DNA of 64,000 bases, from contig OX597830.1 in the NCBI GenBank assembly GCA_951406725.2, forward strand, positions 13,516,001 through 13,580,000, in the 5' to 3' direction. The position numbers were made by a program, and so were the translations under genes. Positions 1-64,000 of this stretch are shown one piece after another (position 1 is the stretch's first letter; each line of letters opens with the position of its first letter). Below the pieces are notes generated by a model. It was not told the DNA's origin. It saw only the letters and a list, made by a program, of their open reading frames with translations, and made no database searches. The DNA comes from Octopus vulgaris. Lineage: Eukaryota.

Positions 1-19
1 GTAATAACAGAGACAGAAA

Positions 20-475
<456 letters not shown>

Positions 476-480
476 CATAG

Positions 481-650
481 GACGGAATTCTTTTCAGTTT
501 CCGTCTACCTAATCCACACACAAGGCATTGGTGGGCCAGAGGTGAGACAGAGGCTATAGTAGAAGACACTTGCCCAAGGTGAGCCTAAAGGACCGAACCC
601 AAGAATGTGGTTGGGAAGCAACCATTTTACCACTCACCCAGACCTGCGCC
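481..650 (-). mobile_element. tRNA-derived SINE family A, 5' half, diverged
   Basis: Reverse complement matches the head of the full copies (ggcgcagg..gtggtaa..ggttcrgtccc..cttgggcaagtgtcttctactatagcc..ggtagacggaaactgaaag). Confidence 0.85.
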
Positions 651-690
651 CACTGATATAAATATATTTCTTAGATTCACTTACGCACCC

Positions 691-745
<55 letters not shown>

Positions 746-832
746 CATACATACATACATACATACATACATACATACATACATACATACATACACACAT
801 ATATGTATATATATATGTATAAATATAAAAGC

Positions 833-889
<57 letters not shown>

Positions 890-1103
890 TAAATATATAT
901 ATATTTATACATATGCAATACTCTATAAGGCGACATTTAAAATTTTTAATTATTTTTAATCATTAGACATTTACTGGAGTGGGTCGAGAATTTCGGGTAT
1001 GGCCCTTGTCATGATACTTGACTTTTATGTACACACACACAAATGCGCGCGCGTTTATACACGCACACAAAAATACATACATATACATACATACATACAT
1101 ACA

Positions 1104-1185
<82 letters not shown>

Positions 1186-1436
1186 CATGCGCGCATTTAT
1201 ACATATAATAAGCATATATATACGCATTTACATGCATGCATACATTCAGACATACACTCATATATATATATATATATACATCAATCCAATCATCCATTCA
1301 TACACACACATATATATAGTCATGCATTTCTTACTATCTCTCTTTTCTTCTTATAAAGCTATGTATGTGTATGCATTTGTGTGTGTTTGTGGGCGCGCGC
1401 GCGGCGTGCACGTGGACATTTATATATTTGTGTATG

Positions 1437-1489
<53 letters not shown>

Positions 1490-1799
1490 AAATAAATAAA
1501 TAAATATGTATATACGTACAAATAAATAAATAAATAAATATGTATATATGTATATATGTTTTTATACGTATACATTATATATATATAGATAAATATATGT
1601 GAAACTAAAAATATGTAAGTATATCTAATATGTATATCTATTTATCTGTCTGTCTGCCTACCTGTCTGCTTGTCTGTTTATCTGTCTGTCTGTCTGTCTG
1701 TCTATCGATCTATCTATCTATCTATCAATCTATCTATCTACATATATGCATATGTAATGTATATTCATGCAGGTAAATATATGCACACATATATTTACA

Positions 1800-2035
<236 letters not shown>

Positions 2036-2156
2036 AATCTGTGTGTGTGTATGTATATATATATCCATACACAGATACATACAAACATAAATACATACAT
2101 ACAAACATACATGTATATATTTATAGATACACACATATAAATATATATATATATAC

Positions 2157-2191
<35 letters not shown>

Positions 2192-2324
2192 AAAAATATA
2201 TTTATTACTAAATATTTTTCTATTACCTATCTGTCTGTGTCTGTCTCTTGCTCTCTTTCTGTCTCTCTCTTCCTACTTATACATACATACATACATACAT
2301 ACATACATACATACATACATACAC

Positions 2325-2388
<64 letters not shown>

Positions 2389-2507
2389 TATATGCACATG
2401 TGTATATGCACATGTGTATATCTGTGTGTGTGTGTCTGTGTGTGTGTGTGTATGTATATCTGTGTGTGTGTGTGTGTGTGTGTGTGCGTGCGTGTGTGTG
2501 TATGTAT

Positions 2508-2620
2508 GGAGGTGCGTGGTTAAGTGGTTAGGGTGTTGCATTGATTATCGTAAAAATCGTGGTTTCGATTCCAGCACTGGTGAATGGTTTGTGTTCCTCA
2601 GTAAATCACCCCCTTATACC
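2508..2620 (+). mobile_element. Diverged tRNA-derived SINE head
   Basis: A-box-like gtggttaagtggttagg and B-box-like ggtttcgattcc; a related minus-strand head lies at about 26420-26556. Confidence 0.55.
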
Positions 2621-2696
2621 TGGCCCCAGTTCGCTCAGCCGGGAAACCTCGGAAAGCTGTCCCTTCGGCCATTGTCTCAGGAGAGACATTTGATCC

Positions 2697-2792
<96 letters not shown>

Positions 2793-3116
2793 CATACACA
2801 CACACACACATACACTCACAGTTATACATATGTATATACACACACACACACACACATACACACAAGATGATCGCAAAGTTCGGATTAATAGGCAACAAGG
2901 CATGTTATCAATAATGTTATTCAACTAAATTAATGAATAACATTCTGAACCCAGTTTCTTCCATGCACCCATTCATCTCCCTCTTCTTCGGTAGAAGGAA
3001 AATAAGAATTAAATTAAAAAAGAATATTAGTGATATTTCTCTCTCTACAGACTTTATGGTTACCCAGTGTACATATGCATACATACATACATACATACAT
3101 ACATAAATAAATAAAT

Positions 3117-3153
<37 letters not shown>

Positions 3154-3372
3154 TATTTATGTATTTATATATATATATATATATACTTATACATATATAT
3201 ACACACAATGTATATATACATGCATAAATATATATATATATATATATACATACATACACACACAGACGTATATATATATATATTATATACTTACTTATAT
3301 AAACATATATATATATATATATATATATATACGTATATTTATACATACATTATATATATAATTATATTCATA

Positions 3373-3487
<115 letters not shown>

Positions 3488-3879
3488 TATGGTATATAGG
3501 CATAGCATATATATGATGTGTATATGAATATACATGTCTATTTATGTATGTTTATTTATCGCTCTCACTCTCTCTCTCTGTCTACCTATGTTTGTCTTTT
3601 TGTTTCTTTCTTGAACATGCTACGACAGAAGCTTTTTGATTGTTTTCTTTGACGAGTTAAATATACACTATTGGCATAAAGGCGGATGTAGAGTAGATAG
3701 GCTGAAATTTTGGGGGTCTCTCTTTGAACGTCATTATATCTGCAAAAATCATGAAACGAATCATGAGAAGTAAGTAAACTAATAATGTTCTTTGTAGAAA
3801 ATGATTTGGCGCGCAGCACCGATGACAGTTTTTGTCGAAGAAGAGGACGCCTGACACACCTCCTTCCATTCTACTGCTC

Positions 3880-4830
3880 GGTGTTTAAACAGCTGCTCAA
3901 TCAATACTCTATGAACGGTGTCCATCCCGAACTTGAGAAGAACTTCGATGAATTCAGCCAGAGAATAGTGTCACAAACTGTATGATCTTGATATAGTCCG
4001 GAAATTAGGAGAATAGCACCATGACTTATTTTAAGTGACACAGCCGAAAGAGTATCGCAGCCAACTGTGCTCTATTAAAGGAAACACCAACTTTAAGTAG
4101 AGTCCTGCAGGGACCAGTCTTGTGGCTATTGCTATCTGTCGTTACTATATCGGGCATGCTCTCAGCTATGCAGCCATTCTTGCTAGCTATGCTGATGACA
4201 CGTAAGAATCTCGGCAATAAATAAACCATGTAATAATACAAATCTATAGCAGGAGTTTAATGCGATCTACAAGTGAATTGAAGACAGAAACATACAATTT
4301 AACGGTGAAAAATTTCTAAACCCATCGCTATCAGCCTATAAGTATTCCATAACCAGGAAACCAGGATACAAAGGTTCCGGAAGGATTGCAATTCTAGAGT
4401 CCAGACTGTACGTTACCTGGGAATAATATGAGTAATAATGTATCTCTTCGTCTACTTAGTACCAAGACAGCAATAGCATGCAAAAGGTTAGCCGGTTGGA
4501 GTCTAAGATAGTTCAGTGCAGTGCAAGAAACCATGCTTTTTTTGTGGAGAAAATTTATCTCCAGCGGCCTAGACTACTGCTCACAAGTATGGTCACCAAA
4601 ATGTACTAACAGCTGATTTAGACACAATCCAGCGATGTCTCACGAAGATCGATGCAATGCAAAAGCTAAGCTACTGGAAGAAGTTGCAAGCATTAATTCT
4701 CTATAAGTTAGAGAAACGAAGGGAAAAATATACACTAATCTGTACACGAAGGATCCTTGAAGGGCTTGTAGTAAACTTCAGTATTGAAAATTAGAACAAT
4801 TGCCAAACGGGTTGTCGCTGTAAGATCCAA
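3880..4830 (+). pseudogene. Degraded CR1/L2-group LINE reverse transcriptase fragment
   Basis: Broken-frame motifs SRVLQGPVL (GVPQGxVLGP-like, ~4096), SYADDT (agctatgctgatgacacg, ~4185), LDYCSQVWSP (~4569) and LSYWKKLQAL..LEKRR (~4667); many stops and frameshifts. Confidence 0.75.
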
Positions 4831-5379
4831 ACGTCCCAGCTCCCTGATCAAAAATGTGAGGGACATTCAATCATTGAACCAATTAAATCCTTCGAATTTG
4901 AGTCTCCTTTTTAAAAACTTTCTTCTTACTAGCTGGAATAGTAGGTTGTTAACGTCATAAGAATTTATAAAGTTCAAGAAATCATGAAATAACTTAATTT
5001 TTAACGGCTGAACTCAGTGCTGAAAAGCTGTAAGTCTATTAAGAATGTTAAGCTATTAGAAAGAAACGAATTAAAATTTTGTGAACATGGAAGAAAACAC
5101 GGTCACGTCTTCGGACATATATGGATTGTCTCCATGTTCGAAGAGCCGAACTCCTTTTTCTTCACGTCCATGGAACCATGGAATTTTAAGTAACTTGAGG
5201 AGTAAATCTTACTCACCACCCCCCCACTATTTTATTTGGGAACCGTCATTACCCACACACACACACCCGATATACTCGCTCTTAACTTCAGCTTAATTTA
5301 CTATTTTTATTTTAGTCTCCTTTGTCTGAGATCTTTCGTCACACATCCTGTGGCATCTTCGGTGATTCTCCACCCTACG

Positions 5380-5472
5380 TATGATGATGATGATAATAAT
5401 AATAAAATAATAATAATAATAATAATAATAATGATAATAATAATAATAATAATAAAAATAAAAATGATGATG

Positions 5473-5524
<52 letters not shown>

Positions 5525-5560
5525 TGATAATAATAATAATAAATAATAATAATAATAATG

Positions 5561-5618
<58 letters not shown>

Positions 5619-5620
5619 TG

Positions 5621-5669
<49 letters not shown>

Positions 5670-5673
5670 TAAA

Positions 5674-5711
<38 letters not shown>

Positions 5712-5770
5712 TAATAATAATAATAATAATAATAATGATAATAATAATAACAACAATAATAATAATAATA

Positions 5771-5805
<35 letters not shown>

Positions 5806-5816
5806 AATAATAATAA

Positions 5817-5879
<63 letters not shown>

Positions 5880-5910
5880 TGATAATAATGATAACAGCAA
5901 CAACAACAAC
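5380..5910. repeat. (AAT)n/(GAT)n trinucleotide microsatellite
   Basis: Direct array; source of the poly-I/N ORFs. Confidence 0.97.
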
Positions 5911-6084
5911 AGAAGACACGTGGGATGGAGAGTGTGTGAAAATGTCATAGGAAGTGTGACAGAATTTTTCAGACAGATGTCACAAAAATAAGAATACTAA
6001 TAAATCCGAAGTGAAGAACGAGCATATAGTGTGTTTGGTTAATGGGCACAAAACAAAAAAGAAAAGAAAAGAAACATCTCTCTC

Positions 6085-6179
<95 letters not shown>

Positions 6180-6282
6180 GTCTATCTATTAATAATATGA
6201 GGGTAAGAAAAATTTTAGAAATTGTTACTACCAATGGCCTAGCGTGTAGAAAAATAAGTCAATAGACTAATATTATTCATAG

Positions 6283-6360
6283 AAATACAGTGTACACTTA
6301 AACACTTAAGAGGTATCCTACGAAGGATACTTTTTATGTGTTTAAATGTACACTGTATTT
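6283..6360. repeat. Imperfect inverted repeat (hairpin)
   Basis: aaatacagtgtaca..taaacac..gtatcct pairs with aggatac..gtgttta..tgtacactgtattt. Confidence 0.75.
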
Positions 6361-6422
6361 ATATCTAACTATGTATGTATGTATCTATGTATGTATGTAT
6401 ATATATAGAGAGAGAGAGATAG

Positions 6423-6468
<46 letters not shown>

Positions 6469-6532
6469 TGATGGTGGCCCAGCATGGCCGCGGCCTTCGG
6501 GCTAGAACATTTTAAAGGATTTAAGGATTTAT

Positions 6533-6563
<31 letters not shown>

Positions 6564-6579
6564 AACACACAAAAACACA

Positions 6580-6624
<45 letters not shown>

Positions 6625-6749
6625 TCTATCTTTGTATGTGTGTATGTAATCCATAATCGTTAGTATGCTTATGCTCAGATTTTATTTTTGAGTATTTTAA
6701 CCTAGGTGGCTGGACATAAACTTTTTGTGAAGTTGTCAATAGTACAAAC

Positions 6750-6819
<70 letters not shown>

Positions 6820-7087
6820 GCACACAGTACACACATTAATTACATATAAAAATAACAGTGCAAATTTCCTCTCCCATTTCAGAACCAGGCATAGCGTTAT
6901 TTTTAGCATCGCTATTACACATTGTTGAACAATGGGTGGCCCTTGTCGAGAAAGACAAAATACTCGATGAAAATTTTCACAATAGGATGAAGGCTTGAAT
7001 CAGCCTAGTTATCGGTCCCCAGCCTCATCCTATTGATCATGTTCAAATGAACAATCGATGAGATCGTCCGAAAACGCGTCACGATGT

Positions 7088-7182
<95 letters not shown>

Positions 7183-7386
7183 TAAACACACACACACATA
7201 CACACACACATACGTGTGCGTATGTATAAGTGTATGTGTATGTATGTGTGTATGTATGTATATGTGTGTGTCTTAGTGTCTGTGTTTGTCCCCCACTACC
7301 ACTTGAGAACCTGTGTTAATGTGCTTACACATAACTTAGCGGTTCGACAAAACAGAATAATTCAATAAACAATCTTCAAGTAAAGG

Positions 7387-7429
<43 letters not shown>

Positions 7430-7448
7430 TAAATACATATATATATAT

Positions 7449-7499
<51 letters not shown>

Positions 7500-7500
<1 letters not shown>

Positions 7501-7661
7501 TGTGTGTCTCCACTATCGCTTGACAATCGTAACTTAGCGGTTCGGCAAAATAGACTGATAGAATAGGTACTAGGCTTACAAAGAATAAGTCCTGGGGTCG
7601 ATTTGCTCGACTAAAGGCGGTGCTCCAGCATGACCACAGTCAAATGACTGAAACAAGTAAA
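7500..7661 (+). mobile_element. SINE family A, 3' half
   Basis: cttagcggttcggcaaaa..aagaataagtcctggggtcg..ggcggtgctccagcatg..gactgaaacaagtaaa tail. Confidence 0.9.
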
Positions 7662-7702
<41 letters not shown>

Positions 7703-7705
7703 CAC

Positions 7706-7916
7706 TTTTACTTGTTTCAGTCATTTGACTGTGGTCATGCTGGAGCACCGCCTTTAGTCGAGCAAATCGACCCCAGGACTTATTCTTTGTAAGCCTAGTA
7801 ATTATTCTATCGGTCTCTATTGCCGAACCGCTAAGTGACGGGGGACATAAACACACCAGCATCGGTTTTGAAGCGATGTTGAGGAGACAAACACAGACAC
7901 ACTAACATATACACAC

Positions 7917-7969
<53 letters not shown>

Positions 7970-8124
7970 CATACATACACATATATGCGACGGGCTTCTT
8001 TCAGTTTCCGACTACCAAATCAACTCACAAGGCTTTGGTCGACCCAAGCCTATAGCAGAAGGCACTTACCTAAGGTGCCATGCAGTGGGACTGAACCTGA
8101 AACCATGCGGTTGATAAGCAAGCT
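7706..8124 (-). mobile_element. SINE family A, near full length, with internal microsatellite
   Basis: Both halves match the family consensus and are separated by a TACA/TA array. Confidence 0.9.
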
Positions 8125-8237
8125 AAGCAAGCATGCAGACTCGCGCACACAATCACACACGCATGTAAACCCGCAAACACACACATGCACTCCCCCACCA
8201 CAAACATATTTATATATATATATATATATAGGTATAA

Positions 8238-8468
8238 CTATTTCTTTACTACCCACAAGGGGCTAAACACAGAAGGGACAAACAAGGACAGACAAACGGA
8301 TTAAGTCGATTACATCGACCCCAGTTCGTAACTGGTACTTAATTTATCGACCCCGAAAGGATGAAAGGCAAAGTCGACCTCGGCAGAATTTGAACTCACA
8401 ACGTAACGCAGACGTAATACCGCTAAGCATTTCGCCCGGCGTGCTAACGTTTCTGCCAGCTTGCCGCC
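8238..8468 (-). mobile_element. tRNA-derived SINE family B with target-site duplication
   Basis: Reverse complement of ggcggc.agctggcagaa.cgttagcacg..gagttcaaattc.gccgaggtcgactttgcctttcatcctttcggggtcgataaattaagtaccag..; direct repeat tatatatataggtataac at 8221-8238 and 8471-8488. Confidence 0.92.
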
Positions 8469-8617
8469 TTTATATATATAGGTATAACATACAGATCCAA
8501 CCCATCACTGGAACTGTAAAAAAATCTGTAACACTTTAATGTAGAGTATCATTTAAGAATATATGAGTATGCATAGATGTGCAACTACATGCACGAAAAT
8601 GCATACAAACAAATCTG

Positions 8618-8671
8618 CATACATACATACATACACACATACATACATACATGCATGCATACATACATACA

Positions 8672-8705
<34 letters not shown>

Positions 8706-9152
8706 CATACATACATACATACATACATACACACATACATACATACATGCATGCATACATACATACATACACACACATACATACATACATACATACATGC
8801 ATGAATACATACATACATACACACATACATACATACATACATACATACATACATACATACATACATACATACATACATACATACATACATACATACATAC
8901 ATACATACATACATACATACATACATACATACATACATACATACATACATACACACATACATACATACATACATACATACATACATACATACATACATAC
9001 ATACATACATACATACATACATACATACATACATACATACATACATACATACACACACGCATACATACATACATACATACATACACACATACATACATAC
9101 ATACACACATACATACATACATGCATGCATACATACTTACATACATACATAC

Positions 9153-9183
<31 letters not shown>

Positions 9184-9390
9184 CATACATACATACATAC
9201 ATACATACATACATACATGCATTCATGCATACATACATACACACACACACACATACATACATACATACATACACACATACATACATACATATATATATAC
9301 ATACATGCATACATACATACATACATACATACACATATACATACATACATACGCACGTATACTACACGCACACATACACACACACACATC
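8618..9390. repeat. (TACA)n tetranucleotide microsatellite of about 770 bp
   Basis: Direct array. Confidence 0.97.
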
Positions 9391-9750
9391 TTTCATCTTT
9401 TACTTATTCCAATCGTCGGAGTGCGGTCAGGGTGGAGCGCTTTGAATGGTTTAGCCGAACAAACCAACCCTCAGTACTTGTTTTTGAATCCTGGTATTTA
9501 TTCTGTCGACCTCTTTTGTAGAATCCGTAAGTTATGGGGAACATAAACAAACCAACGTCGGTAGCTAAACAGTGAATGGGGTCAAGCATGTGCATACGAC
9601 GGGCTTCTTTGAGTTTCCGTTTATCTAATCCAGTCACAAAGCTTGGATCAGTCGAAGGTTACAGCAGGTTACACTTGCCCATGGTGACACAAAGTGGGAC
9701 TGAAAAAGGGACCATGGGGTTGGGAAACAAATTTCTTACCACACAGCAAC
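9390..9750 (-). mobile_element. Old diverged SINE family A-related copy
   Basis: Recognisable cgacgggcttcttt.agtttccgt..agtgggactgaa..ttcttaccacacagc. Confidence 0.7.
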
Positions 9751-9927
9751 TCACGCACATTTACATACACATGTACAAATACATATATATATATTCATAC
9801 ATACCTACATACATACACGCACATACACACACTCACACACCATACACACATACATACATACATATACGCACATACCCCCCACCCCCATGTAGTAATAAAG
9901 ATACGTAAGTACAGTACACACTTATAT

Positions 9928-10138
9928 GGCGGCGAGCTGGCAGAATCGTTAGCACCCCGTGCGAAATGCTCAGCGCTATTTCGTCTGAGTTCAAATTCCG
10001 CCGAGGTCGACTTTGCCTTTCATTCTTTCGGGGTCGATTAAATAAGTACCAGTTACGCACTGGGGTCAGATATAATCGACTTCATCCGTTTGTCTGTCCT
10101 TGTTTGTCCCTTCTGTGTTTAGCCCCTTGTGTGTAGTA
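9928..10138 (+). mobile_element. SINE family B with 14-bp TSD
   Basis: Full head and central domain; agtacacacttata at 9913-9926 and 10139-10152. Confidence 0.92.
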
Positions 10139-10329
10139 AGTACACACTTATAGGCATTGATGAGCAGGCATCACAATACATGGATCTAGACAGGCAGATT
10201 TACGTTTGTGTGTACAATATAATGGACTGACATGCATGCATTTATACATTTAATAAAAGACAGTTCCACAGCCATCATTTAGACACACATACAGAAGGAA
10301 GATGTGGATATACTAACAATATTGTGTTT

Positions 10330-10535
10330 CAAATTTTGGTTCAAGGCCATCTGTTTCAAAGGAAGTGGTTAAGTCATTACATCGACCCCCTGTATTCAAC
10401 TGATGCTTATTTTATCGATACGTAAGGGATGAAAGGCAAAGTCAACCTCGGCGGAATTTGTACGAAGAATGGAAAGCCGGATGAAATGCTGCTAGGCACC
10501 TTTTCCGGATGGGTAACGATTCTGCCAGCGCACCG
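10330..10535 (-). mobile_element. SINE family B, diverged subfamily
   Basis: ggatgaaaggcaaagtcaacctcggcggaatttg..aacgattctgccagc; similar copies at about 33005-33200(-), 44145-44277(-), 58875-59070(-) and 59852-60030(+). Confidence 0.8.
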
Positions 10536-10622
10536 TTAAAAATATTGACATGGATATATACCACACAGAAACACACACGCACACATACATACATACATAC
10601 ATACATACATACATACATACAT

Positions 10623-10655
<33 letters not shown>

Positions 10656-10862
10656 TACATACATACATACATACATACATACATACATACATACATACAT
10701 ACATACTCTAGTATATTTATATAATTATACAAAAAAGGGACACACAAACATACACATAAGTATGCATGCACACTCTCGCACGAACACACACACGCACACA
10801 GCCCCACCTAATATATAAGGCATAATATATAGATATATCTTTAGATAGATATGTCCTTACTC

Positions 10863-10896
<34 letters not shown>

Positions 10897-10962
10897 CATT
10901 ACGCATGTATATATATATACACACATATATATATATATATCATTACGCATGTATATATATAT

Positions 10963-11010
<48 letters not shown>

Positions 11011-11065
11011 ATAGACAAACTAATAAACAGATTGAATTGCAAAGATAACAGTAGATATACGGATA

Positions 11066-11172
11066 TTAATCGGTCTCTTTCGCCGAACCGCTAAGTAACG
11101 GAGACGTAAACACACCAGCATCGGTTGTCAAGCAATGCTTGGGGGACAAACACAGACACACAAACAAACACA

Positions 11173-11268
<96 letters not shown>

Positions 11269-11427
11269 CGACATGCTTCTTTCAGTTTCCGTCTACCAAA
11301 TCCACTCACAAGGCATTGGTCGGCCCGGGGCTGTAGCAGAAGACACTTACCCAAGATGCCACGCAGTGGGACTGAACCTGGAACCATGTGGTTGGTTAGC
11401 AAGCTACTTACCACACAGCCACTCCTG
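11066..11427 (-). mobile_element. SINE family A copy lacking the 3' tail
   Basis: High identity to the 42566-42960 copy; internal (TA)n. Confidence 0.9.
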
Positions 11428-11526
11428 TCAAAGAAATATATGTATATATGTTAGGTATGAATGCATCTCTCTTTCTCAGCAGAGCGAACTAGCGAGTCAG
11501 AGGGAGAGAAATAGAGAGAGAGAGAA

Positions 11527-11559
<33 letters not shown>

Positions 11560-12354
11560 GGAAATAGAGGGGAAGTTATAGGGATATTGAAACCAAACTA
11601 TCAAACATTAGAAATATTACATCATGATACTATAAAGTAAGGGAAAAATGAGATTAGGTAATGCAAAATATTTCCAATGATTTAACATTTAAGAAACAAA
11701 GCAGAAATTTTTAAGGTTATGAAGACATAAAACTGGTAATTACAGAGATGGAACCAAGTCTTTTATCTAAATTTAATATTGTAAATTGTAAACTTATCAG
11801 TGAACCTCGATCTCTTATTGCTTTAAAATAGAATTTCAAAGTGAGAAGAATTTTGTGCTTCTTGATAATGATACCTGCGCGTTTCGTTTTTTAGAAGAGG
11901 TATGTTAGAAATTAAAATTTCTGTAGCTTCCTAACAGCATATTCACCATGGCCTTCGTTCTCTCGTGGACTTACAAATTTTACTATGTTGCACCGCAAAC
12001 TATACTGAATGTTTAAATTTTTCGGTCGCCAAACGCGTTCTGCCCATAAATTTTGGTCTTTTACTGGAGTGCACATGGGCATAAAGACGTTTCTAAAAAA
12101 ATACTGGCTTTCCATCCAGTGTGTATTCCTGTGTATACGAAAACCCTGTAATTTTTGGTATTATGTTTTTGACAAGACAAATTCGGTTTAATGAGCAATT
12201 AAGTTACCTGGTAATCTTTGTTCTTATGCGTGTCCCATATTTCGAGACACAAAAGGTATAAACAGACGATGAGTGAAGCACCGGCACAGTTTCGATTACG
12301 TGTTGTTATCAATAGATTTATTGCAGGAACTTCATAGTGGCGGTTGGGTTAACA

Positions 12355-12421
<67 letters not shown>

Positions 12422-13131
12422 CATACATATATATATAGTGATTCAAAACAAAGCAAAAAGAAAACAAAAGCAAAATACAGAATCTACCTTCCTAGGGAGA
12501 AATCATTTCCGAGATCCAAACTAGCTCAGGTAGTGTGGCTGCAATTATGTCATTTATCATGATTTCAGGAAGCTTTTGTCTGTTGGCACTTCGGTTTATT
12601 ATTTACATAAATAACCTTGCTAATATCATTAAATGAAGTAAAAGAAAAATCTTTCCTGATGACTCTGAGCTCCAGAAAGCCATCATGTAACCAATCACAA
12701 CTGCAATCCGATCTATATGTTGCGATTCAATGGGGAAAATACAGGTAAACAGGGAAAAATTTTGAGCTCATCCACGCTAGAAAAGAATATATTCAAACAG
12801 CCATATTATTTTCTTTCCAAGAAATGGTATATCTGGTAAGAAATAACCAACGAATCACTAACAACTACCCACTTCTCGAATCATCTTTTTTATGATGCTG
12901 CAGAGATAAATGAGAAGAAGAAAGCATGCAGGTGAGCGGTGAATCGAGTCTCGAGCATTCGGTATATATATATATATAAATTAGAAAAAAACCCCCACCT
13001 TTTATCAATTCAAAATGAAAAATTAAGTTACTCCATCTAGAAAATTACATATAATAGAAATATTAAATATAAGATAAAAAAATATAACGATGATTAAGTA
13101 ATGGTGTTTTTTTCTAATTTATATATATATA

Positions 13132-13525
13132 TCTTTATATATATAAGTGAGGTTGTGTGCTGTCTGTCTCCTACGATTTAGATTCCTAACTACTCCCACA
13201 TTTTGCGGTGCAGTTTAACCAAAACCGGGTATCTTATAGTCGTGATTCATATCGAGCCCTTCTGGGTATTAGCGCGCGTCTACGATGAGTCTACGATTTT
13301 AAAAATAATTCACCATCAATTTTTCCCATTTTTAATGCATTTTTGACATATATAAGGGAAGTAACTCTCTAAAAATTTATTATTAAATCTCAGAACGTAA
13401 AAAGCTACAGTACCCCGCCCTTTGTGGTTAGCCATATTGAGATGGCTATTATACTTTACATCTCTAAAAATGCTTATATAGTTATTTCCCTTACAAACCC
13501 GAGCAACGCCGGGCGATACTGCTAG
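13132..13525 (+). mobile_element. Non-autonomous Helitron
   Basis: 5' TC after A, 3' CTAG before T, subterminal hairpin cccg-agcaacgc-cggg; near-identical copy at 51093-51484. Confidence 0.85.
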
Positions 13526-13603
13526 TATATTATATTTTGTGAAATTTGATTTAGTATTTCTAAATTGAATTTTTCCCTGTAAGTTTGGAATAATATTCCT
13601 TCA

Positions 13604-13651
<48 letters not shown>

Positions 13652-13658
13652 GATTATC

Positions 13659-13699
<41 letters not shown>

Positions 13700-13700
<1 letters not shown>

Positions 13701-13750
13701 TTACTTGTTTCAGTGATTAGACTGTGGCCATGCTTGGGTACCACCTTGAA
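13700..13750 (-). mobile_element. SINE family A-type 3' tail followed by (AAT)n
   Basis: Reverse complement ggtggtacccaagcatggccacagtctaatcactgaaacaagtaaaa matches the family A 3' end. Confidence 0.8.
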
Positions 13751-13760
13751 AAACTGTGAG

Positions 13761-13878
13761 ATGCTTACATCACCTAGGTTCCCAAAGCGGTCTCCCATCT
13801 AAAGGCTCACTAGATTTGACGTTGCTTTACTTCAGTGATCAGATGAGAACCGATGCATTCAACGTGGTATGGTCTATC
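13761..13878 (-). pseudogene. 5S rRNA-derived sequence (pseudogene or SINE head)
   Basis: Reverse complement gaccataccacgttgaatgcatcggttctcatctgatcactgaagtaaagcaacgtc..gatgggagaccgc.tgggaa..ggtgatgtaagcat follows metazoan 5S rRNA over about 115 nt with many substitutions. Confidence 0.85.
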
Positions 13879-13921
13879 TACATATAAAAATAAAAACAGC
13901 TCTAGTATAATAAATATCATT

Positions 13922-14218
13922 AACTAGACATACTTAATATATATACTTTGTGTATTTTCCGGTGGCTGTAATAGCGTGCCCGAGTATAGACACTCTCAAA
14001 GCGTCGGGTGTAAAACACCTGAGGGGAATGGACAGGTGAGACAAGTCGTCCTCAAGCAATAACTGACAAGTTACAAAAGTTGCGAAACACCCGGTGTCCA
14101 TCACTCCCAGATGGTATTTCGCCAGTTTACGACTCTGAGGTGTTTTACACCTAGCGCTTTGGGAGCTATTACAGTCGCCGGAAAATACACTAAGCTTATA
14201 CATTAAGTATTTATAGTT
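13922..14218. mobile_element. Fold-back element with central hammerhead-like motif (Penelope pLTR-like)
   Basis: Inverted arms 13922-14020 and 14138-14218; centre CTGACAA-gttacaaaagttgc-GAAA-cacc c ggtg-TC at 14063-14098. Confidence 0.65.
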
Positions 14219-14431
14219 CATAATATGTAAGAATGTATGTATATGTATATACATGTATACACATTCTTTGTGGAAAATAGCGATTTTGACGTCTATATCT
14301 AGCATATTGACTGTCCACTTTTAGTGGTCAGTCCTTTAAATATTGTATGTAAAATATATTTTAATCTTCGTATTTTTTAATATGCTAGGCCACTGGTTTT
14401 AATTGATGAATATCAATTTCTACCCTTATTC

Positions 14432-14506
<75 letters not shown>

Positions 14507-15099
14507 CAAGCTCACATATATTGTATATGTATATTAATGTATATTAATTTATATTTGAAGCAATATCTTTCTTAAATTAAAAATTACCAATTTTATAGTC
14601 TTAAAAAAGTTAAAAAGGAAAATGGAAAAAACCTTACGGAAGGAATGTCTTCATGTTATATTAAGTACTCACTGCATTTTGTCACGGAAAATATATCACA
14701 TTTGTGTATACACCTAGATCAGCTCGCAGCGCCACCTATACAGACCGTGATATTGCAAGCATTTCGGAGTAGTAATTGCAAACAGGTTGTATTTTCCATG
14801 ACAATACGCAGTGAATAGCTTGTTCAGCCGTTAGAACGTGTCTCAAGCATATTCGGACTGATAATAACATTACAATATGTGTAATGGTTACAAAATTGTG
14901 TCCAGTAAACTGCCTGAGTTTTCGTGCAACAATTTGCGAAATTTTAACTCAGACGATTTTAGAATCTTTATATATGGAGGTTCTCTAAATTTTCATGGAT
15001 TACTTTAGAATTATGAATTGTCAGTACTCCATAATAGTTACGTTTTTCGCCTCGAAATTAGTTACGTAATCAAATTTCTTTTTCGTCAAATTGTTTTCG

Positions 15100-16000
15100 A
15101 ATTTATCCGTTGCTTATTGCTTGTTTACCGGCATTGGTTTTAGTCTTTTTGTTATTCTAAGACCTTATCACTGTAATGGGTCATGCCCATTATTATAAAG
15201 GCTCCTCCTTTGTCAGCTTTAATGATTATAGAGGAATCTTCAGACATTACAGCGCATTTTGCTCTTTGTTTGTAATGTTTGGTTTAATATGTTCGCTAGG
15301 ATGCTTGAATTTGCTTATGTTTTGAGACAGGTTATACATCTCCCTACGTAGTTATTTTTGTTCATTCCTGTTCATTCTTCTTATTGTTGTTTTTTTTTTA
15401 CATGCGATGGATCTTCATAATCTTTTTTTTTGAAAGAATTCCCATTGATAAAGCTTTCTTCAAAATTCTTCAGTAATTTTTATTAGATATGTGATGGTTT
15501 TCGAATTATCCCGAATTTACGTTCATATTCCAAAAGTTATACTTTATCTTTTATGAGGTTTCCTTGTTATAAATTTATTATTGCTGGATCAGTCATTTCA
15601 GTATTTCCACAAACCTTTTTATTATTGGATTTTTCTTTCGATTTCTCCTTGTACGCCTGTTCCCTAAAAAGTTTTTGTTATTTGTTTTGTGAGTCATTTG
15701 TTCCCTGTTTTTCTATTTTGTTTGAGAAGAAAGATTTCCAGTTGTTGATGCGTCTAATAGTGTCGCTGTTGGTTGATTTATACCCTTTTCTGAAATTTGA
15801 TTGTCTATATTAGTCTGTTCTTCCATTGTTATTGTTTGTAAGTGTTTTATGGTAGCTGAGTTTGTTTTGGTATGAATTATTGAATTTCTGCCCATTTTCT
15901 GGGTCTCTCTTATAAATTACTACGGAAGGGGATATGGTTCTTCTGTTATTGTTACGTTGTGAATCTTTAAGACTTTTATCTCTACTTTTCGTCTTCACCA
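15100..16000 (-). pseudogene. Penelope-like element ORF relic (N-terminal region into RT)
   Basis: Reverse complement of 15160-15240 reads, across a 1-nt frameshift, EDSSIIIK/ADKGGAFIIMGMTHYSDKVLE, matching the Penelope IIIKxADKGGxxVIM motif; upstream K/N-rich broken frames. Confidence 0.65.
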
Positions 16001-16424
16001 TCGATCAAAGTACTTTTATTATCATTTTAAAGTGAGTACTTATTCTGTTTGTCTCTTTTGCCGAATCACTAACTTTCGGGGATGTAAACAAACCAATACC
16101 CATTGTCATGCGGTGGTAGTGGTGTGTGTGACAAATACAGACACAGAAGCACTCACAGATACAATGACACACACAGATAAACATACACGCACACAAACAC
16201 ACTTCACATATATGCATGAAATTTTGATCAGTTTAAATTTGTTTGGAATATACTTGATCCTGTAAAGGCTTTCACTGTAGTGAAAAACTTGCTGGAGAAC
16301 ATCATAGCCAACACAAAGCACCCTCGGTGGACCGGGCAAGCTTAGTTCTCTTCGTAGAAAATCAGTAAATAATATGCACTAATTAGTGCGAGGAGGCTGC
16401 TAGGCAGAAAAAAGCAAGTAGATA

Positions 16425-16665
16425 CTCGAAGCAGTAATGGAAAATAAACAAAGTTCAAATATATTTGGGATATATTTGAACCTATGAAAGCTTTTTAACT
16501 GCAGTTTGCCGTGGCGAAATACTTTCTACTTTGGACAAAAATTAGGTGTAAGAGCACCACGGCTCCCACAGCAAACGGCAGTGAAAAGATTTTACAGGTT
16601 CAAATATGTCCCAAATATATTCGAATTGATCTAACGTTTCTTGATTTTTCCTCATTGCTTCTCGC
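16425..16665. mobile_element. MITE-like fold-back element
   Basis: Arms aatatatttgggatatatttgaacct..actgcagtttgc.gtgg and ccacagcaaacggcagt..aggttcaaatatgtcccaaatatatt; related single arms at about 16225-16295 and 53178-53260. Confidence 0.65.
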
Positions 16666-17226
16666 AGGAATTCTCCTAAAAATACCAACAGCGTTAGTAT
16701 TATTATTTTTTCCTATTTTGGTTGCTTTGAATATATAAGCAACGGTAAATATGCTTTTCGCATATCGTGTATGGTTGTTTGGACGTGCGTCTGACGAATT
16801 GTCATTCCTCGCTATTTCAGCCATGCATAATCTTATACAAGTCTTGTGTAATTTACCACAAATAATTATTTACTTTCATCGAAGCGGAAAAGCACTGAAA
16901 AAAAATTGTGACTAATTAAGTGCTGGTATTTTCTTCTTCATCATCTTTTTAGTCTATGAAAGTACACCTCAATTCATTCTCTCACTCATAGGTGTCTAGT
17001 TTCTCTGCACCAATGAACTACATTTTATAGAATCATTACATTAACCATCAGTCCTAAAATGTAGGTACCGCTGATCTCTACTGAGTTCTGCATAAGGAAT
17101 ACACCGATGTATTTTAACAAATCCATATTTTAGTTATGCATAGTCATAATTGCACATACACACATGTTTGTATATATAAAGGTATTTGTACATAAATGGC
17201 ATTAATATATATATACATAAATATAC

Positions 17227-17298
<72 letters not shown>

Positions 17299-17299
<1 letters not shown>

Positions 17300-17445
17300 G
17301 GGAGAGTTTACGAAAAAAACAAAAGACGAAGACAGGTGGGGTGTACAAAATAAACAGATATATTAGTATAAAGCTCTGGAATAGAAAAAGTCTTTTACGT
17401 TTCTAGCCGACTCTCTTCTACAGAAAGGAACACAGAAAAAACAAG

Positions 17446-17447
<2 letters not shown>
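17299..17447 (-). mobile_element. Short Penelope pLTR-like repeat with hammerhead-like motif, copy 1 of 3
   Basis: Homologous to 21762-21957 and 29281-29460; each copy abuts (TA)n. Confidence 0.75.
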
Positions 17448-17499
<52 letters not shown>

Positions 17500-17504
<5 letters not shown>

Positions 17505-18125
17505 AAGGAAGTAAAGCACACAGTTTACATAGTTTTAAGATACTTTTAAATATTTTAAAAGATATTTTACTTAGTTTTAAGATATTTTAAAATATATTTT
17601 ATGAATGAATGAGTATTATGTTTGTCGACCGGTTTCACTTTCGCTAATCATGACATTGAAATTATTATAATTTCCTAATTTCTTAAAATTTTAGTACATC
17701 TAAGGGGAAAGTAATTGGTGATCGTTATTATTGGGGACAAGGGAGATAACTGCTCATCTTTCGGGGAGGCGATAAATATATATACAAAAATTCAAAAGTT
17801 AAAGTTGTGAGATGAAATATGTACAGTGATAGGTATGTTATCATGAATTAAAATATATACTGAGACCAGTCTTGGTTATGCGTTCATTTGTAGACGTGTT
17901 CAGCATTTTTCGATGAACAAATTTTCTTTATTTAAACATTCTTGTACATAAATGATTTGTTTGCACAAGAAGCTAGAAAAACTGTGAAGTGTGGTTGGAG
18001 ATTACCTGCACATCTCTCTATGTGTTCACTCAAAGGAATCTGTCTGCATTGCGGGAATCGGATCTGTTCCTTGTGCAGTGTGGTTCACTATCTCAGTGTC
18101 ATACTTGACAATAGTCCCCAGTCAA
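17500..18125 (-). pseudogene. Penelope-like element 3' end: GIY-YIG endonuclease C-terminal relic plus degenerate hammerhead
   Basis: Reverse complement reads SMTLR**TTLHKEQIRFPQCRQIPLSEHIERCAGNLQPHFTVF..QECLNKENLFIEK; downstream tgtc-ATGATTA-gcgaaagt-GAAA-ccgg-TC-gaca at 17623-17655. Confidence 0.65.
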
Positions 18126-18148
18126 CTTTCCCAATAATAATAATAATG

Positions 18149-18182
<34 letters not shown>

Positions 18183-18256
18183 GTACCTAGGGGTACTTAT
18201 AATAATAATAATAATAATGATAATAATAATAATAATAATAAGTACCTAGGGGTACT

Positions 18257-18300
<44 letters not shown>

Positions 18301-18303
<3 letters not shown>

Positions 18304-19840
18304 GTACCTAGGGGTAATTGAAGGGAACGGAATAAGGCATTCAGAGATGAAGGAAAGGATCAGGAGAGAATGTTATCGAAGAGTGAGAGCAATACTCAAG
18401 ACAGAGCTGAATGCAAGAAACAGGATCGAAGCGATCAATGCATTAGCCATACCAGTCGTGACTTACAGTTTCAATATCGTTAACTGGTCAATTACTGAAA
18501 TATGTCAGCTCGACAGAAAAATACGAAAACTGTTGACAATGCATAGAATGCACCACCCTAAGGCAGATACAGAACGACTTTATCTGCCAAGAAAAGAGGG
18601 AGGCCGTGATCTTTTACAACTGGCAATAACAATGAAGATTGCTACAATTGGCCTAGACACCTACCTGAAAAAGTCTGAAGACTGGATGTTAAAACTTGTC
18701 TCAAAACATGAAAACAAGAAAGCATCATACTCAGTCACAAAACAGGCAAAGCAATATCTAAGTGAATTCCGAATACAACCAATTTCGGAATTAGAGATAG
18801 ACATACAAGAAACAAGCACAGAAAAAGCTAGGCGCATGAAAACCCGTGCCAAAACTGCGGCCTTAGATATTCTGAATAATAAATGGCAAGAAAACCTCTC
18901 AATGGCAAATACCCAAAGAGAGCAAATAATGCAGATATTGACAAAGCCCTGACCCATCAATGGCTAATGGCCTCTGGCTTAAAATCTGAAACAGAAGGGT
19001 TTATCATAGCAGCTCAAGATCAATGCCTACCAACAAGAAACTACCAGGCCAACATATTAAAGAACGGCAGTAGCCCAACATGTCGTGTATGCCGACAACA
19101 AAATGAAACCATTGATCATGTTGTCTCCAAATTCAGTCTTCTAGCGCCTACAGAGTACCTCAACAGGCATGATAGAGCTGCACAATATATTCACTGGGTA
19201 ATTTTCAAAAACCTGGACTTGCCCCATGAAAAAAACTGGTGGGAACACAATCCACCTCCAGTGCTTGAAAATGACCACATCTCACTCCTCTGGAACTTCA
19301 CCATTCAAACTGACAGAAAGATAGATGCAAATAGGCCAGACATCATATTGTAAGACTTCAGACACAGAACATGCCTCCGCATTGATATGACTGTCCCAAT
19401 CGATATAAACGTATCTGTCAAGACCTACCAAAAACTGAGCAAATATAAAGATCTTGAAATAGAAATCAGCAAAATGTGGAAGCTGAAGACTAAAACAATA
19501 CCTGTTGTCATAGGTGCCCTGGGAATGATAGCGAAAGGGGCTGATTGCTACCTAACTCAGGTACCAGGAAATTCAAAAGATAGTGCTCATGGGAACTGCT
19601 CATATCCTATGCAAAATACTCTCTATGTAATCCCAAGGTTTAAAACAAACTTTTTCTTTCTTTCTTTTTTTAAAAAAATTATGTATTAGACATTCACTAG
19701 TACAACACCAACCCCACCCCCAAATATATGGCACACTAGGCATAACAACAACGTGAACTTTCAACCTGTTGTCTCTTGAGGTCTCTGGGTGAGACTTGGA
19801 GCCAACTTGTACAGACATAAAGCAAAAGTCAAACATAGAA

Positions 19841-19842
<2 letters not shown>
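18301..19842 (+). mobile_element. 5'-truncated R4/Dong-clade RLE non-LTR retrotransposon inserted in (AAT)n
   Basis: KYLG, RLYLPRKEGGRDL, ETEGFIIAAQDQ, zinc knuckle CRVC-x8-H, RHD, RLE motifs RPDII..IDMTVP..KLSKYKDL..PVVIGALG; frameshift near 18895 and stop at 19351-19353; (AAT)n on both flanks. Confidence 0.92.
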
Positions 19843-19884
<42 letters not shown>

Positions 19885-19907
19885 TAATAATAATGATAAT
19901 AATAACA

Positions 19908-21053
<1,146 letters not shown>

Positions 21054-21270
21054 TGAACGTGAATGATATATATCAATATTTCGCAGTACTTTCTGCTTAC
21101 AACGGTCATTTACTCGCCCCACTTCTGAAACGAACAGGAGTTGTTAACCAAAAGTATATTCAGATAGCTTAAAATCTATCTGCTGACGTACAAAAGAGCC
21201 GCACAAATAGAACAAAATTCAAATTTTGTGTTAGAAGTAGCTCAGTAAAGTAAGTATTATTGACATCACG

Positions 21271-21357
<87 letters not shown>

Positions 21358-21720
21358 TCACACACACACACATACATATACAAACATACGTATCTTGTTA
21401 AAATCATAAGAATTTTTAAACTATAGAATGCATGATAAGCGTTCTACCATTGTTGATATATTCATATATGAAGATCAACGTAAATACATATATATAAGTT
21501 TATAAATAAAAAAGTGTTATATATTGCGGGAATCATAATCAAAACAGGGACTCGTACTGTTATAACCGACCAAATAGACAATCAATTGGCAACAAAATTG
21601 AAGTTAAATATAACCAGCGTATGTATTTCTGTTGAACATATGGCCTCACCAAAATACAACGTTATCAGTTTCAACACACAACTGCTCATCAAGAATCTTG
21701 AAAAATAAATATAACAAAGC

Positions 21721-21766
<46 letters not shown>

Positions 21767-21856
21767 AGAGTTTACGGAAAAAAACCCAAAAGACGAAGAC
21801 AGGTGGTGTACAAAACAAACAGATGTATTAGTATAACGTTCAGGAATAGAAAAAGT

Positions 21857-21892
21857 CTTTTACGTTTCGAGCCTACGCTCTTCTACAGAAAG
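21857..21892 (-). ncRNA. Minimal type I hammerhead ribozyme-like motif (A6U core variant)
   Basis: Reverse complement cttt-CTGTAGA-a-gagc gtag gctc-GAAA-cg-TA-aaag; stems I and II pair, stem III is palindromic ACGT. Confidence 0.6.
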
Positions 21893-22425
21893 GGACACAG
21901 AAAAAACAAGGAGAGAAACAAGGAGAGAAAAATATGTGTGTAGTGGCTAACGATCTATATATATGTATATGTATGTATATATGTGTGTGTGTGTGTGAGT
22001 TGTATGTGTCCCCAATAGCACGAATTCTGAGGAATACTGGGTTGGTGTCCGGCATGCTGGAAGACCACTGGGAGGGAGGCACCCCTTAGCTTTTGTTAAA
22101 GCATGTTTCTTGGAGAAGATCATTCTGATATAAAACTAGATATGTGGGGAATAGCATTGAACAACTTGGAGATCTTTTACCTATGCTTGAGAGCATATAA
22201 AGTCTGAAGAGAGGAACACATTGATAGTTGTGAGAAGGTGATGGTAGGGAGAGTCATGAGGTTGACCCTATTGGAGAAGAGAGTATGGACAGGTTAAAGG
22301 TTAGAGTGAAGTGGATGAGGTTGGTTATGTATGGGGCTTGACCCAAACTATAGGTGCGGAATGTGTGAGGAGACACAAACATAAATGAGTGTGTAAGAGA
22401 GAGGGAGAGAGAGAGATAGACATAG

Positions 22426-22469
<44 letters not shown>

Positions 22470-22959
22470 AGGTGTGAAGATCTGGAGAGAGTTATTGAAG
22501 AGAAGTGAAGTGTGCGGTCATAGTATTAGGGCAAAGTTTGATTTGTGCCATTAAAAAATAAAAAAAGTTTCTGTGATTTTAGCGAATAATTTTCTATAAA
22601 GCTTACAGTTAATGTCGCTATTGAATCAATTACTTTTGAAAATATTCTACTCATCAATTTAATATGATGAAAAATATTAACTCGGGAAGAAGTCCATTTT
22701 AAACTGTGGTATCTCAAATATCATCTCGAATAAACGATTCATCATGGCTTTTCCGAGTTATTTTGTTACTTCTCTTAATTTATTCAGTTGCGGTATGTCG
22801 ACTCCACCTCCTTTATCTTCTTAATCTCTCCAACTAACAGCGCCACCCTGTTGCCCTACTATACTATCTTATCTTGCTGATTCCATTTTTTTGACTAGTC
22901 ATACAACTGCAAACATCTACATCAATTTATTTATCTGATGGCATGACTGATGATATCTT

Positions 22960-23356
22960 TTATCTTTTACTTGTTTTACTCATTAGACTGCGGTCATGCT
23001 GGGGCATCACCTTAAAAAAATTTTTGTCAAATGAATTGACCTCAATAACTTTTTCTTTGTTTTTCAGCCTGATACTTATTCTACCGAATTGTTTTGCCGA
23101 ACCGCTAAGTTATGGAGAGGTAAACACACTAGCAGCGGTTGTCAAACGGTGATGGGGGATAAACACAGACACAAACACACACACTCACACATGTACAAGG
23201 GGCTTCTTTCAGTTTCCGTATACCAAATTCACTCACAAGGCTTAGGTTGGCGTCAGGCTATAGCAGAAGACAGTCGGCCAAGGTTCCACGCAGTGGGATT
23301 GAACCCGGAACCATGTGGTCGGAACGCAAAATTCTAACCACACAGCCACGCCTGTG
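22960..23356 (-). mobile_element. Diverged SINE family A copy
   Basis: Both halves recognisable. Confidence 0.8.
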
Positions 23357-23681
23357 CTTAGGTTCACAACATCGGTTCTTCAGGATGCCTGTACAGTCGG
23401 GAGAACTCACCACAATTTGTTCCATTAATGGCATCGAAATAGCAAAACTAGATTAAAAAATCTTCATGTTGTACCCCGTACAAAAGGTGTCTATCTGTAC
23501 CCGTGAATATAAAACTAAAATATTGCATGATTGAAGAACAATAAACTACAGAATAGAATGAAACATGTTATCAGGGTGGACGATTTCAAGTACTTTTTAA
23601 ACTTTGCTTATCCACCCCACTCTCTCTCTCTCTTTCTCTACTAGTATGAAGTAGAGCTGAAGTAACTTACTAAGCAATAAA

Positions 23682-23736
<55 letters not shown>

Positions 23737-23757
23737 ATGCTGCTGCTGCTGCTGCTG

Positions 23758-23817
<60 letters not shown>

Positions 23818-23990
23818 TTACTACTACAGCACCATTAGCTCTACAACAACAGTAACATCTTGATGATGATGATGATGATGATCATCATCATCATCTACCT
23901 CATTCATCTTCATTGCTAACCATACGTTTACAAAACTATCATCATCATCATCATCATCATCGTCATTATCACCACCTCCATTACCGCCAC
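23682..23990. repeat. (ACT)n/(GCT)n/(GAT)n/(CAT)n compound microsatellite
   Basis: Direct arrays. Confidence 0.95.
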
Positions 23991-24204
23991 CACCATCACA
24001 ACCTGTTGTTAATTAGCGATCCATCCATCCCCCCAACAGCCAACCCCTTTAATTACCACAGACCACCGATGTACTTCATAGAATGGAAGGACAAGAAAGA
24101 AAATAATCATTATATTTCAAGATATTTGCTTCTTAACATATTTTTTTCTTCTTTTACATATTTGTTTGTTCATTAAATTTCAAAATGTCGTCGTCACCAC
24201 CTCT

Positions 24205-24248
<44 letters not shown>

Positions 24249-24261
24249 TATCATCGACATG

Positions 24262-24324
<63 letters not shown>

Positions 24325-24906
24325 GTTATTCCATTTTCCTTTTCTCTTTTAGTTTCTTTTTTTTTTCTTCATTTTGGCTTTAAGTTTTCCAAACCTAAGT
24401 TTTCTTCGTCGATTAAATTAAAAATAATTCCACAGTTTTCAGCTCATATATAAGACTTAGCCTGAAACCGTTTAAAAATAAATTTTTATCTTATATTGCC
24501 AATTAAAATTTTCTAATTTTCATAAAGATTTTCTTTTAATTCGTCATTAGTGGCAGGAGAAAATTTTTAACTCTACTTTAGAAATAACTTGAAAGCCGGG
24601 TAGTGGTGGTGATGGTTGAGATGGTGGTAGTGATGGTGGTTGTGGTGGTGATGGTGGCGATGGTGACGGTGGTGTGCGAACAGCGGGGCGGGCGGGTGGG
24701 TGGGTGGGTGGCTGAAGAGGAGGTACGTATGGAACCTGTGTAACGAGGAGTTGTGGAGTTAAGATGTAAACATTGTAAAGAAACAATTAAAGCGAAAACT
24801 AATGTACAAATAATCCAAAAAGAATAGTAAATGCAGAGACAAGAGACGGATGGGAAAAATTGCAGGGGTTTATATTGTAAAACGTCAAAAAATGGAATTA
24901 ATAAAT

Positions 24907-24943
<37 letters not shown>

Positions 24944-24944
24944 G

Positions 24945-24985
<41 letters not shown>

Positions 24986-25522
24986 GCCCACTTATATAGT
25001 AAAATAGATAAAGAGTGATTCACACACACACATACACGCATACATACACACATATACACACACGTACACACATGCGTACACACACATATACATATCTAGC
25101 TAACATTAGTTCAGACGTCCACATAACGTTCCTTCTTGGCAAAACTAATTTATCATTAAGACGTATGTCTTGTGTGTGTGTGTGTGTGTGTGTCCGTCTG
25201 ACTGTCTGTGTATTATATATATATATATGTGTGTGTATATATGTGTGTATATGTAAATGTATGTATGGAGATTTGCATAAGCGAGTGCGCACGCACGCGA
25301 ACACATACACACACACACATTTATCTCTTTATATAGATCATCTCATCAAATATCATACATTAATACCAGCATAACATATTACAGATTGGGTAAAAATCAT
25401 CATAGTATTTCTTTACAGATGTATATAGTTCTCCTAACTTATATATACATATATATATACACTCACTCACTCACAGACACCTTTATTTATATATATATAC
25501 AAGAGTGGGTATGTGGCAAGGA

Positions 25523-25955
25523 GGCGCAGGTGTGGGTGTGTGGTAAGTAGCTTGTTTACCAACCACATGGTTCCGGGTTCAGTCCCAGTGCGTGGCACCT
25601 TGGGCAAGTGTCTTCTACTATAGCCTCGGGCCGACCAAAGCCTTGTGAGTGGATTTGGTAGACGGAAACTGAAAGAAGCCCGGCGTATCTATGTATATAT
25701 ATATATATATGTATATATATATGTATGTGCGTGTATGTTTGTGTGTCTGTGTTTGTCCCCCTGGTATTGCTTGACAACCGATGCTGGTGTGTTTATGTCC
25801 CCGTTACTTGGCGGTTCGGCAAAAGAGACCGATAGAATAAGTACTGGGCTTACAAAAGAATAAGTCCAGGGGTTGAGTTGCTCGATTAAAGGCGGTGCTC
25901 CAGCATGGCCGCAGTCAAAATGACTGAAACAAGTAAAAAGAGAAAAAGAGAAAAA
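25523..25955 (+). mobile_element. Full-length SINE family A
   Basis: tRNA-like head with A/B boxes, internal microsatellite, gactgaaacaagtaaaaag tail. Confidence 0.92.
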
Positions 25956-26030
25956 TGTATGTGTGTGTATTTCACGTAAAAGCACTTTCTTTATAAAGTT
26001 AAGTCTAATACCAATATCTTCACAGTTACC

Positions 26031-26108
<78 letters not shown>

Positions 26109-26704
26109 TCTTACCATTGTCTCAAAGGACAATGAATTTGAGTTATTGGGTGGAGGAGGTTCAGTAAATTTTGTGAGAATGGGCTGGAATATAACAGCAC
26201 GACCAATTATACAGAACAGAGGAACTAAAGTTACACACACACATATATGTCGTATATTACATGCCACAGCTACACACAAACACACAGACACACAGACACA
26301 CATAAACCTACACATGTAAACACACACACACATACACACATATATGTATGATGTATATCATATACATATAAATGATTTGCCACCACAAGCGCAAATATTG
26401 TATATATTAACTAGCACTCTGTTTGTTACGACGACCGGTGTTCCAGTTGATCCGATGAAAAGTGCCTTGCTCAAGGACGCAACAAACCGCGGGGAATCGA
26501 ACACTCGACCTTGCGATCATGAGCCGAATACCCTAACCACTAAGACACGTGCCTTCACACGCACACACACACATATAAACAAACACACAAATACACGCAT
26601 AAACACACACATTATACACATATATCTTATAATGCATGGGATATATTGTATGTACATTATGTTATATAATGTATACATATTTCTATAATGTATTACACAT
26701 ATAT

Positions 26705-27524
26705 ATCAGATTATTAAGAATGCAAAAAGGTCCGATTTTCTTATGCACCAAATTTGACATTCGTTAAATCTAATGTTTTGTCCTGACAATTCTTTGCTTT
26801 ACAATTTTTCGAAATGCAATTCACGGTGTCTGATTATATTGTTAGTTTTCTCTTGTAAATCAATTTTTGTGAACCCATGGATAGATAAAAAATTCGTGCT
26901 GTTTATGTCCCAGACAGATTGAAACATTAATGAGGTGTTTGACGAAGATGTGAGCGCACTGTACGTCGATGGTTTGAGAAGTTCCCGTCAAAATCAGCCC
27001 CGTGGTAGACCTGAGACCAAGGTGATAATGATGAGCTGGAAGCTGTAGTGGAAGCGGATACGTCTCAAACTGTGCATGAGTTAGCAGCAAGATTTGATGT
27101 TTTGATTCCAACTGAAACAAACGTGGGTTACTACACGAAACGAACAAGCATCAAATGACAGATCGTCTTGAAACTTGCAGTTCTTTGCTGTCTTTTTTGT
27201 ATTGTATTGTTACGTTTGATGAAAACTGGATTCTTTTCAACAAAAGAAGGCGTTCTCTACGGTGGTTGGATTGAGACGAAGTGCCAAAACACAATCTAAA
27301 CAAGAATATTCACCAAAAGAGAAGATGCAAAAACAGCCTTTCATGATTTCATCACGTCTTGCTCTCAAGAATTCTTCGCTGCCGGCATAAATAAGCTACC
27401 GATAAAATGGCGAAATTGTGTTCATAATTTAGGTGCATACTTTGATTAACTGCGCTGCTTTTTATTGAGATAAAGTAAAATAACATTAAGTTCAAAATCG
27501 GACATTTTATTCTCAATGACCTGA
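26705..27524 (+). mobile_element. Degraded, internally deleted mariner transposon
   Basis: Imperfect TIRs (atcagattattaagaatg..gtccgatttt / aaaatcggac..ttattctcaatgacctgat); transposase relics ERTVRRWFEKF, IVTFDENWILF, GINKLPIKWRNCVHNLGAYFD*. Confidence 0.85.
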
Positions 27525-27584
27525 TTGTGTATTATAATTGTATATAAGGTAGTCTATATATTACCGGTTTGTTATATCTATATA

Positions 27585-27915
27585 TTATATACATACATAT
27601 ACCTGCAAATATATTTATTATATACATACATATACCTGCAAATATATTTATTATATACATACATATACCTGCAAATATATTTATTATATACATACATATA
27701 CCTGCAAATATATTTAATATATACATACATATACCTGCAAATATATTTAATATATACATACATATACCTGCAAATATATTTAATATATACATACATATAC
27801 CTGCAAATATATTTAATATATACATACATATACCTGCAAATATATTTAATATATACATATACCAGCAAATATATTTAATATATACATACATACATATACC
27901 TGCAAATATATTTAT
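27585..27915. repeat. 33-bp minisatellite, about 10 copies
   Basis: Unit tatatacatacatatacctgcaaatatatttaw repeated head-to-tail. Confidence 0.93.
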
Positions 27916-27991
27916 ACATTATAATCATATATACATACATAAATACACACATACACACACGCACAAACACACACACACACATACACACACA

Positions 27992-28170
27992 CAGAGGGTG
28001 CGTCAGTCTTTTGAGGACACGACTTTCAAAAGCTCTAACTTTCTCCTAACTTATTTTTTTACTCACTTTTCTGATAAATGATGACGGACATTGGGGGTGA
28101 ATCAGCACGTTGTAAACGTTGCCTTAAAAGCACAGCATAGTGATGCAGAGATAGCTCGCTTCCTGAAAGA
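27992..28170 (+). mobile_element. 5' fragment of a Tc1/mariner (maT/DD37D-like) element
   Basis: cagagggtgcg terminus resembles the TIR at 40438; relic VALKAQHSDAEIARFLK is an HTH-like N-terminus. Confidence 0.45.
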
Positions 28171-28529
28171 TGCCCGAACCTCGGTTGTCGAATTTCGAAA
28201 GAAACAGAAAGATGCAGCCAGGAAGACAAGCGACTTAGCGCAAGCTCGTATAGCAAAGTAAGACAAGATACCTTTAACACAAAGAAAGGAAAAAAATCGA
28301 TAAGCGACATGGTTTCAGTAGTAGTCTTCATCAGATCGCAGAACAGGAGAAAGAGTTAAAGCAAATGAAGAGAAAGGGCAGAAATGATGAAGAGAAAGTG
28401 ACCTTAAAACAGCCGAACTCAGAATCACGGTAAAACTGTCTCCAGCTTTACAAGTTAGAGCTAATCTGTTAAAAGTAGAGGCTAGTCTAAGGCGTTTTCT
28501 AGCTGCTCCTCCCATTTTTTAATTTGACC

Positions 28530-28900
28530 TTTTTGGATGTTTACTTCTGCTGGTTTTCTTTCTCCCTATTATTTCATTCAGAGTTGCTCATGCGAGAGAA
28601 GGTTCTTAGTTTTCTGAGGCATTTTCGATTATATTTATTTTATCTTGGAGATAAGTTTCAAGTTCTTGTTTATAGATTTCATCAAGTTACTGTTTTGCAT
28701 TTTCCAATGTTATTTCATTAGCTCTCATGAGTTTACTTATTTTAGATGCAGTACTACACATTTCTTTCAAGTCGTCTCATTCCTTAATGAACTCCATACT
28801 TTACTATAGGATGCGCTCCGTTTTCTTTCAACAATTTGAATATTTTTCTTTTGCTGCACTTTCATTGGCAATTATAATATTATTGGAAATGGACTTAGAA
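28530..28900 (-). pseudogene. RTE-like LINE ORF relic (EN-RT linker)
   Basis: Reverse complement LENAKQ*LDEIYKQELETYLQDKINIIENASEN*..ATLNEIIGRKKTS. Confidence 0.5.
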
Positions 28901-29235
28901 TCTTTAATATAATCTAAAATTCTTAATGCTACAAAGCAGTTTTTGACATCAAGTGTTTATGAATTTCTCTCAGCTGCGTCGGTGTAAGTTTCCTCCAGTC
29001 ATAACATACTCTATTTTTAGATAAGTTCTTATTTACTCTCAAGTTCAGTCTGAACTTTCTTGTCACAGTTTGAACGTCACAGTTGAGAGAAAAGCAGTGA
29101 ATTCAAGGCTTTGCAGTTCAACTCCAGTTTTTGGATTCGTTTCACCACCAATAATTATACATACATGCATGCACATATGCACGCACGCATTCATAAATAA
29201 TTATATGTGTGCATGTATACGCATATATGTGTTTC

Positions 29236-29284
<49 letters not shown>

Positions 29285-29650
29285 AGAGTTCACGAAAAAA
29301 AAACAAAAGACGAAGACAGCTGGTGCATAAAACAAACAGATGCATTAGTATAACGCTCAGGAATAGAAAAAGTCTTTCACGTTTCGAGCCTACGATCTTC
29401 TACAGAAAGGGACGCAGAAAAAAAAAAAAAAACAAGGGGAGAAACAAGGAGAGAAAAAAGGAATTTATGTGTGTGTGTGTGTGTGTCGATTCTGATGTAT
29501 CTGTGACATCTGCTTCGTTCTGCCAATATATACAAACTGCACAATTACGAAAACTAAATCACGACAAAACCTATAAAAAGGCAAGAAAAATTCAACGATT
29601 TAAATATCAATATATATGTGTATATATATGTATATACACACACACACACA

Positions 29651-29990
29651 TACGAGAGTCCAAAAGTAAGGTCTCCAAAGCGCTGGGACGCAGAGAAACT
29701 GTGAGTGCGGGTAATGGCAACACTGTTGTGTTTGTTGCGCATGCCCCTGCGTCTGCCCCTGCGTCTGCCCCTGCGTCTGCCCCTGCGCGCGCCTCTCTGT
29801 CACGCTCAGTCTTGGCTTGGCAGTCGTATCTGATGGAGCTCCCGATTGACGCTGCCGCCAAGTGTGAAGTTCGGTTTTTGAACGCAAAAGGCAATTAAAA
29901 CGATTGAAATTCATTGCCAATTAAGGGAGGTGTATGGCAAGTCGTGCATGGATTTCAAAAACGTACGCAAGTGGTGTAGGGAGTTGTAAT
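29651..29990 (+). mobile_element. 5' fragment of a mariner transposon containing a 12-bp tandem repeat
   Basis: tacgag.. terminus; MELPIDAAAKCEVRFLNAKG../IEIHCQLREVYGKSCMDFKNVRKWCRE HTH; (gcccctgcgtct)x3.5 at 29743-29787. Confidence 0.75.
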
Positions 29991-30089
29991 TGAAAGGCCA
30001 AGGTCAACCCTCTCATTGGGCACTTCGAAGCAGTAAACACATTGGACTTCTGCTGACCGCAAGGGTGTGACGCTTTTGCTTCCTGATCG

Positions 30090-30139
<50 letters not shown>

Positions 30140-30389
30140 TAATAATAATAAGAATGACAATGATAATAGTGATTTGCCTGGAGACACATACGACAGCGTT
30201 TACATCCTGCTGACAGAACATATACAATTCCATTACCACTTCTCCCACCACCACCGCCGCCAACGCCATCACCATCCTACTGGAAAAAGCTCAGAGGTAA
30301 TGGTGGTTGGTATCTGCATGATGGTTCTGTCTTTCGTCTCCCTGCCTCTGTCTCTCTGGTTGTCAATTTAATATCTGCCTCTTTCTACG

Positions 30390-32075
30390 ATGCTAAATGA
30401 ATTCTGTCGGCCTGCCATTTGACACCTTCCAGGCGGCAGGTCATGACATGGGCTAATTTAAAACTTCTCAAAATAAATTCCACCCCGTCCCTCGGGAAAT
30501 TTTGATGCCTGGTACCTCTGAACCATACCCAAGGAAGCAGGCAACTGATTTAACCCTGTGCGCTTATAACACGGCCCTGGATACCAACCATGGAAATACC
30601 TCCTAGAACCCGTGTCGTTCGAAGAACGCGTTCATCAGTGATCTTAGATTCTGACACTGAGCTCGAAAAATCTTTAAATCGGGACCAACCTCCTTAAGAA
30701 CATGTGGCAAATCAAACCAGGGATATTCCCCAGGATCAACTACCAAACCTATCTCAAAGAAATAGAAATACAAGACAGAAATAGACTAAAGAGGAATATA
30801 TCGAAGGTTATACATGCTTATTATTATTCAACGCTAAACCCAGAAACATCAGCTACACAAAAAGAGACCTACAATATCTGGAGATGCAAAAACCCCTCAT
30901 AGCAGGCTGTAATAAATAAGGAGCTGTAAGACGTGATATCCTAAAAAATAAAAGATTAACTGACAGCGAAATTGATAAAATAGTCAGATCAGTAAAAAGT
31001 CAGCTCATTTCGAGAGATATTCTCTTTTGCAAACACATGCACTCGCTGGGTAACGGATAACTGCCAAACTTGTGTAATGGCCAAACATAAGAAATAAAGA
31101 ATTCCTTCCATTATAGAGGCCTTTCTATGTATTTACAATAACGATCTGCTCAGTTATACCCACAGACAAAAAGCTCTGAAATCACTAACTCAAACCAGCA
31201 AACTAGGTACACAGAACTCTACGAAGTTAGACCATCATTTGATACTAAAAACACTATAAATGATCGCGTCAGTAATGAACTGTTAGATGGAATACTAGGA
31301 CAATATCTAATACAACTACATCAACCTTTCCATGAAAGAGCCCCACTTCCCAAAATTATTAATACTAATAAGAACAGAAAAGTAATCGAAGAAGTTGATG
31401 AAGCACTCGGAGAGGTGATACGACAACTCTTTGAGAATAGTAGAGAAAATGCCCTCGGATTGATTGATCAACTCCTTTACTCAGCTGCTTATGCTGCAAC
31501 TCAGAAATGCGGTTTTAAAATTAGAGACAGGCAAAAGAGTGCAGCGTACACAAACTGCCGGCATGGATGGAAAGAATGAACCGGAAAATAATGCAACTAA
31601 GAACAGATATATTATTTCCTACTTGAAGGAAGGAAGGAAGAAAAGGGAAAACTAATAAACCCAACAAACTAAGAATGATTGCTAAGTATGACCTTTACAA
31701 GAAAACAAAGGATACACAGATTGAAATCCTCAGACAAAAACTACAATTAAAAACCAGGCGACTGGCAAGATACAAAAACGCTCAGCATTCCATAGACAAA
31801 ACATACTGTTCAAGGAGAACACAAAAGAATTCTACAGGGAACTGGGGAAAAATACCATTATTGTGAAAACATCTCATCCCCAGCAGCAAACTGAAGATTT
31901 TTGGAAAAACATTTGGAGTAATCCAAAGGAGTTTAATCAGGATGCACATTGGGTCAGGGGCATAGAAGAGGCCAAAGCCCACCTCAGACACCAAGAATGG
32001 CAGGATATAACAGCTGAAGAAATGAAAGCGGCGCTCGCCAAGTCAAAGAAATGGGAATCCCCAGGTATAATTGAC
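30390..32075 (+). mobile_element. Degraded 5' half of an R4/Dong-clade element
   Basis: Relics VIHAYYYST..ETYNIWR, KTRRLARYK, QKEFYREL and EDFWKNIWS..ITAEEMKAALAKSKKWESPGI (the KNWKAPG-type motif preceding RT). Confidence 0.8.
30409..30463 (+). ncRNA. HDV-like self-cleaving ribozyme candidate at the 5' end of a Dong element
   Basis: P1 ggcctgc/gcaggtc, P2 tttga/ttaaa, P3 cac/gcg (1 mismatch) with loop cttccag, J4/2 ggCtaat. Confidence 0.55.
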
Positions 32076-33354
32076 TAGTCCCCCGCCCTAAAATTTTAGG
32101 CCTTGTGCCTACAGTAGAAAGGATTATTATTGTTATTATCATTATTATTATTATTCTCATTAACACCATAAACAAAGTCTAAGAAATGGAATTAAGTTTA
32201 ATGTCTATGTAAAGAAACTTCAAGATCTCAACTTAGACATTTATCCGTTGTAAAATCCTTTGGATTAATATCGTGCATTTAATCTTCCTCCGGATTGTTA
32301 TCTCTCTGTTCAAAAAAGTATCTTATAATGAATATGGTGGTGATTGTAATCATTAAATGGTTGCGGAACTGAAGTTTTGGGGCCATTAGGTTTTTCTAAT
32401 AAGTGATTTGTCGATTCAACAGGTAATTTTCCTATGCGATTATTCGACCGATTGGAAATGGCAGTCAAATTCCCCTTCCTTTTGCATCTTTACTGTCTTA
32501 AAAGAACAATTGCCATTTAGGTGGCACTTGTGCCATCTGGAGTATTTTATGTCTCATAAAAGACGGGTTGATCACGTCTAAAATGCCATTAATCTTAAAT
32601 CTGTTGATTCATTTCTGTTTTGGAGTAAACAAGTGACATTGTTATGTGGCGTCAAAGTCGACTGAAGATTATGCAAGTTACTATTTAAAATAACAATAAA
32701 AATAGTGATGGAGGTTTTGCTTATTATGTGATTGGTCACTGGCTGGATTTTGTTAAGGGAACTACATTTTTATAGATTGTTGACACTTATTCGTTACTAA
32801 CTTGTTGATACCGAAGTAAACAAATCATTATCAGGATTAGAAGGCAGAAAGCTAGTATTTGTAGAAATTTGTGCCTATACAAAATTATAAACAGTAACTG
32901 TTATGTCGCTGGTACGATAAGTATAGTAAGCAGTAGAAATGATATTCTTCATCAACACTTCTAACACCGTCATAATAGTAGCATAGTCATGACTATACTG
33001 GTATTAAATTTTGGCACATGGTCAGCAATTCCGTGGGAGGAGGTAAGTCGTTTCCCTGACCCCAGCGTTCAACTGGTACTTATTTTATCGATCTCGAAAA
33101 GATGAAAGGCAAAGTCGCCTGCGGCGGAATTCAAACTCAGAACGTAAATTCCACTAAGAATTTTTTCCTGGTGAGCTAACGATCCAGCCAACTCGCCAAC
33201 TTGCATTACTATCACTATATTAAGACTATATCCCAACTAGTAAACTCAGACAACTTCACTATTATCCCACCACTATCATCGTCAACGCCTTAAGTATCAC
33301 CCAGCAACAATAATTATTAGAATCACTACTACTAGCAGCATGGGAAATGAAATA

Positions 33355-33920
33355 TTGGGTTGTCCGGAAAGTTCGTGCCGATTCTTAAAGGAAAGAAAAA
33401 GGTCAATAAATACTTGCCATTACATTTTTAATCAACCAAATATGAACCATTTTGTTGCACAATGCGTCTCCATCTTCCCTTTAACTTGAAAATACCCTCT
33501 TCCTAGAATTGAGGTGGTTTCATGGCAAAGAATTCATCAAGGTATCTTTTTATGTCATCCAAGGAATCGAAATTTTTACCATTAAGACTATTCTGCAGAG
33601 ACCTGAATAAGTGGAAATCCGAAGGAGCAATATCTGGTTAATATGGAGGGTGGGGTAACACATCCTAGCCGAGCTGCAGCAATTTTTGTCTGGTTCCCAA
33701 AGCATCAAGTGCCGAAAGTGAACCTTCTTATCTTCCATTTTAAAGGGTTACAAAATTAACACAGGTTATAGGAACATAAACCTTCTTCCACGAAAAGATA
33801 GTTTAAACTGTGCTCTAAATGGAGGTGTAGTCAAATTCTATTTTATGGACTCAATCATGTTCTAAAATAAGTCGAAAGGTAAGCTACTATAAATCGGCAT
33901 GAACTTTCCGGACAACCCAG
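33355..33920 (-). mobile_element. Internally deleted mariner element with intact TIRs and TA TSD
   Basis: TIRs ttgggttgtccggaaagttcgtgccgatt / aatcggcatgaactttccggacaacccag flanked by TA; reverse complement encodes PDIAPSDFHLFRSLQNSL and MEDKKVHFRHLMLWE. Confidence 0.92.
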
Positions 33921-34099
33921 TATAACCTCTATTATTAAAAGCACTTTAACCAGCACAGTTTCCTTATGCAGTATTATTCTATATATAGAAATGTCCATAT
34001 ATTTCAGTTCGTATTCAGAATCCCATTATCGCTTCTCTGTATATATCTATTTCTGAATTCCACTTCTATTCCAAAATTTGCGCTCCAACTATAAACTTG

Positions 34100-34460
34100 T
34101 ATCTATTGAAATATATTGCCTTGAAGCATTCAACTCATTCGAAAGTTTCCCACACCATTACCATTATTGTTTATAATGGTAAAACATTCTTACATTCTTA
34201 CTTTTGACCTTGGGCACGCCTGCTGCTTTTTCCTTAACATCACTAAGACTTTTGATAGAAATTTCATTAGAACACCGAGAGCCCTGCAGGTAAAACTTCA
34301 TTTTAGCCATGCTAAAATGTTCCAGTCGCCTCTAGAGTTCACAGTGTTCTCTAAAGTAATTTTAATCGACTGCTCCAGGGATTCATTCTGTGCAATGTCG
34401 AGCACATAAATGAAGAACAGCAGCTAACCATGCACTGAGATAACGCCAAAGCCGACCAAA
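34100..34460 (-). pseudogene. Highly degraded CR1-like LINE RT relic
   Basis: Reverse complement LLFFIYVLDI resembles PLLFLIYINDI; otherwise weak. Confidence 0.35.
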
Positions 34461-35372
34461 CGCTATTTTGATTTAGAATGCAGCGTATCTGCGTAATAAA
34501 TTGCGGCAAACCCTGAAAACAAAATATCTGTTGACCTTTACGTGAAAACGTGATCCGTTAGCAACGGTCAGATGGTAAGTAACTAATAGGGAATAAGAGA
34601 GACTTACTGGTGTTTGGAATGGAATAACTAACAGTAAGGTAACAAAAAAACAACAAAACAGAAGCGCTAGAAAGAGGGAAGCTTACAGGGAAGAGCGAGA
34701 AATAAATAAAAGAATTATGTCAGGAGATTGAGATCCTGGAGGAGAGAAGAAAAAAGTTGGGCAAACAAACGGCAAAAAGAATGAACATCTGTAGAAACCT
34801 GCAGTAATAATAAAAAGCGAAAACAGCAGAGTGGAGAATGAAAGCAAAAGAATCAAACACACACACACGCACACACACACGCACACACACACACACGCAC
34901 GCACATGTGTGCACACATGTACACATACACACACACGCACACACACGCACGCGAGCACATGCGTACACACACACACACGCACACACATGTGTGCACACAC
35001 GTACACATACACACACACGCACACACACCCACGCGCGCACATGCTTACACACACACACGCACACACACGCGCACACTCGCGCACGCACACACACACACGC
35101 ACACGCGCGCAGACACACACACACACGCGCACACTGACACACTGACATACACGATAACTTTATGTAACTATAGATTTCTACTGTACACATTATATACACT
35201 CTCTACACGCGCAAATAAATTAAATAAGGTAAATATTTTATACATATTCCATATATGATTTAAACGAATCACAACTGGCAATATTTACATTGTACTCTCA
35301 ACATACCAAATTGTATCGAAATACACTATATCTAATTATAAATAATTATATAAAACGAAAAATTTAATTAAC

Positions 35373-35632
35373 TATTACTCTTTAATCTCTTTAACTCTTT
35401 CACTTGTTTAAGTCATTTTGATTGTGGCCATGCTGGAGCACCGCCTTTAGTCGAGCACATCGACCCCGGGACTTATTCTTTGTAAGCCCAGTACTTATTC
35501 TATCGGTCTCTTTTGCCGAACGGCTAAGTGACGGGGACGTAAACACACCAGCATCGGTTGTCAAGCAATGCTAGGGGGACAAACAGAGACACACAAACAC
35601 ACACACACACACACATACATACATACATATAT

Positions 35633-35663
<31 letters not shown>

Positions 35664-35811
35664 CGACAGGCTTCTTTCACTTTCCGTCTACCAAATCCAC
35701 TCACAAGGCTTTGGTTGGCCTGGGGCTATAGCAGAAGACACTTGCCCAAGATGCCACGCAGTCGGACTGAACCCGGAACCATGTAGTTGGTTAGCAAGCT
35801 ACTTACCACAC
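35373..35811 (-). mobile_element. SINE family A, slightly 5'-truncated, with 21-bp TSD
   Basis: aaaacgaaaaatttaattaac at 35352-35372 and 35812-35832. Confidence 0.92.
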
Positions 35812-35864
35812 AAAACGAAAAATTTAATTAACATTACGATAAGTAAAATTTCAAAAGTTAATAT

Positions 35865-36090
35865 TACTCTTTACTCTCTTTTACTCTTTTACTTGTTTCA
35901 GTCATTTTGACTGTGGCCATGCTGGAGCACCGCCTTTAGTCGAGCAAATCGATCCCATGACTTATTCTTTGCAAACCTAGTACTTATTCTATCAGTCTCT
36001 TTTGCCGAGCCGCTAAGTTACGGGGACGTAAACGCACCAGCATCGGTTGTCAAGCGATGTTGGAGGGACAAGCACTGACGCACAAACATA
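35865..36090 (-). mobile_element. SINE family A, 3' half
   Basis: Matches the family 3' half. Confidence 0.88.
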
Positions 36091-36436
36091 CACACACACA
36101 TACATATTTATATATATATATATATATATATACATATATACGACTTGTTTTTGTATACATTCATTGCTTTCTTCCAAGGAATCTAGCTTAGTTTTTCCTT
36201 GGGGCTGGCCAGATTGGAGCAATCTCGAATATAGCCAGCCGAAATTGTAAAGATAATCTGGAACTCGACTGAGGAAAGAACACTCCGAATGACCCGTCCT
36301 TATTTTCTTTGTATCGTCTATCTGGATGTTTTGTTGTCCCTTTTCTGTATCACCTGTCTGGATGTTTTGCGTTCTAGTCCCATTTTGTATTTTTTATATA
36401 TGTATACATACATACATACATACATACATACATACA

Positions 36437-36511
<75 letters not shown>

Positions 36512-36899
36512 ATGCAGTACGATCATTTCACACAACTCCATTTAATTGAACAATGCAACCATTACATCAATTTAAATGCAGAGCAATCTTCAGCTGCACA
36601 GAGATATAGAATTTAATTAAATTAAAACAGATGGACACATTAGTATAATTTTGTCTAAAATTAGACAAAGAAGATGCTGCCTTTCCTTCCACTTAGAAGC
36701 TACTAAGTTATCAGGAAGAAAGACTTGTTACAGATTTTGCTTGTCACTTTTATATGGGGTTAGTTTTACTTTATAGACTAGTTTTATCAAATCCTTGTAT
36801 ATCTGAGGCCGTATCCCTAACAGACACTCATAACGGAAATATAGCATTTATATATAAATACACACACACACATTATTAAACACAGCTTTCGAATCCTCT

Positions 36900-37400
36900 T
36901 ACAAAAAGTTCAAGTGTACTCCATCATCTCTATTTCTTTACAGCCATTTCCAAATAGTCCGTGTTATCAACACTGAATTTTATTGAACCGAAAATGTGGA
37001 AGTCAGAATGTACCAGATCCAGTCACCGATCGTCTGCTTTGTTGCCAAAGAGGCGTGTGATTACACTTTCTCATGATGTGTGTGGATCAATTTCAGATTC
37101 TTGACCGATCTCTTCCTCCTATTGGCCTCGCCGAGTTTTTCGAATGTGTCAAACTGTTTACAGTTGAGCCAATTTCTAGAAAATCAAGGAGAATGACGCA
37201 CTTGTCATTCCCGAAATTAGTGACCAGGATTTCTTGTGCCAACCGCTGAACTTGAACCAGGCCTCAAACAATAGATGTGATACCAATAAGCCTTCGTTTA
37301 CGGGTGATAAAGATACGCCCACGTTTCAAACCTTACATGGTTTGTCTTCAATGGTTGTTCCCCTTTAAACTTCTTCATTAATATGTGTACAGTGCCATTG
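36900..37400 (-). pseudogene. Degraded mariner transposase relic
   Basis: Reverse complement of 36978-37019 reads DLVHSDFHIFGSIK (PDLAPSDFHLF-like). Confidence 0.6.
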
Positions 37401-38182
37401 TCTACGGTACCTTTTCCGTAAACAAACTGTAGCCCTTTGTGGATGTGGGGCCGTCTAATAATTTTCTAGACTAATATTTTTCTTTTCTTCTGTTTTAGTT
37501 GTTCCAGAAGCTTCCTTGTAATTTGATGTAATGAGACAAGTTTATAAAGCCTAAGCTGAGGAAAAGCAAGCAGATGAGACAACTTATTGTCTTCGTTCAG
37601 AAAATATAGGACATCACTCTGATATGTTTTCCGGTTTGTTGGCCGATTTTTTAGGAGACAAGGACCCTTCACTGTTTTGCCCGCGACGAATCCCAAACAA
37701 CACAAGCAAACGAAGAGAGAAATATTAAGTCAGTATATTAACTTCATAGTGAAAAAGAAAACAAGGTTTATAAGACTTTTATGTTTCGGATTAGTTTCTT
37801 TTTCTGGGTGGAAAGAGTAGAAAGAAAAGAAAAAGAAAGATTACAATATGGCCATGGTTGTGTACGTCTCTGTTAGATCATGGTCTTTCTCTCGACCTCT
37901 ATCCATTCTGTAATATTCTGTCGTCGTAGTTTTATATCTGTTTAGTTATTTGAGGTATTGTTACACACCACCTCACTACTTTAAACTGACATTTTAAGTG
38001 TCTACCCATATGTAGTGTATTGAAAAAATTCTATTAAGTGAAACATTGCACCTATTTCCCCCCATACCCTGCTTTCTGGCCCTTCGCTTTCCTCTCACAC
38101 TACACCTCTTGTTTGTCGTCTCTCTCTCTCCCCGTTAAAATAACCCCTCAATTTAAGCTTTTCCATTATTTCCTTGCCCTCT

Positions 38183-38480
<298 letters not shown>

Positions 38481-38628
38481 ATATATAAGTATCAACAAAA
38501 CGTTATATTTTCCTATTGTCAGGGCAAATATATTTTCTATTTTCTTAATTTTATATTAACTGATTTTTACGTAGACTATCATCAGTTTCCAAGAAATCCA
38601 AAAAGCCATTTTGAAATTATTACTGTAA

Positions 38629-39016
38629 TCTCTCTATATATAAACGGCAGTTTGTCTGTGCGTGTTTCTGTGTGTCTGTTTTCTCGTACCCTCACCCTGA
38701 CCACGGCTTTCAACCGATTCTGATGAAACTTGACACACACATAGCCCAATGTCATAATTCAAAACTAACGCAGCGAAAATTTTGAAAAGTTAACCCCAGT
38801 TCTGAAAAAAATCGATAAATTCGACATGGGGTCGAGAATAAAAAAAAACAAACCACAGACTGTCTAGGGGACGCAACTCAACCTTTTTTTACTCTCAAAA
38901 AAAAATTTACCATAATTTTTTTTCCATTTTTTTGCTATTTTTTGGCTATAACTCTCTAAAAATGCTTTATAGTTATTTCCCTTACAAACCTGAGCAACGC
39001 CGGGCGATACTGCTAG
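38629..39016 (+). mobile_element. Non-autonomous Helitron, second subfamily
   Basis: A|TC start and CTAG|T end; last ~65 bp shared with the 13132 and 51093 copies, different 5' and internal sequence. Confidence 0.8.
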
Positions 39017-39999
39017 TAAGTAATAATAATGCATGTAAAAGACATCTAAATTATTAAAAAAAATATTAAAATAATAGAATTTCTGATATTTACGTTTTCA
39101 AATAATTCGTTATTACTAAAATTGAATTTAGTTAAAATTGGAGATCAGAACCAAATTAATCACGAAATGCTTATATTATTGAATATTTCTGTTCTTTAAA
39201 TATATAAACAGACACAAATACACACACATTCCAGCACACACTCACACACACACCTACACATACTCTCTCACACACACGTGTACTTATTACCACATGTAAT
39301 TGATGATTATGTTGGGAACCACACTAGAAATTTTGTCAATCCTGCTAGCCCTCATGCATACACGATATTTTGATTTCATGCCAAGGAAAAATTGAAATAG
39401 TTGATTAGTATATCAGAACTATTTGAAAGTTATTGAAACATTTTGGTGGAGATGAAATAGAGAAACATGAGAACAAAATGGTGGTCGAGAATTCGAAAGC
39501 GTTCTTATTACTGTATGTGAACAATATGTTCTTTAAGGATTTAATTTTCTTAAATTAAAAACACAAGCTATTTGCTTTTATAATATAAAACTATATTGTT
39601 TTAATGTCTATTGGTTTACTCTCCTACATTTCAAAAGTTAATTTCAAGTATATTCATCGAGGTGAGGCGGACAAAAGCAATTTACATTTTGGTATAGGTT
39701 CTTATATCTAAAGAAGGTAAGTGTATTTAACAAAGCAGGTCTTCAAAGAACGAAGGCATCCTATAACGAGAGCATTGTATCATAATTAACTTTGTTCAAT
39801 AATATCCAATATCGCCAATAATTTCGGAAAGTTGCTGATATTTTATTACCGAATTTGTTGATACCCACTTACATATATATTACACTATTTGTATATAGTC
39901 TTAGATTTCCGATTCAATTCACCTCCACTTCGGTTCAAGTACTTAATGCTGATAAGTCACAAAAATCCATCTATCGCTCCTGAACGGGATTTGGCAAGA

Positions 40000-40438
40000 G
40001 GGTAGCTGCTGGAAGACTCTGCACCATGCAGCACAAGCAGGAGAACCCAGTCGTGGCTGTCAGACAATTTCTCAGACAACATCACCCCTAACATCTGGCT
40101 ACCTAACTCTCCAGACTGCAATCCCTTTGATTATTATATGTGGAATGCAGTTGAGTAAGAGGCGAAGAAAACTCCTTGTAACACCAAAGATGAACTGATG
40201 GCAAGGATTATGGCAGCATTCATCAACTTCAACAAAGAGACCGCCCAGTTACAGGAGATTCCGAAGTCGTCTGGAGGCCGTGGTTGAAGCTTATGGCGAA
40301 TTTATTGAATAAATTTACTCTTTAGCATTTCAAGATATTTTTATGTAATTTTGGTAAATACATCTGTTGAAATGAGATGTCAGTGTTATTTTTTCATCTT
40401 TTGCGTAATTTAGACGGCAGTCCATTCACCGCACCCTG
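40000..40438 (+). mobile_element. 3' part of a Tc1/mariner (maT/DD37D-like) transposon
   Basis: DSAPCSTSRRTQSWLSDNF..IWLPNSPDCNPFDYYMW..RFRSRLEAVVEAYGEFIE*; terminus caccgcaccctg followed by TA. Confidence 0.8.
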
Positions 40439-40449
40439 TATGTGTGTGC

Positions 40450-40500
<51 letters not shown>

Positions 40501-40546
40501 TACATATATTCATACATTCATACATGTATATATATATATATATATA

Positions 40547-40903
40547 GGCGCAGCAGTGGCTGTGTGGTAAGTAGCTTGTTTACCAACCACATGGTTCCAG
40601 GTTCAGTCCCACTGCGTGGCACCTTGGGCAAGTGTTTTGTACTATAGCCTCGGGCCAACCAAAGCCTTGTGAGTGGATTTGGTAGACGGAAACTGAAAGA
40701 AGCCCGTCGTATATATGTGTGTCTGTGTTTGTCTAGCATTGCTTGACAACCGATGCTGGTGTGTTTACGTCCCCGTTACTTAGCGGTTCGGCAAAAGAAA
40801 GCTTACAAAAGAATAAGTCTCGGGGTCGAGTTGCTCGATTAAAGGCGGTGCACCAGCATGGATGCAGTCAAATGACTGAAACAAGTAAAAGAGTAAAAGA
40901 GTA
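40547..40903 (+). mobile_element. SINE family A with small internal deletions
   Basis: Head and tail match the consensus. Confidence 0.9.
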
Positions 40904-42274
40904 CCAGTGGTTACTTCAAGTATCAAGCAGTATATTGGATCTATTTACGTACATTTTCCTAAATATAGGTAGTGAGCAAAGATATATTTGTCTCAGCTCT
41001 AGGATGTGAGTTATCTAAGTTATTAAGTTACGTAGTCATAATGGAGGGCAGTAGAGAGAGAAAAAAGAATGTTTTCATACAAATGACGAAACCTCTCAAA
41101 ACAAACGTGATTAAGCTGAAAAATTATAAAACCTTCTTATTCAGAGTATATTCAGTTATAATCTATATTTTTGCTTGAATATTTTTGGTCCTTCTACCTT
41201 GTGAATATGATGTTTAACTATTCTCCTTTAATTTTCTCCCAACATCGCAGTAATAAATACCTTCTCCATCATGAAACCGTGGTAAACATCAGTCATACTG
41301 AGAAAACCTATTAAAATTGTATTAACTCTAAAATACTGTATGAGACCCTAAACAGTTCGTTAGCTTCTGGTTTTATTCGAATAACTTTAGGAGGAAAGAT
41401 TAAATTTCAGAAAGAAAACATTTCGGAAAAGGAAAGCTATTTTCATATTCGTTTTTAAATAACGGTCCTTGCATGAATAATAGAATAATTCAAATTTTAA
41501 TCTGTTTGTTCTAATATAGAAAACAACGATGTTTACATTTGTGAACAATCTATAGAGAAATTTAGTTTCCTCTCGTCTACACTTTTTCCATCTCTCTTTT
41601 CACAATTCACAAAATGAAATTTCCCTGGTTTTTGTAAAACATGGAATTTACCGAAAGTAAAGGAGCTCTCATAAACGATCTCCCTTTAAGTTGATTAACT
41701 AACAAAAAATCGCAAAAAACAATGAAGTTTAATTAATTAATTAATTTACCCTAATATCATCAAAAAAGTAAATAAAAACAAAAGCTCGTTCGAGAAAAAC
41801 CACTATTTTGCTGCACATTTATATCTGTGTGTGTTTGAAATTTTATTTTTGGTAAATGACGGAGCTAGAAAAAAAATAATCCATAAAAATATCAATTAAT
41901 TTAATTAGAAATGAATTTAAAGCAAAGTTTGCCGAACTGAAGTTGAAAACTGTAAAATTCCATTGAAATCGTGTATCATAATAATTTGGATAAAATCAGC
42001 GAACATCTATGAGGAGAATCTATAAATGGAGGTCAAAGGATTAGAATGACTCTATCACTTTAATTTATTCATTCTAAATGAAATATGTCTGTCACGAGTA
42101 AATAACAATGTCGTGTATTTATGTCGTCCTCACACAGCTTATGTAATGTTAATACGAATCTTGTTTCATATCACCTGATAAAGAAACCTACTCAACGTTA
42201 CTTTTTCATATTTGATACATATTTGTCAGTTTTTGTAACATCATCATCTCCATAGAAATTGGTTTGTCAGTTAT

Positions 42275-42487
42275 ACTCGTTTACTCATTTATTTGTTTCA
42301 GTCATTTGACTGTGGCCATGCTGGAGCACCGCCTTTAGTCGAGCAAATCGACCCCAGGACTTATTCTTTGTAAGCCCGGTACTTATTCTATCGGTCTCTT
42401 TTGCTAAGTAACTGCTAAGTTACAGGGACGTAAACACACCAGCATCGGTTGTCAAGCAATGCTAGGGAGACAAACAGAGACACACAA

Positions 42488-42568
<81 letters not shown>

Positions 42569-43162
42569 GCAGGAGTGGCTGTGTGGTAAGTAGCTTGCTA
42601 ACCAACCACATGGTTCCGGGTTCAGTCCCACTGCGTGGCATCTTGGGCAAGTGTCTTCTGCTATAGCCCCGGGCCGACCAATGCCTTGTGAGTGGATTTG
42701 GTAGACGGAAACTGAAAGAAGCCTGTCGTATATATGTATATATATATATGTGTGTTTGTTTGTGTGTCTGTGTTTGTTCCCCTAGCATTGCTTGACAACC
42801 GATGCTGGTGTGTTTACGTCCCCGTCACTTAGCGGTTCGGCAAAAAAGAGACCGATAGAATAAGTACTGGGCTTACAAAGAATAAGTCCCGGGGTCGAGT
42901 TGCTCGATTAAAGGCGGTGCTCCAGCATGGCCGCAGTCAAATGACTGAAACAAGTAAAAGAGAAAGAGAAAGAGAAAGAGATATATATACACATATATAC
43001 GACGGGCTTCTTTCAGTTTCCGTCTACCAAATCCACTCACAAGGCTTTGGTCGGCCCGAGGCTATAGTAGAAGGCAATTGCCCAAGGTGCCACGTAGTGG
43101 GACTGAACCCGGAACCATGTGGTTCGTAAGCAAGCTACTTACCATACAGCCACTCCTACGCC
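42275..43162. mobile_element. Nested SINE family A: plus-strand copy (42566-42980) inside the internal microsatellite of a minus-strand copy
   Basis: Minus 3' half 42275-42490, plus full copy, then minus 5' half 43000-43162. Confidence 0.88.
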
Positions 43163-43578
43163 TATATAGTTGAACCATTTTCATAGCAGTTGATATATTA
43201 GCGTGTAATCAAATGGGTCATTCTGATGAATACATTCCCATATGTGATGTTTTGAAAAATGGTGAATCCGTTCCACATGTTTTAAAGATGTTGGGTTTGA
43301 CATTTCCTTTTCTCCAAAGTCGGTGGCTTTAACTAGGTTTTAGCTACTAAGGACCTGCGATGATGTTCTGGGTGAAGATGAATTTGACATTTTCTTGTCA
43401 CTACCAAAATATTAAACTGCTGTTACTAGTTCATCTAAAGTCGGCTCTGATAAAGATATAACCATGGGTCATTGAATAATATAGTTTTAGATACTCAGCG
43501 TCCCAGGATAGAATTATTTAAAGTTCCCTTCCTTTTTTTTAGACAATAAATTCTGACTTATGGACGATATCCATATAT

Positions 43579-43664
<86 letters not shown>

Positions 43665-43668
<4 letters not shown>

Positions 43669-43770
43669 TTCGTTTTGGATTTGGTTTGCAAGATTCTTTA
43701 TATGAGTTCGTGTGTTGAAACATATTCTGTTGTATCTGGGGAGAGTCATTTTCTTTTTGTGCCTTAATTA
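43665..43770. repeat. Dispersed repeat, probably Penelope-derived
   Basis: atttcgttttggatttggtttgcaagattctttatatgagttcgtgtgttga recurs at ~45505 and, diverged, at ~47345; at 45.7 kb an inverted part follows. Confidence 0.6.
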
Positions 43771-44524
43771 TCATTCCTAATAACCGAGCGAAAGCATAGA
43801 GGTTGCTCTGATTTGTTGTCCTGAGCATATCCAAATCCTTCAAGAATATGAAGAACAGAAACTCCCGGCGAAGTTTCCCGGCCCTGTGATGTCTACATCT
43901 CACGTTTCGAAAGCTTCATCATAGCATCAGTTGATTCTATTAAATCTGGTGGACTCAGATTCTGTCTGCGTTTGTAATTTTAATGATAATCTCATTGTAA
44001 CTTCTCATTGTGATTTAATGATAATCTCATTTAATGATAATCTCATTGTAACTTCTCGCGATAAGCAGACGAGGCTTCCCTTTACGCATATTCACTGTTG
44101 TCACTACATTCGTCATTTACACTTTACACCAGATTTATACAAGGAACTGGTACTTATTTTACTGACCCCGGAAGGATGAAAGGTAAAGTCAACCTCGGCG
44201 GAATTTGAACTGGGAACATAAAGATGGATGAAATGCCGCTAAGCATTTTGTCCAGCGTGCTAATGATTCTGCCAGCTGGTCGTCTTACAATCACTATTTA
44301 CATCAAGAAGAAGTACATCACTGCAAAGCCCCTCAACTGCTTCGCTAAACATTTAAAATTGCTACTAAGCTGCAGTATATTAAATGGTGACCATATATTT
44401 ATGCACCTGGTTATACTTCAGCTGTATTCAACTGCTAAGCTGTTACAACACCAGTGAGACCTATAATAGTGTACTATTACTGCTCTCTATAATAGCGTAC
44501 ACTGATAGGTCTCTGTATAGTAGT

Positions 44525-44830
44525 CACGTCACGTGACCGACCAGGCTATCAGATGTTGCTACACATCGCTGGTTACAATGCGCTTCCCATTGTTTTAGCC
44601 TTCAAATGACGCCACCCCGGTGGCCAAGCGAGCGGGCCAACAGTGGAAACAGTGAGAGAAAGTTGTGGTGAAAGAGTACAGCGGGGATCGCCAGCACCCT
44701 CTGCCGGAGCCTCGTGGAGCTTTAGGTGTTTTTGCTCAATAAACACTCACAACGCCCGGTCTGGGAATCGAAACCGCGACCCTACGACCGCGATTCCGCT
44801 GCCCTAAACACTGGGCCATTGCGCTTCCAC
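44525..44830 (-). mobile_element. tRNA-derived SINE family C with 12-bp TSD
   Basis: Reverse complement head gtggaagcgcaatggcccagtgtttagg..ggtttcgattccc; ctgtatagtagt at 44513-44524 and 44831-44842. Confidence 0.88.
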
Positions 44831-45289
44831 CTGTATAGTAGTATATTATTATAAGTCTTATGTACTAATAATTGCAAACTGTGTGTCACCTCTATCGAAA
44901 CTACTCCAATGCCTTATCATCACTTCGTGTCATTCTTATTTCGTCTCATTTTCCAAACTTCTTCCCCCTCCAGAATCGCAGCCCTTCAGATTTCCTTCCC
45001 TGTATGAGTTTCTTCTAAAGCATCAACCAATACACGGTGAATATCAGCAGCATCAAAATCACAGATTTGCTGGGATGAGCTGAAAAATACACTGATGCTA
45101 CACAGTTCCTTCGATTAAATAAAGACAATAAAGTCTTAGATATGTTACAAACAACACAAGGAACTAACTAACTATTACGTACTATGTACTATAACTTAGG
45201 CTCGTACATGTATACGAGTGTGTATCTGTTTAAGTAAAACTATTATGCTTAATGCCAATCTGTTGTGTGTGTTGTGTATATTTACTTGT

Positions 45290-45347
<58 letters not shown>

Positions 45348-47603
45348 TGTGTATGTGCGTGTCTCTATGTCTAGTACATTTATTACGTTTGGTATCTAGG
45401 TATTGTGTTCACTATGTCACCTGTGTCAACAATAGAAGATAGTTTTTATACATTTATTTGCATTTTTCCGAAACTGACCTGATAAACCTAAAACTAACTG
45501 TAGATATTTCGTTTTTTGGATTTGGTTTGCAAGATTCTTTATATGAGTTCGTGTGTTGAAGCATATTCTGTTGCAACCTTTTCAATAAGAGAGTCAAGAC
45601 TATTGAAAAGGTTACAAGATGCAACGAAAATTTTAGAAAATAAAAATAAGGAATAAGTGGAAATTTTACCGGTGAGTGTATTAAATAATAAGGCACTAAA
45701 AGAGAATGACTCTCCCCAGACATAACTGTAGTAGATAGCACTAGTAGAACCAATAAAACTTCGCTAACGATTATAATGTAGTAAAAAAGAAAAGATGAAA
45801 TGATTGATCCAACAATATTTTCGGATACCAGCATAAAATCAGGACATATTTCTTTAGAGAGAAGAATTTTTCGAGGAGTTTTGATTTTCTTCCCATTCTC
45901 AAACATATTAACAAAATAACTTAAGTGAAGTGAGCTCAGCTGGAAAACACAAAATTGATTTTCCAAACCTTATGAAAAATTAAAGAAAACCAACATTAAC
46001 TGTAATGGTTATAATAGCAAATAATTTGGTAAATGATTATTTATACTATTCCATCCATTATTTTCCTCAAATAATATTTTAAATTCCGAACACATTTGTC
46101 AAATTACAAAATTTATTTTATAAAAATATTTCAGAGTGATGCTGACCAGGTACTTAATTCTGATAGTTCCCAAATTGATTTATGAAAGCTGGGATTGACG
46201 TGTGCATTTTTTTGTCGATAAATTACTATTTTGAACGTAATTACATGAAAGGCTAAATTGTACAAAGTTTCTTTTATCTAAACACACCTATATAAAATTG
46301 ATAACCGATATTCTTTACATTCATTCTCAGATTAAATCATGAAATAATGGCTGTTGTAGTTTTGGTTTTAATCATTGTCATTTTGATATGAAAATCTAAC
46401 GATATTGCAATTTACTATTATTGACTCTTTATGATCACAAGGGTCACACAAACTCTGATAGGAAATCAATAGTTAGAGACGAATATAAATTTCTTGTTCT
46501 CCAGAGGAAGTCTAAATCTTGTTTAAGTTGACATCACCACTCAACACAATAAAATGTCTGTGACAAGCTCTCCCTGTGAAATCGTCCATGGGCGAAACCA
46601 TAAGAAAAACTACTGTTGCATATTAATAAATGTGTGCGCAAAATGACGCGTAGAATAACGTCCTTTGTTTCAGAAATTATCTTCGTGATTTCCTGAATAG
46701 AAAACTGTAAGATAAGCGTCAGATTGAAGTAAATATTGGAATTGATATGTTTGACAGTGGTGCTCCCAGCAGGATGCTACCCAATGAATGAAACCAGCAT
46801 CATAATTATAAAATTAAAAAAAAAGAATATAACGGACTTAAAGATGTCGAATCATTGAGGGACTGTACTTCTGCCAGATGGGAAAATATGTAGATTTGGA
46901 TTAGAGGTAATACATTTGTCATGGTTCTTTTGTTCCCTACTCCAAGAAAAAAAAAACTTATGCATATTTTGCCAGTGAAGACGCAACAAATATTTCTTGT
47001 AGTTACAAGTTGAATATTGAAGTCACGAAGGAAATACAACTGTACCTTTTTTACGCAAAACAAGATAATTTTTTTCTAAAAGTTATACTAATTTCATGGA
47101 GTAACTTAGGATTAAATGCCATATACGAGGTGCATTCAAAAAGTATCCGATCTTGGGGAATAAAAAACAAAGCAAAGACAATTTTGTACATTTTTCACAT
47201 TTAATTTAATCACCTTCAAAATCCTATATGTATAATATTATATATTATGCAGCTCAGCTGGGCATTGCCTACTTAATGCAATGAGCCGAAGAAAGTGCCA
47301 TCAATTAAAATGAAACTAGTAATGAAAAGTTAAGTTTATATATTTGTTTTGCAAGATTTTTGATGTGAAATCGTGTGTTGAAACAGATATTGTTGTATTT
47401 AGGAATGGTCATGTTGCCAGTTTAGCCAATATATATATAAACAGGAGATACAAATATTACAGGCAATCTCCCCACTAACTAAACATAGACACACATAGAG
47501 ATATACGCATGCGCAAATGAAGACACATACAATAGGAATACAAAATACAAAATGGCTGACCGTTAGTAAGGAGAGACACACAAATAAGAAAGACGAAAGC
47601 AAA

Positions 47604-47649
47604 GGACCACTGATGAGGTCACAGGAGTGTGACGAAAGAACTCTGGCCC
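47604..47649 (+). ncRNA. Minimal type I hammerhead ribozyme motif inside an inverted-repeat element (47388-47769)
   Basis: ggacca-CTGATGA-g-gtcac aggagt gtgac-GAAA-gaac-TC-tggccc; 43-bp inverted arms at 47388-47430 and 47727-47769. Confidence 0.65.
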
Positions 47650-49399
47650 AAATAATATTAAGGTTAATGTAAAAAATAAATAACGCTGAAGCAAAGTAAC
47701 ACCTAATATATAATGCGTGTGTTTTTATTGGCTAAAGTGGCAAAATGACCATTCCTAAATACAACAATAAGTAATGAAAAGAATAATCATTAATCATCAA
47801 TGATAATTATTGACAAGAAAAGTAAGGGAAATAACTCAGAAATCCGAATTCATGAAAACTTGAATTGTGGCATAGAGCGGAGTGTGGTTCGATAGGCAAC
47901 GACAATGATGACGTCAGTCATTCAGTGACATCAGAAGAAAGGGTCATTTCAAAGTACATGCGAACTCCTCCGCTCCCTTTTCTTCATCCTCTGTTTTTTT
48001 TTGTGGTTTGCAATTAGAAATTTAAATCTTTTATAATACGAAGTATCACAGCACACGTGATGGCATTCAACACATACACTATGTTAAACTTTCTACGTAT
48101 TTGTAAATACACATAACTTATACGAGGTACATATGTATATATACATCTATATTATTGTGCACGCGTGTGTTTGTGTGTATATGTGTGTGTGAGAAAGGCT
48201 GCGTTATATGCTAGAAACTATTTCCAAAACTTTTCGAAAATCTGAAAACTTCTTAAAGATTTCGCGAGTTAGCGTTTTTCTTTTTCTGTGTGTTGAAGTT
48301 GATACACCCAACAAGCTGTTTATATCCATTTAGTATGACAAGCCAAACTTTCGACTAGCATTTATAGTCGCCGAGTCCAATTCATTCTACTTCTATATCT
48401 TAGTTTCATTTCATCGTGGTTAATAAGAATGAACTAAGAAGAGATAAAGCCGAGAAACATTAAGAAATGGATTAAGTTATCGTTGAAAAATGTTAATTTT
48501 TCAATAATTAACGTCTATTCATGTTTCTGTAGAGAAGACTTTCGCTATAAGCAGTTTCAAATGACAAGCATACACAGCTGTGTTTTATTTGCGCCGAGCG
48601 ATAATCGAGAGTAAAAACAGTCGTCAATAGGAAGAAAGTGATTACCAGAGCTCATAGCAAGCACTATTGATTTATGAAAAGCTAAAACAGGTGATAAAGA
48701 ATAGTGAAGAGTTCAATTTCTCTGAGAAGCTAAACCTTGTGTGAGGTTCTCTCAAAAAGATAGAAGAATACCGTCAATTTACTTGAAAACAGCTCCCATT
48801 TGGCCATCCTTTTGCAGACGTTGTTTGTTTTTGCAGAAGGTGTATGTAGAGTGAATGTTTAGAAGTAACAGAGAGAACAAAATAACTGGGAACATAAGCA
48901 GAAATAAGACAACAAAAAAACAGAAAAAAGAGGTATAAGAACGTAGAAATGACATACTTTCATTGTAAAGCCGTGAAAATAAAAAGGCTTTCTGAGTGAC
49001 TGGGTGGAAGAAATTGACAAAAGCAAGTTACATGACTTTATGAGTTGAAGTATATACACACATATATATGTGTGTATGTGCTTGTCACACAGGCACACAC
49101 ACAGACACACATACACGCACACACACACACACACATTTATGTGTGCATATGTGTGTAAGTATGTTTGCGTGTATGTGTGTTTGTGTGCATGTGTTTGTGT
49201 GTATGTGTGTGTGTGTGTGTGTCAAAATCTCTAAGGAGAGATTAACGGCAGGATGTCTTCAGAGAGGAAGCCTCCCCTCATGCAAGTGCACCGGCCCTTA
49301 ATTTCTTACAACCTATGAGGGACCTGCCACATCCTCGTCATGACACTTAGATACCTCTCTGCTGCCACAGTCTATTATACTGTCTGCATTTCATTCTGT

Positions 49400-50050
49400 A
49401 CCTTCTTGAGTGGTCAGGGTGCTCCAGAACTAAAGTTCCTTGGATGTCGTAACCACTTCAAGGAAAGACACCCGCTGATCGTATGGAAAATTATGCCTTC
49501 TGAATGCACTTTCATTCTTCCTTGTTCAGATCCCGACGCAGTACTTCTGAGAACTCTAGTTTTCCTTTCCCTGAAATTCAGAGCCATTTGTTGAGCTCGT
49601 AGGCAGATTTGTCCATAAACCCTCTCACTCCCATCTCTATAGTTAGGATTTTGGCTTCGAAGCCAGATTCTCTTAATCTGATGACTAAATTGCTACATTT
49701 CCCAGTCTGGTCGATACGGGTTTCTTCCATTCTGCTTTCGTATGGCGCAGCATAAGTCAATCTGAATATCTAGTTTTTATGAGAGTAAAGTAAAATATCT
49801 GGTCTTATACCACACTTGATGATGGCTGGGTGATTTTTCCTTTCTGAAAAGTCTACTGTGAACTCCCAGTCTTCCACTCCATCTGGTAGACTCTGGTTTT
49901 ATGATTCTATTGGCACAACTGTTCTAGGTTACAATCTTATGCTCCCTACTGTGTAGAACATTGGTGGAGCATCTGGTGGTTTCGTCTTCTCTCGCGATAT
50001 AAATCACATCCAAGGTCTCTTTAAGCACTTGATTGCATTTTCGTGTGTAG
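49400..50050 (-). pseudogene. RLE non-LTR retrotransposon 3' relic (HERO/NeSL-like)
   Basis: Reverse complement HPAIIKCGIRPDILLYS..PYESRMEE..LRESGFEAKILTIEMGVRGF matches RPD..ELT.P.E..VEVGxRGF. Confidence 0.7.
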
Positions 50051-50510
50051 CTCCCTTGGGCTAGGACCAATTTGTATGAATTTAGGTCATGTCTGACAGT
50101 TTGTTTTCTTTGGCAGAGTGGCCATGATTAGTTATATATATTTCTCCATTTCAAGTTTGTATTTGAGGGCAGAAGGTCAGATACATACCTGAGGATGAAG
50201 CTGACACTAACAGCAGCCATAAGTCATAAGTCATATGCTATTCCAGCTATTTTTTTTTTTCTATTTGAAAATGGGAATCAGTTCCAAGACATTACACGAC
50301 TATTAAAAAAGACCCTATATCGTGTAATGCAATATCTTCTCTCTTTCTCTTCAGTCATTGACATCCCCTTACGTATTTTGTCGAACTTAACTCAGCTTCA
50401 TTGCTCAACTGTTTCAATCAGATATTTCATTTATGCACATTGTAATGCTTCAAGTCTATTACAAAGCTCTTATGTCACTGTCTATATTTATTTACATATC
50501 TGTATATATG

Positions 50511-50577
<67 letters not shown>

Positions 50578-50588
50578 GTATGTATGTA

Positions 50589-50620
<32 letters not shown>

Positions 50621-51092
50621 GAAAAGAAAGTGAGAGAGATGGAGAGACACAGACAGAAGGTGTTCTACAGTGAAAAAGAAAAATGGAAGTAAAGAATGAC
50701 TGTGACTTAAGTAAGAATGGACGTGTATGAGTTGAAGTGAGAAGATGTATTAGAGAGAAAGAGAGACAAGGAGATAAGGATGAAGAGGAATATGTAGAAA
50801 ATATGGAAAGATAGAGGTCTTACTTCTCAAACTAGCTATTTTCACTTCGATAACGAGCATGTTTTTAATCAGGGATGTTGTTCTGATTTGTGTTGTGTAC
50901 GAGTAGGTTAAAAATAATGCAGCACTAAGAACAGACACGCACACAACATCATCAACAACAGTAACAACAGCATTGAGGCAAAATACTTCAATAACACTCC
51001 CAACAAGTTATTTACAGCTCAGGTTAAAAAATTGTCCCTCGGTTGCCAAACAAAGTGATAGTAGCTATAAGTTTGATAAAGTAAATCCTTTA

Positions 51093-51484
51093 TCTTTATA
51101 TATAAAAGTGAGGTTGTGTGCTGTCTGTCTCCTACGATTTAGATTCCTAACTACTCCCACATTTTGCGGTGCAGTTTAACCAAAACCAGGTATCTTATAG
51201 TCGTGATTCATATTGAGCCCTTCTGGGTATTAGCGCGCGTCTACGATAAGTCTACGATTTAAAAAAAAATTTACCATCAATTTTTCCCATTTTTAATGCA
51301 TTTTTGGCATATATAAGGGAAGTAACTCTCTAAAAATGTATTAAATCTCAGAACGTAAAAAGCTACAGTAACACACCCCTTTGTGGTTAGCCATATTGAG
51401 ATGGCTATTATACTTTACATCTCTAAAAATGCTTATATAGTTATTTCCCTTACAAACCCGAGCAACGCCGGGCGATACTGCTAG
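51093..51484 (+). mobile_element. Non-autonomous Helitron
   Basis: Near-identical to 13132-13525, with A|TC..CTAG|T ends. Confidence 0.88.
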
Positions 51485-51769
51485 TTATTTATAAGATCAC
51501 CCTGAAAGTGTGCTAGATTAAATAGACAGAGATTCTTGCTGTTAATAACGTTTAACCGTCAGTCATAGAAAGCATCCGAGCAATACTCAGACGTTATTTT
51601 AGGAATCCGTCACAATAAATCATTCGATGAATCCATTGCTGTCTTAGAAGGGTATGTTGTCATTCGAAGGAGATTTTTACGACAGCGCAAGAGCTCCTTA
51701 CTCTATATTCTATACATCTGAGGTAGCACGAGGAGGACTCGCTTCCGTTCTAATTTTGTCTGAAACAAT

Positions 51770-51929
51770 CGTAGGAGTGGCTGTGTGGTAAGTAGCTTGC
51801 TTACGAACCACATGGTTCCAGGTTCAGTCCCACTGTGTGGCACTTAGGGCAAGCGTCTTCTACTATAGCCTCAGGCCGACCAAAGCCTTGTGAGTGGATT
51901 TGGTAGACGGAAACTGAAAGAAGCCCTTC

Positions 51930-51978
<49 letters not shown>

Positions 51979-52233
51979 CGTGTGTGTATATGTTTGTGTG
52001 TCTGTGTTTGTGTGTCTGTGTTTGTCACCTCAACATCGCTTAACAACCGATGCTGGTGTGGTTACGTCCTCGTAACTTAGTGGTTCGGCAAAAGAATAAG
52101 TACTAGGCTAATAAAGAATAAGTTAGTTAAGTTAGTTAGTTAATAAGTCCTGGGGTCGATTTGCTCGACTAAAGGCAGTGCACCAGCATGGCCACAGTCA
52201 AATGACTGAAACAAGTAAAATAGTAAAAGAGTA
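51770..52233 (+). mobile_element. SINE family A
   Basis: Head, internal (TA)n and tail; internal (TTAG)n expansion near 52120. Confidence 0.9.
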
Positions 52234-52634
52234 ATCGTGGTGCTGGCATATATGCAATGTTGCTGTGATTTCCGAATTATGGCGTGATTTTATAATTTTG
52301 CAAATTATTTAGAATGTCACTGAGTGATGAAAAAATTCAAAAAGGTTGTGAACTTAGATATCGAAATGGACATAATTAATTAAAGCTAATCGAATAATTA
52401 AAAACACGGGGTCCTTCTAGCTTCTGTTTGCGAAATGTACGGCGTTAACAAAGTAATCTTTCTGAGATACGAAATCAGTTATTAAATTACTGTAGTTTTC
52501 TTTGAAAATATATTGTGTTGATCGAATGGTACGTGTTTCGGGGAAGTTGAACAGAAAACTTATGAGAGTTGGGCCAGATTTTAAAAAATAGAAGCTGTGA
52601 ATATATGATATGTATAATAAAGATCTAGTGGTGT

Positions 52635-52831
52635 TCGGCAGAAAAGTTAGCACGCCGGACGAAATGCGTAGCCGTAATTCGTCTGCCGTTACGTTCTGAG
52701 TTCAAATTCCGCCGAGGTCGACTTTGCCTTTCATTCTTTCGCAATGGGGTCGATGTAATCGACTTAATCCCTTTGTCTGTCCTTGTTTGTCCCCCCTCTG
52801 TGTTTAGCCCCTTGTGGGTAGTAAAGAAATA
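52635..52831 (+). mobile_element. SINE family B with central deletion
   Basis: Matches the 9928 copy apart from a deletion of about 30 bp. Confidence 0.85.
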
Positions 52832-53386
52832 ACCTGGAATTGAATTCTTCATCTGAAACTTTGTGGAAACACAAGACTTAATGTTAAAGCAAGTGATGGG
52901 TGATTCTAAAACTTTAGAAACAAGTTTTGGCATTGTGAACGAGAAAATATTAAAGTTTTAAGTGATTTAGAAAATTTCATACCTAAAATTATTAAAGGGC
53001 TTACTTTAACGCAGGAGAAAATGCGCCTAAGGGAGGTAATTTTCAATTAACTGGGAAGCAAAGTTTCTCTTACAAGGAATCAGCCAAAACTATGGACTGA
53101 AGACGCATGTCAAAATGCATGCATTCATCAAGGGCCGCTCTGAGCCAACTCTGGTGTCGTACACCTTTTTGTTTGAAATGCAGTGAAAAGTCTTTTACGG
53201 GTTCAAATATGGCTCAAACATATTTGAAGTAGTATTAAATTTATTTTCTCTCACTCATCTACTCAGGAACACACACACATACACACATACACACAACACA
53301 CACACAACACACACACATAACACATATACACACACTTATCATATATAGACATATACACATATATCTATTACTTTTACATGCATACG

Positions 53387-53426
<40 letters not shown>

Positions 53427-53614
53427 CAAAGCACACACATTCACACACATATGTTGCATTTATGTTGATATATACATATACACAATACACACCTACATGC
53501 ATATATTTGGTGTGTGTGCGTGTGTTTGTGTGTGTGTGTCATATGCATGCTTTGATATTTGCACAATATATATTACGGACAAATAGGTGGGTGTATTTAT
53601 TATACACACGCATA

Positions 53615-53652
<38 letters not shown>

Positions 53653-54335
53653 CACACACACATACATACACGCACTCGCACCAACGAGTCCACACTACAC
53701 TGTACATTACCACAAAGTAGCCATTACGTAAAACTTGAATTCATATAATTAAGGTTTCCTTCGCAGAACTAAAACTTTGGTTTTCAGAAGGGAAATTTAT
53801 GAAATTCAAATCTAAGATGTGAATCTTAATAATAACTACCATATGTTGCCCTTCTGTATCTTACCAGGTTTATGCCTAATTTTATGGAACTCGACTGCTA
53901 TAAGTGCTCAGTTAGGATTACTTATAATGCACGAAGAATAGGGGTAAAATTATATTCTTTGTGCAAGTAATTTTACTGTTCGAGCGATGGTAGCATTTTA
54001 CAACTTCAGAGAAAGGTAAGCTTCTGAATTCTTCGAAATTATCCGTTATTATCTCAAACTGGCAGCATGTCTATGTGGATATTGTCAATATCCTCTCAGT
54101 AAAGGAATACAGCTTAACGAGACATTAATTTGGCCGACGAATTAGATGTTAGTGAAAGGTTTATTAAAGAGTTTTATGCAGAAATTCATCGAAATATTGC
54201 AGATAATATCTAGTTTATTTGCTTTGAAAGTATCGCAAATCATTATAGAGTTGTGGCTTTAAAAGTTAATAAGAAGTCAATATTTATGGTATGTAAAGCG
54301 ATGTAGATACATATTTTAGTATTTACAAACGCACG

Positions 54336-54369
<34 letters not shown>

Positions 54370-54565
54370 AACACACACACACAAACATGCACACACGTGC
54401 CCGCGCACACAGAACCGCGCACGCACACAAATGCATATATTTTCATGGGTGTGAGGAGTGGGTTTGTATTTCTACACGTGTGTGTTTGTGTATGTATTAT
54501 CATACGCATTTATATGCGTATATAAACAGAAGCACATAGATATATATATATTTGTGCTTGTGCGC

Positions 54566-54753
<188 letters not shown>

Positions 54754-55243
54754 GGGGGTGTTCTTGCGCGTTTGTGTGCACGTATCGTGTGTCGAACAAA
54801 AATGCTGTGAAGTGGTTCAAACATGTACATATGCGTATTGATAGATGCAAATCACATATTCTACGCCAGATTCTGATGAATATTTGCGTATATATACGTT
54901 TATGAAATGTGTATTTTCTATGCAATCAAAATTATATGTCACATCTTTAAATGATAAACTAAAGCAAATAATTATTTTGGATACTATATACATATATCCG
55001 TTACATATATATATATATACAGTCCTACCTACATATATACATACTTACACACTCACACATAAATACATATATGTGTGCTTATCGTACCATGCTTATTCAA
55101 CTCTGAAAGAAATATTTTAAACTCCTGTCCTAACACCTAACCGCAGCCATCTATTTTGTATTAACATATATTTATACTGCATACAACCAACATTATATGC
55201 ATACATGTGATTATATTTTGCTGTACAAATACCATTCCATATT

Positions 55244-55649
<406 letters not shown>

Positions 55650-56955
55650 TGTTATATATATATGTTTATATTGATATATATATATATATTTATATATACG
55701 TGTGTGTGTGTATGTATTCGAATAATTATGAATAGAGAAGTGTGTGTAAGTAGTTGCAATGGACAGAGAGTATTAATAAAGTTTATAACTGAATAGAAAT
55801 GGCAGCAGGAACAAAAAAACATGAACGTACACTTTGATTAAACAGTATAGAGCTCGCTATATTTAAAGATTTGCCCCACACTCTTCCCATACACATGCGG
55901 AATTGCACATAATTCCTCACACACGTATCTATATACATATATATATATATATATATGTACGTGTGCGTGCATGCGTGTGTCTGTGCGCACATATGTGTAT
56001 ACATGTACGTGTATGCCTATGTCAATACATTATATATATATACATACCGACATACATACATACACACACATGTATTTATGTATTATGTATGTATATATAT
56101 TACAGATGTGTTTGGAAATCACACTAACCTCTATGAAAATCAAAATACAAATTCTATTTATTTTCTTTAATAACATTATCTTTGAACATTGAAAAGAAAA
56201 AATCTTTCCAATTATGCTTCATTCAAGCCAGAACTTATATTCATGCAAGGATGGCAGAGAAGCAGAGAGAAACATCATTACAGCCGTTCTTTTAAATGAA
56301 GGCATCTCATTTAATTCACTTGAGGTGAGAATGATAATTTAATATAAAAGATTACTTTATGATTTCTTTCAAAATAATCCTCAATGGATAGTCTGATTTC
56401 CAAAATCTTCCGCCAATATTTTCTCTTAGTTACTTAGTTTAAACATACTGTTATCTATTTATTTGCTTTTCACTGTGTTTGTGTTTTGTTAAAATGTGAG
56501 AACTTTTGAAATTGATATAAAAATAATTCGGTTGAAATATACTGATCACTATAACTTAAATATATTTTATAATTAATTAAATTTTAGTGACAGTATTTAA
56601 TTACAGTTCAACGCCGATAGAGTTCAATTTCAAATTAATAGACTATTGACCAATGACCAAAAGGGTTCGAAAACAAACATAAATATCAAATAGAAATAGC
56701 CACTAACAAAGGTATTTATGCAGAGAATAAATCTAAAACTCAGGTAGAATAATGAAATTGAAAGAGAGAAAAAGAATAACGTACCCCCTAATATTTGTAT
56801 TTTGTTGAGTGAAGCGACTTCAAGGATAACACAAGAAGCGTTGGGTTATGCCAATTGGTGGACATTTTCTCAAATTATATTTTCTAAGTAAGAAAATTTT
56901 ATGGGGATAAAGTCAGTACTAAATTTTATTCATATACACGTAACATTTATATATA

Positions 56956-57039
56956 CAGAGTACTCCCTCACCATATCGCGGTTCACCTATTGTGGGGGTT
57001 TGGGAACGCAACACCCGCAATAGTCGAGGGATTACAGTA
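56956..57039. mobile_element. Tiny Tigger/pogo-like MITE
   Basis: Ends ta-cagagtactccctcaccatatcgcgg and ccgcaatagtcgagggattacag-ta are imperfect inverted repeats. Confidence 0.5.
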
Positions 57040-57110
57040 CATATATATATATGCGTATGTATGCGGATATATGTGTGTATATACTCACACACATTATATA
57101 TATATATATA

Positions 57111-57604
57111 TTAGAAATATTGAATTTCAAAATGTCTCAAAGAGACATGAGAGGTGGTGGAGCGATAGAGTGATTGTACTAAGTCAACATAACGTGACAG
57201 TCCCGTAGAGGGAATTACCTCACCGCTATTTAGCCCTAGGAAGCATCAACGCTTCCTGTCGGCTTTGACACATTTTCTGTGTCCTTATATTTGCAAAGGG
57301 GAGGCATTTGAGACATTTAGAAATTCAGTATTTCTAATTACGGTGACCACTGAATAGATTTCACTATAAATAGATATATTTGCGAAGGGACACGCTACCC
57401 TGGACTGATGACGGGCAAGACCCAGAAACATGCATGTCTTCAGGTGGCTAGTCCTAGCTGGTGGGGGTGTTTGCCTCCACTTTGCAAATATAAGGGCACA
57501 GGAAATGTGACAAAGCCAACAGGAAGCATCGATGCTTCCTAGGGCTAAATAGCGGGGGTGTGATTCTCTTTACGGGGCTGTCACGTTATGTTGACTTTAT
57601 ACAA

Positions 57605-57611
<7 letters not shown>
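57111..57611. mobile_element. Double fold-back element with central hammerhead ribozyme
   Basis: Inverted pairs 57111-57141/57307-57337 and 57167-57306/57472-57611; hammerhead at 57399-57444. Confidence 0.8.
57399..57444 (+). ncRNA. Type I hammerhead ribozyme motif
   Basis: cctgga-CTGATGA-c ggg caaga ccc a-GAAA-catgcatg-TC-ttcagg; palindromic stem III acatgcatgt; predicted cleavage 3' of C57438. Confidence 0.75.
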
Positions 57612-57674
<63 letters not shown>

Positions 57675-57677
57675 CAG

Positions 57678-57975
57678 AAATTATGATAGCATACAGAAAG
57701 CTGGTATGATATTGAATGCTCTATAGAGCAAACACGTGTTTCAGGAAAATGCTTAATTATTGCATAATAGTTATAGAAGCGTTAAGCAAATTTATATAAC
57801 GGTGGTATAAACATTATACAATAAAGTTTCATCGTGGAACTTAATGAGGTGCGGTGCTTGATTGCATACTATTTCTACAAACTATTATGCAATTATTAGG
57901 GAATATTACTGAGATGCGTGTATGTTCTAGAAAGCATTGAATACTGTACCATTTTTCATAATGCTATTACAATAT
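57678..57975. mobile_element. MITE-like fold-back element
   Basis: Imperfect inverted arms of about 100 bp, e.g. taattattgcataatagtt / aactattatgcaattatta. Confidence 0.55.
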
Positions 57976-58107
57976 CTATTATTTGGATTGTAATCTGCAT
58001 TCGAGCCTATTCCAAGGTTGACTCACTATGTAGACCCTGGAGTGGGGTATCGAAACCAGTACTGTGCACGATCTTTGGTCCCATGTTGGTTTCTCAGTGC
58101 CTTTTTG

Positions 58108-58169
<62 letters not shown>

Positions 58170-58270
58170 GGAGTAAACACATAAATGTGAAACAAGGTGG
58201 AAAAAAGAGTACTCAAATACCAGAGGTAGAGTAATATGGTTTATTTAAAAGCAGCAGGAATTTAACAAAA

Positions 58271-58308
58271 CTGTCCGACGAACGGGAACGTGAAACTCCG
58301 AGTAACAG
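58271..58308 (+). ncRNA. Type I hammerhead ribozyme motif (U4C core variant) capping a long hairpin
   Basis: ctgt-CCGACGA-acg ggaa cgt-GAAA-ctc c gag-TA-acag; stem I extended by arms 58247-58270 and 58310-58333. Confidence 0.7.
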
Positions 58309-58802
58309 CTTTTGTTAAATTTCTGCTGCTTTATATATATACATACTTTCGTTTCTGTACACGTGTGTGTGGGTGTACACGTGACTCTAGTTTAATATAC
58401 GCCAGCAGCACATTAATTATGCTACCTTGACTCCAATCAGAATATAAGTTAGGCATGTACGAAAAAAAGAAAGAATGTTATGGAGATCGCGTGCCTACCG
58501 TTGTCCTCTTATCTCCAGAAATATCTCTGTGTTTTCCTTCATGAGAACTGCTGATTTTATTCAGATGATCTCCCCTTCTTATTCAAAACCGGCGGCAAGA
58601 TCACCAGGTATTAATCTCCTTCTAAGTGCAGATAACGGCAAGAAATCAAGAAATCCTCTTTAGTATATATTTATTTGTCTTTGCCTTTCAAATGTATGTC
58701 ACTGGTTACTGAATTATTTCTCTGAGCATATTTTAATTACACACACACACACACCTATATATAGAGAGTGAGATAGTGCAGAAGAGGGACAGAGAGAGTG
58801 AT

Positions 58803-58841
<39 letters not shown>

Positions 58842-60566
58842 TTTAAAACATTGCACACACGAATCTATATATTGGTTTCAAAGTTTGGTACAAGGCCAGC
58901 AATATCATGGGAGGTGGCAAATCGATTTCATCGATCCCAGTACTTATTTTATCGACCTCGAAAGGATAAAAGGCAAAGTCGACCTCGGCGTCATTTGAAC
59001 TCAGAGCCCAAAGACGGACGAAACGCTGCTAAGCATTTTGACCGGCGCGGTAACGATTCTGCCAGCTCTCCAACTTAATATATTCATATATCAGCATAAA
59101 AATACAAACAAGAATAATGTTAGTAGAATAAAGACAATCTTTATATGCAAGTCATTAGCAAATCTCAAAGAAGTCTAAATACTTCTCACTCACGGGTTAC
59201 TGCTGGGATATGTTCATCTTGCACCCATTGTTATAATGTGTATTTAACACAGGATGTTTATGAAAAGATTGTCTCTGAGGCAAAAACCTCGACAGCATGT
59301 CTGACGACACGTATGTATAATAAGTATGATATATAAATGGCTATATAAACATATCGTTTTAGGTTAAACTCACCTTCATGCAAAATCGATTTATCGAGTT
59401 AGTAATGATTGTTACTTATTTTCTTTTCCTCTCCCTGAAACTCTGAACTTCTCTGCGAAATATAAAGATTCGTTGAGAAATGATGGTCAGCTTGTAGTAG
59501 AAAATCTATGATAATTTAGTTGCAATTAGACTACAATTTGTTAAGCCTACGCCGTGGACTGCGAGAATACATCTTGTTGTTTATTCGTACACAGAAAAAT
59601 AAAGAGATTGTCTTACGATATTTCATGGATGACAAGTAACGGTATCTCAATTTGTCACAACTAGTTCTTAGTCAAAATGGCTGGACTATTTTGCATATCC
59701 GGTATTTGTCGACGGCGTGATTAAATACACAATGAATCTTTTATGCATAAAATAGAAAAAAGTCTAGCATAAATTCGTTGTAGTTATACAACAGTTTGTT
59801 AAACCTATTCTGTAGAAGATAAAAATGCATCATATTATTCTCCCTGCAAAAGGCGGCAGAATCGTTAGCATGCCGGGCGAAATGCTTTATGTTTTGAGTT
59901 CTGATTCCGCCGAGGTTGACTTTGCCTTTCATCCTTTCGGGGTTGATAAATTAAGTACCAGTCGAGCCCTGGACTCAATGTGATCAGCTGGCCTCCTTCC
60001 CCAAAATTTGTGTCTATAGTCGTGAGGATTATTCTCCTTGCAAATAGAAAAATAAGAAAACATACGCAAGCACACATTTTAGTCTCAGACGGTATAGTTT
60101 GACTATGTAGGGACATCATCAAGCATATATATATATATATATATATGCGGCAAGACACATTTTTCCCTCTGCCCTAAGAAATTTTTCTAACACGCCAGCT
60201 CAAGTTTACTCGTCCTGTCGAAAGACGCCTCTTTGTGACGTCCTGTTTTTGTTATTATTATTATCTTTATTGTTTTTACGTATTATTATTATTGTTTTTA
60301 CGTATTTTTGTATTCATATTCGTATAACATCGTCCGTTTTTCCGTCTTTGTTTTGTATATATTCGAGGCTTTCTTCCAAGGAATCTAATGCGCTTAGCTT
60401 AGATTTTCCTTGCGGCTGGCCAGATTGGAGCAATCTCAAGATTAATCAGCCGAAAGTGCGAGGATGATCCGGTTCTTGACTGAAGATTGAAGGCTTCGAA
60501 TGTCCCGTCCGTGTTTTTTGCATCGTCTTCTAAATGTTTGCGTTTTTGTCCCAGTTTGTATTTTTT

Positions 60567-60614
<48 letters not shown>

Positions 60615-60679
60615 TATATCCATTCATCCATTCATTCATCTTTTCTGTCGAATATTCCTAGGATAGTTGGGCCGGGGAA

Positions 60680-61180
60680 AAGTAAAGTCCCTAGGCAGCA
60701 TCTCCATACAGTCGTAGGGTCCTAACAGGAACAGCCGTCATTACATTTTCCAACTGGATTCCCAAGCGCCACCTACCGAGATTGTTGATACAATGCAGCC
60801 GTCTCGTTGTCGGTGTGTCCCTAGGCATCCTGTCGATTGGCTCGGTTTGAAGAATCCGTCCTGCGATCTTTCCCTCCAGCATTCCGTGGTTATGAACTTC
60901 TTAATACATAGAAACAGTGGCTCGACTTGGTGAGACATCCTGGTTTCCGTGTTGCGCATCCCGTCTAGTAACTTTATTCTAGCGATTTTTCGAATGAGCA
61001 CCACTTGTATTCGTGAGTGTACTCTCGACTGATATAGTGAGTGCATTACTATGCAAGCACATGCAACTCTTGGCTTCAAGTAAGTCTCCTGCTTCCCAAC
61101 ACTTGTGAATACAGTCTCGGGATTCTTCAATTTCTCTACTTGTCTCAGTGATATTTCTTTGAAGAGTTCACTGGAAAGAC

Positions 61181-61183
<3 letters not shown>
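60680..61183 (-). pseudogene. RTE-clade LINE C-terminal relic
   Basis: Reverse complement MLEGKIAGR..RDTPTTRRLHCI resembles LEGKIEGKR.RGRP..RW.D.I. Confidence 0.5.
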
Positions 61184-61256
<73 letters not shown>

Positions 61257-61258
<2 letters not shown>

Positions 61259-62074
61259 CGTAAAATATATTTGCTGATTAAATGTGACGGTCCCATAGAG
61301 AACGATATTACCGTTGTTTTTAGCCCCATATCTCCTCCAGCTGGCTAACAACACACTGTCCGTATCCGTTTCATATTTGCGAGGGAAGTTCATCACTCCC
61401 ATCTCTAGCCTTACATGATACACACAGGCCCGTGTTTCTGGGGTAGTTACCCGTCTTCAGCGTCTGATAATCACCAGTTAGTGATGAAAACTCATTTCAC
61501 TCGCAAAATACTATATGCTCTTTCAAGCGACAACTTGAAACTGATCTCGAAAAAGGAGATATATGCTATATTAGATCTCTCAGCGAGAGGTAAACAGTAA
61601 CAGTACGGAATCGTGAAATATATTTGCCAACTAAACGTGGCGGTCCCGTAGAAAACGATGCTACTGTTGTTTTTAACCGCAGGAAAACATCTCCTCCTGC
61701 TAGTTAACGACGCACTGTCTGTGTCCCATGAGGATTTGCGAGGGGTGTCATCGCTCCCATCTCTAGTCTTACGTGATACACACATACCCGTGTTTCTGGG
61801 TAGTTACCCACTTTCAGAGTGTGATAATCACCACATAGATATAGTCAGATACTGAAAACGGGGTAGAGGTGAGAGCGATGACCTCCTGTCGCAAAGACTA
61901 ATCGGACATAGACTGTATCGTTAGCCAGCTGAAGGAGATGTCTTCCTGGGGCTAAAAACCAACAGTTACATCGTTGTCTATGGGACCGCCACATTTAGTT
62001 GACAAACATATTTTACGATTCCGTACTGTAAGCAGTGTTTACCGCTCTCTCAGAGATTTATTATAACCTATATA
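61257..62074. mobile_element. Tandem ~355-bp units each with a minus-strand hammerhead motif, plus an inverted partial copy
   Basis: Direct copies start at 61257 and 61610; hammerhead motifs at 61421-61466 and 61779-61823; inverted copy 61864-62074; related to the 57.1-57.6 kb element. Confidence 0.78.
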
Positions 62075-62095
62075 TAAATATATATATATATAGGC

Positions 62096-62170
<75 letters not shown>

Positions 62171-62171
62171 C

Positions 62172-62209
<38 letters not shown>

Positions 62210-62974
62210 GTGTGTATGTATGTGTGTGTTATGTGTATGCTAATGGGAAAAGCGTTGACATATATGTGATTTTAAAAATCCCATTTTACATCCGAATAGA
62301 AATTTTACCTGAAAATATGCACATAGAGTGCGTTTTGTTACTTTAGTGACGTTGCAAAACATCTGTTATAAGTGCTTTATGCCTATTTCTTCATTTCCGA
62401 GATAAAAATTTTGTTGTCAGAGGAGATAAATTGAAAAACCAAAACTTATCGAATGATATTCCATTTACATTAACTTGCAACGCATATAACAATGAAAAAA
62501 GAAATGTATGATGCGTTTATAAATGGCCTGTATAGCGTTTCATTAATGCCAGTGGATGTGGGCTGAACGCAGTTTCGGTCTGGGTGAGTTTATTAGGTAT
62601 GCCATGGGGACCCGGTTAGCTCGGAGAATCTGCGCGGAATAGATTAGATATAACACCAGTAAAAATAATGTAGACGCAGTTAAATCCATTGGAGGTAACT
62701 GAACTGAGATGTATATCTAGGGAGTTAGGGGCTGGGATTTGAAGGTAAGCATTCATTGGAGATTGTAGACCGGATAAGCTATATATTACAACAGTCATGT
62801 AGCGGCTATAAAGGTAGCTAGAGAAATGGTTATGCATTTGTTCGATGCATCAGAAGACAGACGAGTGGAAAAAAGAAAATTTAATAAATAATGGCGAAGA
62901 AAATGGTATATAAAATATGGACAATAGCTTTCCATAGCGACTTCCTTCTCAAACAACTTAACGGGAAATGCCAA

Positions 62975-63315
<341 letters not shown>

Positions 63316-64000
63316 GGAAAGAAATTGAGGAATATGTGTGGGTGTGTGTATGAGGGCACGCCTGTTTGAATATGTATATATATTCATATGCATACATATA
63401 TATAAATATGTAGAAATCCAATTTCAAACATGAAGAAAACCGGATTATTACAGACATGTAGTGAAACACAGAAATATAGTAGCGAAACGCACTCTAGAAC
63501 AGACACACACATGCACACACATACATATACACCTAACACAGACAGACAAACACACACACACGCACAAATACACCCTACATATTTACACACTTAGACATAG
63601 AAAGGCCGAAATCTGAACAGACACAGAGATACACATGTCGGCACAAAACAACAGCAACAATAATAACAACAACATTAACAACAAGCGGAACGCATTAAAA
63701 CCTTCTTTAAATTAAATTCAGTTAAAAGCAAACTCGGTTGAATGAAAAGAATTTACAAAAATAAACTAAATAAGAAAGTAAAAAAAAAACAAAAAAAAAA
63801 CAAAAGAACACAATGAAAATAATAAGTAAAAATAAAAAAATAAAAGAAACAATTGGAATAAATTTTTTAAAATTGTAAAATTATCATAGAACAATGAATG
63901 AGATGAAAAAGAAGAAGAAGAAGAAGAAGAAGAAGAAGAAAAATGTGAGGCGAAGTATGAGGAAGAGATGATGAGGGAAGAAGGACGAAGAGGAGGGACA

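What the first reader, a model, noticed from the sequence alone, without database searches (positions are those of the whole stretch)
61257..62074. Tandem hammerhead-bearing ~355-nt units plus an inverted copy: candidate retrozyme or circular-RNA retroelement family
Seen: two diverged direct copies (from 61257 and 61610) each carry a minus-strand hammerhead. Copy 1 is cagacg-CTGAAGA-cgggtaactacccca-GAAA-cacggg-CC and copy 2 is cacact-CTGAAAG-tgggtaactaccca-GAAA-cacggg-TA-tgtgtg, with cores about 357 nt apart. An inverted partial copy follows, and there is no ORF. Established: non-LTR retrozymes are non-coding 170-400 nt tandem units delimited by type I hammerheads that give circular RNAs, and Penelope-like elements carry hammerheads in direct or inverted pseudo-LTRs. 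Inference: this is a non-autonomous ribozyme-processed retroelement family, probably mobilised by Penelope RT. Each copy here has at least one core mutation, so these copies are probably inactive.
Basis: partly seen in the sequence, partly recalled or inferred. Interest (0 to 1): 0.7.

Follow-up and report, generated by a model that had tools for sequence, protein, structure and literature searches.

The report
Old Penelope-inserted hammerhead retrozyme copy
This is a decayed copy of a scattered, protein-free 358-base repeat that carries a predicted self-cutting RNA; the shape of its insertions says it was likely pasted into the genome by a Penelope-type jumping gene, probably from a circular RNA, which makes it a new example of a known kind of element.

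Summary
Window 61257-62071 is one insertion of a dispersed 358-bp non-coding family (A; 59 distinct insertions examined). The family majority carries a full type I hammerhead. Six compensatory changes against two sister families (B, C) support the fold; Rfam models do not detect it. Both window cores are damaged, and family A looks old and probably dead.

Insertions carry the Penelope-like element (PLE) signature. Arms have random 5' ends and two fixed 3' ends about 48 nt apart (the 'tail'). They join head-to-head and sit in (AT)n. Where both ends could be classed, the two arms use different 3' ends in 12 of 12 A and 19 of 20 B insertions. No A arm adjoins a PLE ORF (0 of 59), and the unit matches no sampled PLE terminal repeat, so it is probably not a pLTR remnant. 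Arms run through the predicted cut site, so the template was a circle or an uncut multimer. Cleavage, circles and expression are untested.

Verdict: new member of the metazoan non-LTR retrozymes. The scan noted the same kind before, in this genome and others. The young sister family B is the testable system.

The parts
61257..61833 (-). Long arm, 1.6 units (unit positions u134 to u358, then u1 to u358); 5'-truncated, ends at fixed 3' end 1
   Evidence: L001 1501-2077, 89% to family majority
61415..61475 (-). Type I hammerhead, copy 1: core CUGAAGA at 61460-61454 intact; cleavage triplet GCC instead of GUC (site after 61427); one extra C in stem II; helix III palindrome broken
61773..61832 (-). 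Type I hammerhead, copy 2: core CUGAAAG at 61817-61811 (G8/A9 changed); triplet GUA (site after 61785); helix III palindrome broken
61427..61784 (-). Predicted cut-to-cut monomer, 358 nt
   Evidence: read from the sequence; majority period 358
61834..61860 (.). 27-nt junction between the two 5' ends (head-to-head)
61861..62071 (+). Inverted short arm (u199 to u358, then u1 to u49); 5'-truncated, no hammerhead, ends at fixed 3' end 2
   Evidence: L001 2105-2315, 87%
62020..62071 (+). PLE-type 'tail': about 48-nt extension present on this arm only
61185..61256 (.). (CA)n plus short (AT) tract flanking end 1 (target microsatellite)
62069..62204 (.). (TA)n tract flanking end 2 (target microsatellite)

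Best explanation
This is an old, damaged insertion of a non-coding 358-bp hammerhead-bearing repeat (a non-LTR retrozyme) that was likely copied into an (AT)n tract in trans by a Penelope-like RT/endonuclease, probably from a circular RNA. Inferred cycle: (1) a locus with two intact hammerheads is transcribed; (2) the type I hammerheads, likely as a dimer through their palindromic helix III, release a 358-nt monomer that is likely ligated to a circle; (3) the PLE protein would cut both strands of an (AT)n target, and each strand would prime cDNA at one of two internal start sites, 176 and about 224 nt downstream of the cut; (4) RT runs through the cut site and stops at random, giving arms of up to about 2 units; (5) the two 5' ends are joined head-to-head, often with a few shared bases. 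Shown: the family, the fold by covariation, the end geometry, the target, and no attached ORF. Inferred: cleavage, circle, enzyme.
For: Hammerhead: majority sequences of families A, C and B (aligned in 58) differ by compensatory changes at the 3-8 core pair (C-G in A and C, U-A in B), at four stem I pairs, and in a helix III palindrome (CCCGGG, CUCGAG, CAUG). 35 of 69 A hammerheads and 45 of 47 B hammerheads keep core, GAAA and NUH. Circular monomers fold with z -5.6 (A) and -7.0 (B). Pairs changed on both sides stay paired more often than a simple null: 17/27 (null 11.2), 19/26 (11.3), 23/30 (12.8). PLE signature: 60 of 93 A arms and 71 of 81 B arms end at one of two fixed sites; (AT)n follows 34 of 60 and 61 of 71 of these; all inverted junctions are head-to-head (31 in A, 27 in B). 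Where both ends could be classed, they differ in 12/12 (P 2e-4) and 19/20 (P 4e-6). End 1 lies 176 nt after the cut in both A and B. This matches the tail and inverted layout in 10.1101/2021.04.23.441226 (passages) and the two RT start sites with both-strand extension in PMC11167929. Autonomous PLEs in this genome show the same two ends and (AT)n flanks. With short queries, 17/30 A and 19/29 B arms pass the cut site and only 3/30 and 1/29 stop at it. Arms of one insertion share derived variants more often than different loci do (A 9.0 vs 3.8 per kb; B 11.3 vs 4.3 per kb). One family C insertion has a PLE RT fragment fused 5' of the arm between two (TA)n tracts (L117).
Against: Rfam hammerhead models hit neither the window copies nor intact copies. 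Stem II of A and C starts with a C.A mismatch. One-sided changes are not kept above the null (e.g. 12/39 vs 12.4), and for A read in B or in C the combined P is only 0.07-0.08. Antisense circles also fold well (z -4.8, -5.4), so the z-score does not show strand or circularity. No A>G strand excess was found (A 33.4 vs 30.9 per kb, P 0.54; B P 0.14). No autonomous PLE with a homologous end was found, so the partner is unidentified. 33 of 93 A arms end elsewhere. The chimera is a single case, in family C, and could be a deletion between neighbours. PMC11167929 found that uncut RNA was the dominant substrate in vitro and that hammerhead cleavage was not needed, which weakens the circle step.
Confidence: 0.72

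Rival explanations
1. Same element and same PLE machinery, but the template is an uncut tandem transcript from a multimer source locus; the hammerhead is dispensable for insertion and no circle is needed.
For: PMC11167929: hammerhead mutants insert normally in vitro, and no reads ended at the cut. All end statistics fit this equally well.
Against: Products are 5'-truncated, so sources must be longer than products. The longest arms found are 1.93 units (A) and 2.61 units (B). Among the first 100 of 138 exact B hammerhead matches only three same-strand pairs lie within 800 bp, and no long array appears. The core is conserved with compensatory changes across three families.
Confidence: 0.2
2. The unit is just the terminal repeat (pLTR) of an extinct autonomous PLE; the copies are 5'-truncated remains.
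For: Same architecture as PLE ends. bioRxiv 10.64898/2026.07.22.740005 relates Xenopus retrozymes to pLTRs. Only three PLE families were inspected closely, out of 6136 GIY-YIG first-look candidates.
Against: 0 of 59 A and 0 of 51 B insertions have a PLE ORF hit next to an arm; the nearest is 547 bp away. 42 of 93 A arms exceed one unit and continue into another unit, not into an ORF. Unit profiles hit no terminal repeat in 33 plus 20 PLE loci; the hits were separate insertions.
Confidence: 0.06
3. A DNA-level repeat (satellite or fold-back element) with a chance hammerhead-like motif.
For: No Rfam hit. No RNA-editing asymmetry.
Against: Random 5' ends with fixed 3' ends, dispersal over many chromosomes without long arrays, and covariation of the catalytic 3-8 pair.
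Confidence: 0.02

Closest known systems
Metazoan non-LTR retrozymes (Cervera and de la Pena 2020, PMC7229834; passages and part 3 of 6 read), especially the mussel 350-390 bp repeats
   Same: Non-coding tandem unit of 358 bp, GC 45%, one type I hammerhead per unit, highly self-paired predicted circle. A mismatch at the base of helix II is also reported for axolotl HHR_Amex2.
   Different: No long arrays found (at most 1.9 units in A). The passages read do not describe fixed tail ends or head-to-head arms for retrozymes. Cleavage and circles are not shown here, and the window copy is mutated.
Penelope-like element insertions and pLTR hammerheads (PMC4209133, parts 1-2 of 4; 10.1101/2021.04.23.441226 and PMC3846280, passages; PMC11167929, parts 1-2 of 4)
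   Same: Partial tandems, inverted 5'-truncated copy, tail on one end, AT-rich or microsatellite targets, palindromic helix III, U3-A8 core variant (family B).
   Different: No ORF. Tail of 48-59 nt rather than 30-40. The hammerhead has a 6-bp stem I with an internal loop and a 4-bp stem II, not the minimal PLE form.
Li, Clavereau and Pollet 2026 preprint (10.64898/2026.07.22.740005, parts 1-3 of 5 read): retrozymes as non-autonomous PLE derivatives
   Same: Same conclusion on dependence on PLEs.
   Different: Their evidence is co-occurrence and pLTR homology, mainly in vertebrates. Here it is insertion geometry, and the unit shows no homology to the sampled pLTRs.

Membership tests
non-LTR retrozyme | Type I hammerhead in each unit | tested here: met
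   Majority motif and covariation across A, B and C; 35 of 69 A copies intact. Not detected by Rfam. Both window copies are mutated.
non-LTR retrozyme | Tandem unit of about 170-400 nt | tested here: met
   Period 358; 42 of 93 arms exceed one unit and 10 hold two hammerheads
non-LTR retrozyme | Non-coding, GC below 50% | tested here: met
   GC 0.447; longest ATG ORF in the majority trimer 26 aa; no tRNA gene in 5 loci
non-LTR retrozyme | Highly self-paired monomer | tested here: met
   Circular MFE z -5.6, 63% paired; in silico only, and antisense also folds well
non-LTR retrozyme | Self-cleavage | not testable with these tools
   Needs in vitro transcription
non-LTR retrozyme | Expressed as linear and circular monomer RNA | tested here: inconclusive
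   Only contigs of runs not on record as RNA were available
non-LTR retrozyme | Target site duplication, when present longer than 4 bp | tested here: inconclusive
   Both ends lie in (AT)n tracts
non-LTR retrozyme | No LTR, PBS or PPT | not tested
   No dedicated search; arms have random 5' ends, unlike LTR elements
'active' retrozyme (Li et al. 2026 criterion) | Two consecutive complete hammerheads | tested here: not met
   Window copy: GCC triplet in copy 1, changed G8/A9 in copy 2. Met by family B locus L264.
autonomous PLE or its pLTR | RT + GIY-YIG ORF between the repeats | tested here: not met
   0 of 59 A insertions adjoin an ORF hit; no tblastn hit at the window element
autonomous PLE or its pLTR | Unit homologous to a PLE terminal repeat | tested here: not met
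   nhmmer on 33 and 20 PLE loci; other PLE families were not sampled
PLE-type insertion | 5' truncation, partial tandem, inverted copy at the 5' end, tail on one end, AT-rich target | tested here: met

The most novel reading that the evidence does not exclude
These families record the integration step of animal retrozymes. One RNA circle is engaged by a PLE RT/endonuclease dimer; each cut target strand primes at a different one of two start sites (different ends in 31 of 32 classed insertions); RT rolls through the ribozyme junction; and RT can switch between retrozyme RNA and PLE mRNA (L117). The circle is recognised by a conserved fold, not by pLTR sequence. Young family B and the intact 781-aa PLE, which share the U3-A8 hammerhead core and the (AT)n target, would allow reconstitution.
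Probability: 0.4. Interest if true: 0.6.

Novelty: new member of a known kind. Interest (0 to 1): 0.36.

Why it matters
The papers read propose that PLEs mobilise animal retrozymes from circular RNA but support it by co-occurrence and homology. Insertion geometry gives independent evidence and predicts exact RT start positions. The window copy itself is a fossil of little consequence. It led to a young sister family with intact dimers and to an intact PLE ORF in the same genome, which together make the question testable. The scan has reported this kind repeatedly, so the class-level surprise is low.

Tried and rejected
Rfam: no hammerhead hit. Single-copy folding of the window hammerheads did not give the hammerhead fold (z 1.02 to -1.27). 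A unit-like piece 1.3 kb behind a PLE ORF (L055) first looked like the autonomous partner's pLTR; it is a separate family C insertion in (AT)n, and that PLE has its own ends. The family B arm beside a PLE in L056 is likewise separate. Following the RT fragment of L117 to its family gave a PLE whose terminal repeat is not homologous to the units. A>G editing asymmetry: none. A pile-up of 5' ends at the cut: none (4 of 93 vs 2.9 expected; 2 of 81 vs 2.5). Sequencing runs: no RNA holder listed; contigs of runs guessed to be RNA hold pieces of B and A but cannot show ends, strand or circles. A search for longer A arrays found none above 1.93 units. A CTC-loop-GAG hairpin shortly before end 2 occurs in A, B, C and one PLE tail but not in another PLE; it is too short to count. 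MAFFT misaligned helix III of B, so one search was used for that part. Literature searches; the search 'octopus, Penelope, hammerhead ribozyme' listed one paper. No supplementary files were read; those of PMC7229834, PMC4209133 and the 2026 preprint could list this family.

Full report
Observation. The window is from a 2.8-Gb, microsatellite-rich animal genome (G000, contig C17). Two direct copies start at 61257 and 61610 (79% identical) and an inverted copy follows. The minus-strand hammerhead cores start at 61460 and 61817. Against the family majority the three pieces are two arms of one insertion: a minus-strand arm of 1.6 units (61257-61833, 89%) and a plus-strand arm of 0.6 unit (61861-62071, 87%). 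The arms are joined 5' to 5' by 27 nt and flanked by (AT)/(CA)n and (TA)n.

Family. The unit gave 2280 first-look candidates, of which 40 were scored. Three searches fetched 79 loci, which reduce to 59 distinct insertions. The period is 358 bp. The 30 best full copies are 88-95% identical to the majority. One exact 33-nt hammerhead motif exists genome-wide. Family A is therefore old and probably inactive (inference). Two sister families turned up. C has a 357-bp period and is 78% identical to A. B has a 360-bp period, is 56-59% identical to A and colinear, and its copies are 97-99% identical to their majority, with 138 exact 42-nt hammerhead matches.

Ribozyme. The A majority reads: stem I (6 bp, internal loop, 5 bp), CUGAAGA, C.A plus a 4-bp stem II, GAAA, palindromic CCCGGG, UC, cut. 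Across A, C and B the 3-8 pair changes from C-G to U-A, a variant described in PMC4209133. Four stem I pairs change on both sides and stay paired. Helix III stays palindromic (CCCGGG, CUCGAG, CAUG), the form that favours double hammerheads in that paper. 35 of 69 A and 45 of 47 B hammerheads keep core, GAAA and NUH. Against this, Rfam detects none of them. In the window, copy 1 has GCC for GUC and copy 2 has changed G8/A9, and both have lost the palindrome. Copy 1's catalytic strand and copy 2's GUA could in principle pair as half of a dimer, but the second cut needed for a monomer is doubly impaired (inference).

Whole-unit fold. Majority monomers fold as circles with z -5.6 (A) and -7.0 (B); antisense gives -4.8 and -5.4. 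A long rod extends stem I, and a multibranch domain holds the two 3' end sites. Pairs changed on both sides stay paired above a simple null in five of six comparisons at P<0.03 (the sixth, P 0.09). One-sided changes do not.

Insertion signature. 60 of 93 A arms end at u358 or u46-49, and 71 of 81 B arms at b301 or b360. 5' ends are scattered. (AT)n follows 34 of 60 and 61 of 71 fixed ends. All 31 A and 27 B inverted junctions are head-to-head. Where both ends could be classed, one arm has each end in 12 of 12 A and 19 of 20 B insertions. I dropped a locally duplicated pair in L021; with it, the smaller set gave 11 of 12. The other 19 A and 7 B junctions have at least one arm ending elsewhere. 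Junction overlaps of 1-5 nt are common in B (19 of 27). End 1 is 176 nt after the cut in both families. This is the layout described for PLEs: partial tandem, inverted 5'-truncated copy and a tail on one end (10.1101/2021.04.23.441226, passages; PMC3846280, passages). The tail ends are the two RT start sites of a purified PLE protein that extends both target strands (PMC11167929).

Partner. The genome holds PLEs with RT and C-terminal GIY-YIG, including many 781-aa open frames. Two PLE families show two 3' ends about 30 nt apart, (AT)n flanks and U3-A8 hammerheads. Their terminal repeats are not homologous to the units, and no A or B arm adjoins an ORF hit (0 of 59, 0 of 51). One family C insertion (L117, 1 of 25 C loci) has a 415-bp RT fragment fused directly 5' of the arm, on the same strand, with (TA)n on both outer sides. 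That is what a template switch would leave, but it is a single case.

Template. With 100-nt queries placed just before end 1, 17 of 30 A and 19 of 29 B arms run through the cut site, 3 and 1 stop within 6 nt of it, and 10 and 9 are shorter. A linear cut monomer was therefore not the usual template. A circle is favoured over an uncut multimer because arms reach 1.9 to 2.6 units while no long source array was found. PMC11167929 shows that uncut RNA can be the substrate, so this step stays open. Arms of one insertion share derived variants 2.4 to 2.6 times as often as different loci, which fits one template or one source per event. No editing asymmetry was seen. Expression could not be judged.

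Comparison and verdict. It works like, and on every feature that gave a clear result here is, a metazoan non-LTR retrozyme (PMC7229834). It is not an autonomous PLE or a sampled pLTR. PLE mobilisation is proposed in that paper and in 10.64898/2026.07.22.740005. I found no paper on this family in four searches and read no supplements. Earlier notes of this scan describe the same kind in this and other genomes; a sequence look-up found no note on this unit. New member of a known kind; interest 0.36.

Noticed in passing
L056:1440-1990, L065-L094, L165-L194, L264 (G000:C10:96123292-96123691): Young sister family B (360 bp, U3-A8 hammerhead, 97-99% to its majority, 138 exact motif matches). L264 holds two intact hammerheads 358 nt apart in a 2.4-unit arm.
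   Followed up: yes
L095-L119: Sister family C (357 bp, CUGAUGA core, 78% to A, 2647 first-look candidates) with the same end positions.
   Followed up: partly
L117:883-1737: PLE RT fragment fused directly to a family C arm between two (TA)n tracts; possible template-switch chimera.
   Followed up: partly
L052 (G000:C16:20834000-20842000): Intact-looking PLE: 456-bp direct repeats, an upstream open frame of about 346 aa with no convincing Pfam hit, a 781-aa RT + GIY-YIG frame with a CX4CX2C linker (Neptune-like, label recalled) and a U3-A8 hammerhead. Many 781-aa copies genome-wide.
   Followed up: partly
L006:780-1235, L120-L134: A different, palindromic repeat family (1705 first-look candidates) shares about 85 bp with unit positions u241-325.
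   Followed up: partly
L004:870-903; L228:7123-7310: Further hammerhead-bearing relatives of the unit with different flanking sequence; probably more sister families.
   Followed up: no
window 60640-61176, minus strand: Repeat fragment with a 128-aa stop-free frame (P0001, no Pfam hit at E<=1). It recalls the C-terminus and 3' UTR of a restriction-like-endonuclease non-LTR retrotransposon (recalled, untested). The retrozyme sits in the (CA)n tract beside it.
   Followed up: partly
window 17977-18108, minus strand: Short GIY-YIG-like PLE fragment (tblastn E about 1e-8).
   Followed up: no
L055:1821-4983: 5'-truncated PLE with a 766-bp perfect inverted copy, head-to-head, in (AT)n.
   Followed up: partly
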